A stretch of 64,000 bases of DNA, taken from contig CAJFCJ010000009.1 of the NCBI GenBank assembly GCA_904063045.1, positions 600,942-664,941 on the forward strand. The letters run 5' to 3'. The number at the start of each line of letters is the position of its first letter. Position 1 is the first letter of the stretch. Under the pieces are notes generated by a model. It did not search any database. It saw only the letters and a list, made by a program, of their open reading frames with translations, and was not told where the DNA came from. Positions 1 through 64,000 of the stretch are shown here, one piece after another. The DNA comes from Dimorphilus gyrociliatus. Taxonomy: Eukaryota; Animalia; Annelida. The translations under genes and the position numbers were made by a program.

Positions 1-2397
<2,397 letters not shown>

Positions 2398-3400
2398 GTC
2401 GTGCGGAATGAGGAAAGATCTAACGTCAATGCTGCATAATGAAATTTAGACGAAATTAAATTAGAGCGTTTGATAGAATTTTCGCGGCGGGACGGCTTTA
2501 TAAATATATAACAAGTGTAAAAAAATATATTTACCTTTCTTCGGATCACCGAGTTCGGAAGTCGAAAAGCGCGCGGAAGGCGTCACGCGGAGCGGCGTTA
2601 CTTATGAACGTCTCTCTCTCCTCCCTCCGTCTGCCAATCAGCTGCTAGAATGCGGCGTTGAGCATTAATTATTCATGATAATGCGCTCATTGGTGGCCGC
2701 TTCATTTGTTCTACAGCGTTAAACGAATTTGCCTTCGCGCCCGTTTATTTCTGATTTCCAACATTTAATTTAATAATAATTTCTTCAGGGCGGAACAATG
2801 GCCGACAAATGAATACATTCTACGCGAAATTTTCCCGCCCTAATCGAATGTCGATAGCTTCCGGCCAATGCTATATTCCGATTTTTTGGATGGTGGCATT
2901 TTACATAGCAAAGCAATACAATTACTTTATACGTATTCAATTAGAATTGCTTTGTCCATCGTTCAATCAAATTTAGCGATGCTTTTGGGACAATTTTTTT
3001 TCCATAATAGCTTGACCTTTGTTTGGCGAATATTATTCGCGCGTTTGTCGATAGAAAAAGCCGTCTCTATTATTTGTTAGGCGAGCAAACGACGCGATTA
3101 ACCTAATTGCGTTATTAAGTCGTCTAATTAGTTTTTTCTTAGTATAGATGGCGGCAGCATCTACAAATGTATTGATTAAAACAACAAGATTCTCTTCCAT
3201 TAAAATTTTTATCACCGGTCGTTATGAACTAAAGAAACAACAATTAGTATACGTTAAAAATAAAATAAAAAAGAGCATCTTTATACTTAATTAAATGAGT
3301 CTATATATATAAATTCTTCTGTACAAATACAAAATTAAAAAGTCAGGGAAAATAAACAACTACGGACGAATTATCTATTCGAGCACTTCCTTATTTGCTT

Positions 3401-6400
3401 TCAGAACTGCTGACCAAATTGCTTTAGATAGTGCTGGCAATTAGAGCAGTAATTATACTTAGGTGAAACATCAGCGTTCTTACACAATGCACATTGAACA
3501 GCAGTACTAAACGGTGTACAAGGCCTCTTCTCACGGCTATGAGCCACTAATTTGTGCACGTAGTTCATATAATCAATTTGCTGCGTCGGTGATTCGACTT
3601 GTTCCATAAAATCACCGTTTTTCGCAGCAATTAACACTACCTCTTCGCTAAATCGCACATTTTTATTGTGATGGTGGTTATGATGATGGTGATGATGGCG
3701 TTTTCGCCTGCTTAACGCAGATTTAAGTGGAGATCGTATAATCTTAGTTGGTGTACAACCGTCGCTCGGACAGGTGGCGTTACTGCTTAAAGACGTCGTA
3801 TCGCTTGTGTCGTCGCTAAAATGATCCAACAAGTTCGTGTCGTTTGGCACAGGAAATCCATTATTAACTATCAATGTCTCCGAACGCTGCTTATTCAAGA
3901 AATTTTTATAGGTTTCACCTTGTTTCGGTAATGTACCGTAAACGTTAGATGATGGTGCATCTTCTGCAGCGTCGAGAGCATCTAGCGACGACAGGCTCGG
4001 TCCCCTACTATGAGGTGTAAGAGTACTAGATGAACTACTCTGTCGAACATGGCTGGGGGACGGACTTCTCCTTTGTTCCAATTTTATACCTAACGAATTT
4101 GACCTAATTATACAAGTTGTTTGTCTATTTTCTAAAGGAATTAAATATTGTCTTTCAAGGTGTCCGAACTTTTGCAAAACTCTCTGACATTCTGTCAATG
4201 CTTCATTGCAAAATGTAAGAGCCCTACTCGTATCACCATGATTTTCCGCATCATTCGATTTTGTCAACAATTCGTCTATGGGAGCGCATGCGTCGCTAAC
4301 TTCATCCGTGTTGCTCAAAGTAACATTAGATAAAAGAGAATCGGTCGACGATGCTAATGAGTGCCGGGCCGTTTGTAAATTCATTTTTGCTATGTGTTGT
4401 CGGACATTCTCTACAAGATTCCGTCTAGATTCTTCATTGGTCGTTGATGATGAATTTGACGATCTATTTGAACTACAATTAGAAGAGTCTGTTCTATACC
4501 CAGAAGTTGAGCTGTTATCATCAGCACTATCACATTCGCTTTTTCTTCTGCCTATTCCAACTGCATCTAAAACTTTTTGAACGTTTGCCTTTGCTATATA
4601 ACTATCTACTTCGTCTCCATTTTCCGACGAAAATTCCCGAACCCAATTTGACTTAAAGGCAAAGGGTTCGTTACGCTTTTCTACAGCCTCAATAAAGCTC
4701 GGTTGACGTATGTGGCGGCCTTTAATGGTCGGTTTAGGTTTTATATCAGGTTTTGGCATAGCTTTTTCAATTTCTGTGGAAAGAAAATTAGCAATTGAAA
4801 GTTCTGAATAGATGGGAGGGCACATATTATGTTTCGAATACTCACTAGATGGCGTATTAACAACGGTGGTAAGGGACGGAGCCTTGGAGACATCTAGCGG
4901 TGAAGCGTTGGGATTTGCGTAAATGAGTAGGAGTGGTTGAAATTGTTCTTTTATGCACTTTGTGAGAACTTCGTCAAAATTATCGCCTATTTCGACAACG
5001 TTTGCATCGTCAATGTGAACCCACTTCGATGTGCTCGTATGCAAACAAAAAGATGTGTAATGTTTGCCGTAATAGCAGACAATACCGACTAATCGAAGGT
5101 TATTATTAAATGGAGAATCAATTTCTTGAAATAAATGAGCAAGATGAATACTCTCGCTTAAACGACGTAAAACTTCCGATATATAGCGTTGTTCTGGTCT
5201 ATCAGTATCCCATACGAAGCCGACACCAACAATGTCCGGTGAATTCAGCAACTTCCTCCGTAAATAAGCTGTTCCGCCGCATTGTACCGGGCATTGACGA
5301 CTATCACCGTAACTTATAGCTTCTCTAAAGCTTAGACCAAATTTGTCGGTGGCCGATTGCTTAACAAGAGCGTTCGTAGGAACATAAGCAATCAATTGTT
5401 GGAATGAGTGCCCCACTTCCCTTTTGCCACACCTTCGACATACCACGTCTACGGACACTTTCATGGAAAATTTAGCGTGTGGAATGCAATGGCCCTCTTT
5501 GCAATCATCTTCATTCCTCCCACGATCTCCCGTTACGTGTTCATGCAATCGTTGTAAAATGTTTTCCTGAAATAAATTACGCGCTCTTGAATAATAATGA
5601 TGATGATTCATCGATTGAAAACGCAAACGCCACTACGAAAAATATGGGGCCAAAAACGAATCATTGAAAGAATGCAGGTGCAATTCAATCACGTGACTAA
5701 AAATCCCGTCGGCCAATCGCGAATTGTTCAAGTGACGCGGAACGGAGTTGGCGGCTGGCCAAACGAATTATAAAAACAACACTCACGAATACTTCAACGG
5801 CGTCGTGTTGCTGCCCGAAATCAAATTGATTCCCGAAGCCGTTAGCAAGCGCTTTCCTGTATGGAAATTTTTTGTTATTCAGTATATTTGGGATGTAAAC
5901 AATAGAATAGAACAATTGCATAAATCCTCGAAGTCAATCACGCCATCTGGCGGAGGAGAGAAAGTAATACAACTTGTTCCATTCCATTTCTTATCAAAAG
6001 AAAGATAAATAAAGCGCCTTGTAAGGAGGGGGAAGCGCCAAAAGAAATCGAAAAATCTTATATGAATTACTAACCGGAGGACATCCGCCTGTAGACAATT
6101 CCGATCGCTATATTGTAGTTGAGTAAACAAGGCCTGAAGAGAAAATTCGGTGATTATTTACACAAATGTAGAAAAAGAAGTCGTAGCAGGTATTTACCTT
6201 TAAGGCACAAAATATACAGGAATTAGTATGACATTCATGACCGCTTAGTTGTCTGAAGCAGCGTCTAAAGGCATCAGTATGCCATAAAACCTGAAAAATA
6301 AATCACAGTCTTCATTTTCTCGAATAAAAACATTAATTCAGTCGGCATGCTTTATCTCTTGTTAGCTGATAAGCTCCCGCTGTTTATAACAGGTGCATGG

Positions 6401-6985
6401 AATTTTTCGCTTCTATGTAAGAAGCTCCCTGTCGGCTACCTTATAAACAAATTGTTTAATTTGTTAACCGCATCAAAAGAGATACCAAAGTTTAATTGAT
6501 TTATCCCAGAATTCTTGTAAACTTTAAAGATTTAATTGTTCAAGTGCTTGTAAACATTTAAAATATTCACATTGAACATTTTTTTCTCCCCAGGAGAATA
6601 AACTTATAGCCAATTAACGCTTTGTGTTAATTTATAATTATTTCCAACCGATTAAACTTTCTATTAATAGCGATTATCTATTATTCAAGCTCTTTTTTTT
6701 ATAAAAAAAAATACGATATACGTTCTACGCATTCATAGAATATTTTACTATACTTTGTGTAATAAAACTCTTAATTGATAAAGTATCTAAACAGAGAGCG
6801 ATGACAAACTGTAAAGTCCGACTCGTCATCGATTTACTGTCATAATTTACCCGTTTTTTATTTCATACCTGGACGGCGCTATTCAAAAAGCAATTATTGT
6901 CTCCGGGAGCGTTTCGAAGGCCTTTCGTCCCCATAAAACTCATCGATAGACTGTGATTGTTCGAGACGCCTCTTACGAACGCCAT
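3401..6985 (-). CDS. USP53/54: USP53/USP54-family (echinus-like) ubiquitin-specific protease, about 834 aa. Exons 6985-6869, 6290-6198, 6133-6075, 5856-5787, 5566-3401
   Basis: Cys box [22 protein letters not shown], then [27 protein letters not shown], His box [12 protein letters not shown] and [10 protein letters not shown], ending [11 protein letters not shown], as in USP53/54. Followed by a long Ser-rich tail. Splice phases are consistent. Confidence 0.88.
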
Positions 6986-7514
6986 TTTCCGAAGCACGTC
7001 ACCTGTACATTAATAAATCATCAATAAAATCAACCCGTCAATATATTGGCAAGTTTAGACAATAAACGTGCCATATTATTTTCGCGAATACGAGAATACG
7101 TTTCAAGAGCGTTTACAACACCTGTGGCCGTCCCCTTTTTCTACCACAGACTTGGTTGACATATTTGCAGTTTTATTCTATACTTGACGAAAGCTTTAGG
7201 TCAACTCAATAACCCTCTTACGTTTTTAAGTAAAATAAAAAAAAACGCTTACACTACTTTTAACGAAATTTGGCAAAGGGCCAAGTGTACACCTTCGCCA
7301 TATACACACCTGACAGGGCAAAACTTCTCGTAGCACCTTGACTAAATGGAGTAGCTCATTTCTTGAAATCCTTCTCAGTTTTAATCCTTTTAACTCCTTC
7401 AATTAATTGATTAATTAATAAGTTAACAATCACAACTAATTTATCCGAAATTGCGTCCTTTCTAGCCAAAATATTGTCAAAATTCCTCAATCAACACACC
7501 GTTCGACACAAAAC

Positions 7515-7528
7515 GTGCGCATGCGCAC
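7515..7528. promoter_or_regulatory. NRF1-type palindrome GTGCGCATGCGCAC upstream of the USP53/54-like gene
   Basis: Perfect palindrome containing GCGCATGCGC, about 530 bp upstream of the ATG and next to two CTCF-like motifs (7546-7558, 7571-7584). Motif match only. Confidence 0.4.
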
Positions 7529-8762
7529 TCTTTCAGGTATGAAAACACGCCATCTATGAATTGCTTGTTCAGCGACACCTGGCGAGCGGAAATGTTTAAC
7601 TAGCGAATCTAAAATTGTATGTAAAGGATAATACAAGCCTTAGGAAGACAAATACAATCGTTTGCCTCCCTTGTTTTACATATATTTACAATTTTTATCA
7701 TAGGCTTAGACCAAAACTACGACGTGAAAAGACTCAAAAAAGTTTTTGAAAGGTTTTTTTGTTTGCATTCTTTTTTATGCTGTCGATCAAAATCCATAAA
7801 TTACTTCAACGATACAACGAGAAAGTGACCCCATTCACGACCTTTTTATTGATTCCTTAGTGATTTTCAATGGTCCTTTTAGGCAGTCGACGACATCTTC
7901 ATATTGTATTAATTATATTGGCATATTTAGGTGATTTCAATAAATAAAAAGTTCACCTCTCAAAGGTTTTCTTTACGCCCAATTTCTATTAAAAACTGAT
8001 AATGGACTATTCCCTAAAAAGATAAGCCGCTATTTAATATAGGCTAGATTACTTATTACTGATCCAAAAATTCGGTCTCCAACCAGTTTAGCATGCTGTC
8101 TTTTAACTTATTCATTTAAATTTATCCTATTGAGAATTGTTATATCCCCTTATTTCTTCTAGGAGAATGGACTCAATTTATTAATTATTTAAAATAAAGC
8201 TCTCTTTTTTTCGTTCATGTACCAACCACTGAGCTTTTATTCTAATGACAGCAATATTCACAATTCATTTTATAATCTTTATTAATAATTTATATCCTTT
8301 GTAATATGCTCTATTCTTTGAAATAAAAAAAACAACAAGGAATAAATTTATACAATAAAGATTCAATACTTTTAAAATGCTAGTGTTTAAGTTAAGCTTT
8401 TTAGAGAATTATTTCTTTTTTTTTTTTCAATGGAAAAACCGTTATAGACGTCAGAAAGTAACGCTAAACGTCGGTTATCAGGCAACGAAACAATCCAACC
8501 CCGTTTTTTGTTTGTTTATTGGCAATCGTTAGACTTTTTAATTCTCTTCGATAGCTTGCATGGAGAAGTGGGAATAGGAATACGCCTTCTGGCGGATGTC
8601 GAATCTTCTCTAATATTTACATAATTTGACACAAAAATAGAATGTATTAAAGAAATGAAATAAACAGCTAAAAAATATTCAAGTATAAAGAGTAAATCTA
8701 ACCTTAAATATACGTTTATGCAAATATGTATAAGTATATAAACATAGATATGTATTTTATGT

Positions 8763-11700
8763 TTATGAAACGTTAGATTCTTGCCTTTCATCGACAACTG
8801 TTGAATTGGTTTTGACTGACAAATAATCATTTTCTACATCTTCTTCCGTAGCATCTCCTTGCAAAGCCAAAAACTTTTTGGCGACTAATTTCCAATCTAC
8901 AACTTGTTCGATTCGTGGGGGACCATGAGTGCCCTTTGTTCCGCCCGCAGCTAAAAAGCCACCCCCGCCTTCAGGCGCAACCTGAGTGTTACGTCTCATC
9001 GCCCATCCCCCACTATGTACCATTTCAAGACTTCTGGCGTCGCTTCCGCCATCGACATCCTCTTCTTCGTCAATAAACTGTTGCGCTGAAGAGGAACAGA
9101 CTTTACTTCTATGCTTGCATAGCACTCTAAGATATGTGTATAGTTTTGTGAAGAGGTTTAAAGGAGACGGCGTTGCACTCGTCTTATTCATATTTCGGAA
9201 GAGTTTTGCCCTACCAAATTTCCATTCAGTATCTGATTGAGCTTGGATTCTTTGATATGTATCCGACATCATAGCGATAAGTAAATTAATTAGAACGATA
9301 ATAGTGACAATCTGGTATATACCAAATACAGCTTTGGCTAACGTAATTGTCCATATTGGATTTCTATGGACGGGTGGAAGATTTTCTGGTTCAACAAGAC
9401 CAAATAAAGCAAAAAATAAAAGCTCAAAAGTTTTAAAAACATTATCAGTAGATGCTCCTCCTGCTCCAGTTCCATCACCTAATTGGGCGTTGGTGGCTGG
9501 TTCTGCCGTAACCGGTTGATAGATGGCACTCATGAGTAGGGTAAAGCCCATCATAAATATAAGTAATATTACAAGAAATCTTGTCAAATCTTTCATCAAA
9601 TCTCGAATAATGATGGCCCAAGGACCGAATAAATGATGGAATGATAGAAAATCTAGGAGTTGAGCGAAACACAAAAGCAGAGAGAAGCCAAAGAATTGAT
9701 TGCGTGCGTAAATACATTGCAGTCGTTGATCGCCGGAAAAGGCGGCTCCCAGAATATGTACCGCAACGCCTATCGAGCAAATACCGATAATTAATACGCG
9801 AATCCAACCTAAGCCAGCCCTATCGCCTGGATTAGTAAGTTCCGAAACGAGTAAACCCGATAGCCAAGCTAAAAGTAGCCATTCATGCCAGTTCGGTATT
9901 AGGGAACCCGATTTCCAGATTGGAACCAAAGGATTTACAGCAACCAAATAGAAAAGTATAATCAAATAGAAATGGGATACAAGATAACTCATAAACTTGA
10001 TAACCGGTATCTTATTCAAGCTATGTTTAATGGGTAATGAGAAGACAAGCCAAACAGGAGGAAGCATAAGGAGGCTGGCAAAAAGTAAAAGCATTTTCCA
10101 GCTGGACCATTCGCTTAATTTACCCATCCAAACTTCCGTCAGATGTTTCTGAACAGCAGCGTGCGACATAACTTCTTTTTGTTCACATTCAATGAGAACA
10201 TCTAAAAAAGGCATGCCCCTTTCATCAACGGCCTTTAAAATCAATCCGGCTGACGACACACTGGCTGCTATGGCGTTCAATTCGGTTGCCATAGCTTCGC
10301 AAAAATCACCGACAGCTAATAAATCTTTCGCTCTCTCTTTTTCCTTTGTCGCCAGAACACGGAAGTTTCTCGATAATTTGACGGCAGTATCGACAGGTGC
10401 CTGGGAAACTAGAACGAATTCTTGTATCGACTTATTGTCGTTAAGCTTGCCCACAACCATGAGATCGAAAACAAATTTGTTGTCGTCCATCAAAGTACTT
10501 GTGTTGTGTTCTTTTTTTAATAAGTAGCTGAGAACTTCGGCATGGTTCATTGATGCCGCATAACAAAGAGCTACTTTTCCATCTTTGGTTTCGTATGTCG
10601 GGCCGGCTCCAGCTTCAATTAAAAGTTTAACAACGTCTATATGACCTGCCTTCGAGCAAAAATGTAGGGCCGTCCAACCGTTCTTATCATACGAATTAAT
10701 ATCTGCTCCTTGACCCAGTAAAAGTGAAACCATATCAATATGCCCATTAGCTGCCGCAAGATGGAGTCCCGTCCTACCCTTTTTATCCTTTACATGCAAT
10801 TGGCTTGTAGACTTACTTAATAAAAGAGAAACAACTGCTGTATGACCAGACTGAGCGGCTAGATGAAGGGCCAATGATCCATGAAGATTTGTTGGTACGT
10901 CTGCAACGACTCCTGGTGAATTAAGAAGGAGTCTGACAAGACCTTCATGACCAGACTGAGCCGCTAAATGCAACGGAGTAAAACCAGATTCATTTTGTAT
11001 CGTTTCCGTATCAACTGATTCACTTCGTAGCGTTGCCGGAACTTTATTTAACATTTCGCGGACAAAGTCTATTTGACCGTAATGGGCAGCGACATGCAAT
11101 GCAGTTAAACCGGATTTTGTACTCGATACCTATCAAATAAATACACTTTACAGCAGATTTCAATTTAATTTAAACGCTCTCTTCTTACTTTGACAGACAT
11201 TTTTTTTTTTAGTTCATCTAGAACTTGAGTGTGTCCGTGTTTTGCAGCAAGATGAATTGCTGTCATTCCCTCCTTTAGAAAAAAAAAGTATTGGAAAAAT
11301 TATTTTTAGCAAATATCCCTCATTTTTTTCTTTATATTTTAACTCTCAAACGTACGCTATTCTCATCCACAGGGGAGGCACCCGCATCAATTAATGTTCT
11401 TACAACAGCCGAATGTCCACCAGCAGCCGCCAGATGGAGTGTTGTAGAATCACTTGTCTGTTTTTTTAAAAAAAAAAAGAAATGAGTAAGAGAAGAGATT
11501 ATGTAACGGATGAATGAAAAATTCAATAGAGAAAATATTTACCCTATTTCTGGCTGTTGTTACAACGATCTTGTTAAATCTCATCAATTCCCTTATAACT
11601 GCGACACTCCCTTTAGATGCGGCAATATGAGCGCAAGTCATACCATTCTGAAATCAATTTTTTTTTCAGTATTAGAAATCAATTTACATTAATAGAATCC

Positions 11701-14700
11701 CTCTTTCTTCCTTTCTTTTTATATACAGACTATAATAGCCTTACCTCGTCCTGAAATTCAAAACAAAAATGGGAAAAATTATTAGTAATGCCTTTGTTTT
11801 GCTTAGTCAATTACTTACAGTATTAGCCATTCCTACCAACTCTGGTCGATGTTTTAGAAACAATTTAACTACATTTGAATGGTCATTTTCTGCTGCCAAG
11901 TGTAATGGAGTTTGTCCGTGCTAATTAAAAATAATTTAAAACTAATTATTAGATTTTTAATGTTAATCTTACCGCATCTGTAGCACTAGCGTCACTTTTC
12001 ATCTTTAATAAAGTATTACAAACTTCCATTTGACCATTTTGAGCAGCCATATGTAATGGAGTTTGTTTCGCCTATAATAATAAGTAATAAAGTCACTTTT
12101 ACCTTTTTAAGCTTTTAAAACGAGGCCTCTCAAAAAACAAAACTCTTTCATAACTCTTACCAAACTTAGAGCATCGATACTAGCCGAATGATTTTCAATA
12201 AGTAGTTTAACAAGAGCATTGTAACCGTTTTGCGCTGCCAAATGCAAAGGTGTTACACCCAATTTTGATTTTGCGTTAACGAATGCCTTATGTTGGAGTA
12301 GAAGATCGGCAACTTTAGCATGACCATGCTCGGCTGATAAATGCAACGCTGCTTTCCCGTGCTGATAGAGTGAATAACAGTTGGATAGATAGTCTTTTGA
12401 TAAAAGTTATATATTATCTTACTTCGTCAAATACGTCAACTCTTGCATGATTCTTTAATAGAATTTTTAATATTTCTAAATGCCCGTTTTCGCTTGCTAC
12501 TAGCAGAGGTGACCAACCATTCTATTTTGATAAAATTCATACATATTCATTAATGAACTCGGTCGTTTATAAAATCTATATTAGCTGTTTTACCTTGGCT
12601 TGTTTATTCACTGCTACTTGAACCTTTCCCGGTCCAATGTGTTTAACTATTTCCAGCAGTACGTCATCATTTCCCGCTCTAGCACAATAGTGCAAAGGCG
12701 TCTCTTGAGTCTAAAACATATATTTATTTGACTTTCTGTTTCTAATAATAGAAATATAAAAACCAATTTTGTATGTATATTTGTATCTCCATCGTATTCA
12801 AGCAGAGTTTTAATAAGATCAATATCCTCGAATTCACGATGAAGTTTCTCTTTCTTAATTTCAGCTGCATAGTGAACTGCTGTTTCTCCTTCCTTTATTA
12901 AATTATTCATAGATATAGTATTGAAAAAAATAACTAAGTGTAAAATTAATTGATAATTTGCATGAGTAACATTTCAGACTTCAATATAAAAAACAATGAT
13001 TTAAATTGTTTTGTACTCACCGCATTTTGAGTGTTTGTCAACACGACTGCATCGAATCGACTTTTTTCTTTTTCAATAAATTTGAGTAGGGCATTAGCCA
13101 CAGGCCAGCAGCAATAGCGAACAGAAATATGAAGGGGTGTTTCACCTGCCTTTGATTGCCATGTTGGATCCGCTCCTTCGGCTAGCAGAGCTTTGCACAT
13201 ATTTAGTTGACCGTAGCGAGCAGATATGTGTAATGCCGTCTCACCATTCTGTAAGAAGAGAAACTCTTTGTTTAATATATTTGTAGACGGTTCTAAATTG
13301 TCGTTCTACCTCTTGAGTGGCATTGACATCAGCTCCGCTTTTTAGCAGTAATTCGGCGCATCTTTCACCCCCTTGAACTCTTGAAGCAATATGTAGTGGT
13401 GTTTCCTTTATTTTACCTCCCTTTATTTCTACTGGTGCTCCCATACCTAATAACGTTTGAACAACTAAAGGTTTGCAGTGCTCTACAGCAACGTGTAAGG
13501 CTGTGTATTTATCTTTTGTAGTCGCATCTACTGACGCTCCCTTAGTTAATAAGGCCTTAATTACAGAGTTATGGCCTCTCATGGCTGCTGCATGTAAGCA
13601 AAGTGCTCCACCCTTATTAGGCATGTGCAAAGGCACACCTTTCCTTAGAAATGTCATTGCCGTATCTGGATGTCCAAACTGAGAAGCAACATGCATTAAA
13701 GTTGAGCCATCCTTCGTTCGAGCGTTAATATCAGCTCTATACTTATCGATAAGTATATCGACAATAGTTGTATGACCTTTCTCAGCAGCAAGATGAAGTG
13801 GTGTTCTATCGAACTGATCCGTTAAATTAGGATTTGGTTTATATTGGACAAGGTATTTGACAACGGTTTCGTCGCCTTCCCAGCTTGATATATGCAAAGG
13901 TGTATGGCCGTCAGTCTATGTTTCACGATAGATATTAATTAAAATGAAATAAATAAGCATGTAAATAAAAAGCTTACATTTTGCGCGTCTAATTGAGCTC
14001 CATTTTCGACAAACGCCTTGACCATATCGGACTCTTTTTTTCTGCATGCTACGTGTAATATTGTGTCACCGGTATCTCTCTTTCTTGATGATAATTGCTC
14101 TTCTGGGAAACTTAAGAGTAATTCCCTACAAACCGATACATTACCCGCTTCTGCGGCTAACATCATTGGCAAGCAACCATCCTATATAAATAGACCTAAA
14201 TTATAAATGCGTTCGAAGCTATTTATTAAAAGTTTCTTTACTTTATCCTCAATCAACCTGGATTCCTTGGCGGCGTTCTTCAATAGAAGTTGAACTATGG
14301 CGACGACGCCAATAGATCTTGAACAAGCCATATGTAAAGGTAGTTGTTCTTTGGCCTATTGTGTTTGCAGATGCATTAAACTTTATCGAACTATTTCCCT
14401 TTTTTTTTTTTCATTTTTTACACAAATAAGAATGAATGAAAATCAAAAAAAACTGTTCAATAGTTTACGTACACCATCACGAGAATTTGCATCAGCTTTA
14501 CGATTTAGTAATGCTCTAACCATATCATCCTTGCAGTAGGAAGCAGCAAAATGGAGAGCCGTTTTAGCGTCCTATTCATAGTGAGAGGGAAAGAGAGGTT
14601 TAAAATCGATCATTAATCAATAAATTGAAAATAAAAAAAAAGTCGAGAAAGGTAGAAAAGAAGAACGATCGTTTCGCTAAAAGCGTCGAGCCCACCGATT

Positions 14701-16363
14701 TCTATTGTACCTCAGTCGTATAAAAAAAAATACTGCTATAATTATATCGCATATGACGGACTGCAAAGCGTTTGTTTGGTAGGTAAACGCAATTATTCAA
14801 CGCTTTCGAATCAATCGAATATTTACCGAGTCGAAACAATCGGCTAGTTAATTCTTTTTAACGGTCTTGTTTAAAATCAATAGAAATCTGACAAACCTTT
14901 TCGCGTTTGTTAACGTCGGCACCCAGTTCCATCAGCCTCTCTGCTATTACAATTTTGTTCTCCTTAACTGCCATCATTAAGGCAGTTGAATTAGATACCT
15001 GAGGGAAAAACACAACTGTTTATGAGATCATAATAAAAGAGTAAAATGAGAGAAATTGATTGATTTTCTATCAGTTTCATTTTATTTAGTCGGTTTGCAA
15101 ATTGTTTACCGGATCTTGAGCATCAATATCCTGTAGCGGATTCTGGGCTACTGTTCGAAGATATTGGTCTAATTCACTCCAAGCTCCTTTCATTGCGAGT
15201 TCAAGCACCATTGGTAGCTTTTCCTCTTGTTTTTCCTCGCTTTCCTTCTTTTCAGCCGTTTTAATTTCATTCTGCTTTTCATCCTTTTCCTTTGATTTCT
15301 TCTCATCTTTTGGTTTTTTTTCATCTTTTTTCTTCTTATCATCCTTCTTTTCAGGCAATTTTGGTGTCGAAGCTGATCTTGTGTTAGAAGGAGGAGGTGT
15401 TGCTCTCTGTTTCTGTTCCTCAATTAGTTTTTTAGCTGGTCTAGGAGATGATTTTTGCAGCTCTTTATTTTCTTCCTTAGGAGATTCCTTTAAATTTGCA
15501 GGAGGTATAGAACCATTTGATCGTTTCTCGATAGTATTACTCTTAGTTTGTTCAACTTTCTGTTCTTGTTTCTGACTAGTTTGCTGTTGTGGTGTTTTTT
15601 CCGATTCAACTTTTTTCGTTTTATCAGGTTTGTCAGTTTTTTCAGTTTTATCACTTTTATCACTTTTATCACTTTTATCAGTTTTGTCAGTTTTTTCTTG
15701 TTTTTCTTGTTTTTCAGCCTTTTCAACCTTTTCAGCCTTTTCAGCCTTTTCAGCCTTTTCAGCCTTTTCAGCCTTTTCCGCTTTCTCTGTCTTTTCCTTG
15801 TTTTCTGTTTTATCCGTCTTAGGTTCACTTATTGTTTCGTTAGTGTTTTTAGGCTCGGATTCAGTTTTATTTTTTGACTCTGTTGCATTAGGATCGTCAT
15901 TATGAGGTTTATCCTTTGGTGGGATGGATGGAGTTTTGGTACCGTCTTTTTTAGCATCGTTTTTCGCTGGTTCAGAGTTGAGTTTTCTACTTGTTTCTAC
16001 CTTTTTCTTGACAGTAGGTGTAGTGTCTACTTTTTCGGACTTATTTTGAGAAGTTGACGGTTGAACTTTACTTTTATCGCCTTCTTCTTTCTTCCTTTCA
16101 GCTTTATCCACATTATCCACTTCTCCTTTGTTTTTTGAGTCATCTTCAACTTTTTTTGGCGCATTAGCCTTTGCTTCATTACTTCCTTCTACTTTAACGT
16201 CTTTTGCCTTATCAGTTTCACTCTTAGCCTTAATAGCGGACTTCACCGGTCTCTTTGGCGATTCATTCTTTGGTTTTGTTGTAGCTGAGGGATTTCGTCT
16301 CTCACGACTCGAGGATCTACCACGGGCCGCACTTGCCAACCTCGCTCTAGCGCTGCTCATCAT
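8763..16363 (-). CDS. nompC: TRPN/NOMPC mechanosensitive channel, about 2003 aa. Exons 16363-15110, 14998-14897, 14571-14473, 14355-14242, 14181-13978, 13915-13310, 13248-13021, 12892-12764, 12710-12594, 12521-12423, 12361-12161, 12071-11973, 11920-11819, 11647-11543, 11457-11356, 11272-11189, 11129-8763
   Basis: Long ankyrin array followed by TRPN-specific segments (KEKERAKDL, FLDVLIECEQKEV, LDFLSFHHLFGPWAIII, VLINLLIAMMSDTYQRIQAQSDTEWKFGRAKL). All 16 introns are GT-AG and phase 0. Confidence 0.95.
15625..15790 (-). repeat. Coding 9-bp-period tandem repeat encoding (A/V/Q/T/S/P)-(E/D)-K tripeptides in the TRPN N-terminus
   Basis: Plus strand reads (ttttcagcc)n, (tttttcttg)n and (acttttatc)n; translation EKAEKAEKAEKAEKAEKVEKAEKQEKQEKTDKTDKSDKSDKSDKTEKTDKPDK. 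Confidence 0.9.
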
Positions 16364-17183
16364 CTAAAATTGGCTGCCATAGAAGTTTGAAAAGCGTCCT
16401 GCAACGAATCGGGAAAAAATGCTTGGCAACGTGGCGCTGCAAAACGATTTTAGGCCTATATATTAGAAGGCTAAACGCTCCCTTTTCCTCCCATATCGCC
16501 AACTTGTTTGCCGTACACTCGACAAGGTGGCAATAGTAATTAAGCTTGACAAACGGTTTAGAAAAGCTAGCATACTTTTTTTCACTAGTCTCAAAAAATT
16601 TTATTATTTTATCTCTTTAGATAAAAAAACTATCTTATAATATTCATCATTTATTTACAATCAATTAAGGTAGCAATTGTCTTCAAATAGCATACGTTTA
16701 AGGCACTGATTTTCTTTTTTATCTTATTTACATTTCCTATCGATCCAGTTGCACCAAAAATTATCCTAATAAGTTATTCGCCTCGAATAAATATTTTGTT
16801 ACTTTCTTTCTTTTTCCTCTTTTCATTCAGAAACGTCAAAAAGCATGCAGGATCCATGAATAAATTTCGTAGCGCCCCAGGTAATTGTATCTATAATCCT
16901 TTTCCAAAAATCGGTAACTTTTAAAACATTCACTTTAATTTGATTAAAACTGAAATATTTTTTTTTTATAAAAAAAATTCTCTTCTTTAATCTTTCTCGC
17001 TTTTTTTTTGTTTTATTTGTTCAAATGTTAATAAAATGATCTATAAAACAATTACTACAACCAATATTAAAATACTTCCATCATAAGTACTCTCTTTTAT
17101 TAACTGTGTATGAAAAGGTCTATGTATTTTTTTTCACTTGGAAAAAATGAAAGAGAAAGTGAGCTGGAGTGTATGACGTAGTC

Positions 17184-17187
<4 letters not shown>

Positions 17188-17218
<31 letters not shown>
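17188..17218. repeat. (AG)n microsatellite between TRPN and the lectin receptor
   Basis: Direct reading. Confidence 0.95.
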
Positions 17219-17221
<3 letters not shown>

Positions 17222-17712
17222 TTCTATTTTATTTTTACTTTTGATTGAACAGTTCTCTCTCTCTCTTTCTTTCTTCCGTTCTTTCTTCTTTATTCTAGTT
17301 TAAAGTAGGCAAGTAAAAGGGAAATTACTTGATACAGATTTTTCGCTGTTTCATTATTTCGACAAGTACTATTTATAATAGAATTTTTCGTGTAGTATAT
17401 ATTAACTTAAACTTACGTCGCTTACAGCTCCGATTAAATTCCTCCCAAGAAGCTAATTGACAGATGATATTCAATTACTTGTATTATATGAGATTGCAAA
17501 CACATAGCATTGATTATTTCATGTACAAAAGAAAAAATTCTCCTTTTCTATCTGTCTATATTACCGTCGGTCTATCTGTTATTCATTTATAAAGGGTTAA
17601 GAGGAAGTATATATATTTAATTATACCATATATATATATATATATAGTATATTATATATTAATAAATTAGTCCTATGGTCACATTTAAAGTTTAAAAAAG
17701 AATTATTTAAAA

Positions 17713-19956
17713 ATGGAAAGAATTTATACAATGTGGCTAGTTCTGATATCTATATTTGTCAATTATTCATACACCACACAATTTTGCTGCTTTCAGGCGA
17801 CCAATTCAAGCTTTATCGATAAGTCAAATATATGTTTTTCGTGTGAAAGAAACGTTAACGCATCAGAAAGCAAAGAAGTTTGCAGACGGAAAGACATGGC
17901 TAGATTTGAATTTCTCAATTATTTACCAGAATATATTCCTTTATCTGATTATTCTCATTTAAAAGTACTAGAGGAAAATACTAAAATCAGTTTGGGATTT
18001 AAAAATAGTACTAGTCTCCTATCGACTAGTGTTTTTTGGGTTGGATTGAATGCTATTTTGAGGGAAAATAGAACAATTTTTCAAATGGACTCGTCCACAT
18101 GGAAAAATTCTGTTAGCTTGGAATTTAAAGATCAGCAATTCAATTCTGAAAAGTGCCTCGTTATCGATATACAAACCGAAGTATTAAGTAATTATAACTG
18201 TTCTGAAAAAGTAGATGTTTTATGTTATAGGCCTCAATATGGATTCTGGGGCAAGTGGGAAATGATCAACCTTTGTTCTGAAGAAGGGTACCGTCCAAAC
18301 GAATTGACTTCGGAAGAATATAGTAACGAATAGACAAACTTAAGATTAAATAAGACTAATAAGTTTTCCTTGTTGAATGATCTGTCTGCTTTTTGTAGAC
18401 AATCCGTTTGACGGTATTCTTGGAGGATAGTACTTAAGAAAAGAAGCTGCGATAGTCCGCCCAGTTGTCACTATCATAATCATTGTGGGGGTCCAGCAAG
18501 AACGGAAGTTATCCGAGAAATGTGTAGTGTGGTCGAACAACCGTCTAATGTTTTTATTGCAAAGAAGGAGACGTCAGTGACTGTAAAGAATCTAGCTACC
18601 AGTTATAACGAATGTAAACAAAGAAACAAGCTCGATACTTCCTTTACTATCAAACAAGAAATTAATGGCTTATCATTGAATTTTACATTTGAAGGTGAGG
18701 ATGATAGCCAAATTTGTCCTGACAGGGAGAGATTTTATCTCTCAACTAAGAATGCCGTTTCGTTGGATGATTGCATGAAAAAATGCGCCGAATTCACTCT
18801 ATGCATTCGCTTCTCTTTCTTCCAATACTATCTGGAATGTAAGTTAAAAGCATCAAGACGATGTTGGAGAAATGAACCATGTGCCTTTAATTATATAAAA
18901 CGGCCTAATTTTTGTTTTGATTTAATAAAGGAAGGCGTAAAAGAAATTACGTCGGAAGTCTATTTCGATAATGAAGGAGGCTATTGCTATACTCACCTAC
19001 ATAGAATGAACTTTCAAAGCGCAAAGATGGCGTGTCGGTCGATCGGAATGCATGTTCTAAAGCTTTGGATTCAACAAGATGTTGATACTGGAAATTCGTT
19101 TTTTGTAAGATTAAGAAAATTAAAATTTCGTAACGTTTGGTTAGGTTTACATAGAGCATCTTCAGCCGATACATTCATTTGGCAAAGCGACCTCTGGAAA
19201 GATTTCGACGCCATACCGTCTACGCACAGCAAAATAGTTGAAACAGGCTTGGGAGAGGGTGCGTGTTTTACTGCCTCACTTGATAGCGACTCAACTATTG
19301 ACTGGGTTAATAGAGATTGTTTCAAAAATGTGGCTCATGTTATATGTTTTAGGCCTATTATGGGAGAATGGGGTCCCTGGGTTGCTTGGAGACCTTGCTC
19401 TACTTGTAAAGAAAGGCGTATGGAGAGGCATAGAGATTGTAATATGCCAGAACCTATAATTGGATCGTGTTTAGGCGAGAAATTCGATTACAAGAGTATA
19501 AATGTAGAATCTGAACCGTTGCCGCCTTATTATTATCATATATATGTTGGTTGCATTTGTGGCACATTAGTTCTCTTATTTGCATATGTACTAAAGAAGA
19601 TTCAGTCTTCGTTCTATGGCCGATTCGTAGAGCAACTTCATAACTATGAGAGGGAAGCAGAGAGGGACTATTTCACATTGAAGAATCGTTTAGCAGATTA
19701 TGTGAGTGACGTTTGCGAGACCTCACCCATTCGTACTTCGAAAAGTGTAAAACGTCAAAAAAGCTACACATACACGTACATTACTGAAACAGATTCAGAC
19801 CCATTAAAAGAATTTAATCAAGCGGAAGAAGACGGAAATAGTGATAAAATCATGATCGAAAAATTGGAAGAGGCGGAAGAGGAAGAAGACGATGAGAAAT
19901 TAGATTATAAAAATATTACAGTTGCAGTTGATATAGAAAATCACGATGAGAGATAG
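17713..19956 (+). CDS. Single-pass receptor: signal peptide, C-type lectin, TSP1, PAN/apple, C-type lectin, TSP1, TM helix, acidic Tyr-containing tail. ORF interrupted at 18289-18416 by a small inserted element
   Basis: Two same-frame ORFs (17713-18333 and 18520-19956). CTL motifs FWVGLN and VWLGLH with C-terminal C..C pairs; TSP1 starts WGKW and WGPWVAWRPC; PAN-like SLDDCMKKCAEFTLCIRFSF; TM segment IYVGCICGTLVLLFAYVL. The frame is restored either by deleting the insert or by a 138-nt intron (18288-18425). Confidence 0.75.
18291..18414. mobile_element. 124-bp MITE-like element with imperfect terminal inverted repeats and TA target-site duplication (Tc1/mariner-pogo style)
   Basis: Left end TA|CCGTCCAAACGAATTGAC; right end (reverse complement) TA|CCGTC-AAACGGATTGTC, i.e. 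about 19 bp with one gap and two mismatches. Deleting the element plus one TA gives the uninterrupted reading GAA GAA GGG TAT TCT TGG AGG ATA GTA. Confidence 0.65.
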
Positions 19957-22064
19957 AAAATCCATTCATATTTACGGAAATATGACTAATTGTAAATTGA
20001 TAATATAGTTTTTAACTGTAATATGTAAAATATTAAATAATTAGCAACCTTTACTGAATCATCAGTTAGTATTCCCATGAATTAAGGCAATGATTTCCGA
20101 GGAACTTTTTGTTAAGGATACCGTATAAAATTCTTTCTTGAAAAGAATCTAATTTACTGTCACGAAGGTCATTCTATAACAATATAACGCAATACGCTGC
20201 TTAAAGGAGCATCATCTCTCTTTTACTTTAATTCTAGTTCAAGGTCTCTCTGCAAAGTTTATTTAATACCTTACTAGGTGTGCTTCAGATATCAAATGTA
20301 GTTTCAAAAACTCACAGACAGCTTCAACCAATTAGATATATTTGGAAAAAACACGAAACTAAGTGAATGTAACTACCGGCATGTACAGCATATATGCACT
20401 GTAGCAGATTGACAGACGAATATGTCAGCAAAGGAAAAAGAATAAGATACCCAGTAATTAAAAGTATAAAATCCTAATAGATTTAGTCCTATATGATAAT
20501 GAGGGTAATACTATATAGTAAATAAAGTCTAATGTCTACTCGCAGCTTAGATGTAATATATTACAATTTGTATTTAAAATCGATTGTATATATATATAGA
20601 GTATATTTAACTGTTTTGCTAATGAAACTAATGAATAAAACTAAATGTAATTAAGGTTTGCTCCTTTATTTAGTGTAGGCCTGTAGTCACTGGTGTTTAG
20701 AAAATCGGTAAAGGCTGATACTTACACATAGAAAGAATAAGGCCATGGAAGTTTCCTAGCTTATTAATCGTAATTAATATATATATATACTGTATACTAT
20801 ATATATCTTTATTTTGTGTTCTATTTGTTATTGTTTTCCTCCTGACTTTCCAGAAATATTGACACATATTTTCTGGAGTTCTATTCATCTTTTTCGCCAG
20901 TTATATGTCAGGTGAACTTATTCTCCTAATGCAAATGTTCTTTTCGGCCAATAGGTAAGTGAATGGACTAGAAAAGGTCAGACTGGGAAAGTATAATGTT
21001 TTAGCGCAAGATATTTATTTCTGTATTCTTTAAATTAATTAGAGTGGACAATCCTTCCTTTTCTATCTATGGTAAGGGAATTAACAATCTCAACTTGTTA
21101 AATTGACAATTTAAAATTATTATTATATGTTTGCTCTTCCTTAAATAATTCTAATAGATTACTCGACTGCTGCTTGCCTAATTCGGTATCGATTTTTCTG
21201 CAGTCATTCAGTGTTTCGTCTCGAGAAAGTCGATTGTTAAACATTGAATTTTCAATCAGTTGTACAAATGATTGCTATTATTATATTAACTATAAACGTT
21301 AAGCTTCGTTAAGGATCGATAATTGTTTCAGGATATTGTGAGGGTTTTTATTAATCATTTCTTTTTCAGAGATAATTATGTTATGGGACATAAATTTCCA
21401 TTAAACGTCTCTAAATAAATAACTATTTTTGGCTTACGAGAGAAAGCGAGAGAGACAGGGAGAGAGAGAGAGATAGAGATCTATGATTTTCCATGTCAGA
21501 AAATAAGTGAACATAATACTATAAAGGTTGTGCTATATAGGGCAATTACAAAAGAAACTAATCACCACCTACTTTTCATCATCTGCTAAAACCGGAGTTT
21601 TTAATACCTTCGCTAACATGTTAAACCTCTTAAGCTTCTTTCAACAACAAATTTTCTTTTTTTTTTTGTTTTTTTTACATGTTTTTTTTTTATTTTTTAT
21701 TTTTTCGTGACAAATTTCGATTGTAACAAAGAAACAAACAAAAAGAATATCTTATAAGAAAAAAAAATAAAAAGGACATTTACAAAATCATTTGATGGTA
21801 TTCTGTTTTTTTTAAGTATAAAAAGGAAAAAGTAAATAAATACATACGGATGTAAAGATAGAGAGATCCAGTCTTTTTTATATATAAGAAATATCACGCA
21901 ATACGATACAGAGAGATAAAATATACATCACCTTTTAGTGGAACCATAAAAAGTTAGTTCAACATTTAATTCTTTTTTTTTTTAAAGAAAAAACATTTGT
22001 TTCATTTTTTTCTGCTGCATTCTTTGACTGAACATTTGATGTAAATATATAAATATACAGTATA

Positions 22065-22099
<35 letters not shown>

Positions 22100-22252
22100 T
22101 ATATAGATATACTGTATTTATACTGTATTTGGTATATACATAAGTGTTGTAATGGCGATTTTAGAAAAAAAATATATATATATTTGCCTTTAAAGCAAGA
22201 CATGTAAATTGCATTGACTGAGAAATAAAATATTGGGAAGCATAATATAGAT

Positions 22253-22669
22253 TTATGACGATTCCCAATGATTGTCTTTAACAAGATGTGTCTGTTCGAT
22301 AATATACTTACCTTCCTTATATTTCTGAGAAGGTTCGAAGGCCACTTCGTATTTCCAGCCTAAAGTTGTTTGACAACATTGGCAAGATATGTCAGCTACT
22401 GCGTGTAAACCGGTTAAAAGTACACGCTGTTCGGCTTTACCACATGAAACGTTAACGACTGTGTTGAACAAATAGGCTCGACCTTGGCTTCCATGAAACG
22501 ATTTTGAAATCAGATCGGAATGATTTGCTAAATGAGCCCGGCAATGCAAACAGCTGTATGTTCGATTCTTGTCGGGAAGGTACGATTGGAATGTATTGCC
22601 TTGGAGAGGTTCTGTTCGATTTTCTCCTCTTTCCAGCTCGGATTGCAATTCGTATTGTTCGTCTTGCAT
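22253..22669 (-). CDS. YPEL: Yippee-like protein (YPEL1-4 type), 138 aa, intronless CDS
   Basis: [32 protein letters not shown]...[25 protein letters not shown]...[11 protein letters not shown]; both CxxC pairs are present. Confidence 0.93.
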
Positions 22670-23618
22670 AGTTCCAGAGGTCTAAGAAAATTACATTCTA
22701 GACTTATTGAAGGAACATTTCGCATTGTATTTTTTTTTTGTTATATAAAAATACAACACATGCTGAAACAAGCGCTTTTACAAAACAGAAACTTTATACA
22801 ACTCAACAATTTCTGTCTGTTTCGAAGAAATATAACGCCTTTCAAATCACTTAATTTACTATTCTAATAGATCCTGAGTAGGCGTAATGAATTCCGATCC
22901 ATGAATTTGTTTATTCACAATATTCTCTGCACAAAGGCCTTAACAACACTTTTTCACAATTTTGATCTAGTTTTAAACCACATAATTTCTTCGAATCCAC
23001 TGCTGATATCACAACAACCAATTGTGATAACGATAGATATGATAAAAAGAAAAAAAGCAGTGAACTTGAAAGATATAAACACAACAACAAAACTACACCT
23101 AGTCTTCTATCTAATATCGCTCACAAGAAATAACTCCACAATTACCAAAAATTTTGTTACATTACCTTTTTCTAACACTTTCGTCGTTTAGGAAAAAAAT
23201 GCATAATAGGTTTTATTTTGGTTGCAGTTGAACGAATGTTGCGTTCGAAAAAGCAAATTTTCGTCTATTTGCGTAACGTCTGATTTATTTCCAGGAATTT
23301 TTTTTGGAATGACAAACTTGCCTGAAAAATAAAATGTTTATCACATACGAAACAACATAAAATTGTTTTGTTTTTCAAAATCAAATTTTTTGTAAGAAAT
23401 CTTCTAATTCGAAGATATTTTTAGCGAACAATATTGTTCTTATAAAAATTTTATACGAAAATAATCCTATGTAGGCAATCAGCTGTCATTTTTAAAATGT
23501 CTGAAAACATATGAACTTTTAATATATAAACAACCGTATAACGGTTCATTTTAACTGATACGCTGTCTTAAAGGGAAATTTTATTGACTTTATTTTTTGG
23601 AATTGATAAAAGCAACAA

Positions 23619-25977
23619 ATGATGGAAAAGTATTTTAACGTTGATGAAGTATTGGGGGATTCCAATAATTGCCCTGAATATACGCCAAAGTTGTACACAC
23701 TTCTCAATTTACTATCAACATATAAGGAGGAAAATTATATAGAAATTCAACCCATTCTGGCTTACTTTTCGGAGAAAGAAGTAAACATTTTCAAGTTCTT
23801 ATTCTAGAAACCTACTTATATTTTTTATCATTTCAGATAAATACGCCTCTACCGAATGGTCATACTTTTGTAGGGATATTAGTTACTATACCGGATGAAA
23901 GACCTCTAAAAATAGCTCTTGAAAGAGGAGGTGATCCTAATCAAATGCCTGCAAATGAAAATGACGTCTTACCACTACTGAAAGCAATTTCTTTGAATCA
24001 TATAAATCACATTGAGCTTCTTTTAGCTTACGGTGCTAACTACAGTATTATTCCAAATTGTCTTGATAATATTCTTAATATAGCTGTTACAAAAAATCAA
24101 GTACAGCTTTTTCGAAAACTAGCTACAAATGCTACAGCTGAAGTTCTTCAGCGTCAACTATCTACTGCAATTATTAACCGTTCAATTGAAATAATTCATC
24201 TCCTTGTAAGACTTGAAGCTGACTTGAATCAAGTTGATGATGGACTATCACCTCTCGTAATCGCTGCATCTAAAGGAGATGAAGATCTTTGTAAAATGTT
24301 AATTCATTTAGGCGCAAAATTGAATAGGGATTCAGGATCTCAGCAAGATGCACCGTTAATTTTGGCTGTTAAAAGTAGTAGCTATACAGCGGTTAAAACT
24401 CTACTAAAATTAGGTGCTGAATATAATGTGACGGAGGGTACAACTCAAGTGTCCTGCGGACCCTTTCATTATCATACTGTACCGGTCGGTAATTCTTCAC
24501 TTCATTTGGCTGTTTTACAAAATAATGAAATAATAGCCAAAATGTTGGTTGAAGCTGGATCAAATTTGAATCAAAGAAATTATGAAGGTGATACACCTTT
24601 ACATTTAGCTTGTAAAGATAGAGAGAAAGGATATGAAATGGTGAAACTTCTAATTAAACTTCACGCTGAAAGACACGCTAGAACAGCAGCTGCTGGAGGA
24701 GATAAAGCAATGAGAGGAGGTCATGAAGAAACATGTCACTGCGACAATTGTAATCGTTATCGCTTAACTAGGCAATGTTTACAATTAAATGCTAAAAACT
24801 GCTTAGAGTGTACACCTCTTATGGAGGCCATACAGTCTAAAAATGTAGCCGTTGTTGATCTCCTATTATGTGATGGGGCTGATCCGTGTGTACGTTGCGA
24901 GGCCGTAACAATGACAACGACAGCCTTGCATCTTGCCGTGAAAGTACAAAGTATAGAAGTGTGTCAGAAACTGTTGAAAGGTTTATCAAATTAAATTTTT
25001 TTTTGACGCGACAATAATTCTCTTATCTATTTAGCTGGCTGTTCCGTCGACTCTTACGATAAGGATGGTTTTACAAGCCTACATCTTGCTGCTTCGAAAG
25101 GTGACTTGGAGATCGTTAAGTTACTAATACGAGTTGGTGCCAATTTAACAAATTTGACAATAAAAGATGAGAATCTTTTACATTTGGCCGTTGGATCCAA
25201 ATCGAAAGAACTTATTCACTACATACTGGAGCATAATCTCATCGACATTTCTGCACAGAATGCTTTTCAATGGTCACCTTTGATGCTTGCAGCTAGGATT
25301 GATACACCGTGGCCTACTGCTTTACTTGTAAAATATGGTGCACCATTGAACGCTCGAGATATGAATGGGGAAACAGCTTTACTTCACGCTGTTTATTTTG
25401 GAAGCGAGCATAACGCATCAATATTAATTGCACATGGCGCTGATATGAATATTGGTGACAGAGGAGGTTGTACACCCCTCTATTGGTGTATTTTCAATGG
25501 TCGAATACGTACACTTCAGCTATTACTGTTAGCTGGAGCAAGTTTAACGATGAATGAATTTTTAAGATATCCATGTAACGTTTCTACAATGCGTGATGAA
25601 AGGTTGAAAAAGTGGGTAGAACGGCACTTAACTTGTCCCTCCCGTTTAGAAAATCTTGCCCGTTTGAGTATTAGGAAAAAAATTTCATGTTATTCTCAAG
25701 GGAAAGATATCGCTCCACTAATCAATAAACTACCATTACCATCTCCCTTAAAAAGGTATGCTATTATGATCATATCTACCTTAATTATTCTACCGAGTGT
25801 TTATACTTAAATATAGCGTTTATTTAGAAATAATATAAATATATAGAGAGCAATGATTTATCGTAGATTTATTTCCCTTGCAGGTTTCTCCTTTTCTACG
25901 TAGATTATAATAATACAATTGAGAGTAATCTGTGTGTCAAAGAAGAATTTGATGAGGAAATGGATTTCCTTTGGTAA
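23619..25977 (+). CDS. Ankyrin repeat and SOCS-box protein (ASB-like), about 706 aa. Exons 23619-23780, 23837-24980, 25035-25755, 25884-25977
   Basis: Many ankyrin repeats (GLSPLVIAA, GDTPLHLAC, GETALLHAV) and a C-terminal SOCS box PSRLENLARLSIRK...LPLPSPLKRFLLF, completed by the last exon. Phases are consistent. Confidence 0.85.
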
Positions 25978-27853
25978 ATATTTATAAAAAAAAATGATTA
26001 TTATTTACTGTATAACAAAGTTCAAGATTTATCTCCTCAACTATATGCAGTAAATATGCTTTATGTATTAATTTCACACAAAAAGGAAGATATTCTTGCT
26101 CTTTATTAAAAAGACTTCCATTCGGAATTGTAAACGTGATGACTTGAGTAAACTATTTTTAAGACTATTAAATTGATTATTAATTATTAAAGGAAATATA
26201 CTCGAGCATATTCTTTCCGACGAGGTAAATTTTAATCTTTATATAAAGCTAAATAAATTATATGTATATAGATATATATATATATATATATTATGCAATA
26301 TATAAACTATATATTATATTATATGATTTATAATTGAAAGCTTTAAAAATTATATTATTGCCACTATTTATCAAAGCTATTTTATTAACTAAATTGCTTA
26401 TCAACTTATTTTACAACGTAAATGATATATTATAGTAATTATTATTAAGCTAAAGTCAGATGCATGTTCTTATAATATATATAGTATTATTAATATTCAA
26501 CTATATAATAGTCAGGTTATATTGTAGAACGAATAGCATTGAAAATTGAACTTCTTACAAATACTTATGAATCAATTGTTTCAGTCTTTGATCCCTAAAC
26601 TAAAGTTTAAGCTCAAAGTTCGTAATAAGTCTATTTATATAGATTTAATAATAGTAATAATAATGATATTACAAGCAAGTAGATCGTATCCTAAATTATT
26701 GGCTTGGCAAATTTTTGCTATAATTGTATTTATTATCTCTGCGGGATATATTCAAAATTTAGCCAAATGTTTACAATTATCTTTGTCAATTGTTTGTTAT
26801 TGTTTTTGTTATTGTTTTTCTTTTTATACAATTATAAACATAGAATACTTACTCTATTGTAATGTAATACAATATTTGTTATATATTTATTAAACTGTTT
26901 CAAGCTTAAAATAACTTTTAAAGTTATTCTCTTTCGTTTTTTAGAGATGAAGATGTATAAGATATGGCACGTTTAAAGTCTGATCTAATTTTTTTCTTCC
27001 CATCTGAACTTGAAATAAATAGGGATAGATGATACGTTGCTTATGACCTATTTCTCTTATAATATTTGAGAGAAAAGTGAGCCAAAGATTTTAAAAAATT
27101 TTTGTTCAAATGTTCAACTTTTATTTAATTTTACATTTGTATTGAGAGATCGTCTCTTACAATTGTATATGTTGCCTAGATTTGAAATAAATAAAAACAA
27201 TTTATTTACACATTAAAAGCATTTTGTTGCTTTAATATACAATTTATTATCTAAATACTAATTTAATCCTAACTAATTTAGTAATTACAGATATTGCATG
27301 ATTTAAGAGTCTAGTTTTACATAAGATGCTATTTAGCTAATGAAAATATTCCATTCGGTTCCTTAAAGTAAATAAATCACCTCTTAAATATGAGTCTCAT
27401 ACGTAGTACCAACACGTACTATAAAATGGATTACTAATTTATCGTATGTAGTTAGATCTCTACTTTAATAAACATGTCAGCAATTTTATTAAAATCAATT
27501 TATTTTAAGAGGATTCTCTCCTACATTCCGTGACCCTTTGAGCCAATCTTCAATCTATCAAATAGTGCTGACCAAACAAAATTTCTTCAAAGATAATTGT
27601 ATTGTTATTATTTCTCTCTTCAAAGATTTTAGTACTTGTTATTGAATATACAGTAAAATTCTTTATCATAAATAATTCCATTTTATACCTTTGAATATTT
27701 TTGGCTAATAAATTTTTATATTTATGTTAAAGCTCGTAATTTTTAGGGTTCATATAATCATATTTACAGCCGTTATCTGATAATAATAGAAAACCCTATT
27801 AGAAATTGATATTAATAATGGAAAACTATGAATTAATTTTTTTATTAATCAAA

Positions 27854-29831
27854 TTATTTCTTTTTAATTGCTCGTTCTTTTGCTAATTTAACAGCGTTAT
27901 CAGTATCATTTTGTTTCTTTACAATCAAATCAGGATATTTTGTTGAAATTCTAGTTAATGGTTGCTTCAATAATTCATTTAGTTCTTTCTTTAAATATTG
28001 ATTTCTCCTTTTAAAGTCAGCTGCATCGATTCCTTCGTCAACAATCTGTCTCTCGTCCAAAATTATACCAGCTTCTTCAGCTGCCTGTTCGAACCATCTA
28101 TTTGTAACGTTTGTTTTGCGTACCCTATGTTGTTCAACATCTATTTGACGTGCTAGATTTACTCTCTCTTTAGCAACTTTTAGATGTCCAAGATCTAAAG
28201 GAAAGTCATTTAGATCGTCTTTTTTTAAAGTCATCAAAATATTCTTATATTTCCTCATATCGTCATGTGTAACTAAGAGTATTGATATTCCTGACTTGTT
28301 TGCTCTCGCTGTCCTTCCTGATCGATGGATATAAGTTTCAGCCGTTCGTGGCACGTTATAATGGATAACGTGTTGGACATTTTCTATATCAAGACCTCTG
28401 GCCGCGACGTCCGTTGCCAATAAAATAGCATTTTCCGTTGAAGAAAACTTTTCCAAATGCTTAAGTCTCTGACGTTGATGCATATCAGCGTGTAGAAGGA
28501 GAGGAGGACATTTCAACAAATCCAAAATTGAACGAAGTCTTCTAACAGCATCCTTACTGTTAACAAAAATAAGACTTCTTCCCGCATAAGATTGCAGAAA
28601 AACAAATAATGCGACATCTTTATCTTCTAACGAACTACAATATATCTTGGCTTCTAAAAGATTTTCGGGTTTTATTTCTTCCTTTTCTCCTGCCGTTAAA
28701 TCAACTATCTTGGGCTTTTTCTTAATATTCAGTCGATCCAAAATTTCTTGAATTTTACCATCAACCGTCCGACCACCTTTTTTCTTAACATATCTTTGAG
28801 GACCTTTATGAACGACTGTCAAAGTTGCAGAGTAAACAAAAGTCTGTCTAAAGTTTCCCTGAGCTTGATCCGCGGCCAATTGATCCAATATTTTATTTAA
28901 ATCATCAAAGTGGGCTGCTTCTATCATCCGATCAGCTTCGTCTACAACTAAATATCTTAAATGTTTTCCACAATTGGTCAAATGCTCTGACCCGGTCTTC
29001 CAAAGATCCCATAATCTTCCAGGAGTAGCAACAATTATATGAGGCTTTTTCTTGAGCTCACGTTCTTGTTTTTGGGGGGCAAGACCCCCGACAATAGTAG
29101 AAATCTTTAGTGGTATATGATTAGAAACATTCTCTATATGTTGGGTTATTTGCTTTGCCAGCTCTCGTGTAGGGGTTATGATTAGTGCATATAGATTATC
29201 TTGGCAGTCGAAATTATCAAGTATTAAAGAAGTAAGGATAGGTAAGGAAAATGCTAGAGTTTTTCCACTACCAGTTGGGGCAGCTCCTAGAATGTTTAAA
29301 TGATCCCTAATAGCAGATGGTAAAGTGAGGGATTGAATTGGTGTCGGAGACGTCATACCATTCTTTTGAAGCCCCATTAGCAAAAGATGAGGAATATGCA
29401 TGCCCTTCCAGGCAATCATATCGTCCAATGAAATGTCCGAGCTAATCTCAGCCATTTTCTGTTTTTTTTGTGATTTTAGGGTTTCTTCGTCAACTTCATC
29501 TTCTTCTTTAACCTTTCTTTTCTTAACAGAGGTTTTTTTTTTCGGTTTTGATACCTTTTCCTTCTTAGGATTTAATGATACCTATAAATAATAAATGAAA
29601 TGCTTAAAACTTCTTTCGAAAATCTCATTGCATTAATATTCAAAAGAGTTAACCCTAATGCTAAAAGTATTTAAAATTGTTATTAAATCCGTTTCTAATC
29701 GAACGAAATGACTTGTTATAAAATATTTCACATACCCTTTTGACATCGTCTTTTCCAAATACAATTTTACCATTCACAATTTTATAATTAGTAATCTCTT
29801 CAATACCGAATCCAATTGCTTCATCATCCAT
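27854..29831 (-). CDS. DDX24: DEAD-box RNA helicase DDX24/MAK5, about 607 aa. Exons 29831-29736 and 29581-27854
   Basis: Q motif TPIQ, motif I APTGSGKT, PTRELA, GGLAPQKQER, DEADRM, SAT, ATDVAARGLDI, YIHRSGRTARA; N-terminal IEEITNY segment typical of DDX24. Confidence 0.9.
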
Positions 29832-30417
29832 TTTTTATTATTAAGTATATCTGGAAATTTCTGTCTTAAAAAATAAACACGTTTTTTAATGAGCGATATT
29901 AAATGATAATATATAGAGAGCGACACATGATTGTTTCAGAATGAGCTAGCGACATCTAGTGTTTATTGTTTAATAGCTGAAACATTTCCTTATAATGTTG
30001 TTTTTATGGAAAAATTACCTTTGGGAAATAAATATTCTCCTTTAAAATATATTTCGAACTTTTTTAAAACTATAAATAGTATGACAATTTAGAATAAATA
30101 TTCGTGTTCGAATAAAAAATTCATATCAGTGCCCTTAGGTTGAAGAATAACAAATTAGATTTTGGCAAAAAATTTTACTGATGTAATTTTTTACGATAGA
30201 TTTTTAGAAAAGCTTCTAATGACAGAGATAGTTTGAAGTATGAATTTAAGATTAAATATGGACACTGAGCCAATAATTTTAGAATACATTTTGATCGGAA
30301 ATTGCAAAAGTGATTGGAAGGTCAAGTCCATATTTCATCAGAAAAATCTAGAAAGTTGTTCAGACTTTCAGCAAAATCTCCGCTTTCATTAGTGTTCCAA
30401 AGATTAAAAATATCAAT

Positions 30418-31488
30418 ATGACAACACTATTGGCAGTTAGAGCTTGTTTATCACAAGCTTATCGAACAGTAACCCCTTCAAGCAGAAATCTGCTTAGAGA
30501 ACGAATACCGCAAATCAGATCGCAGAGGCATTGGCAAAGTCAAGCAAGAACTCCGTTGAAAAGAAAAATTCTTACCCCAAAAGTTGAAACATCTCGTGGA
30601 GCAGACGCAGGTTTGTAATTTTCCTTATGTTTACATGATCGATTTTGATCGTTAACAACTTCACTAGCTTTTGGATTGGGAAAAGGCGTAGTAGCTGGGG
30701 CATCAGCTCTAGGAATTGGAGCACTCTGTTTTTATGGACTTGGCTTATCAAGTGAAGCTGGAACCGCTGATAAAGCAGCTGTATGGCCAGAATACGTTCG
30801 CGAAAGGGTTAAAAGTACCTACATGTATTTTGGAAGTGGCATTGGAATTACTGCCGCCTCTGCCTACGCCATTAGCAGAAGTGCTCCCCTTATGAGATTG
30901 GTGAGTCGTACTGGCTGGGTTAGCCTCCTGGTTTCTATGGCAGCAGTACTTGGAACTGGAGCTGTTGCAAGAAGTATTCCATACAAGGGGGAATTTGGAG
31001 CAAAACAAGTGGCATGGATGGTTCACGTCGCAACTATGGGGGCCATTGTTGCCCCCTTAACGTTACTTGGTGGCCCAATTATGCTAAGAGCAGCTAGCTA
31101 CACGGCTGGAATTGTTGGTGGGCTTTCAACTTTGGCAATGTGTGCTCCAAGTGATAAATTTTTGAATATGGGCGGTCCGTTAGCCATGGGACTGGGTGTA
31201 GTATTTATGTCCTCAATCGGATCAATGTTCCTGCCGCCAACTTCTGTTTTTGGAGCTGGACTATATTCAATTACCGTATACGGTGGTCTTGTCCTTTTTG
31301 GTTTATTTTTACTATACGATACGCAAAAAATTGTAAAGAGAGCTGAAGATTATCCAGCAATATATGGTTTTAAAGGCGAACATGGTTATGACCCAATCAA
31401 TAATTCTATTTCAATCTATCTCGATACTATGAATATATTTATCAGGCTAGCAATGATATTTGCTGGAGGTGGTAATAAACGTCGTTGA
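30418..31488 (+). CDS. GHITM: Growth hormone-inducible transmembrane protein (GHITM/MICS1/TMBIM5), about 337 aa. Exons 30418-30610 and 30668-31488
   Basis: Arg-rich, mitochondrial-targeting-like N-terminus; WPEYVRERVKSTYMYF, APSDKFLNMGGPL, FLLYDTQKIVKRAE, DPINNSISIYLDTMNIFIR. Confidence 0.93.
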
Positions 31489-31753
31489 AAGTAATGAATT
31501 GTTCAAATTCTATGAAAAGTATGCTCCTTGATTGAAGCGAGACTAATCACTAAAAAACTACACTATAAATTTAATCTTGAAAAGTTTCCCATGTTTATTT
31601 AATATATTACTATATTTTGTGTGCAATATAAATATATTAGTATTTTCTATTATTAATAAAGTGATGCTTTATGGATCGTAACTTTTTGAAATTTGAAATT
31701 TAAATAATACTTTTTTATAGCTATACATCATAATATCCGAATAGGGCATAGAA

Positions 31754-32999
31754 ATGAACATGGGATCGGACGAAGAGATATCCCAGAATGTTAACAAGTT
31801 AAGTGAAGTAATACACGCCCTCAATATTGCATCAACGGGTTTGGACTTACTTTCACTGAAATGGTCTCAGCAGCCTTTGAAAGGGCGTTTATCAATTCCA
31901 ATAAACCTTGATCCTGTAAGTTGGAAGAGGGCTTCAAAGAAAGTAAGATCAGCAATTGATGAGCTAAGAATAAAAGATACTTCATCATTCACCTCTGTAG
32001 AGAATTTAAATCTTAACAATGCGATGAGAGAGCCAAGTATAGTTCATATTAGTCCTCCGAAGAACTTTTATTCTACAAATGACTATAGACGCTTACACAA
32101 ATGTTCAAGCAGTACAATACAAATGGAATCAAGTATTCTTTCATTGAATAATAATAGAGAGAGTAATGGTGATTATTATTGTTATTATAAATGTGTGTTT
32201 TTAATCCTTTTTTCGCCATCAATTTTTAAAAGATACCGAAGTATTGCAAACTTGGAGGTTTGTTGATGAAATACCAATGAAACACCGTATTCACGCTCTC
32301 GTTGCTACTGAAGGAGGAGATATTCTAACCGCTAAATGTGTGAAAAAGCACTGTTTAGATACATCTGATCAAATACATCACGAAAAGGATCTTTGTGAAC
32401 ATGATTTAGCCGAGTTCAAAAAGAAGATATTTATAGCAAGAAGTGCCGATCCGGAAGGAACCATTTTAGAGACTGATTTTAGTAAAATAGGCATACCTAT
32501 AGTGAAGCATCGTAATCTATTCAGTGGACGATATCCACATATTGCAACGACGGCTTCAACCGGTAAACTTGTTGTTGCTTCAACAAGTGAAGTTCTTATC
32601 TTTAATACTGAGAATTGGATGAAAGAAAAGACAATTACGGCACCAATTCGTCGGACAGGACATGTTGTTTGTAAGGGAGATGAATTCATTTTCGTTGGAG
32701 ATCCCGAAACAAGACAAATTCACCAATTCTCAATAGAAACTGGTATACTAATAGCGACTTGGAATTTAAAAAACTGTCCTGGAGCAATGTGCGTTGATAG
32801 GAATGGCAATATTTTAGTTGCTGATAACAAAGATGCTTGCATTATTCAATTGGAGTCTAATGGTAAGTCAAGGATAGTTATTAATGAAAAGACTGCTTCC
32901 TTGAATGGCATTAAAGGCTTGGCTGCTTATGATACATTTGTTTACGTTCTCTTGGAAACTGAGAAAAATGATAGAATCAAACTTCTCACCGAATGTTAG
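31754..32999 (+). CDS. Uncharacterised protein with a C-terminal NHL-like beta-propeller, about 393 aa. Exons 31754-32168 and 32233-32999
   Basis: The two overlapping ORFs join through a 64-nt GT-AG phase-1 intron. Repeats such as CPGAMCVDRNGNILVAD and GIKGLAAYDTFVYV resemble NHL blades. Confidence 0.6.
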
Positions 33000-33169
33000 A
33001 ACTAATAACTTAATATCAGTATGTTCTGAGTAATCGTAAATATTTCAATTCCATTTGAATGAATAACATCGTAATTTATAAACAAATTTTTTTTATAAAA
33101 TTAGCAAACGTCACAATTAAACAAAAAAAAACTGTTACAGAGAAGAAATATTATGTTTTTGTCCGCATC

Positions 33170-33367
33170 TTATGTGTCTTTTTTCTTTAAAGCACTCTTT
33201 CTCATACAATCCTTAAATGATTTTACTTCTTCTTGACATTTCCTCCAATCTTGCTTGTCAAAAAAGCATTCTTGAACCTTATAATGTTGCTCTAAACAAC
33301 CAGTATTTTTAATCATTTTAACAACAGGATCATCATCATCCATACTGGTTGGCTTATGTGTCGACAT
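33170..33367 (-). CDS. COA4: Cytochrome c oxidase assembly factor 4 (twin CX9C protein), 65 aa
   Basis: DDPVVKMIKNTGCLEQHYKVQECFFDKQDWRKCQEEVKSFKDCM contains two CX9C motifs in the COA4 context. Confidence 0.9.
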   Translation of the reverse strand: MSTHKPTSMDDDDPVVKMIKNTGCLEQHYKVQECFFDKQDWRKCQEEVKSFKDCMRKSALKKKDT

Positions 33368-34061
33368 AATTAGATAGTATTTATTTTTTGTCGAGTTTAG
33401 TAAATATCGTAAGTTTTTGCCGTGGTCTCTATCAAGCAGACAATTTGTCCTTGCCGGTATTGTGAAACATAGACGGGTTACCTGTTCTAATATCTAAAAT
33501 CATATTGTTTTAACAAAAATGGAATACTCCGTCTTGAATTTCAATCACGTGACTTCCTTTTCAGGACAGACTTTACTTTGAAGAGGGTTTATCTTTTGAA
33601 AGCACTTTTCAATACTTGTATTTAGAAATGATAGTATCTTTAAGTAGTAAGAATACAAATAAGGATAACAAATTAATATTTTAATTCAATTAATACCTGA
33701 AAGCGTGAAACTCTCATCTTCAAAAATTAAGGTATTGTAAAACGACATTACCTAGGTTTTTTTAAGACCATGCTGCTTGCTGTTTTCTAGTTACAACTTT
33801 TTCCATTCCTACAAGATTTGTAAGTATACTTTATTAGAAAATCGAGATAGCATAAAATTAACTTTGCCCGAAAATTTGCAAAATCCAAATTTCACTATTG
33901 CAGGGTGGGTAAGATAGTTAGTTGGTTATTTTTTTTATAATAATTTATAAAAGTTTTCAATGCTACTTGATATTGATTTTTTCAATTAATTTTGCGGACA
34001 GAGTCAGAATATGCCGTTCTATTAATTAGGATAGAAAAACTAAAGATTTCCTGTTAAAAAA

Positions 34062-36641
34062 ATGTCACAAAATCAATCTAGAACGGCAGCAATGGGAACT
34101 TCTGCTAAAGATTCGACAGCTATTTCTCCCCGAGAAAATTTCTCGTTACCATCCATTCAACAAATAACAGCTGAGGCTCACAATGTTCAACAAAAAAGAG
34201 ACATCCCAAAGGTATCTAGAAAAGAGATAATCTTTAGCTGTAAATATTGCAGCAATAACTCAAATAGTCATTCAGCAATGATAACCCACTTAATGATGAA
34301 ACATTTGCCGTCAATAACGCCATGTTTTCAATGTGATAATAGTTTTAACAATTATCAAAAGTTGAAAAGCCATATTACTAAACAACATCGCATTCAGGAA
34401 CAAAAGCTTGGTCTTTTTTTCAGCCAGTATTATCTTAAAAAGGAAATCTTTAATACCGGAAGGAAGGTTTATAAATTGTCATTTAAAAATCAGGAGGAGC
34501 TAAAAGGATCTAAATCAACAAACATTCAACCAACACCTGCCGCTGAGACGTGTCAAGAAAGAGACGGCACTGCCATCACCCAAGATGACAATGAAAGACT
34601 TCGACAACAGCATGCAGTTGAAGGACATTTGGATAATGGCTCTTCATCTTGTAAAATTCCGTTATTACAAAAATACCTTAAAACAGGCAACCTGCTATCT
34701 GCTATAACGTTACCATGCTTAAAAATTCGCATGGAAGATAGTTCCATATTTTGTGAAACCTGTAGTTCCATTTTGCCATTTGAGGATTCTTCTCGATTGA
34801 GGAATCATATTTCTGCTCATATTCATAATTTGAGCAGAAGTACGACTTCATGTTATCATAATATGAAAAATGAAATTTCATCAACTACTGAATGCATTTT
34901 AATTGAGCGGGTATTTAAGAATTTAGCAAATATGATGAAAGCAAAAGTGAATGTTGAAACTGAAAATAAGAATAATTTGTTTAAAGAACGCCGTAATCAC
35001 AGGAAAGGTTGCTATCAGTGTGGAAATTGCAATTTTGGTTCTTCGAAGCTATCCGATTTTGAGGAGCACTTCTCCGAAAGGCATAAAGAAGAAAAGGCAA
35101 TCTGCTTTTATTGTGTAGAGGAGCTTATGGATCTTCAATCTCTTTCAAGTCATATCGTAAAAAGTCATCTACGGGAAGGGCAAGAAGGAATATGGAGATG
35201 TAGTATAAGAAGGTGTAATTATTTTGCAAATAAGAGAGAGGATTTACTATGTCATTTTGAGCGCTTTCACAAATTCTCGTATAAAATTACTTGTTATAAT
35301 TGCTTAAAAGATTATGGAGATTTTAAATCTATTCTTGATCATTATGACCGGAAACTAAGATATAAGTGCACATCTTGCTATTTAAAATTAAAAGATAAAA
35401 ATGAGCTAATATCTCATTTTGAAAATATACATAAAGGTGGTTCAAAATATTACATGTCAAGCTATCTCTCCTGTATAAGCTTGTTTGAAGATTCGGAGAG
35501 AGAATTAAAAAATGATGAAAAAATACAATGTTCAATGGAAACAAGTTCAGTTTCAACTGAAAAATCTAAAACAAAAGAAAATATATCCATACCAAAAGAG
35601 GATGATTCACACCAAAAGAAAACATTGAACGAAACAGATTCGGCGCAACCTACAACATCAAGCGAAATGGCCCCTGAGTCGATAATTATCAATAAATGTG
35701 GATATTGCAACTACAGGGCTAGAAATGAAAATGATTTGAAAATCCTACACAGTCATGTACTTAGAAGTCATATACTTAAGCCAATTTATTGTCATGTAAC
35801 GAGATGTGTTTACTCTTCTGTAGACTATAACAGTCTTACCGAGCATATCCGATTCAATCACGATACGTCTAATTTAAAAATATCCAGTATTAGGAATCTA
35901 TATATCGCATCAAAAGTAACGGTAGTTAATAATTGCACCACAAGAGAGTTTATTATTAATGAAAAACGCCTTTCACCATCAAAAAGTGAAATAACTGATT
36001 CCGTCCCGAATATTCAACCAAAAAAGAAAAATGTTGCTTCAGAACAGTCTAGTCCTATTAGTTTATCATTATATGAAGAAACTCCTTTTCAGCAAGTAAA
36101 GAAACGAAAACTTTCTTTTCCACAGAGTAGAACTAGCAATGACTTGGGAATTGAAACTAAAAAGAAATCAGGTTACCTGTGTTGTTTCTGTCTTGATTAT
36201 TTTCCTCTTGGAGATATGAAATCTCACATATCTCAGCATTTCAAGTATAGGAAGTATGCTTGTAAAGTGTGTAACTGTTTATTTTATAGTTCTCGCTCCA
36301 AGTCATATTCTAAGCATGCTGAAGAACACGATTTAGATCCTAAGGATTGTTATGAAATTAGAACGAACAAAGATGTCGAACGGGAGATAAAACTTATCGC
36401 TGACAAAATTAAATTAAGAGAACATGTTAGTAAAGAAAAACATCATTGCACTGCTTGTGGTATTTTATTACCAAGTGAAGAAGACGACATTAATTATCAC
36501 ATAAATACATTCCACAAATCAGGAATAAAAATAGATTTACATCAAGTATCCTCTATGACAAACTTTCATAAAATTTTACTTTCGAAGGATGCAAAGAAAT
36601 ATAAATTGGGCAGAGTGTCCTGTAGAGAATTGTTTGTTTAA
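34062..36641 (+). CDS. Multi-C2H2 zinc-finger protein (about 13 dispersed, partly degenerate fingers), 859 aa, intronless CDS
   Basis: Repeated C-x2-4-C...H-x3-4-H units, e.g. CKYC...HLMMKH, CFQC...HITKQH, CGNC...HFSERH, CTSC...HFENIH, CTAC...HINTFH. Confidence 0.8.
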   Translation: MSQNQSRTAAMGTSAKDSTAISPRENFSLPSIQQITAEAHNVQQKRDIPKVSRKEIIFSCKYCSNNSNSHSAMITHLMMKHLPSITPCFQCDNSFNNYQKLKSHITKQHRIQEQKLGLFFSQYYLKKEIFNTGRKVYKLSFKNQEELKGSKSTNIQPTPAAETCQERDGTAITQDDNERLRQQHAVEGHLDNGSSSCKIPLLQKYLKTGNLLSAITLPCLKIRMEDSSIFCETCSSILPFEDSSRLRNHISAHIHNLSRSTTSCYHNMKNEISSTTECILIERVFKNLANMMKAKVNVETENKNNLFKERRNHRKGCYQCGNCNFGSSKLSDFEEHFSERHKEEKAICFYCVEELMDLQSLSSHIVKSHLREGQEGIWRCSIRRCNYFANKREDLLCHFERFHKFSYKITCYNCLKDYGDFKSILDHYDRKLRYKCTSCYLKLKDKNELISHFENIHKGGSKYYMSSYLSCISLFEDSERELKNDEKIQCSMETSSVSTEKSKTKENISIPKEDDSHQKKTLNETDSAQPTTSSEMAPESIIINKCGYCNYRARNENDLKILHSHVLRSHILKPIYCHVTRCVYSSVDYNSLTEHIRFNHDTSNLKISSIRNLYIASKVTVVNNCTTREFIINEKRLSPSKSEITDSVPNIQPKKKNVASEQSSPISLSLYEETPFQQVKKRKLSFPQSRTSNDLGIETKKKSGYLCCFCLDYFPLGDMKSHISQHFKYRKYACKVCNCLFYSSRSKSYSKHAEEHDLDPKDCYEIRTNKDVEREIKLIADKIKLREHVSKEKHHCTACGILLPSEEDDINYHINTFHKSGIKIDLHQVSSMTNFHKILLSKDAKKYKLGRVSCRELFV

Positions 36642-36908
36642 GTCAGCATGCGAATATTTTTAATTGTTCTTTGATAATGAAGTAATCGTCTAAAAATCAT
36701 TTTTTCTTTTGTGAAACCTTTTGATTAATATAAAAAATTTTACCAAGAAATAACATCCTTAATTGTTGGCGATCGAATCACAGAGCTTTTACAAATCTTG
36801 ATAAGAATGTTTTAACTGTAGTGATTATAAAATATTAACGTACTGGTGATACAGAATTGTGACGAAAGAACATGCTCATTCTTTGCTCTATTCGATGCTC
36901 AATTAGAA

Positions 36909-37827
36909 TCAAATCATTCCACTTCCATCAAGCAACATTTGTGCTTTTTCATCAGAAACAATAATTATTTGATCGATTTTTTCAATTCGAGTTTTTCCAG
37001 TTTCGCAATTAGCCATACTAGAAAGTCTTTCGTTATACATATCTCTTTGTTTTCTCATTTGATTTTCAACTTTAATTAGCTCGTCGCGAACAAACTTTAA
37101 GTGTTTCTTAGTGATTGAATGGGCTAATTTCTCATTTTGAAGAATTTTTTTTTTCTCCTGCTTAAAACGAAATAATAATCTCTTTGAAATTAATAAACAA
37201 ATAGCCTCTTTTAACATCACCTCAGTATTATCAAGACAATTTAACTTTTCCTTTATATCTTCGATTTCTTTAGTTGCCACTTTATATTGATTTCTATTGG
37301 AAGAAATAAATGGAAATAGATTGATAAAGCTAATTACAATAATGTCGATAATACAATATTATTGAAGACTACAAACTTAAGAAACGTTAATGTTTCTTCA
37401 ACAACAAAAGGATTTGGGAAATTATCCAATTTTTTAACCTGATTATTTAGCTATTAAAATAGTAATTGCTTAATTTGTATAAATCAATATTTAAATATTT
37501 TATACATCTTCTATCGTATTCCTATTGTTGGTTGATTCCAATCTTCTCTCTTCCAGTTTATCCAAAAGTTTCTCGTTATCATTTCTCAGCTTTTGCAATT
37601 CATTGGAAGTAGTTAACCTACAACGAAATATCTATTAAAACAACTATTCCAATTAACTGGCGTTCTTTAAGATTGGTTAATTATGTTTACTTCAGAGAAT
37701 CGATATTGGAAGCCTCTCGTTCATTTCTCAAATTTAATTCTATCTTTATCCTTTCAAGTTCTTGTTGTAAATTTTGCATTTGATTTTGTAGAAATTGAGG
37801 ACAAGAACTACAATGAGTACAAGCCAT
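36909..37827 (-). CDS. Orphan coiled-coil protein, about 231 aa. Exons 37827-37691, 37617-37506, 37438-37377, 37293-36909
   Basis: Four GT-AG exons with consistent phases give MACTHCSSCPQFLQNQMQNLQQELERIKIEL..., heptad-like throughout. No family recognised. Confidence 0.65.
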
Positions 37828-40800
37828 GAACGACTCGAAGTAGTTTTCTTAGGGCATATACCTTTTTTCAAAATTTTTTAATGAGTCCTGTATAAGATTT
37901 CATAATCAATATTTCAAGTTTTGTTATATTTTCTATGTTGAGTTAAGCGTTAAACCTACCCGTATACACCACTTTCTTCTATATTAGCATTATTTAAATA
38001 TCTATAACTGTTTTCTTATTCTAAGGTTATCTTGCTCTTTTATATAATCGATTACAAAGTAAAATAATATGTCAAGCGTAAACAGGTTATAAAAGGGGAA
38101 TACAATTTAGCAGTTATACCAAGTATCATAAATTTATATATACACATCTAATCAGAATTTGTAAGAAAAAGAGAAAAAGGGAAATCCAACCTACCCTCTA
38201 ACACATTTAAATTGGTGGTGTGGGAATAATACTGAAAATTTGGCCTATTTCTTTATATTTATTATTATTAGAATTTTTTTTTTTGATATAAAATTGCCCA
38301 TTTCTCAAAGATTTTAATATCCCATTTATCCATAATTAATCATAAAGGGGAAAATTGAAATTATTGTTAGGAATGCAATATGTAAAATTGGTCTATTATT
38401 ATGTAATTGAATGTCTGTGTAAGCCGGATTTGGATCTAGCCGACATGATTTCCTCATTTCATCTTATCTATTTAAAAAATTCCTTTAAAGAATGACGTAA
38501 TTGTTGAAAAGTTTTATAATATATTTATTTTACTTTTGTGGTAAAAGATCAATTTTTATAGTATAAGGTAATTCTTATTCAGTGTTCATATACTGTAAAT
38601 GTGTGTCTATTTACTTGTTTATACATTGATCGTTCGATATCTGTCTCCGTTCTTTTCATATTAAATAGAATAAAATGTCAGATGGTGTATTATCAATCGA
38701 ATATTTCAATTACACTTTATAATCTATTAATATATATCAGAAAGGAGGAAAAAAAAAGAAATAATCTCGTTTTTACTATACTTTCTGTCGATAAACAGCA
38801 AGGAACGTTCTTTCATCACATTTCTTAATTTTTATATATACAGTATATATACATCTTAAAAGCGAGTTTTTCTTGTCTTTTATTCTATAAATTATGCTTA
38901 TGAAGTATTTAATACAGTATATACAGTATAAAGTTGTTATTGTATATGTTAAGATGATAAAAATTTTTAGGTTAGTCGATTAAATTTGCAATCTATATTG
39001 AGTATTTATTATTGTTTGCTCTTAAAAAGCGTATGGAATTTTTCCAATCTAAAAATCTAGAGGTTTTTAATAGTTTAACCGCATGATTCGCTATGTTGAA
39101 TTTTAAGCAATAAAAAAAGATTCACAACTTCCGGTGGCATGTATTTCTCGTTTCTTTTTTCTCTATCCTTTCTTCTTTTTTTTTATAATACAGTTATTAT
39201 ATATATATATATATATTATCATCTGCTCAATCGGCGACATAAACCTTATTGACAGTTATATATAAAAATCCTTGAAAATAAAGCTAATGTGTCAATATTC
39301 TTACCTTTTTTTTATTATTAATCCTTTTTATTTATTAATATATAAATTAAAAAATATATCCTTTTTTGTCTTTTCATTATTGATATTAACCGTTTAAAGT
39401 TCACTTAGAAACTGACACAGTGAGAGATTTGAAGAGTGAAAGAAACATAAAAATATAAAAAAAAAAAAGAAGAAAAAAAATAAAAAGAGACAACCCTATC
39501 AATATGATAAGAGAAAACAATGTTTTATGATATGTTGACATTACACTCTCTTTATAATCGTTAGTTTGATTATATTTTGGCATGGATATTTTTTTTTAGG
39601 TTATTTTATATATTTTAAGTAGTTCAACAAAGAAAAACGCTCTGTATATTTAAAGAGAGGACGAGAGGTAGTCTAGTCTTTGAGAATGTATTACGTTGAT
39701 TTCGATATTCTACTGTCATATTAGTGAATAATAAACAAACGAAACCCGGACTTAAAAGACTAGATGCGCCGTTAGGCTAGCGTACAAGACTTTTATTACG
39801 GCGCTTGGAATCACAGAACTCGGATTACCTGCTTTACCTGAATAGTTATATTATTACTTATTATTTAATCCATCATCAAATTAGAAGAACAATAGAATAT
39901 TCTACTAACAAAACTGGTATAACATTTGTGGAACGTTTTATACTTCGAACCTTCTATTATATAATATCAGCCACATTTCGAGTAGATAATATAACAAATC
40001 CGTATCAATTACCTTTAGAATTCATATTTGGTAAGTTTTTATTATCTATATCATTTATTCTTATCAATAAGAATGTATTTTGTTAATGTTAAATATATTC
40101 GGGTATTAACAGAACAAAAGGGCGCTAGTACGATAACATGAGTGTATTTCTATCAATATATAGATAAAATGAAATGTCAATTACAATTTCATCAATTAAA
40201 ATAGATAAACTATATAGATATATATATATATCTGTTGAATTTTTTCGCCCTATTCTAACACATATGAAATATTTAAATCAATTTCATTTTTATATTAGAT
40301 AATAAGAAAATATATCAAACTAAGTGGTATAAACTACATTTATTTATTATATACTGTATACGCAGAGTTTTTTATTTATTAATATAATTCCAATAGAGCA
40401 AGAGGGCAAAAAAGTGCTTCATTATAAATTATTTAGCATCTATAGGTGGTCCTTTAAAGCAAAACTACGTTTCTTTTCTTTATCAATTTTTGAAACTGCA
40501 CAGAAAGAGAGAGAGAGAGAGATTAAGTGAGTGAATGAGAATGAGTGGGAGGAAAGAAGGAAAAGAAAACGAAGGAAAGATACAGACATAAAGAAAGAGA
40601 GGAGACAGGCAGACACAAAAAAAACATTATCCTCTATTTCCATTAAATCTCTTCCCTTATATGTTCACTTAAATTTTATAGTTTCTTTTAAAGCAACTAC
40701 GATAAAAGAAAAATGTATATAAGGCCTATAATTTTGAGAGTACGAGGAAAGAGACTATACCTACACTGTGTAAATCTAGTGCGATTAAATAGTCCTCTTT

Positions 40801-40902
40801 AAGTGCTAAAGCATTTATATATAAACTATCGGACTAGAGTGAAGAGGGAATGATAACCGGGAGCTTGTCATTCTTCAGGTATAACTTGATAAATCGAAGA
40901 AA

Positions 40903-41590
40903 ATGAGCAGAAGAGCAAGTTTATTATTAAAAGAAGAGCAAGAGCAGCCAGAAGGTTCGAGTAAAAATAAGACAGCGAGAGTTCGTTTTCCGGATGAGTT
41001 GGTTTTTCTGGATAATATAAAAGAAAATGATGTTCAAGCCATGGATAGGATGTTACGAAGGGCTAGTTTAAAAATGGATATTAATAGTATGTCTAGCTCA
41101 GGTAAGCAATAGTGGAAAAACTAAAAAGTATACCTAAACATTTATTATAACTTTTTATTATCAGGAATGACGGCTTTACACCAGGCGGTCGTCGATGGAA
41201 ATTTTCAGGCTGTTAGGCTTCTAATCAGACACGGAGCTGATGTTAATAAAACCGATGAAGGTTGGATGGGTTTTCCTTTTCATGGCTAAATAAATCCTTG
41301 TTTTTCTAGCATTATGCATGTGAAATAATCTTGTTATTATAGATACATGGACACCCCTGCACGCAGCCTGTGCAAATGGACACGTCGACATTGCCAGGTT
41401 TCTTCTAGATCTTAATCAATTATATATATATATATATATATATATATTACTAATGAATCTTCTCCTCTGTCCATCCAGATTTCTTATTCAAAAAGGAGCC
41501 GATAAAAACATTAAGAACGAAGATGGTGAGAGACCAATCGATTTAGTAGATTCATCGGATTTTGCCATGATTAAAGTCGTATTAGAGTGA
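40903..41590 (+). CDS. PPP1R27: PPP1R27-like small ankyrin-repeat PP1 regulatory subunit, 153 aa. Exons 40903-41101, 41165-41260, 41343-41397, 41479-41590
   Basis: RVRF (RVxF) motif followed by PDELVFLDNIKEND, GMTALHQAVVDGN, TWTPLHAACANGHVDIARFLIQKGAD and DGERPIDLVD. Size and layout match PPP1R27; a truncated MYPT-family relative is the alternative. Confidence 0.75.
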
Positions 41591-44500
41591 ATCCAACATA
41601 AAAAACTTAATAGTCCTTCCTGAAATAAAAACTGATTGTTAGTAATATAATTAAAAAAAAAAACTCAATTATATTACAGAATCTTTCCTCATTATAATAT
41701 TAATTATTAAAATTTCTCTGTTATAATGCTAGGCACTAGGAAGTTTGTTGTAAAGTCAAATAAGGACTAGTTTAAAGAAAATAATAAATAAAAAAAAAAA
41801 TAAAAAATCAATATTTTTATAAATTCATCAATTTTCTCTAGGCCTAATTCCTTAAAAAATTTACCGACTAATTATAGTAGAAAAAGTCTAACGAAAATTT
41901 ATGATCAAAGAAGAGAGAGACATGCAATGTTTAAAAAGGATATTTATCATCTTTTATACTCAATTTTCAATTGTCAATTATTAGTAAGAAATAAAGTAAA
42001 AATGGACTAGAGCGCTAGATAACTAATTATATTTCCTCTTTCTTTTCATTTGTCTGTTCTATTCACGCAATAAATAAGATGTAATAGAAAACAATGATTA
42101 ATAAAAAAATGAAAGAAAGAAAGGTAGAGGAAGTATAAAAAAGGAAACATAAGAAGAAGAAGTAGCAGAAGAAGAAAAGAGAGAAAAAATCTATGATAAA
42201 GAAAAGATAAAAGAGAAAAAAAGAGAAAAAAAAAATAAAATTTTACAAATATATATCAAGCAATTAAATAAAAAGAAAACGAATTGAAAAGAGGGATAGT
42301 ACTCGGGGTTTTGAGTTATGGCTTTTCATAAAATTTTAGTCGACGTTGCACAGACTTGTCAAAAAATATTTCATTTGACGTATAATAAAAAAAGAATAGT
42401 TTATTAATGTGAATATTTTCATTTTTTTATATTTTTTTTATTATACACTTTTTACATTTTAAAAGACAAACAAAACAAACAAAACAATTGTGGTAATAAA
42501 TTTATTTTATAAAAGTTTAACAAATGTTTTATCTTAAGTTAACTAGTTGCCAATGTTTTGCGTGTTGTGTTTTTTCCCCTCCTCTATGTTTCTTACTCAT
42601 TTAAACGATGTGACTACTTAATTAAAAAGCTACCTCTGGAGAATGTAAAGCGTTTAGCTTGTATCTTTCTTATATCTTGAGAAATTAAAAGTTTTTGATT
42701 TTAGTGATTCAATATCAATACTCGATAGATGGCGTATGAAATATGAATAGTCTTATCAAAAAAATTAGACAGTAGTTCGATAATTAGATTGTTAAAGGAC
42801 AGAGGAATATAGTTTATTGAAAAATAAAATTAATTAAGAAGTAATTAATTAACTATTACCTAAAATAAAATATACTGGTGTAAGGTATTCATAGTATAAA
42901 ACCGGTATAGTATATCTTATGAATTCGAAGAAAAATTCACAGTAGAATACTATACTATTATCATATTTAACGTTGATAAAAGAGATATAAGCTTTTATAG
43001 ATTTATTATTTCGTCATCTAACAAGCAGTTTAAAACTTCATTAACGTGACAAAAGGAGTATCCAAATGGGAAATTAAAGCGGTAACAATATTCAATGGAA
43101 ATCACCTACCTATAACTAATTTACAATACAGCCACTCGACCAATAATGATTAATGATTCTACGAGAGATAAAAGGTTAAATACTTCAAATTACTTATTGT
43201 TTAATAAAGAAGAAGACCCAAAGTCATGTACATTTCTAATAGATAATATAAATTCTATAATTGGTATAAAAGAAACAATACGGAAAATAAATAGAACAAT
43301 CTAGCTATTTTTTCTTTTACAATTGGGGAAACGTTTTCAATCGATAAAGACTTTTTTCATCCAAATATACATAAAAAGTCACCTCCAGCTGTAGCATAGG
43401 GAATATAATTAATTCGGGTGATTTATTGCAAAATTGATGTTTAGATTGTAAAGAATTTATTCATTCTTCAACTTTAAAGGCTATTTCTTCAATAAAAAAA
43501 ATAACGACAACAAAACAACACGATAAACATAGAAACACTCTTGTTAGTTGTCAAGTGAAAACTTTATTTTATCTAAGCGATTAATTGTAAAAATGTTCAG
43601 AGATTAATAGATTAGAATAAATCTTTAATACCGTAGTTAAAACATTATAACAAGCTTTGTTGGAAACTTTAAGTTAAAGAGGAAAATGATAACGGTTTTG
43701 TTAATAATAATAACAATACAAAGGAAAAGCATCAACGTAAATTAAATTCAGACAAAAGAAAATACCCGAGAGTTGTCTAACGGAGAAAACAACCCTATTT
43801 GACCGAGTTTGGGTAGAGATGTTTAGTCGTTAGAGGAGAATTTATTTTACAGCACACGCTTCATCCATTATATTTAGACGGGGGGAAAAAAGCATTAAGA
43901 CGAAGACGTCCGTTAAAGATAAATTTTCATATTTTCCTTCTTATAACCTCTATTAAAAGGGAAAATATTTATGATGAAAATAGTTATTTTTAGATTTTTA
44001 ACTGTTCCATAACAAATGAAAGAGTTGCAGTTATAATTGTTTTTGTTTAAAAAAAAAAACCGTCTATTTTTTCTTTGAAATTGTCATTGAATTTACTAAA
44101 TTTGCTTAGGTATCATTATGCAATTGTTTCAAAATCATTGAATTAAAATTCCATTAAATATGTAAAAATTATAAAAAAGGTGATATAAATTAAATTAAGA
44201 GTATATGATACTCTTACTAATTTGCTAGTAAAGAAACGTAATTGACTCACTAGGGTTCAAGTATAAATATATAGAGCCGCCTTTATCAAGCAGTTTTGCG
44301 GAAAGGAGCAAAGATGTAAGTATACGAGAATGACATTTACTCTTTTCCCTTTTAAAGTTTTATCCGATTAGATAAGCTCTATAATAATATTGTTCCTCTT
44401 AGGTAATTCAATATATTGAATATTAATTAAAGTAGTAATTTTCATTATCCTTTAGTTTTTTAGTCATTAAAATAAGAAGTTGTTTAAAGTAATATGTCAT

Positions 44501-44813
44501 TTCTATCTTTTTACATGTATATTGTATATAATAGACAATTACTCTATAGATAACGGTCAAAGGTCATTTAGTCTCTGAGAATATTTCCCTTATTGATTGT
44601 ATTCTATAATACTTTTTATAATAAAGTAGGGCGTGCTGTTTTTTTTATTAAAAACTGATTGATAGATTATGAGAATAGATTCCCTTTACGCTTTTATTAT
44701 ATTTACATAATAATTTAATCTTTGCATTTTTGCTTTCTTTCTTCTTCATTTCATTTTTCAAAATAATACTGAAAAAATGAAGAACAGTCCAAAAAGAAAG
44801 GAAACTATACAAA

Positions 44814-45327
44814 ATGGAGAAAATCTTCGTTTGCTTGTTAATGTTCAGTACCATTGCTTTAGCTTATACAAGGATGGATTTATTGTAAGAAATTACAATT
44901 TAATATTGAATTTATACACTAGTGAATTGTTATCTTTTATCTTTTTATAGCTCGGATGAAGAACCTTCGTTCAATCCTTTGTAAGTGATTGAGTATTTAT
45001 TAATAAACTTTTTAAGTTGAACCATTTTTCTCTTTTGAACTTTTTTTTAGCATATCTGAGGAATTTGATGATAACTCTAATCTTATCAAAAGAGGTATCT
45101 TTCTTAAAAACTAGGGTATGGATTAATGACGATTATTAATAACTTTTTAAGGACGAATCATGAGAGGGCCTCACAAGGGTAAGGAGTTCTGCGGAAGAAT
45201 TCAAAGAAAGCCAATTTTTTGTGGTACGGGTAGATTCTGCTGCGCTAAAGGGGTATGCTGTAAACAAGGACAAGTTTGTAGGTTTATGCAGGAGTTTCAC
45301 GTGTATCATTGTATAAACGGTTTGTGA
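44814..45327 (+). CDS. Secreted prepropeptide, 106 aa, with a cationic 8-Cys mature peptide. Exons 44814-44884, 44951-44980, 45051-45094, 45152-45327
   Basis: Four exons with GT-AG sites and consistent phases (2, 2, 1) give MEKIFVCLLMFSTIALA-YTRMDLFSDEEPSFNPFISEEFDDNSNLIKR-GRIMRGPHKGKEFCGRIQRKPIFCGTGRFCCAKGVCCKQGQVCRFMQEFHVYHCINGL*. Absent from the ORF track. Confidence 0.8.
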
Positions 45328-46052
45328 ACGTAGAATACGTTAAAAGAAGATTTGATTGCTTGTTCATCATATCAATACAACTTCTAATTACCTTATACAT
45401 TGTATTTATCATTTTTTTATGTATAAATATTCATCTAAACTAAACACATCTTAGGGATAGCTTTTATTTGGAATTAGAATAAAAGATGGCATTAGACCCA
45501 CCTGATGTCGAATTATCTATAGTAGCTGAGTGGAATTGTTGAGTAAAAGGGGACTGGGCCAAAGAAAATTTCATTCTACCCTTCTTTAATAATAAATCCT
45601 AGCTATGATACAGTAATATTATTAGAAAAGATCTGTAGTATTACGCAAGATATTTTTATGAAGAGAATGACTCTTAGACCCACTCATTTCATATTTACGA
45701 AGTCATTAAATTTGTTCCTGTTTTCAAAATAATTCTATGTAATAAAGTGTAGTCAGATATTCCTCTGTACTCTTTCACATGGTGACTCATTCTTTTAATA
45801 GCCCTAGCGATAATTGGAGATTAACGTTCAGTTGAATCATGTGTTACCTTAAGATTTGTTTCTACATTGGATTAAAAATTATAGAATTTAAATTTTTATT
45901 TCTAAAAAATTAGAAATTTTATTATAATTTCATAAATTATAATAAATTTTACTGCAAAATCTTAATTTCTTTTCGAAATAACCGTTTGGCGCCCTTGTCG
46001 CTGTAAAAACGGTTCTAATCTCATTTGAAGCTCAGTGTCCGTGATAGTAAAA

Positions 46053-47359
46053 ATGGCTAGTGGCTGGGTAAGTAAAATACTTAGTTTTTAGTGTCCTAGA
46101 AAGACGTCATCATGTAATTCAGATAGTTATTGATTTTTAAATATTTTTCTCTTTATTTTAAATATTTTGAAGTTTTAGGAAATAGTAAATTTCTTATTTT
46201 TCGAACAAAGTTTACTCGATGATTAATTTTAGGGAACTGGTTCGGGATGGAGCAATCAGGCGCCTATGAATCAAGGTTTGTAGTAAATCACAATACTGAA
46301 TATTTAATAGATCTTGTAATTAATTGAATCTTTAGGCTATCAACAACAACAATACGCATCTGCACCTCCCGTTGGTGGAGGATACCAAAATCCAGGACAA
46401 TACCAGAATAATCCAGGACAATTTCAGAATAATCCGGGACAATTTCAGAATAATACGGGACAGTATCAGAACAACCAAGGTGAAATAATATATACATATT
46501 AGTCTTCATGTTGACAATTATATTTTTATTATATTATATATATATATTGAAAATAAACAGGTTATAATCAGTCGCATAATCAATATCCTGGTGGTCAAGG
46601 TAGAGAGATTAACAAACTATATTCTGGATTTAATTTCAATCATATTTTCAGGAGTCACCCAAAATATTAGAGAATGGTTTACGGCCATTGATCAATCTGG
46701 TAATGGAAGGGTGTCTGCCCTTGAATTACAGGCAGCATTAACAAATAGCGATTGGAGTCGATTCAGTATGGAAACATGTATATTAATGATAAGTTAGTGT
46801 TCTATTACAATGTAAATAATTCTTATAAAATATTTATATCTTTATTAAGTCATTAAATTATTGAATAAAACAAGAATAGTTTAGAAATAAGTTAATCTTG
46901 AAATTTCTATCATTTTAACAGAATTGTTTGATAGGAGTAATGATCAGAAAATTGATATAAATGAATTTCAAGCTTTATGGAATTATATTCAAGAATGGAA
47001 AAGAATATTTGAATCATTTGATAGAGATAGATCAGGTACAATTGATGTTAACGAATTGACTAGTGGTTAGTATGCTATATAAATAGAAAGGCTATAAACA
47101 TTTATAACCAATTTTATTAAACTTTATCACAGCGTTTAATCAAATGGGCTTTCGTCTAAGTCCCAACTTTTCCCAAGTCGTCGTAAAAAGGTACGATACG
47201 ACTGGCAGAGGCTGTATTACATTTGACGCTTTTATTCACGCTTGCGTTCTTGTCAAGAATTCCACCGATTCATTCGCAAAAAAAGATTTACAGAGAAAGG
47301 GAGAAGCAACTTTCAATTTTGAAGAATTCCTTACAATCTACTTGAATACAGTGAAATAA
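46053..47359 (+). CDS. PEF1: Penta-EF-hand protein (peflin/ALG-2 family, peflin-like long N-terminus), about 250 aa. Exons 46053-46067, 46233-46275, 46336-46479, 46561-46599, 46652-46792, 46922-47065, 47133-47359
   Basis: EF hands DQSGNGRVSALEL, DRSNDQKIDINEF, DRDRSGTIDVNEL and DTTGRGCITFDAF; LWNYIQEWKRIFESFD segment; G/Q/N/P/Y-rich N-terminus. The family is secure; peflin versus ALG-2 is less certain. Confidence 0.8.
46392..46475 (+). repeat. Four copies of a coding 21-bp unit (PGQ[Y/F]QNN) in the penta-EF-hand N-terminus
   Basis: ccaggacaataccagaataat / ccaggacaatttcagaataat / ccgggacaatttcagaataat / acgggacagtatcagaacaac. Confidence 0.85.
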
Positions 47360-48504
47360 TATGCACAGACACACATTTACACTTAAATACATTAATATAT
47401 ACTGTATATATATATATACTGTATAATATATACTAATATATTACATAATAAATAAATAATTATCTTGTATATGTTATACTTTAGATAAAATTATGATTTT
47501 ATAACTTTATATACTGTGTTTATACTTATTAGTTCATATTTATTTATAGTGTTTTTTTCCACAAGCTATTTCATAGGGAACTGGATACAATTATGAACTT
47601 ACTTAATTGTCCTATTTATAGCAAGAAATAAAATAACATTTCTTTCAAGTAAAATCTACTTTCGATACAAAAGATAGCTTCTTTTGTTATATAGATGAGA
47701 TTGACCGTAAAACGGGAGTAAGCCAATAATTATAGTTATAGCAGATGTAGTAATAGAAATACGTATATAAAGTCTCTTCGTACACCTCTCTTTCTTTCCA
47801 TCTATCTATTTATTTATCCATCTAGCTATCTATCTCGTTTCTTTTATTAACAGACTTTTAATAACCTAAGTCATCTGGACTTGTCGTAAAATAAGAATAA
47901 AATAAGATAGCTATCAATAGTTCCATATTGTTTTTCTTTCTGTTATTTGTTTCTCTTTCTCTTAGTATTTATCCATCTGGCATCATCAATAAATAAAATG
48001 ATAGATTCAGGCAAAAGATGTCCATATCTATTTTTTTTCTACTCTCAATTATATTAATATATTTTTAAAGGTTCCTTTGTTTTTGGCTAAATTGATACGT
48101 TTTTGCGGTTGTTTTTTGTTTTTTATATTCAATTCTAGGGGAAAAAAATCCAAGCCAAACCATTTGCTCCTATGCTCTTGACATTTGTAAATTAAATTCC
48201 GTTAGAGGTTGGTAGGGACTTTGTAGTGACATTAACGAATGAACTAGCTAAATGAATACACGATACGAGACACATCAACTTTAATTAACTGGCCAATATC
48301 GGCCTATCTCTTAAGGAGGAAATAGCGATGACAGTGCGACTTATCATCTTCCATTCCTGACTTTATATCTTATCATCTATCTTATATGCATCTTATGTAT
48401 ATTTTCAATTTGTTCTGTTTTCTAAATATATCTTTTATTAAACTATATTATTATTCATAATTTCATTCTAAATAATTAGATGCCGCTCCGACTCGAACCA
48501 GGTT

Positions 48505-48516
48505 AGTCACGTGACT
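48505..48516. promoter_or_regulatory. 12-bp E-box palindrome AGTCACGTGACT, 10 bp upstream of the distal Kv-beta ATG
   Basis: Perfect palindrome with a TCACGTGA core; the same core occurs at 33545-33552 in the COA4/zinc-finger divergent gap. Motif match only. Confidence 0.35.
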
Positions 48517-48525
48517 ATCGATTTT

Positions 48526-50756
48526 ATGAGGGAGCAATTTCACGAACCGGCGTCGACGGCGTTCAGTAAAAAGTTGACGGCGGCGCAACAAGTTTGGTAA
48601 GTTCCGTGCCGTGAGGATTATCTGAGAACAGCCAATAAATAAGCTACATTTCGTAAATGTATTTTTTTCTCTTTATTAATCCCTTGTTGGTATTGTTGTC
48701 TATTGTTAATTAGCGCACGATTTATTGAACTGGCGTTTATGTTTGTTTGTTTGTCATTTTATATTTTGTTTTATAAAGAAATATATTAAAAATAATCACT
48801 CTAGACTTATCATTAAAAATTTGCATTTATGCTTGTTTTATTAGACAGGGGTACTTTTATATATGATGTGAGAAGGGGGGAAGGCTGGAAAGAGAGAGAG
48901 AGAGAGAGGAAAATGAAAGAAATCAGTAAGGGAAAAGAAATGATTAATAAAAAAAAATAATAGAACGAAAAGAATATGGGAGATAGATAATCAGATAGGA
49001 AGAAAAATGAAAATAAATGTTTAGTTTTCTCCTCTGTCAAAAGTCTTCTCCCTCTTCCTGTTCCTTCGCTTTTAGTACTTTCAATCCGCTAATTTGTATA
49101 CTTGATATTAGATAAAAATTGAGTGAATATTCATGAATGCTGGAAGGCGGATACCCAATGCATACGTAGAGTGATTATAGTCTTTTGTGCATAAGTATAT
49201 AATATAGCGAATCACATATCGTGACGAGAGCTTTTTCTTGCTTCTAGAGAAGTTTTTTTTGTTTTATTCTATAACAGGCTGTTAATGTAATTATTGGTGG
49301 AACGAAAAAGAATTAACATGACCGTGTCAAGCGTTCGTTCGTTTTACAAAAATAAAAAAAAAGAAGGAAAATAGATTAAAACCTATTGCGAACATATATA
49401 AAATTCTAGTTAACTCTTATAAATAATTATGCATTATTCATGACTTTCGTATCTTTTGCTGTTTTCGATTATATTTACGACGGTTAACTTCTATCGTTGA
49501 TCGATGAGAAAAGAGTATAAAAATCGGCATCTAAAAATGAAAAAGCGAGTAACGTCTTACGTCACCTCAGAGAGGAATAATTAAATTAAACTTTTCTGTT
49601 TCGTTTCTTTCATTTATTCACTTCGCCTTTATATTCAAAGTTGTATAGCGCAATTTTATGTGTTTTTATAAATTATATATACATATAATCTGAATGATTT
49701 ATGTTTTTACATTATAGCGTTGTATTATAAGATCTTTATTGATGAAAAGATATATTGTCTGTTTTGATATACAGTACTATTACAAATTGAGGATATAATA
49801 GTAAAATATATCTAAGAAACATATGTTTCTCATCTGTTGGCTTATTAGCGGTTCAAGTTTATATGCATAGTATAAAAGTGTTTACACAATATTAACAATC
49901 TTTCCTCTCTTTTTTTATTTCATTTATTCATTCATTCTTTCTTTCTTTCTATCTTTCATTTCAACCTTATTTGTGGCGGTTTGTGTCTGTCTGTCTGTAC
50001 ATATATTTATATAAAAAGTATACACTTTGTATATTCTTACATAACCAAAACGTTACTAATATAACAGAAAGAAGTCCTTAATTTTCGATTCTCGTCATGG
50101 CCTAATTCGTCGCTGTCCATTGCAAACAACATGAGTTCACTCATACATTATTCGTAAGTATATATCGTTGGTAAGAAGGAATGTTTATCATGCGTGAAAA
50201 TTATGAAAACGGAGAGGAAGTAGTAGAAGGCAAATGCCTTTTTTCCATTCAACTAACCATTCTCCTCTTTGCATCTTCTCTACTATTCAGTTATAGAAAG
50301 GAGAAAGTAAAAATAGATTAATGTAAACCTGCATATATTTATATAAACACTTATAAATTCTTTATTAGTCTTTACATATGAATTTTACGTAGAGCGCGCG
50401 CGATTTGGAAATGATGAATTAAGAGATTTCATGCAATTTATCCTCCTTCAATGAATAATTGATGCAGGCTGGTGCAAAGGCAAAACGTCTACTCGGGATC
50501 TCGATCTTCTGCCGATGCTACTTCCTCGTCAAAGATAGAAGAAACCCGCAGAAAACAAAGCGTTCATAACACCAAACAAACAACTTCAAAATCTGACAAA
50601 CAACTCAAAGCATACAGGTTTTTTTTCCCTTCTTTTCCCACATTTTTTATATTGTATATTCATAATAGTGCTTACTAACAAATAATAGGTCATAGTTACG
50701 ATAACAGCAATAATTGCAGTGATAATAAAGGCAATAAAGTAATACAAATAACAATA

Positions 50757-50787
<31 letters not shown>

Positions 50788-53700
50788 ATTCAGCATTGGC
50801 GTAACTGAGAAAAGAGCGTCTTTTACAAGGCAGATGGCGTGTTAGTAACGTTTCTTATATAATGAAATATAAACAATAAATTAGACATTATCCTACGATA
50901 AATTCTATTTATGACATATGTGCTATATATCATTTTGTTTATATAGCGAATATTTGCGTGTTTCGTGTATTTAAGGTTTATATCCGTGTTTGTATATAGG
51001 TGTCGTTAATAGTTACTTGTTTATTTTCTATCGTTAGCTAATTATGCTAAACCAAAATCTAAATTGATATTGGATCGAACAACTGCATTAGCTCTATGGG
51101 TATCTCAATTTCCTTAAAAAAGGCAAAGCAATAGACGCCCCTTTTTTAACACCACTAGAAATTACTTTTTGAACAAAAGTCGCGAGTTTATAGGCCTGCG
51201 AAATTCGAACAATCGATATAGTACTAGACGCCATCTAGGCTAATGTCAAGGCCATTAGGAGACGCCTTTTTAGAGTAGACGTTCTAAAGTGTATTGAAAA
51301 ATATAAAATGACCGCCAATCATAATTCGACAAATTCGTTAATTGGCGTTAAACCAGTCAATGCCGTTCAACTACGATCAGCTCTTCCGGCTAAGATAGTT
51401 AAGAAGAATTTTAGGTATGATAATAAAATGTAGATTACCCGTTTGATGTAGCGTATTGTAATCTATTTATTATTTTTAACATATTAGCCTGTGTATGTAG
51501 TATACAGTAAACGTACGTATACACTACTATACGCACATTTACAGTATTGCAGTATAACTGTTTGTAGCATGAATATATAACAGTCTATATATGCAAAAAA
51601 AAAGACTTTTTTCTATTAAAATATGTGTTCTTTATATATTTATATGGTATAGATAAATCTATATAAAAGCTATGTTTATAAAATATAATATGCTAAATGG
51701 ATAAAATATACTAAATATATCGAAATTGAAGAAAAGTTGGTATTCGCCAGGGGTCGTCAATGTCGCCATCAATACACTTAAAAGCCGAGTTTGTCAATTG
51801 CTATACTGTAAATTTGACCAACTGACGCCTTTTTCTATCGGATTATGAAGAATGATAACACCATAAAAATGTCTTGTATAAGAAACAGGTGGAATAGTCG
51901 ACGTCTATGAGCATAAATCTCTTTTAAATCGCTCTATATTAAGAAATACTTATTCTATTCATTTTAAACAGAAACCTTGGTAAATCGGGCTTGAGAGTAT
52001 CCAATATCGGTCTAGGTAAGTGCGTTTTTCTCCGTCTATATTCATTTAATTTACTAAGGGAATAAGATAAGTCTGTGTCAAGACGCTCGGGACTGATAAA
52101 CTAGTTAAAGATTGACTTTTTACTATTTCTTATAGGTACATGGGTAACTTTCGGAGCACAAATTCCAGATGAGGTGAGTATATAAACACTTAACCACTTG
52201 CAAAAACGAGATATTGTTACAAAAAACAGATTGCTGAAGAGATGCTTACTCTCGCCTACGAAAGCGGAATAAACGTAAGTATGATGAATCCAATTTTTTT
52301 TTTTTTTATAAAAACAAGTCACTCTTTATTAGCTATATATTTATATATATATAATGTATATATATTAATATACACGATGTACTGCTTATATCTAGTGTAT
52401 CTCTATAAGTGCTTAAATTAGCATCCCATACAAAAGTCTTAGGCCTACGAATGTAAAAATATTAGATATAGACCTATATGTGAATAAAAGAAAAAAAAAG
52501 CTACTGCAATTTTATTAAATAGTCTGAAAAACTTCTAGGTATTCGACACGGCAGAAGTTTACGCGGCTGGAAAGTAAGTGAATAGAAAAAAAAATATTCC
52601 TTATCCGTTCCGATTCCTTAATTACATAGACGCCGAATTTAGGGCAGAAATTGTTCTTGGAAAATTACTTAAGAAGAAAGGATGGAGGCGATCCAGCTAT
52701 ATCGTGACTACAAAGATATACTGGGGTGGGAAGTAAGTATATACATACCTTTAAAGCCATTTAAAGGATGAAATAATTTTAGTTATTTAGTCTTTTCCCT
52801 TCCCTCTCTCCCTCTTTCTGTAGAACCCTTTTAACAGGACCTTTAATCTATCTATCTATTAATATAAATTGTGTATGCTTTGTACATATGTATTAGCAAT
52901 GCTTGTTTCTAAATAAATTATTGTGTAGATACGCTTATTCGTATAGTCTGTATAGATGGTAGAGTATGTACAATAGATGTTATAACGAATATAAATGCGT
53001 AATCCTCCTAGAGCCGAGACGGAAAAAGGATTATCTCGCAAGCATATTATTGAAGGCTTAAAAGCCTCTTTAGGTGAGTTGCATACTTAATATCATCTTA
53101 TAGTTAAATGTTGATAAGTATACAATCTTATTGTATATAATTGCGTATTGTTATTAATAGAAATGTGATATATATATATATATATGTACTAATATATCAG
53201 AAATGTATACTTTTTCTGCTTATTTTAATCTTTTAAAATAAAATATCATTGCAGAGAGACTGCAGTTGGAATATGTCGATATTGTGTTCGCTAATAAACC
53301 AGATCCACATACACCTATGGAGGGTTTGTTTTAAAAATAAAAACAAACCTCTATCAGAAAGAAAACAACAATTTATTCTCTTTCTCTTTACAGAAATCGT
53401 CCGAGCATTCAGTTATATAATCGATAAAGGATGGGCAATGTATTGGGGCACGTCTAGATGGTCTACTATGGAGATAATGGTGAGTTCTTGACTTCAATCA
53501 ATTTGTACTTAGGGGAATGACTTTGTGCGATATATAGATCTGTATACACTGCTACAGTGTTTTATACGCTCTTACATCGACATATGTCACCTTAGTGTTG
53601 ATTTAATATTATAATATAGATGTCGCTAACTAGAATATTTTTCTTCCCCTTAGGAAGCGTATTCTGTAGCCCGACAATTTAATTTAATACCCCCGATAGC

Positions 53701-54271
53701 CGAACAAGCAGAATATCACATCTTTCAAAGGGAAAAGGTAGAGCTGCATATGCCCGAATTGTATCACAAAATTGGTTTGGGAGCAATGACTTGGTCGCCA
53801 TTGGCGTGTGGTTTTTTGACCGGAAAATACGAGGATGGCGTACCAGTTTATTCGAGAGCTTCTCAGAAGGGATACACTTGGCTGAAAGATAGAATACTAA
53901 GTGAAGAGGGAAGAAAACAGCAGGCCAAGCTAAGAGAAGTTCAAACAATTGCTGAAAAAATAGGTTGTAGCGCCGCACAATTAGCCATAGGTTCGTGGAA
54001 AAAGAACAATAGATTATAGAAAAAGCATAACAATACGCCATATAAGTGTTTTTTAATTTTTATTATTTCTTTTTAAATTGTAGCATGGTGCCTAAAGAAT
54101 GAGAATGTGCACTGCGTTCTTGTAGGAGCGTCTACAGTTGAGCAATTACATGAGAATTTGCAAGCGGTGCAATTTGTTCCCAAATTAACACCAGCTTTAA
54201 TGAATGAAATTGATAAGATTCTGGGAAACAAACCTACTCGAATTAGAGAGATACAACAGCCGCAAAGGTGA
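48526..54271 (+). CDS. KCNAB: Voltage-gated K+ channel beta subunit (Kv-beta/Hyperkinetic, aldo-keto reductase fold). Core exons 51972-52015, 52136-52173, 52230-52274, 52539-52573, 52643-52732, 53012-53073, 53255-53323, 53394-53479, 53654-53990, 54084-54271. Candidate first exons 48526-48596 or 50131-50153 (both via 50468-50617), or 51308-51414
   Basis: [87 protein letters not shown]. The core is near-unambiguous; the first exons are inferred from ATG context, donor consensus and phase-2 compatibility. Confidence 0.93.
50761..50786. repeat. (AAT)n microsatellite in a Kv-beta intron
   Basis: Direct reading. Confidence 0.9.
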
Positions 54272-55283
54272 CTAGAAGCCGGCCAGGCGACTTCTGGCCG
54301 ATCCTCTTCGCCACGTTCTCGCCCTCCTCCAGCTGCCATGGGAAATGCTGCTATGACAACACCCTGTAGTGTAATGTAAATAAGAGAATAAGCTATATCT
54401 TTAAACTAGGTTTCATCTTGCATTAGTTATACAGAAAAATATTAGTAAACTAATAACTACTCAATTTTCGTTATTCTAATTATATATGTACCGTCTTATA
54501 TAACATTATAGGTTGTGCTGTATCTAGGTCGTCTACTGAACGAGAGAAAGATGATATTTTTTGTCTCCAATAGGGAATTTTTTCCCTCCTTAAAGGTAAA
54601 GTAAATAACGAAATAGAGAAAATATACGTTAAACTTATACAACCTAAGCATAAATAATATACTTTATACCTAATTTAAATAAACTCAAAATGCAGAAAAA
54701 AGAAAAGAATCATATTTCATTGTCTTTTCCAGATAGAAGAAATCTAATTAATACTGTAATTAGTTGATTTAGAAATGAAATACTCTAATTATATAATTTC
54801 TATATAACTTAAGCAATGAAATACAAAATACTTTTTGCGCTAATCTTGTAAATACAATACCTAATCTAGTCGATAGTAGAGGAAAAATACATTAATAAAT
54901 GATAAGTAGTAAGTGTATACTTTAGTCTTTCTACTGCATATAGTGAATCTAAAATGTGCTTTAATTCTTAATTTTTAACGGGAAGAAAAGAAATTAAAGA
55001 AAAAAAGAGAGAGAGAATGAATGATAGAAGGTGAGAGTAAGTGGATGAGAAAATAAGAGATCTTATGCTCTTTCTTTAGGGATAAGCGAATCTGTGTATA
55101 CAACATTCTAATTATACTAATTTTACTTCATTTACTCGAAAACTTAATCAAGATAAATAGTTTGCTGCTAAGTAAGGAAGCAAGTTTTTTCAATGTATTC
55201 TACAAGAATAATATAATTGTCAATAGATGGCGCTATTTGTAATAATAAAAATTGTATATTCAATGCTTCAAGTAATAATACTA

Positions 55284-55286
<3 letters not shown>

Positions 55287-55332
<46 letters not shown>
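55287..55332. repeat. (AT)n microsatellite downstream of Kv-beta
   Basis: Direct reading; other (AT)n tracts lie near 22070, 41425, 59010 and 59467. Confidence 0.95.
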
Positions 55333-55333
<1 letters not shown>

Positions 55334-55768
55334 CTTTTATGTTATACGTATGTCTATATCATATTGAAAAAATACATCTATATAGATATATGAATATGTA
55401 TAATTAATGCATATTTTTGAACAGGTAAAGACGTTATTGAAATGCCAAAAATGTATATAAAACATATATATTTAATTGATATTATTTGTTTAATATGATT
55501 TTTTTTAATTGTTTTCGTTCCATTTGCCTAGCTCGATTATTATTAAACTTAATAAAGACAAAGTCAAATTAAGCGCAAGACTTGGGAATGTATTGAATCT
55601 TCTCTGATAATAACAAAGCATTATACACCAACCTTTAGTATTTTCTTGTATTTTATGAATAATAAACACTTTATTATATTTTTAAATATTAATATTAAGT
55701 TAAACGATTCATTTGTTAATATGAATTAGTTTTAGTTCTTCTTCCTCTTCTTCTTCGATAAACTGCTG

Positions 55769-55805
<37 letters not shown>

Positions 55806-56369
55806 GTCTTTTTATGTTTCTTCGTATCTTTATTAACAGAATGTCCTCATATTTAAAAAAGTTTCGTCGATTCATCAATATATATTGACATCCTCGTCTA
55901 CCTCGTACATTAATTTACCGAGTAACCTGCTTCTTAATAGTATTCACTGCATATTGAAATTATTACATTTAAATATCTTGTTTAATGATTTAATGAACAA
56001 CAACGTAAACTTGAATATATTAAAGAAAAAATACAAAGATGCTAAGATGTTCATTTGTGTTTTAGATAAAAAAGAAAAAGATAAAAAACAAGAATTTTTA
56101 AAGATAAAAATTCTCTGGTTTATATAAATAATTAATTGTATTAATTTTTAATTAGAGAAATCGTAGTACATTGTGTTTTTGTTAAGTTTCATTATCGGAA
56201 ACATCGGTTGCACGTAAAATATTCTCTCTCTTTTTTTTTTAATATTTTGTACACCCCTTCTGAGAACAGCTTTACCGATCTAAGAGAGGGCGTTACGATC
56301 GAACATAGCTATATTGCCCATGTCCATACAAACACTGCAAACATTCACCAACTGCAGCTTCGTTAGGTT

Positions 56370-59300
56370 ATGGCTGCTAAGTACGATAGGCCTAACAGGG
56401 CTGAAGATAACCAAATGGTAATTGGAGGTTAGTAGAGAATTCTTGTCTATTTATTTTCATTCGTTAAGTATATATGTAAGTTCATGTAGCTAAATATGTT
56501 TGGATATACTTTGTAAAAAAACTAAAGAAACTCTAAAAGACGTCCTACATAGGCGTCGGTATGTCTACTTTCTGGATTCGATATAAAAGAAAAGTATTAT
56601 ATACTTTTATCCATTCTAGAAAATGACCAAAAAAGTTGTTTAAGTTTACTCTATACGACCATTTAGTTTTAAAGAATCGGCAATAATTTATAGGTTGTAT
56701 ATATCACAACATATACTTACACTCTAGAGATTCTAAATTACAAGGAAGATATTGAAGAATAATATTTAGCGGATGTTTTTTTTTCTCTCCCTCTTTCTCT
56801 TCTCCTTCTCCTCTCTTCCCTAATATTTATTTATTTAACTTTATTTTTCTTACTAAATCTGTCAAGAAAGTAGCTTATTTTCTTTTTATTCATCCATCTA
56901 ATATATCAAATGAATTTGTTTTAAAGATTCTTATTAATCATATTAGTTGAATGGAAAAGGGTTGTAATCATTTTCAAGTGAATTATTTTCATTAATACGT
57001 AAGGCTTTAGAGGAATTAGGGGCAGAAGATGAGGAGACCAAAGACAATTACTGATTGAACGTAATAAGAAACGGCCCTTTCTAGCTAAATGGAAATCAGA
57101 GATAGCAATAATAAAATCGTAAAGCAAAACCATTGCTTTGCATATATAAAGGAGCAGTTCTCGATCGTTTTTCTGCCATAATGGATTCTTTTCAAATGAC
57201 TAGCATCCAATAACAAAGGCTTCAGTGAAGTGGACGCCGTTAAAATCTTTCCTTCTTAATTATTAACATCCGTATTCATTCAATTTACAAAGTAATAGCA
57301 ATTCATAATACTGCGTTATGCTTCCCTTATTTTTATTCCTTGCCCATCGATTTGTCTTTAAAGGTTATAGGCCTATGACCTTCATAATTTATTTTCTTAT
57401 TCCTTCATTTGTCATTCAAATTTCCTTTTTAGTAGAATTTCTTTCCTGTTAGAAAGATTAATTAAAAATTACCAAATAATATCAACGTTATATCTTAACT
57501 GTTAATTGTTATTTACATGACTTTAATACCGTTTTATTTGAACCCTATATTGTAGCAGAGGGGCATAGGAGAGAAATCTTTTATCCTTTCTTTATACATT
57601 TAATCTAATATTGCAGTACACTCTTGTGGTATATCATACATATTTATTATTTCATCCTATTAATTAATTATTACGTTTAATGTACATTTGTTTCATTCTA
57701 ACTCCCGCTATCCCTATTCTCCTCTTATGTCTAAATGATCTTTTACGTTTCGATTGTCAATATAATTTTCTATCTCCTACCTCCTCTCCCTCTCCTATTT
57801 CCTTTCCTCCCTTCTCCCTTACTTTCAATTTCACCTGTGAAAAAATTTCTTGGTGACTAATCGAAAAAATCTAGGCCTATAAAATTTATCGAAAAAACAG
57901 ACAACGGCGAAGCGGCAAAAGCGAGAACAGGATATCACTACGGTATGTTTAGAGATCAGGAGAGGATCTCAGGAAATATAAATACGCATAAAAATACATA
58001 TGTATAATAAGTATTGTACATAAATGTGGTAGAACAAGAAGAAATAAAAGCATATTATATGATATACAACTATACAACTATACAGTATATATCTACTTCC
58101 GAAAATGTACTGTATACGTATTCATATGTATAAATGTGTAAATATTATTGAAAAATTTTAAACAGACAGAATAATAGCTTTCTAAATGTTGTTCACTTCT
58201 TTTAACAATAATTTCTTTCTCTTTACTTTTTCTTATTTTCTCACCCCTTTTAATGTTTCTCTCTCTCTCTCTCTCTCTCTTTAAATTGCTTATGTAATTG
58301 GAAAGTACATTATTCCTACTTCTTTCCTTTCTAAATGTAATGGAATATGAAAGAATCTGTACTACATATTATTATTAGCCGAAAATGAGAAAATATAATG
58401 AAACTTGGACGAATATACCGTAATAAATATAGGGGCTTCAACAAAACAAGATCTACATATTTACTATATATATATATTGATATAGAAAGGAAAAGAAGAA
58501 GAAGAAGAAGAGGGGTTGAAGAGAAACATACAGAAATAGATAGAGTAAGAGATGAGCGAAATAAAGCAGAGAATAAAAGACAATAATACCCTAAAGCAAT
58601 TTTTTCTAAAATGAAAAGATAATAGATAATAAATTCAATTTTACAGAATCATTTTTATACTTGATTAAGTAATTATTGTTTTGAAAAAAAGTGACACACC
58701 CCAAAAAATTTCAATTAGCAGTCTTTCACAATCACAATAATAATTTTCTTAAAACACCAATATGCTACGTAACACAAATTAGCACTTAAAAGGGGAAAAA
58801 AATCTTCATTCTTCATTCAGTCATCATACTGCACAATTAGTTGCATGTTGTTATTCTTATCCGTTATTACGTATTGGATGCTATGTTCCCGCTTTTCTTC
58901 TTCTACCTACATCTTGCATAATTTATGAATTTACATAGCTTATATATCTTCATATAAGCTTTATTTTTGGATGTGTTAAGCCTATATTAACTTCTTTATA
59001 TATACAGTATATATATATATATATATATATATATTTTATAAATTCTATAAAACTATACGTATATCAAGATTAGTAGTATATGAGTAGAGAAACTGGAAAA
59101 TGACGTCCAATTCTAATTCTCGTGATCAAATTGTTAACTTTAAGGAAGAAGGTTAGAGTATGGCAGAAAACTTTGTTGTAATGTATTGTTTTTCTTTTCT
59201 TCGAAAAAGAAGAGAGAAGGTGGTTTTTTTTCGTGTATTTATAACACTGGCCTTTTTTCTTTAATCAAATTTTTATACGTAACACAGTATATTCACTCAA

Positions 59301-59461
59301 TTAATTTTTATATACTTAATATTTTATTATGTTTTCTTTTTTTTTTAAAAAAAAAACAAAATTAAGATTAATTGTAAAATAAAGTTTATAATGATTAAAT
59401 TAAATAGGAAAAAGCTAATTTTTTATGATAATTAAATATATATATATAGTATATATTACTA

Positions 59462-59503
<42 letters not shown>

Positions 59504-62323
59504 ATAAGGTAAAGCTTAATTTTTTTCTACGTTTATTTATTTTTGTTTTTCTTATCTTGTAAAATTTTTCAATGGTTTGTTTGTTTATAACATTTGTATT
59601 TTAGTTTTGAGATTTCAACATGGATAGTTCTCTTTATACAGCTGACGAGAGTACCGACGGATTGGGAATTTGTGGATGGGTTCTGACGATATTCGCTTGG
59701 TTCCTAGCTCTAGTCACTTTTCCGCTGTCACTTTGCGTTTGTATGAAGGTAAGCGTGCAAACAAGTTTGACGCAAGTATACAAGGCAATAACACTTTACA
59801 ATAAGACGATTAGTGAATAGGCCTAAAATCTACATTGTAGTAAGAGAACACACTAACATTTAAAAAATTGTTGAAAACATATTTTAAAAGTTATATAACA
59901 GTATCAGGTTAGTTTGTAGCCCAAATTATATTATTGAATATACAATATATACAATATATATAGGTCAGGGTATTGGAAAAAAGCTCTATTTTTATTGTGT
60001 ATTTAATTCTGAGACGTTTCCATCAACTCTCTGCAGGTTGTGCAAGAATATGAAAGAGCCGTGATTTTCCGACTTGGACGTCTCTTATCCGGAGGAGCTA
60101 AAGGTCCAGGTAATAAGAATTAGATGACACTTCTTTATTCTTCCTCATAAGCCTTAATTATAACTGCAAAGAAGGAGGATTACTTACTGCTTTTATTGCA
60201 TTATTTTTATTATTCTGCCAAAGCACGTGACCTTTAGGCTGTTCTCTCGTAGAGAAAAAAGCCAAGCCATTAATACAGATGGGGCGGTTTTCTCAGCGAT
60301 TCCACACCCCATTAATTTGCTATCGGCCTATTTTTTAGTATGATTAAATAAGGCGATAGGGACGAGCAAAGATATTATTTATATAGAGCTTTGTTCAATA
60401 TCTTTGCTTTTCACTTTCATCATTCATTTTCCCAAAAAAAAAATATAATCTCGTTCTTTCTCTTTCTCTCTCTCTTTCTTTTCTCTCTCCCCATCCCCCT
60501 TTCACTCTTTAAATCTACACCTATTTACACATAAGGGCTTTTCAGGAATTTTCTTCGTTCTACCCTGCATTGAGAGCTATACGAAGGTCGATTTAAGAAC
60601 AGTCTCGTTTGATGTGCCGCCTCAGGAGGTTTGTTGTACTGCAACACGTGACTAAATTTGTCCAATATACAGTTTTAGAGTGATCGTACGTTCTATTTGC
60701 ATAGGTAATATGACCATAGAGGAAGGAAGTAATATCAACTAGTTTAAATGGTGAACAAATGAGCAAGGAAAATCATAAATAATTAATAATTAATAAAATA
60801 TAAAATATAAAGGCCTTATTTAACAAATAAAGGGAATTCATTATACGCCATTAGGTTTTTAACTTAAAATAGAAGTACTTTATAATACGAAGGAATATTT
60901 AAATAAGTTTATTTTTGTTATAGAGATTGATGTTTACCAACTGCTAATTTTTTTTTACTCTTTCTCTTACATTCTTTTGGCTAGGTTCTGACCAAGGACT
61001 CTGTTACAGTCTCGGTAGACGCTGTCGTCTATTATCGAGTTAGTAACGCAACGGTTTCTGTAGCAAATGTCGAGAACGCTCACCACTCGAGTAATATTCT
61101 ATTTTTTATATATTTCATTATTTTTTATGTGATATCAACCTCCTAATCTAGAAAAATTTCTTGGAATTTTGTTACTTTTCCTTCATTTTCTGCCCTACAG
61201 CTCGCCTTCTAGCGCAAACTACTCTTCGAAATGTTCTGGGGACGAAAAACTTGAGTGAAATACTCAGCGAAAGGGAGGCTATCAGCAATTCGATGCAGGT
61301 CTTTATTTTTCTATCGAATTTACATCAATTCACGTATTTCATTAAGAATTCAGCTCAAAGTTAATCGATGAATGGAACAGCTGCTGACGTACACAGCTAT
61401 CCGTTCTGTAAAAAGCTTTCATCCACGAGGAGTTTGTACCGTCACTTTTTTACGCGGCTTTAAGCTTATAGTAGTGTTTTTTTTTTCTTTTGTTCGCTGG
61501 TAAATTACTAATAGACTTGTAATCAATAAAGAAGAAATCTCTTATGATTCTTAAAGATATATGTTGAAATAAACAGGGCTTAATATTTAACTATCGAAAA
61601 GGAAAAGCAGCTTGTTAGTGCAAATTCAAAACTCTTTTAGCCTGTATTTCGGCTTTAAATTCAAATTTGCCTCAAGTCAAGGTTATTTTAACTAGCTACA
61701 TCCTGTTTACAGCTAATTTTGGATGAAGCCACGACTAACTGGGGTATTAGAGTGGAAAGAGTAGAAATGTAAGCAAAATTTTGTTGTTTTTTCTTCGGTT
61801 TCTTTTCTTTTTAGTTTTCTCGCTCTCCTCCTTGATAATATTTGCTTGTAAATATTTAGAAAAGACGTTCGGCTACCTGTTCAATTGCAAAGGGCCATGG
61901 CAGCAGAAGCAGAAGCCGCTAGGGAAGCCAGAGCTAAAGTAAAAACTTTTAATTTATTTCATTTTTCATCTCGTTATTAAATGACAATTAATTTAATTTT
62001 TATCTATACGCTTCCTCTACACACCTACCATCACTTCAAAACTGCAAATAACTAGGTGATAGCAGCCGAAGGTGAAAATGACTCAGCGAGAGCTCTGAAA
62101 GAGGCCGCAGACGTTATGGCCGAAAGTCCTGCCGCCTTACAACTAAGATATCTACAGGTTTGTCCCTGATCTTGACCTCCATTTCCTGCTTTTACAAATA
62201 ATAAGACTAATGTTATAATTTTATTTCTCATTTTAGACACTATCAACAATCTCATCGGAAAAGAATTCTACCATTATTTTCCCTTTACCGATAGAGCTCA
62301 TATCACACTTTTCGTCCAAATGA
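56370..62323 (+). CDS. mec-2: Stomatin-family protein, MEC-2-like. Core exons 59642-59748, 60037-60109, 60546-60628, 60985-61090, 61201-61298, 61713-61768, 61860-61938, 62056-62157, 62237-62323. Candidate first exons 59100-59151, or 56370-56427 plus 57901-57942
   Basis: Hairpin anchor [24 protein letters not shown], then [95 protein letters not shown]. The core is secure; the first exons are less certain. Confidence 0.9.
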
Positions 62324-62562
62324 AATTTCAAAAGGCAGTAATTCTTCTGCAACTCAACTGTTTATTTTATCACTCATTTATCTCCTTTTCTTTTTACTTC
62401 ATATGCATTTTTTATGTAAAGAAAAGGGAGAAAAGAAATAGGACATAGGACTTAAGAAACAACTAAAAATATATAATATGACGGACATTGAAGATTTATT
62501 ATACTAAAGAATTTTACTAAAAAATACTATCTATTTTTTAACGATTTATTTCATACAAATAA

Positions 62563-62563
<1 letters not shown>

Positions 62564-62618
<55 letters not shown>
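62564..62618. repeat. (CT)n microsatellite downstream of the stomatin gene
   Basis: Direct reading; similar (CT)n tracts lie near 55775 and 58260. Confidence 0.95.
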
Positions 62619-64000
62619 ATCTGTATAGACAGTATATATATAAAGAGGGACAGAGAAGGAAAACACTAATGAAATTCACTTATCGTATTTAATAAAGATC
62701 TCACTATCTTTGTTTTGTTTTGTGTCTATTAACATTTTGCCGTTCACACTTTGTACGTAACCTCTTTTTTTTCTTAAAATGATAAATAGGTTGTGACCTA
62801 TTTTAAGTTCAAATAAAAAGAGTGTTTCGAAACAAGCTATAAAACTGCAAACACGGACTGATTTCTATAAGAAAAGTGTACATTTTACGATTCTACCTGT
62901 ATACACCCACATACGCTTATATTTGCGTATTATACTACATATATGATGTTTTGATTCAATGCAAAGACATGATTAATTGATAAAAAGAACGAAAAAATAA
63001 ACACTTGTATTGATGTAAGAAGATGATGTCTTTCTCATTCCCTCTTTGTCCCTTAATACTTTTCTTATAGTTAGAAAATGTATATCATGGGAACTGATAA
63101 TCGTTTTACTTTGACGGCTTTTAGACTATAAGTACTTATCTGGAAGACTACAACCCTTCAGAATTATTAAATCTTGTATATATCTAGCAAACGCACAAAA
63201 ATTTACGTAAATGATAAAAAATATCATATGATTTATAGTTATGGGAGGATCAACGTAACGATTTATATGATGCGGAATATGATTTTCTTCATTTTACTAT
63301 GTAATCGATAAAACTTGCATGCTATCCTAACGTTATATTGCATACTTCAGTCATTAATATCAAATTCTTTCTTATCTATTAGTAAATACAAATCTTAAAT
63401 TTAACTCCATTGCCAATTGATTAGTTTAGTTTTAATTATTCTTTCACTATTAGCAAGAGCAGGTATAATCGAAATGAATAAGATCTAAAGAAAATAATAG
63501 AATGCAACAAGTCGTTTTCATTACATATTCCATTTGTAGATTATCTATAACAAAAATATAATTATCTCTGTCTACGGTGGAATAGATTTGAGAAATAAAT
63601 AGAGAGAGAAGAGGAGGGGGATGAGGAGAAGGAGAAAATAAAAATAGAGAAAGTTAGGAACCAACAAAACGGAAAAGATAGAGAGAGAGAGAGAGATCGA
63701 AAGAGAGAAAATATATGATATACCTCACAGAATGACAATTATATTCATCTATAGAAATCCTACATTAATAGATATTCTCTATAATCGAAAGACATAAATA
63801 ATGTAACAAAAAAAAATTATTGTAAGCATATTACACATTTCCTGCTAATTAAATCATTTTCCTTTTATAAATGCACGTAAACTTTACTTTTTGATCGATA
63901 AGCCCGTTTAGACCGATACTAAGCTTTCAAAACCCTAAATAATTGAGTAGTGTGAACTTTTATTTTTTATTTTAATAACTACTTTAGACAGAATATTGAA

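Follow-up and report, generated by a model that had tools for sequence, protein, structure and literature searches.

A putative old intron with complementary ends in a lectin and thrombospondin-repeat receptor gene of Dimorphilus gyrociliatus and a related species

The window analyzed here is a 64-kb stretch of the Dimorphilus gyrociliatus genome, which contains an upstream ORF of 206 aa (ATG at 17713 to TAG at 18331-33) and a downstream frame that opens after a TGA (18409-11) and runs to 19956. The public annotation (NCBI) places two proteins at this locus, of 145 aa and 478 aa, both derived from unspliced sequence. The best explanation of the locus, and taken as a whole a likely one, is a single gene for a secreted-then-anchored receptor comprising a signal peptide, a lectin domain, a TSP1 repeat, a PAN domain, a second lectin domain, a second TSP1 repeat, and a transmembrane helix. 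The features of this putative gene are as follows (positions are those of the window).

17713 to 18287, forward strand: exon 1 coding part, with a signal-peptide-like N-terminus, C-type lectin domain 1, and the first half of the first TSP1 repeat
18288 to 18425, forward strand: inferred intron, 138 nt, phase 2, GG/GT…AG/G, containing the 124-bp element and, on the 3′ side, a further 9 nt
18289 to 18309, forward strand: left arm of the inverted repeat, including the TA at 18289-90; overlaps the 5′ splice site and reads YRPNE in the exon 1 frame
18331 to 18333, forward strand: TAG closing the exon 1 read-through frame (206-aa ORF), where the annotated 145-aa protein also ends
18354 to 18360, forward strand: branch-point-like GACTAAT (putative function)
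18383 to 18401, forward strand: predicted local hairpin enclosing the strong, out-of-frame acceptor AG at 18397-98
18397 to 18416, forward strand: right arm of the inverted repeat, including the TA at 18415-16; reads FDGIL in a frame other than that of exon 2
18409 to 18411, forward strand: TGA closing the exon 2 frame upstream
18426 to 19956, forward strand: exon 2 coding part, with the second half of the first TSP1 repeat, a PAN-like domain, C-type lectin domain 2, the second TSP1 repeat, a transmembrane helix, an acidic tail, and the stop codon
19528 to 19602, forward strand: transmembrane helix within the exon 2 part

The exon 1 coding part ends in …WGKWEMINLCSEE followed by GG. Searched separately, exon 1 showed a weak Lectin_C match (also present in the P0004 protein described below), and the exon 2 part showed weak matches to TSP_1 and PAN_3. 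The interruption splits the first TSP1 repeat, leaving its Trp half in exon 1 and its basic (Lys/Arg) half in exon 2. The start ATG of the annotated 478-aa protein lies 35 codons 3′ of the inferred acceptor. A joined product of ~700 aa was absent from the protein collection for both species discussed here (length window of 282–898 aa).

The initial annotation described the interruption as a TA, 124 bp, and a second TA, carrying an inverted repeat, stop codons, and splice-like signals, and each of these is in place. Read directly from the sequence, the stretch 18289-18416 consists of a TA (18289-90), 124 bp (18291-18414), and a TA (18415-16), with a GT at 18288-89, a tttttgtag ending at 18398, and an AG at 18424-25; the GACTAAT lies 65 nt 5′ of the AG at 18425 and 38 nt 5′ of the AG at 18398. 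When the left arm (TACCGTCCAAACGAATTGACT) is aligned with the reverse-complemented right arm, 18 of 21 positions agree and one 1-nt gap is needed. The gapped score is 12.5, whereas arms of this geometry placed across the 64-kb window average 5.1 (sd 1.3), which sets the repeat 5.7 sd over the window background. Four of 9,123 placements attain this score, one being the same repeat shifted by one base and the other three poly-A/T runs. The inverted repeat is thus not due to chance. With an AT-rich interior, terminal inverted repeats, and a TA on both sides, the anatomy is that of a MITE; however, a TA reads the same on both strands and the predicted pairing continues past both copies, and what looks like a target-site duplication may be no more than a portion of the repeat. 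It was also claimed that removing 126 bp, from TA to TA, restores a single reading frame. As arithmetic this holds (CSEEG-YSWR-IVLKK is joined in frame, and 192 + 513 = 705 codons), but it is weak as evidence, since a length divisible by 3 and four codons without a stop are all that it requires; removal from TA to TA is also in frame because the length of the inferred intron is itself a multiple of 3.

A word search with the downstream ORF recovered one foreign protein, P0002 (511 aa, from Logan assemblies, about 66–67% identical to the exon 2 part), and a full HMMER search starting from the upstream ORF yielded P0004 (186 aa, about 60–61% identical to the exon 1 part over 181 aligned residues). 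The two lie on the same four contigs, the longest being 20.7 kb. Neither is encoded in the Dimorphilus genome, where the best match to P0002 is the present locus (67%), and they therefore come from another species (hereafter, the relative). A metagenome scan for the DNA of the relative gave no match.

The ends of these two proteins are informative regarding the interruption. P0004 terminates in …NLCKEEGYRQN*, compared to …NLCSEEGYRPNE… in Dimorphilus, and the corresponding Dimorphilus exon 1 read-through is …NLCSEEGYRPNELTSEEYSNE*; the exon 1 frame of the relative thus also leaves the exon into the same left arm (YRQN* versus YRPNE). P0002 begins MCFDGTL-RFVLKKRSC, in which FDG[T/I]L corresponds to the Dimorphilus right arm in its non-coding frame. 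Ahead of RIVLKKRSC, the Dimorphilus exon frame reads *RYSW, unlike P0002, whereas one frame over it reads PFDGIL, which matches. Matches of the quality of FDGTL or GYRQN occur at ~3e-5 of window positions, and among the few others is an LDGTL in the reverse complement of the Dimorphilus left arm, in which the repeat shows itself again. Back-translation of the proteins, which leaves third codon positions and the exact GT and AG unobserved, shows that the two ends in the relative could form a perfect 13-nt repeat (GTACCGTCAAAAC). On either side of the codon interrupted in Dimorphilus lie the end of P0004 and the start of P0002, and on this protein comparison the interruption and both of its arms are older than the split of the two species.

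From the right arm to the RIVLKK stretch (9 nt in Dimorphilus, 7 nt in the relative), the sequence is kept as DNA and not as protein. The YSW of Dimorphilus corresponds to GTL in the relative with a 2-nt indel between them, while the Arg codon bearing the AG at 18424-25 is conserved. The ancestral coding sequence containing YSWR, as proposed initially, is thus not supported, with the relative having GTL and the DNA being conserved in another frame; judging from this comparison, the coding of YSWR is coincidental. These same observations, namely YSW versus GTL, the indel, and the conserved AG-bearing Arg codon, place the acceptor at 18425|18426. The resulting GT-AG pair, 18288-18425, is the only one both in frame and compatible with the relative, while two other in-frame pairs, 18293-18430 and 18323-18430, have no counterpart in the relative and were rejected. 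The junction 18287|18426 would read CSEEG|IVLKK in Dimorphilus and CKEEG|FVLKK in the relative, and we infer that splicing joins CSEEG to IVLKKRSC. Use of any acceptor 5′ of the TGA at 18409-11, including the one at 18398, makes the full-length protein impossible.

The proposed splice sites are weak, with a GTACCG donor and an acceptor having a G at −3 and no pyrimidine tract. At 138 nt, the inferred intron is also about twice the length of the clear introns of the window (54–62 nt; a handful only, strictly selected from ORF pairs). We considered other classes of removable sequence. The consensus of U12-type introns is RTATCCTT at the 5′ splice site and TCCTTAAC at the branch site, 10–20 nt before the acceptor. 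The donor here is instead GTACCGTC, and the branch-like TCCTTGTT, ~25 nt before the AG at 18398 and ~52 nt before the AG at 18425, is placed too far from either acceptor AG, and a U12-type intron was rejected on both counts. Precise TA-to-TA excision of the kind seen for ciliate IESs would be in frame in Dimorphilus but would cause a frameshift in the relative, owing to the 2-nt indel. The stretch 18289-18416 is therefore very probably part of an old intron common to the relative at the same spot, and the full explanation, an old spliceosomal intron within a single gene as set out above, is likely.

It could instead be that the interruption is never removed, and that the locus encodes two genes or products, a secreted lectin of 145–206 aa and a separate 478-aa protein. 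NCBI carries exactly these 145-aa and 478-aa proteins, the joined product is missing from the protein collection, and the weak splice sites are predicted to be paired. However, the 478-aa protein would lack a signal peptide despite carrying Cys-rich extracellular domains ahead of its transmembrane helix, and its start codon is not conserved, as the first ATG of the relative (in P0002) falls inside the intron and that of Dimorphilus well past the inferred acceptor. Further, the region from the interruption to the Dimorphilus ATG is kept as protein (RFVLKKRSC…), and two separate products would leave the TSP1 repeat halved, with the Trp layer and the Lys/Arg layer on different proteins. We consider two products quite improbable. 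Under the single-gene reading, the annotation would need correcting, given that one receptor gene is presently split into two proteins.

Between Dimorphilus and the relative, 31 of 34 Cys and 13 of 14 Trp residues are conserved, with identity per 40 columns varying along the protein from 0.26 to 0.93, and, the shared interruption aside, the reading frame of either half stays open throughout in each of the two species. By this comparison, both halves are shown to be under purifying selection. Given that the two pieces are meaningful only together, this rules out a null allele and argues for removal of the interruption at the RNA level; as judged from its conservation, the gene is functional.

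These results bear on the initial proposal of a MITE recently inserted into a 705-aa single-exon gene, leaving either a null allele or a new intron captured midway through its gain. In favor of such an event are the inverted repeat at the two ends, the flanking TAs, and the reading frame regained on excision. The same interruption with both arms is, however, found at the same site in a species with only 60–67% protein identity, purifying selection still acts on both halves, YSW is not conserved, excision would frameshift the relative, and the genome contains no other copies. Both versions of the proposal thus fail against the relative and the signs of selection, and a recent insertion is extremely improbable. 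What survives of the proposal is the intron itself, best read as 18287|18426 and new in comparison to three single-exon paralogues, though not recent. These paralogues (L006, L010, and L012), which belong to a family of receptors of this kind in the same genome, are single ORFs encoding 629–838 aa in which the matching TSP1 repeat is uninterrupted; they are only ~25–30% identical. By parsimony across these three, the intron was probably gained in the orthologue lineage.

Copies of the element were sought in the 78-Mb, 349-contig Dimorphilus assembly (the genome was published as 73.8 Mb; PMC7854359). The initial annotation had anticipated copies genome-wide with the same terminal repeats, and this expectation was not borne out, with BLAST of the whole 128 bp returning only its own locus at E values up to 10. 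The exact 13-nt arm core was likewise found at its own locus only, as was the 22-nt right arm when as many as 3 mismatches were allowed, where reversed-pattern controls gave 2–3 matches. In searches with the 18-mer arm (up to 1 mismatch) and the 22-mers (up to 3 mismatches), counts were no higher than those of reversed-pattern controls, with the exception of one left-arm match on the minus strand (G000:C7:1330612-1330633). Here, 21 of 22 positions are identical and the similarity begins exactly at the TA, fading over ~45 nt (34 of 45 aligned columns identical) within surroundings of AT-rich DNA without ORFs. The chance of a match of this length is estimated at ~1e-3, and no right arm was found within 1.5 kb of it (L003). 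We take the C7 match as a hint of a decayed relative of the element and not as evidence of a family. Of two further candidates, L004 looked like a chance match on inspection, and a match on C3 was chance-like, judged against the control count only.

Overall, no multi-copy family, autonomous partner, or empty site was found for the element, the sole relative found being interrupted at the same site. Membership of an introner family was likewise rejected, as near-identical introns in unrelated genes were not found and the element is single-copy. The MITE-like label thus describes the anatomy well (terminal repeat, TA, and AT-rich interior), but there is no mobile family, with the element in single copy and its arms not repeated. 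It was also stated at the outset that a single-copy element, together with an orthologue interrupted here without the YSW residues, would mark an ordinary old intron with a chance inverted repeat. The element is indeed single-copy and the orthologue is interrupted without YSW, but the inverted repeat is conserved and so is not a matter of chance. The Dimorphilus genome is reported to contain DNA transposons of the Mariner and MULE types as well as MITEs whose ends are of Mariner type (PMC7854359), which makes a TA-flanked MITE plausible there. The Tc1/mariner MITEs of this genome (Martín-Durán et al. 2020, PMC7854359) resemble the element in their TA flanks, small size, and terminal repeats; however, the arm sequence here is unrepeated and matches no multi-copy Mariner or MITE end in the assembly. 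On balance, a transposon origin of the intron has close to, though short of, an even chance.

Folding of the Dimorphilus sequence predicts a helix between 18284-18301 and 18405-18421, with pair probabilities of at least 0.9 except for one pair (0.51, at 18295-18410), and a fold z of −2.3 versus shuffles. The helix passes through the TA into exon 1 and extends outward to 18273-79 and 18424-30, although this extension is predicted for the Dimorphilus sequence only and its outer part, over the AG at 18424-25, is incompatible with the sequence of the relative. At 18417, Dimorphilus has a T and the relative a C, both opposite a G (G·U versus G-C), which suggests that pairing is kept at the RNA level. 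The arms also appear constrained, being conserved while the intron sequence just inside the right arm has diverged (AATCCG in Dimorphilus versus ATGTGY in the relative). In the local hairpin at 18383-18401, six of seven predicted pairs have probabilities of 0.96–0.99 and the outermost 0.71, and the unpaired probability of the AG at 18397-98 is 0.0. We give a function for the helix somewhat less than even odds. A structured non-coding RNA product was also considered; a snoRNA or mirtron host was rejected, with the best Rfam scores at 11–17 bits versus gathering thresholds of 39–211, and with the helix enclosing a ~100-nt interior region in place of a clean pre-miRNA hairpin.

One alternative keeps the same intron but regards its inverted repeat as an RNA helix for splicing control and not as a transposon relic, with each TA being part of the palindrome. 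The conservation of the arms across the two species next to diverged intron sequence (AATCCG versus ATGTGY), the pairing that runs past the TA into exon 1 with its G·U to G-C difference, and the missing repeat family all point in this direction. Set against these are an 18/21 terminal repeat with TA flanks and an AT-rich core, which is classic MITE anatomy, a C7 locus that shares the left-terminal 22 nt (21 of 22) from the TA onward, a match with a chance of ~1e-3, and the Mariner-type MITEs of the genome (PMC7854359). We hold this alternative to be a serious possibility, though not one with even odds.

As both splice sites are predicted to lie in or against a stable helix, the helix could inhibit splicing and not help it. 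Such regulated intron retention would have the helix block the sites, yielding mostly a soluble lectin, with the receptor made only when the helix opens. The predicted unpaired probabilities of only 0.01 at the 5′ splice site and 0.05 at the acceptor AG are what this model would lead one to expect, as are annotation models that read through the intron and the stop codon found soon after exon 1 in both species. A retained transcript without a downstream intron need not be a target of nonsense-mediated decay, and no intron follows here. The length of the read-through tail is, however, not conserved (4 aa versus 14 aa between the species), and the outer part of the helix over the AG does not suit the relative. 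We judge retention of this kind to be unlikely.

A helix that bridges the true splice sites and hides the decoy acceptor would, by analogy, fit known cases of structure-bridged introns. Among these are yeast introns in which the 5′ splice site pairs with the region of the branch point. A second example is that of the (AC)m-(GT)n introns of zebrafish (Lin et al. 2016, PMC4691745). The putative intron shares with such introns its complementary ends, a predicted helix that joins the splice sites, and an acceptor without a pyrimidine tract. It differs in that its arms consist of unique complex sequence in place of simple repeats, the 5′ splice site is itself covered by the helix, and the structure is a prediction.

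Introners, or MITE-derived introns, are known from Micromonas, Aureococcus, Symbiodinium, and others (Gozashti et al. 2022, PMC9860276; reviewed in PMC11282704), and introner-type cases are described in which adjoining exon sequence is drawn into use, with the gain or loss of a few codons (PMC9860276, PMC11282704). The resemblance to the present case lies in a short, non-autonomous inverted-repeat element, flanked on both sides by the same bases (TA here), that interrupts an exon and would be spliced out, and in one splice site being built partly from the flank. Introners, however, occur in families of many copies, compared to one copy and a 22-nt fragment here, and the present intron is old and common to two species. 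We found no annelid case in the introner literature examined. The MITE-derived non-canonical introns of Fritillaria borealis and the nonconventional introns of euglenids, as summarized in PMC11282704, similarly have inverted repeats at their ends, flanks resembling target-site duplications, and ends paired in the RNA (as predicted here). Unlike the present intron, they have boundaries other than GT-AG, and those of euglenids are removed by a non-lariat mechanism; in the present case, a canonical GT-AG pair suits both species, while cutting at the ends of the repeat would not suit the relative.

A possible course of events is as follows. The intron would have been gained in the common ancestor of the two species, where a small, TA-targeting inverted-repeat element may have inserted into the gene, an insertion to which we give just under an even chance. 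The G preceding the TA would have supplied the GT of the donor, and the exonic AG 9 nt downstream would have been recruited as acceptor. The arms may have been retained because a helix in the pre-mRNA draws the two weak splice sites together, while the helix and the local hairpin would conceal the strong out-of-frame acceptor; alternatively, the helix may restrain splicing, such that a soluble lectin-only product is also made. If the weak splice sites now depend on such an RNA bridge, the arms could have outlasted both the rest of the element and its family. The entire sequence of events, in which one miniature TA-targeting element struck a receptor gene of a single exon before two dinophilid species diverged, and its repeats were then exapted as an RNA bridge, is rather unlikely to hold in full.

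Being a single locus where splicing is deduced from sequence, the finding has modest general significance. Should both the transposon origin and the bridging role be true, it would represent a rare animal intron born of a transposon and kept across species, with the repeats reused as a splicing helix. If the helix instead restrains splicing, the locus would act as a simple switch, yielding either a soluble lectin or a membrane receptor. The gene offers a clean test case, with a single intron here and none in its paralogues.

In the NCBI nr database, the receptor gene is represented by two separate proteins, one of 145 aa (window 17896-18333), whose C-terminal end is a read-through of the inferred intron, and a second of 478 aa (window 18520-19956) that starts at an internal ATG; these models appear to be a single receptor gene divided in two. 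The lectin-PAN-TSP1 receptors comprise a family of at least 10 loci, including L006, L010/L011 and L012, and at several of these loci one long ORF of 629-838 aa encodes the receptor. Outside this lineage, nothing closely related to the family turned up in sequence searches. The locus L013 is probably a dead paralogue (G000 is the assembly holding the window, and C6 a contig of it):

G000:C6:5424260-5424568, fragment resembling the lectin-TSP1 region, with 4 in-frame stops

The left arm of the inverted repeat in the inferred intron has a solitary copy on contig C7, within locus L003:

G000:C7:1330612-1330633 (L003 1497-1518), minus strand, 22-nt left-arm copy, 21/22 bases identical

The similarity begins at the TA and decays across ~45 nt, in surrounding DNA that is AT-rich and non-coding, and no right arm was found within 1.5 kb around this copy.

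Upstream of the receptor gene, a (TA)n microsatellite (window 17627-17660) lies ~60 bp 5′ of the start codon, and likely falls in the promoter or 5′ UTR. The receptor gene forms a head-to-head pair with a second reading frame:

Window 15086-16363, minus strand, 425-aa ORF, highly Lys-, Glu- and Ser-rich

Its product contains repeated KAEKAEK and KSDKSDK runs.

What the first reader, a model, noticed from the sequence alone, without database searches (positions are those of the whole stretch)
44814..45327. Hidden four-exon prepropeptide: cationic 8-Cys peptide, candidate new antimicrobial or toxin family
Seen: a 17-aa signal-like segment, an acidic propiece (SDEEPSF...SEEFDD), a dibasic KR site ending just before the last intron, and a 58-aa mature peptide almost entirely on its own exon. 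The mature peptide has 6 Arg + 5 Lys against 2 Glu (net about +9) and the framework C-x9-C-x5-CC-x4-CC-x5-C-x10-C. Established: signal + anionic propiece + KR + cationic disulfide-rich peptide is the layout of defensins and many venom peptides. The double-CC framework does not match the defensin, macin or knottin spacings I know; it loosely recalls a half granulin. Invisible to the ORF track.
Basis: partly seen in the sequence, partly recalled or inferred. Interest (0 to 1): 0.8.

Follow-up and report, generated by a model that had tools for sequence, protein, structure and literature searches.

The report
Orphan eight-cysteine secreted worm peptide
A tiny marine worm has a real, spliced gene for a small protein of no named family that is likely secreted and likely cut to release a positively charged eight-cysteine peptide, which is predicted to fold like a shortened granulin and most likely acts against microbes, though no activity has been tested.

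Summary
The gene is real. The window is from the miniature annelid Dimorphilus gyrociliatus. The 106-aa protein is not hidden: it is already annotated, without a function, as DgyrCDS7313. Charge, KR site and cysteine spacing are as described. No family claims it (Pfam, PDB). The only homologue found is one unnamed relative, 50 of 58 residues identical with all 8 cysteines kept. AlphaFold2 gives six strands (pLDDT 76), and the top structural rows are granulin fragments, but only at Z 2.1-2.4. The cysteine order is not new: it is conotoxin framework XI. The precursor layout is also not specific to defence, since CCWamide neuropeptides share it. Best reading: a secreted, convertase-released host-defence peptide on a shortened granulin-like ladder (0.4). 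A signalling ligand is a close rival (0.33); a venom toxin is unlikely (0.07). It is a lineage-restricted orphan peptide with an interesting possible scaffold and no demonstrated activity.

The parts
42884..43174 (+). Upstream exon (mostly 5' leader); its true start is not defined. Holds five ATGs ahead of the annotated start, one of them in frame (43146)
   Evidence: X1 contig covers 42884-43171 and joins to 44780 with the GT..AG cut at +3; ATGs listed
43175..44782 (+).
44262..44321 (+). TATA-like box followed by a GTAAGT donor at 44316: possible alternative short first exon without upstream ATG; unconfirmed
   Evidence: 1 match, 0.59 expected; 46 of 100 shuffles reach it; no joint seen in X1
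44783..44884 (+). Exon 2; annotated ATG at 44814 (A at -3, G at +4); codons 1-17 (44814-44864) encode the predicted signal peptide
44885..44950 (+). Intron 2, 66 nt, phase 2
44951..44980 (+). Exon 3, 30 nt, acidic spacer
44981..45050 (+). Intron 3, 70 nt, phase 2
45051..45094 (+). Exon 4, 44 nt: rest of the acidic spacer, the KR site (45088-45093) and the first base of the mature peptide's first codon
45095..45151 (+). Intron 4, 57 nt, phase 1 (inside a Gly codon), AAG acceptor
45152..45327 (+). Coding part of the last exon: predicted mature 58-aa peptide, 8 Cys, net +9; stop at 45325-45327
45328..45395 (+). 3' UTR as far as the contig was laid; the true end is not defined (first AATAAA at 45478)

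Best explanation
The gene is spliced into an mRNA for a 106-aa precursor that is likely secreted and likely cut at KR to free a 58-aa, +9 peptide, predicted to fold as a granulin-like stack of three beta-hairpins, which most likely binds and damages anionic microbial surfaces as a host-defence peptide. Shown: gene structure, splicing, sequence, charges, one conserved homologue. Inferred: (1) residues 1-17 route it to the secretory pathway; (2) the -7 spacer masks the +9 peptide until a proprotein convertase cuts after KR, as proposed for acidic pro-regions of other antimicrobial precursors (PMC6780910, passage); (3) four disulfides form a ladder I-III, II-V, IV-VII, VI-VIII, i.e. the granulin rule with two CC rungs instead of four; (4) the first 47 residues carry +10 and would make the microbe contact, while the last hairpin is neutral to acidic. 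Separate odds: real expressed gene 0.98; secreted and cut at KR 0.85; granulin-like stack 0.55 (ICK+1 knottin about 0.2, other 0.25); defence function 0.4.
For: Splicing and annotation. Charge complement -7 / +9 and charge distribution. All 8 Cys and their spacing kept in the homologue, which is still +7. AlphaFold2 without alignment gives strands 12-17, 20-24, 28-30, 36-38, 41-46, 51-56, mean pLDDT 75.7 for the best of five models, and the same six strands in the full precursor. Of 48,161 chains, 3 reached Z 2: carp granulin-1 fragment (Z 2.4, rmsd 1.6, 30 aligned, model 28-58), zebrafish granulin AaE (Z 2.1, rmsd 4.0, 43 aligned) and a spider toxin (Z 2.1). Of Foldseek's 58 rows, 3 reached Z 2: two granulin fragments and alphaD-conotoxin GeXXA. 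The Atlas's own model lists granulin clusters in 2 of 10 rows (TM 0.54 and 0.49, under the naming bar). Granulin connectivity I-III, II-V, IV-VII is from PMC11035057 and PMC7463432. Narrow taxonomic range fits annelid antimicrobial peptides, whose mature parts differ without homology between species, and a conserved mature part has a precedent in alvinellacin (PMC6780910 section 11).
Against: No activity, tissue or induction data. The layout is shared by CCWamide neuropeptides. One copy only was found, whereas defence peptides are often multi-copy (general knowledge). The mature part is as conserved as a helicase core (50 of 58 identical against a median of 84% for 58-residue windows of DDX24, if the two unnamed records are from the same animal, which is unverified), its first 19 residues are invariant, and two of the eight changes add acidic residues. 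Only 29% of residues are non-Cys hydrophobic, GRAVY -0.27, modest for a membrane-lytic peptide. All structure matches are far below the level that the tool regards as meaningful; the five models range from pLDDT 52 to 76; AlphaFold has predicted granulin connectivity wrongly for a conotoxin (PMC11035057). No excess of kappaB-like or AP-1 sites in the window.
Confidence: 0.4

Rival explanations
1. It is an endogenous signalling ligand (neurohormone, growth factor or pheromone). The convertase frees a disulfide-locked peptide whose invariant flexible N-terminal tail addresses a receptor, and the positive charge binds extracellular matrix.
For: Same precursor plan as CCWamide/agatoxin-like neuropeptides: signal, non-conserved spacer, cleavage site at the last intron, 8-Cys peptide on the last exon (PMC8557429 section 9). 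Single copy, helicase-like conservation, and an invariant N-terminal tail that is disordered in the model. Granulins are growth factors (PMC7463432). A 1.6-kb first intron against a species median of 66 nt (PMC7854359) and a leader with five upstream ATGs suggest regulated expression.
Against: No homologue outside one close relative, while most signalling peptides of this worm are conserved across spiralians (PMC7854359 passage). It fails the CCWamide tests, and the worm has its own CCWamide precursor. The N-terminal motif was not found in the neuropeptide supplement of PMC8557429. Net +9 is high for a hormone.
Confidence: 0.33
2. It is a non-lytic secreted effector: a protease inhibitor, a mucus, adhesive or egg-cocoon component, or a reproductive-gland peptide built on a small disulfide scaffold, possibly detached from a WBP1/STMC6-type or neurophysin-type cysteine module.
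For: The only Pfam row at E up to 10 is WBP-1 (E 0.56 and 1.6, 10-11 bits against a cut-off of 28). By eye, seven of the eight Cys line up with the second half of neurophysins printed. Weak Foldseek rows include hirudin and follistatin domains (E 8-10).
Against: The WBP-1 row disappears for the homologue; there is no transmembrane segment or PPxY motif after the Cys domain; no neurophysin or inhibitor family is hit. An acidic spacer with KR is not needed for most such proteins.
Confidence: 0.18
3. It is a venom-type ion-channel toxin with an ICK+1 knottin fold, like framework XI conotoxins.
For: Identical Cys order to framework XI (PMC7912261). Seven of the nine Atlas feature rows shown for the full precursor other than the granulin-named one are spider-toxin, rotifer or nematode Cys-rich clusters, five or six of them named as spider toxins, all at 0.75-0.82. 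A spider toxin is the third VIA row.
Against: Feature scores under 0.9 are reached by a third of shuffled proteins, and the mature part alone gave no usable feature hit. Loops are 9-5-4-5-10 against 6-5-3-3-6 in GXIA. The model has six strands, not a three-stranded knot. One conserved copy is unlike venom families. Dinophilids are, from recall, microbial-film grazers with no known venom apparatus.
Confidence: 0.07

Closest known systems
Granulin / paragranulin / mini-granulin fold (PF00396; PDB 1QGM, 1G26, 6CKU)
   Same: Order single-single-(double)n-single-single of Cys; two C-x-x-G-x-x-C turns; predicted stack of beta-hairpins; model residues 28-58 overlay the 30-residue granulin fragments at 1.6-1.8 A.
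   Different: 8 Cys and two doublets instead of 12 and four (6 in paragranulin, 10 in human granulin G, PMC7463432); one module behind an acidic spacer and KR, not tandem repeats; no Pfam hit; Z only 2.1-2.4.
Framework XI (I-superfamily) conotoxins, e.g. GXIA
   Same: Cys order C-C-CC-CC-C-C; signal + pro + mature layout; one member is reported as antimycobacterial (PMC7912261 passage).
   Different: Longer loops (9-5-4-5-10 against 6-5-3-3-6); predicted hairpin stack rather than ICK+1; no sequence hit; single conserved gene in a non-venomous (recalled) worm.
CCWamide / agatoxin-like neuropeptides of protostomes
   Same: Short precursor, spacer, basic cleavage site at the last intron, eight-Cys peptide on the last exon.
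   Different: Two CC doublets rather than one; no C-x-C pairs; no amidated aromatic C-terminus; last intron is phase 1 in a Gly codon, not phase 2 in a basic codon; the species has a separate CCWamide.
Annelid antimicrobial peptides (BRICHOS family, macins, perinerin)
   Same: Cationic, disulfide-bonded, secreted precursor; similar net charge (+3 to +6 in the rows of Table 4 seen, +9 here).
   Different: No BRICHOS domain; no helix as in macins; eight Cys with two doublets; less hydrophobic than arenicin-1/2 and nicomicins; no sequence hit.
WBP1/VOPP1/CYYR1 (STMC6) six-cysteine ectodomain
   Same: First six Cys follow C-C-CC-CC (family pattern recalled; the Pei and Grishin 2012 paper was not held); faint Pfam WBP-1 row.
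   Different: Two extra Cys, no transmembrane segment, no PPxY tail, convertase site; far below the Pfam cut-off.

Membership tests
Granulin (PF00396) | 12 Cys with four CC doublets (or 6 in a half module) | tested here: not met
   8 Cys, two doublets; definition from PMC11035057 and PMC7463432
Granulin (PF00396) | Profile match above the Pfam cut-off | tested here: not met
   No Granulin row at E up to 10 for P0001, P0123 or P0122; HMMER filters drop most weak matches
Granulin (PF00396) | Stack of beta-hairpins | tested here: inconclusive
   Six strands predicted; best rows are granulins but at Z 2.1-2.4 and TM 0.49-0.54 under the bar
Granulin (PF00396) | Laddered disulfides I-III, II-V, IV-VII | not testable with these tools
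   Model coordinates are not returned; the ladder is inferred from the aligned ranges; needs chemical mapping or NMR
Granulin (PF00396) | Precursor of tandem modules | tested here: not met
   Single module, stop follows the eighth Cys by four residues
Conotoxin framework XI / I-superfamily | Cys order C-C-CC-CC-C-C | tested here: met
Conotoxin framework XI / I-superfamily | Sequence or signal-peptide match to the I-superfamily | tested here: not met
   No Pfam or PDB sequence hit at E up to 10; no direct comparison with I-superfamily signal peptides was run
Conotoxin framework XI / I-superfamily | ICK+1 fold and connectivity I-IV, II-VI, III-VII, V-VIII | tested here: inconclusive
   Model is a six-strand stack; one spider toxin row at Z 2.1; AlphaFold can confuse the two connectivities
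CCWamide / agatoxin-like peptide | Signal, spacer, basic site, eight-Cys peptide on the last exon | tested here: met
CCWamide / agatoxin-like peptide | Aromatic residue between Cys6 and Cys7 in a one-doublet framework; amidated aromatic C-terminus | tested here: not met
   Two doublets, five residues without aromatic between Cys6 and Cys7, no amidation signal
CCWamide / agatoxin-like peptide | Last intron in phase 2 inside a basic codon | tested here: not met
   Phase 1 inside a Gly codon
BRICHOS antimicrobial peptides | About 100-aa BRICHOS domain in the pro-region | tested here: not met
   Pro-region is 31 aa; no Pfam hit
Macins / CS-alpha-beta defensins | Helix packed on a beta-sheet; family profile match | tested here: inconclusive
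   No helix of four or more residues in the mature model and no Pfam row, but the model has no alignment behind it
Antimicrobial peptide (functional class) | Kills or restrains microbes; expressed at barriers or induced | not testable with these tools
   No assay or tissue data; stage RNA-seq tables could not be mapped to this gene
WBP1/STMC6 adaptors | Single transmembrane segment and PPxY tail after the six-Cys domain (recalled) | tested here: not met
   Protein ends 21 residues after Cys6; no hydrophobic segment there
Neurophysin-containing precursors | Two-domain neurophysin behind a hormone peptide | tested here: not met
   8 Cys only, no Cys-bearing nonapeptide, no Pfam row; the likeness to the second half is by eye

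The most novel reading that the evidence does not exclude
It is a natural, stand-alone eight-cysteine granulin: a three-hairpin disulfide ladder that fills the missing rung between the 6-Cys paragranulin and the 10- and 12-Cys granulins, released from an acidic pro-piece and used as an antimicrobial peptide. Because it has the same cysteine order as framework XI knottins, it would show one framework giving two different folds, and would found a new annelid defence-peptide scaffold.
Probability: 0.2. Interest if true: 0.62.

Novelty: new variant of a known kind. Interest (0 to 1): 0.4.

Why it matters
Annelid antimicrobial peptides are known from few families, and the review consulted (PMC6780910) does not contain the word granulin. 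A confirmed eight-cysteine granulin ladder would be a compact, synthesisable 6.6-kDa test case for the open question of what decides between the granulin and knottin folds for one cysteine framework (PMC11035057). If instead it is a signalling ligand, it adds a lineage-specific peptide to a model for nervous-system miniaturisation. The importance is limited by its narrow range (one species and one unnamed relative) and by the lack of any activity data; orphan cysteine-rich secreted peptides are common in invertebrate genomes.

Tried and rejected
Homologue searches: phmmer against 1.84 billion representatives gave 1 hit, the protein's own cluster; word-based searches gave 1 of 1 candidate at near length and none at longer length; that cluster has 2 members. 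The whole genome was not held, so unannotated or distant paralogues are not excluded; tblastn of the window found no second copy. JGI metagenomes: exact degenerate pattern 0 matches; 1 of 191 candidate stretches passed tblastn (L001) and is a chance 16-residue match inside an unrelated 230-aa frame. Pfam: nothing at E 0.1, only WBP-1 at E 0.56-1.6. PDB by sequence: 0. Foldseek: 0 of 58 rows at E 0.001. Neurophysin and framework XI structures were not listed by the fold searches, which does not exclude them. No RNA holder was listed as such by the run search. My enumeration of splice models printed nothing because it allowed only CAG/TAG acceptors; the AAG acceptor is shown by the contig. Mapping the gene to the published ATAC peaks and stage expression tables failed: transcript numbers in the supplement do not follow the CDS numbers (at most 2 of 9 peaks fit at any offset), and that file is cut at 4 million characters. 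Promoter motifs are at chance: AP-1 4 found against 6.05 expected, kappaB-like 30 against 44, TATA-plus-donor 1 against 0.59. A short amidated peptide cut from the N-terminal tail at a single Lys was considered and set aside as unsupported. Print searches: species plus antimicrobial peptide gave 3 papers (2 listed), neither on this gene; the accession numbers gave 0; sequence motifs and ids gave 0 in the genome paper's five supplements; none of the 20 listed of 113 papers held 'granulin-like'. Earlier scan findings: none.

Full report
Observation. One public run holds the stretch (X1, kind not on record). A single 717-nt contig of that run, depth 195, skips all three introns at the predicted places, with no letter differences listed, and also skips a 1608-nt intron (43175-44782) to an upstream exon that begins at or before 42884. 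Five introns of the next gene are skipped in the same run, so the contigs are most likely from RNA; this is one run and may be part of the data behind the annotation. The mature candidate is 58 aa, net +9, Cys at 14, 24, 30, 31, 36, 37, 43, 54; the spacer is net -7 without KR. The signal peptide rests on hydropathy, an A-x-A site and a predicted helix, not on SignalP.

Source and annotation. The window is animal (ankyrin ion channel, C-type lectin, thrombospondin repeat, SOCS box). Its DDX24 helicase is 100% identical to a Dimorphilus gyrociliatus protein, a meiobenthic annelid with a 73.8-Mb genome and median intron of 66 nt (PMC7854359, passages). The peptide precursor is in NCBI and UniRef as DgyrCDS7313 / CAD5118625.1, with no function in its name, and is identical to the model. 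So it is invisible to an ORF track but not to public annotation.

The 5' end. The observed leader holds five ATGs: three short upstream frames, one out-of-frame frame that overlaps the start, and one in-frame ATG at 43146 that would add 20 polar and basic residues ahead of the signal. The annotated ATG has the better context. A TATA-like box at 44262 and a donor at 44316 could make a short alternative first exon, but the motif is at chance level and X1 shows no such joint.

Relatives. HMMER over 1,835,955,588 representatives returned 1 protein (P0122, unnamed Logan record); the word-based searches returned the same one at near length and none at longer length; the cluster has 2 members, P0122 and the annotated protein. 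P0122 covers the last exon only; its first six residues look like intron read-through, which suggests the same intron position. It is identical at 50 of 58 positions, keeps all 8 Cys and the spacing, is invariant over the first 19 residues, and is net +7. An unnamed DDX24 (P0003) is 459 of 606 identical to the worm's, with a median of 84% in 58-residue windows; if both records are from the same animal, which I did not establish, the peptide is as constrained as a helicase core. No paralogue was seen in the window or in the protein collections; the whole genome was not held. Metagenome scans gave nothing real.

Family and fold. Pfam gives nothing at E 0.1 and only a faint WBP-1 row beyond; PDB by sequence gives 0. 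AlphaFold2 on the single sequence gives six strands in three pairs, best model pLDDT 75.7 (five models 52-76), with residues 1-9 disordered; the full precursor repeats this, with a helix at 3-20 and a disordered spacer. Foldseek has 0 of 58 rows at E 0.001. VIA-align lists 3 of 48,161 chains at Z 2 or more: two granulins and one spider toxin; on Foldseek's rows 3 of 58: two granulin fragments (rmsd 1.6-1.8 over 30 residues, model 28-58) and alphaD-conotoxin GeXXA. The Atlas's separate, poorer model (pLDDT 0.55) lists granulin clusters in 2 of 10 rows for the mature part and 1 of 10 for the whole protein, all under its naming bar, below bacterial and fungal clusters without a family. These scores are low by the tools' own scale; small disulfide peptides cannot score high, so they are a consistent lead, not proof. 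The sequence fits a simple rule: granulins are C, C, four CC, C, C with bonds I-III, II-V, IV-VII, VI-IX and so on (PMC11035057 parts 1-3 of 6; PMC7463432 part 1 of 5 and passages); with two CC the ladder closes as I-III, II-V, IV-VII, VI-VIII. Both C-x5-C turns here have Gly in the third place, as I recall for granulins. However, the same order is conotoxin framework XI, which folds as an ICK+1 knot (PMC7912261, passages), and AlphaFold has wrongly given granulin connectivity to a conotoxin. I put the stack at 0.55.

Function. It is also the plan of CCWamide/agatoxin-like neuropeptides, down to the cleavage site at the last intron (PMC8557429, passages and section 9; supplement passages). This gene is not a CCWamide: framework, C-terminus and intron phase differ, and the worm has its own. 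Oysters also have unassigned eight-Cys secreted peptides whose role is left open between neural and antimicrobial (PMC8398477, passages). For defence: the -7/+9 charge complement, +10 on the first 47 residues, narrow range, and the precedent of a conserved mature peptide in alvinellacin (PMC6780910, passages and section 11). For signalling: single copy, strong conservation, an invariant flexible tail, acidic changes tolerated, modest hydrophobicity, a long first intron. Against venom: one conserved copy, Atlas feature scores of 0.75-0.82 that shuffled proteins often reach, and no venom system known to me in this group (recalled). Immune-type promoter motifs are not enriched. Published stage expression tables exist, but I could not map the gene to them (the file is cut), so supplements that I could not fully see may bear on function. 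I commit to defence at 0.4, signalling 0.33, other secreted effector 0.18, toxin 0.07.

Novelty and verdict. I found no paper on this gene. It fails a defining test for every family considered, so it is filed under none; it works like, at best, a granulin-type disulfide scaffold in a standard prepropeptide. That is a new variant of a known kind. The boldest reading not excluded is a natural eight-cysteine granulin ladder serving as an antimicrobial peptide (0.2). Interest 0.4: a real, clean and easily testable orphan peptide, but narrow in range, already annotated, and without any shown activity.

Noticed in passing
window 42884-44813: The observed leader has five upstream ATGs, one in frame (43146) that would add 20 residues before the signal peptide; a possible second first exon ends at 44315.
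   Followed up: partly
window 45603-45683, - strand: A low-depth (3.1) contig skips an intron on the opposite strand (CT..AC on +), i.e. a spliced antisense transcript between this gene's 3' end and the next gene's start.
   Followed up: no
window 46052-47340, + strand: Peflin-like penta-EF-hand gene with a Gly/Gln/Asn/Tyr-rich N-terminus (name by eye; EF-hand rows); five introns are skipped by an X1 contig, which has a run of T as a loose end before 46024.
   Followed up: partly
window 44782 and 45151: Two of the gene's four introns end in AAG rather than CAG/TAG, both confirmed by the contig.
   Followed up: partly
window 40905-41590, + strand: Small multi-exon ankyrin-repeat gene with an RVxF-like motif near its start; by eye like a PP1 regulatory subunit (recalled, not searched).
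   Followed up: no
window 8763-13915, - strand: Long ankyrin arrays followed by an ion-transport domain: a TRPA-like channel gene with very large exons.
   Followed up: no
window 17689-19956, + strand: Frames with weak C-type lectin, thrombospondin-1 and PAN rows, all under the Pfam cut-offs: a probable secreted or surface protein.
   Followed up: no
window 23726-25810, + strand: Ankyrin repeats ending in a SOCS box (ASB-like).
   Followed up: no
window 15086-16363, - strand: A 425-codon stop-free frame with no Pfam row, in a region of strong AT skew with several overlapping open frames.
   Followed up: no
P0003 and P0122 (unnamed Logan records): A DDX24 at 76-77% identity and the peptide homologue point to a sequenced close relative of this worm, well above the 44-51% of all other DDX24 rows.
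   Followed up: partly
L001 2845-3537: Unrelated 230-aa frame in a metagenome contig that matched a short peptide pattern by chance.
   Followed up: yes

What the first reader, a model, noticed from the sequence alone, without database searches (positions are those of the whole stretch)
54269..54379. Programmed stop-codon readthrough that would add a CaaX prenylation signal to Kv-beta
Seen: the CDS ends CAA AGG TGA CTA G, i.e. UGA-CUAG (54269-54275). After an 8-nt spacer comes a perfect 7-bp GC-rich stem CGGCCAG/CTGGCCG (54280-54300, 7-nt loop). The frame stays open for 35 codons in GC-rich DNA that turns AT-rich right after the second stop: LEAGQATSGRSSSPRSRPPPAAMGNAAMTTPCSVM-TAA. Established: UGA-CUAG is the best-characterised metazoan readthrough context (AQP4, OPRL1, OPRK1, MAPK10; UGA-CUA in LDHB and MDH1, where the extension adds a targeting signal); downstream stems stimulate readthrough; C-a-a-M is a farnesyltransferase substrate; Kv-beta is a soluble tetramer docking on the Kv1 T1 domain. 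Inference: a fraction of subunits gains a lipid anchor, giving membrane-tethered Kv-beta. I know of no description of this for Kv-beta. Four independent features coincide here.
Basis: partly seen in the sequence, partly recalled or inferred. Interest (0 to 1): 0.92.

Follow-up and report, generated by a model that had tools for sequence, protein, structure and literature searches.

The report
Leaky stop adds lipid-anchor tail to Kv-beta
The potassium-channel beta-subunit gene of the tiny marine worm Dimorphilus gyrociliatus ends at a leaky stop codon followed by a conserved 35-codon tail that finishes in a lipid-anchor (CaaX) signal; readthrough of this gene's fly and mosquito counterpart is already catalogued, but I found no published mention of the CaaX ending, which recurs in other annelids, a bivalve and an ostracod.

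Summary
The Kv-beta gene (DgyrCDS7315, Dimorphilus gyrociliatus) ends AGG-TGA-CTAG. A GC stem follows, then a 35-codon in-frame ORF ending CSVM-TAA.

Seven RNA-derived contigs from three lineages keep the stop and show no splice at the overlapping AG|GT.

In a more diverged dinophilid lineage the neighbouring exons differ at 38% of third codon positions and the intron at 36%. The extension has only four changes, all third-position and synonymous, so the peptide is 35/35 identical. Conservation ends in an indel 4 nt after the second stop.

The same layout (Arg-TGA-C(TA), an in-frame ORF of 37-55 codons, a terminal CaaX) occurs in two distant annelid-like transcripts (CSLQ, CCMQ), a bivalve transcript (CTVQ) and the ostracod Cyprideis genome (CIIL).

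Readthrough of this gene is not new. Drosophila Hk and Anopheles AGAP010067 are listed as an "ancient" TGA-C readthrough pair (Jungreis 2016), and the fly Hk stem-loop boosted readthrough in reporters (Kansara 2026).

Two things appear new: the reach into annelids and molluscs, and the recurrent CaaX ending, for which I found no description. That implies a prenylated, membrane-tethered Kv-beta isoform. Translation and prenylation remain inferred.

An earlier scan note reported a conserved leaky-stop readthrough in an innexin gene of this genome.

The parts
50131..54271 (+). Kv-beta / Hyperkinetic-type gene (DgyrCDS7315), 12 coding exons. An alternative first coding exon lies at 51308-51414 (DgyrCDS7317).
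   Evidence: A spliced mapping of P0248 and P0367 onto the window reproduces both proteins exactly. P0248 is 100% identical to the window exons and is named DgyrCDS7315 [Dimorphilus gyrociliatus], Pfam PF00248.
54084..54268 (+). Last coding exon, ending ...[16 protein letters not shown].
   Evidence: Intron 53991-54083 is removed in RNA contigs of five runs.
54269..54275 (+). Leaky stop context TGA-CTAG. It overlaps a 5' splice-site-like AG|GTGACT that is not seen used.
   Evidence: Identical in all diverged dinophilid lineages compared. Seven contigs cross it unspliced.
54267..54312 (+). Predicted hairpin. The basal helix pairs the stop codon (GGUGA / UCGCC). A 3-bp helix and an 8-bp GC-rich stem follow (54280-54287 / 54293-54300, 5-nt loop), 8 nt after the stop.
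   Evidence: The only substitution inside it in lineage B (54304 C>G) lies in an unpaired internal loop. Its energy is not better than shuffles.
54272..54376 (+). 35-codon readthrough extension: LEAGQATSGRSSSPRSRPPPAAMGNAAMTTPCSVM.
   Evidence: Against lineage B there are 0/70 changes at codon positions 1-2 and 4/35 at position 3, all synonymous. GC3 is 0.37, equal to the GC3 of the CDS, while overall GC is 0.58.
54365..54376 (+). CaaX box CSVM (TGT AGT GTA ATG).
   Evidence: It is the same four residues as the farnesylated C-terminus of human Rheb (PMC7255682). A CaaX also ends the orthologous extensions in L011, L090, L091 and L092.
54377..54379 (+). Second stop, TAA.
   Evidence: Conserved in all lineages. 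The first indel in lineages A, B and X2 lies at 54383, 4 nt downstream.
54380..55119 (+). Distal 3'UTR, AT-rich (GC 0.26), transcribed without a splice.
   Evidence: The 1844-nt contig of run X6 runs 54081-55119 in one piece. Composition.

Best explanation
The UGA at 54269 is a programmed leaky stop. Most ribosomes terminate there and make the ordinary soluble Kv-beta (388 aa). A fraction decode UGA-CUAG with a near-cognate tRNA, probably helped by the hairpin 8 nt downstream, and add 36 residues: one at the stop plus a 35-aa Ser/Pro/Arg/Ala-rich linker ending in CSVM.

CSVM is a farnesyltransferase-type CaaX box. The extended subunit would therefore be farnesylated, trimmed and methylated, which would tether it (and any tetramer containing it) to the membrane under the Kv1/Shaker channel.

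Shown here:
- the sequence features;
- retention of the stop in mature RNA;
- frame-specific purifying selection on the extension within Dinophilidae;
- recurrence of Arg-UGA-C(UA), an in-frame ORF and a terminal CaaX in other annelid-like lineages, a bivalve and an ostracod;
- orthology to a gene already catalogued as an ancient readthrough gene in insects.

Inferred: that ribosomes really read through in this worm, at what rate, that the Cys is prenylated, and the physiological effect.
For: 1. Gene identity. P0248 = DgyrCDS7315 matches the window exons at 100%.

2. No splicing or early polyadenylation. Contigs of X6, X1, X2, X4, X5, X14 and X17 cross 54268-54382 unspliced, while the upstream intron is removed. 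None of the five annotated isoforms has another C-terminus.

3. Coding signature, lineage B (L006/L007) against the reference.
- Exon differences by codon position are [7,0,42]/112 sites per position and [6,1,24]/61 per position.
- The intron differs at 36% and the 3'UTR at 24%.
- The extension differs at [0,0,4]/35 per position, all four synonymous, and the peptide is 35/35 identical.
- P(all four changes at position 3) = 0.012.
- Extension against intron, p = 7e-9.
- The extension's GC3 equals the CDS GC3, 0.37 against 0.38.
- Conservation ends in an indel 4 nt after the TAA in three lineages.

4. Deep recurrence.
- L011: AGG TGA CTAG, 53 codons, ending CSLQ.
- L090: AGG TGA CTAG, 55 codons, polybasic stretch then CCMQ.
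- L091: AGG TGA CTA, 37 codons, ending CTVQ.
- L092 (Cyprideis torosa): AGA TGA C, 38 codons, ending CIIL.
- P(at least 5 of 9 ORFs end in Cxxx) is about 6e-6 at a 3.5% Cys frequency.

5. Literature.
- Hk and AGAP010067 are an 'ancient' TGA-C readthrough pair.
- The Hk stem-loop stimulates readthrough.
- CSVM is Rheb's farnesylated CaaX.

6. No SECIS or other Rfam family was found in 53600-55400.
Against: - There is no ribosome-profiling, proteomic or reporter evidence for this species. All RNA evidence comes from assembled contigs, which drop minor isoforms.
- Synonymous sites in the extension change about three times less than in the CDS (4/35 against 66/173, p = 0.002). An RNA-level constraint therefore also acts, and it could in principle account for some of the conservation.
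- The hairpin is not more stable than shuffled sequence, and no covariation is available to test it.
- The layout is absent from some relatives: L003 (TGA AGT, no CaaX), L010 (TAA), and the rotifer-type loci L001 and L002.
- I could not fetch the Drosophila or Anopheles extensions to see whether they also end in CaaX.
Confidence: 0.75

Rival explanations
1. The same extension is translated, but the stop is removed by A-to-I RNA editing (UGA to UGG, Trp) rather than by ribosomal readthrough. This would parallel hepatitis delta virus, where editing of a stop adds a tail ending in a prenylation box.
For: In the predicted folds of all five CaaX-bearing lineages the stop codon sits in a helix. GGUGAC (GAUGAC in the ostracod) pairs with a downstream complementary segment such as GUCAC, and the A of UGA pairs with U. 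Extra synonymous constraint is typical of editing-site duplexes. The hepatitis delta parallel is from my own knowledge.
Against: All seven RNA contigs read TGA, and no A>G is listed at 54271. A 5' neighbour G is the least favoured ADAR context (general knowledge). The helix is short and interrupted. UGA-CUAG and UGA-C are established readthrough contexts, and the insect orthologues are classed as readthrough.
Confidence: 0.07
2. The block 54269-54382 is a non-coding 3'UTR element, such as a binding platform for RNA-binding proteins or for mRNA localisation. On this reading the ORF and the CaaX are incidental.
For: Synonymous sites are about three times more conserved than in the CDS. Against lineage A the block has a single change while the last exon has 18. 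GC-rich sequence is naturally poor in stops. A further short conserved motif lies downstream at about 54407-54430.
Against: All four substitutions are third-position and synonymous in exactly the readthrough frame. In the other open frame two of them would cause H>Y and N>D. GC3 matches coding GC3. Conservation ends at the in-frame stop. Unalignable extensions in four distant lineages still keep the frame and end in CaaX, which a nucleotide element cannot explain.
Confidence: 0.08
3. The AG|GTGACT at 54267/54268 is a working splice donor. The conserved block would then be a small alternative intron plus an alternative terminal exon. For example, a 65-nt intron to the acceptor ...ctcctccAG at 54332 would give ...QQPQ-SCHGKCCYDNTL*.
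For: Many spiralian Kv-beta proteins end '...R*', which is what a phase-2 donor AG|GTRA reads as. Octopus has one isoform ending PPR* and another continuing PPRVINN.... A pyrimidine tract plus AG lies at 54316-54332, and 65 nt is within the range of this gene's small introns (56-93 nt).
Against: No contig in any of seven runs shows such a joint. No annotated isoform uses it. No AG downstream restores the readthrough frame (sequence). The two substitutions that fall in the alternative frame's coding stretch are non-synonymous there. L011, L090 and L091 are spliced mRNAs that still contain the in-frame TGA.
Confidence: 0.04
4. The UGA encodes selenocysteine.
For: It is a UGA followed by an open frame.
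Against: No SECIS (or any Rfam family) was found at E <= 1 across 53600-55400, which covers the whole 3'UTR. Kv-beta is not a known selenoprotein family.
Confidence: 0.01

Closest known systems
Drosophila Hyperkinetic (Hk-RD) / Anopheles AGAP010067 'ancient' readthrough pair (Jungreis et al. 2016, PMC5100048); Hk stem-loop tested by Kansara et al. 2026 (PMC13170385)
   Same: It is the same gene family (Kv-beta aldo-keto reductase). The first stop is UGA followed by C, the in-frame second ORF has tens of codons (49 and 45 in the insects, 35 here), and an RNA structure lies just downstream. In Drosophila that stem-loop raised readthrough in reporters.
   Different: The organism here is an annelid and the context is the full UGA-CUAG. 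Neither paper's text mentions a CaaX or prenylation. I could not retrieve the insect extensions to compare their ends. The ostracod Cyprideis, the one arthropod I could read, ends in CIIL.
Mammalian UGA-CUA(G) readthrough that appends a targeting signal (LDHB and MDH1 PTS1; AQP4, OPRK1, OPRL1, MAPK10)
   Same: The stop context is the same, and the logic is the same: a minor extended isoform gains a short C-terminal sorting signal (PMC4359377 and PMC4132726, listed).
   Different: The signal here is a lipidation box rather than a peroxisomal tripeptide. Conservation here spans protostome phyla.
Readthrough extensions with predicted prenylation signals: Drosophila Syx17 (Dunn 2013) and Arabidopsis MT1C (bioRxiv 2021.11.09.467898)
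   Same: In each case a stop-codon readthrough extension ends in a predicted farnesyl or prenyl motif.
   Different: Those are single-species predictions, made without evidence that the motif is conserved. Here a CaaX recurs in five lineages whose linkers are not alignable.
Hepatitis delta virus large antigen (amber/W editing adds a 19-aa tail ending in a CXXQ farnesylation box) - from my own knowledge
   Same: Recoding of a stop adds a C-terminal extension whose key feature is a prenylation box. Three of the extensions found here also end in CxxQ.
   Different: The virus uses ADAR editing of UAG. Here there is no sign of editing in the RNA contigs, and this is a cellular gene.
Rheb and Ras-type CaaX proteins
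   Same: The terminal CSVM is identical to human Rheb's. A disordered linker precedes the box, and L090 even has a K-Ras-like polybasic stretch (KPKPKRRRP) before CCMQ.
   Different: The CaaX is reached only through stop-codon recoding, and it sits on an aldo-keto-reductase channel subunit rather than a GTPase.

Membership tests
Programmed stop-codon readthrough (metazoan UGA-CUAG / UGA-C class) | Leaky stop context (UGA followed by C, ideally CUAG) | tested here: met
   TGA CTAG at 54269-54275. It is unchanged in lineages X2, A and B and present in L011 and L090. L091 has TGA CTA and L092 has TGA C.
Programmed stop-codon readthrough (metazoan UGA-CUAG / UGA-C class) | The stop codon is present in the mature mRNA (not spliced out, no earlier poly(A)) | tested here: met
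   Seven contigs cross it unspliced, with the upstream intron removed. This is contig-level evidence only, so minor isoforms are not excluded.
Programmed stop-codon readthrough (metazoan UGA-CUAG / UGA-C class) | Protein-coding evolutionary signature in frame between the first and second stop, with the second stop conserved | tested here: met
   0/70 changes at codon positions 1-2 and 4/35 synonymous changes at position 3, against 36% divergence in the intron. The TAA is conserved and an indel follows 4 nt later. One conservative Ala>Ser variant occurs in a single run.
Programmed stop-codon readthrough (metazoan UGA-CUAG / UGA-C class) | Stimulatory RNA structure a few nucleotides after the stop | tested here: inconclusive
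   The hairpin 54267-54312 is predicted and is invariant in three lineages, and the one nearby substitution is in a loop. Its energy equals that of shuffles and there is no covariation to test.
Programmed stop-codon readthrough (metazoan UGA-CUAG / UGA-C class) | Ribosomes demonstrably translate past the stop (footprints, peptide, reporter) | not testable with these tools
   No ribosome-profiling or proteomic data were available for this species.
Hk / Kv-beta 'ancient' readthrough (Jungreis 2016) | Orthologous gene | tested here: met
   PF00248. The gene lies in the spiralian part of the metazoan Kv-beta tree; support for the small annelid-like group (with L003/P0252, L010, L011 and P0288/L090) is weak, 89/53.
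Hk / Kv-beta 'ancient' readthrough (Jungreis 2016) | The same (orthologous) stop codon is read through as in Drosophila and Anopheles | not tested
The arthropod Cyprideis has the stop at the equivalent place (...LQLQR-TGA-C), followed by a 38-codon ORF.
CaaX prenylation substrates | Cys at -4, aliphatic residue at -2, and a final residue that specifies FTase (M/S/Q/A) or GGTase-I (L) | tested here: met
   CSVM here is identical to Rheb's box. The other lineages end CSLQ, CCMQ, CTVQ and CIIL.
CaaX prenylation substrates | The cysteine is actually prenylated | not testable with these tools
   This needs prenyl-probe labelling or mass spectrometry.
Selenoprotein (UGA = Sec) | SECIS element in the 3'UTR | tested here: not met
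   An Rfam scan of 53600-55400 at E <= 1 found no SECIS.

The most novel reading that the evidence does not exclude
Stop-codon readthrough of Kv-beta/Hyperkinetic is a protostome-wide switch, shared by arthropods, annelids and molluscs. Its conserved purpose is to append a CaaX box. A regulated fraction of this otherwise soluble channel subunit and redox sensor would thus become farnesylated or geranylgeranylated and membrane-anchored. This would be the first deeply conserved case of readthrough-dependent lipidation, and it would give a function to the 'ancient' Hk readthrough of flies.
Probability: 0.55. Interest if true: 0.8.

Novelty: new member of a known kind. Interest (0 to 1): 0.68.

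Why it matters
Readthrough of the fly Kv-beta gene Hk has been catalogued since comparative genomics first found abundant readthrough, but no function has been attached to the extension.

The data here show two things. First, the event is much older and wider than insects. Second, apart from the leaky stop and the reading frame, the one feature that recurs at the end of otherwise unalignable extensions is a terminal CaaX box. That points to a concrete, testable function: a lipid-anchored Kv-beta isoform whose abundance is set by termination efficiency.

Kv-beta controls Shaker/Kv1 inactivation and trafficking, and in flies it couples redox state to sleep need (from my own knowledge). A membrane-tethered pool could change where and how it acts.

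The case also gives a clean natural example for studying UGA-CUAG plus stem-loop readthrough outside vertebrates and flies.

Tried and rejected
1. Protein searches with single exons (61 aa and 111 aa) found no dinophilid relatives, because of the tool's length filter. A first scaffold alignment failed because MAFFT scattered the fragments. A scaffold of Macrostomum Kv-beta plus window exons (A4) worked.

2. A metagenome scan for the back-translated C-terminal half of the extension found nothing.

3. Exact look-ups failed for Owenia, Liolophura and Dreissena proteins. No named annelid or mollusc genome could therefore be read at this spot.

4. Rfam found nothing relevant.

5. A repeat search found no long-range partner for the pyrimidine-rich part of the block.

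6. Fold energies are not better than shuffles, so the stem alone is not evidence.

7. I first read the comparison with lineage A (one change in 129 nt against 18 in the last exon) as pointing to a purely nucleotide-level element. The more diverged lineage B then showed synonymous-only changes.

8. A -1 or +1 frameshift at the stop was considered and dropped. The +1 frame hits TAG at once, and there is no slippery heptamer (sequence).

9. The short downstream ORF MGNAAMTTPCSVM (ATG at 54338, in a GCCATGG context) was considered. It cannot explain the synonymous-only changes upstream of that ATG (54304, 54325, 54337).

10. Jungreis 2011 (PMC3227100) is not held, and the supplement of Kansara 2026 has no Hk sequence. 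The insect extension ends therefore stay unchecked.
Full report
**What is in the sequence.** The window carries a 12-exon Kv-beta (Hyperkinetic-type, aldo-keto reductase) gene. A spliced mapping reproduces two annotated proteins exactly. The 388-aa product is 100% identical over the window exons to DgyrCDS7315 of the annelid Dimorphilus gyrociliatus. That confirms the organism named in an earlier scan note.

The last exon (54084-54268) ends ...[16 protein letters not shown]. It is followed by TGA (54269-71) and CTAG. An 8-nt spacer follows, then the stem CGGCCAG/CTGGCCG. The in-frame ORF is LEAGQATSGRSSSPRSRPPPAAMGNAAMTTPCSVM, then TAA at 54377-79.

GC is 0.58 in the extension, 0.42 in the CDS and 0.26 in the distal 3'UTR.

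Two cautions apply. The ORF's openness partly follows from its GC content, and one other plus-strand frame is also open up to 54367. The local fold is no more stable than shuffled sequence.

**Transcripts.** Assembled RNA contigs were laid on the locus.
- A 1844-nt contig identical to the window (run X6) removes intron 53991-54083 and then runs unbroken from 54081 to 55119.
- Contigs from two metatranscriptomes (X1, X2) also cross the stop and the extension.
- Contigs of a diverged relative in four further runs (X4, X5, X14, X17) do the same.

No contig shows a joint at the AG|GT that overlaps the stop, and none ends before 54379. The five annotated isoforms differ in their N-termini or by intron retention. 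None has another C-terminus. Contigs can hide minor isoforms, so a rare spliced form is not excluded.

**Selection within Dinophilidae.** Lineage A differs from the window at 24 of 335 nt in the penultimate exon and at 18 places in the last exon. Between 54254 and 54382 it differs at a single place, 54337 C>T, a synonymous GCC>GCT. One run adds 54350 G>T (Ala>Ser). Indels begin at 54383.

Taken alone, this looked like a nucleotide-level element. A more diverged lineage B settled the matter. It was found as genomic Logan contigs L006 and L007, through an ORF fragment (P0369) in the cluster of the worm's own protein.

| Region (reference against lineage B) | Differences |
|---|---|
| Penultimate exon, codon positions 1/2/3 | 7 / 0 / 42 of 112 sites each |
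| Last exon, codon positions 1/2/3 | 6 / 1 / 24 of 61 sites each |
| Intron | 36% plus 7 gapped positions |
| 3'UTR 54380-54450 | 24% |
| Extension, codon positions 1/2/3 | 0 / 0 / 4 of 35 sites each |

The four extension changes are 54304 TCC>TCG, 54325 CCT>CCC, 54337 GCC>GCT and 54358 ACA>ACG. All are synonymous in the readthrough frame, and the peptide is 35/35 identical. In the other open frame, two of them would change residues (H>Y and N>D).

- The chance that four changes all fall on position 3 is 0.012.
- The extension is far more conserved than the intron (p = 7e-9) or the following UTR (p = 7e-5).
- Its GC3 (0.37) equals that of the CDS (0.38). Its high GC therefore sits in codon positions 1-2, which is itself a coding-type periodicity.
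- Synonymous sites change about three times less than in the CDS (4/35 against 66/173, p = 0.002).

The last point means an RNA-level constraint acts as well. The hairpin 54267-54312 is the obvious candidate, and the one substitution inside it lies in an unpaired loop.

**Deeper relatives.** A scan of metagenome contigs with the worm protein, plus exact look-ups of Logan and NCBI proteins, gave 3' ends from other lineages. A protein tree weakly groups the worm with four of these sequences (L003/P0252, L010, L011 and L090/P0288; 89/53). It places L091/P0270 beside the bivalve Dreissena (98/95).

| Locus | Source | End of CDS and stop context | In-frame ORF | Last four residues |
|---|---|---|---|---|
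| Window | D. gyrociliatus | QPQR AGG TGA CTAG | 35 codons | CSVM |
| L011 | JGI metatranscriptome, annelid-like | QMSR AGG TGA CTAG | 53 codons | CSLQ |
| L090 | polyadenylated mRNA, ERR6338309, sister of L011 | QVTR AGG TGA CTAG | 55 codons, with KPKPKRRRP | CCMQ |
| L091 | mRNA, SRR7235720, bivalve | GINR AGG TGA CTA | 37 codons | CTVQ |
| L092 | Cyprideis torosa genome, ostracod | LQLQR AGA TGA C | 38 codons | CIIL |

The linkers cannot be aligned between lineages. What persists is the leaky stop, the frame and the CaaX. That is what one expects of a flexible tether plus a lipidation box.

Four other 3' ends lack the layout:
- L003: TGA AGT, 45 codons, no CaaX.
- L010: TAA.
- Rotaria L001: TAA.
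- L002: TGA TTG, followed by a hydrophobic ORF.

With a generous 3.5% chance of Cys at position -4, five of nine ORFs ending in Cxxx has p of about 6e-6. In all five positive lineages the predicted fold pairs the stop-codon region (GGUGAC, or GAUGAC in the ostracod) with a downstream complementary segment. I report this only as an observation, because none of the folds beats shuffles.

**The splice-donor look-alike.** Many spiralian Kv-beta proteins end '...R*'. A phase-2 donor AG|GTRA reads as Arg plus stop in this frame. Octopus has one isoform ending PPR* and another continuing PPRVINN.... The stop may therefore sit on an old, optional donor.

In D. gyrociliatus no AG downstream would restore the readthrough frame. 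The best candidate mini-intron (54268-54332, 65 nt) would give ...QSCHGKCCYDNTL*, a frame that the substitutions do not respect. L011, L090 and L091 are spliced mRNAs that still carry the TGA in frame.

**What is already known.** The supplement of Jungreis et al. 2016 lists D. melanogaster Hk-RD (FBgn0263220; 49 codons; TGA-C). It also lists A. gambiae AGAP010067-RA (45 codons; TGA-C; flagged 'RNA Structure'). The two are given as an orthologous 'Ancient' readthrough pair.

Kansara et al. 2026 moved the Hk stem-loop behind a test stop codon in S2 cells. They saw readthrough 4-5 times higher than with the dfr reference construct (dfr288). Readthrough of Kv-beta/Hk is therefore not new, and the annelid case is an orthologous new member.

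I did not find any mention of a CaaX or prenylation for Hk or Kv-beta. The terms are absent from Jungreis 2016, Pancsa 2016 and Kansara 2026. Library-wide searches gave only unrelated papers. Predicted prenylation signals in readthrough extensions have been noted once in Drosophila (Syx17) and once in Arabidopsis (MT1C). CSVM is exactly the farnesylated C-terminus of human Rheb.

**Mechanism proposed.** Most ribosomes stop at UGA. A minority insert an amino acid at UGA-CUAG, aided by the nearby hairpin, and add a disordered 35-aa tether ending in CSVM. Farnesylation and CaaX processing would then anchor the subunit in the inner leaflet.

A tether of 35-55 residues is long enough, when extended, to reach the membrane from a beta tetramer hanging under the T1 domain. 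This is an inference from the known Kv1.2-beta2 architecture and was not tested here.

Rivals:
- A-to-I editing of the stop: no G is seen at 54271 in any contig.
- A non-coding element: contradicted by the frame-specific substitutions and the recurring CaaX.
- Alternative splicing: not seen.
- Selenocysteine: no SECIS.

**Verdict.** The readthrough-plus-CaaX reading is well supported by comparative evidence but is not proven biochemically. The readthrough is a new member of a known, 'ancient' event. The conserved CaaX ending and its reach into annelids and molluscs appear to be new and are directly testable, most easily in Drosophila.

Noticed in passing
window 50131-50617 and 51308-51414: There are two alternative N-terminal coding starts ([13 protein letters not shown]... 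and [11 protein letters not shown]...) spliced to the common core at 51972, as annotated in DgyrCDS7315 and DgyrCDS7317. This is reminiscent of the alternative N-termini of vertebrate Kv-beta1 isoforms.
   Followed up: partly
window 54407-54430: The short 3'UTR motif TAGGTTTCATCTTGCATTAGT is identical in the reference and in lineages A and B, while the surrounding UTR has diverged or cannot be aligned. It may be a regulatory site.
   Followed up: no
L011:1470-1643: This annelid-like transcript has an in-frame, roughly 69-nt duplicated segment (YISRITSKVEAEIEAILNSPAE, then TAG) directly before the homologous YISKLTPNVVAEIERIVGNRP... segment. It looks like a retained alternative or duplicated exon that would truncate the protein in this isoform.
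   Followed up: no
proteins P0249-P0363: Spiralian Kv-beta C-termini are very varied. Many end in Arg plus stop. Nemerteans end in Cys-containing tails (KVCRCYQACMSQS, FFQCISTSQS). Several gastropods end ...NSC or ...NSIC. Oysters continue ...FNR-SSRRSISTQPKT, with TCA where the annelids have TGA.
   Followed up: partly
window 53991-54083: The genome annotation includes intron-retention products (DgyrCDS7316 and 7318, ending ...[11 protein letters not shown]) for the last intron. A Logan ORF fragment of the same kind (P0369) is what led to the diverged lineage B.
   Followed up: yes
runs X1-X5, X14, X17: Transcripts of this worm, or of close cryptic relatives, turn up in coral and marine metatranscriptomes and in runs labelled as at least four other organisms. 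This suggests that dinophilid worms are common passengers in marine cultures and samples.
   Followed up: no
window 46591-47359: Upstream on the plus strand there is an EF-hand (penta-EF-hand / sorcin-like) gene in several short exons, seen only in the ORF list.
   Followed up: no
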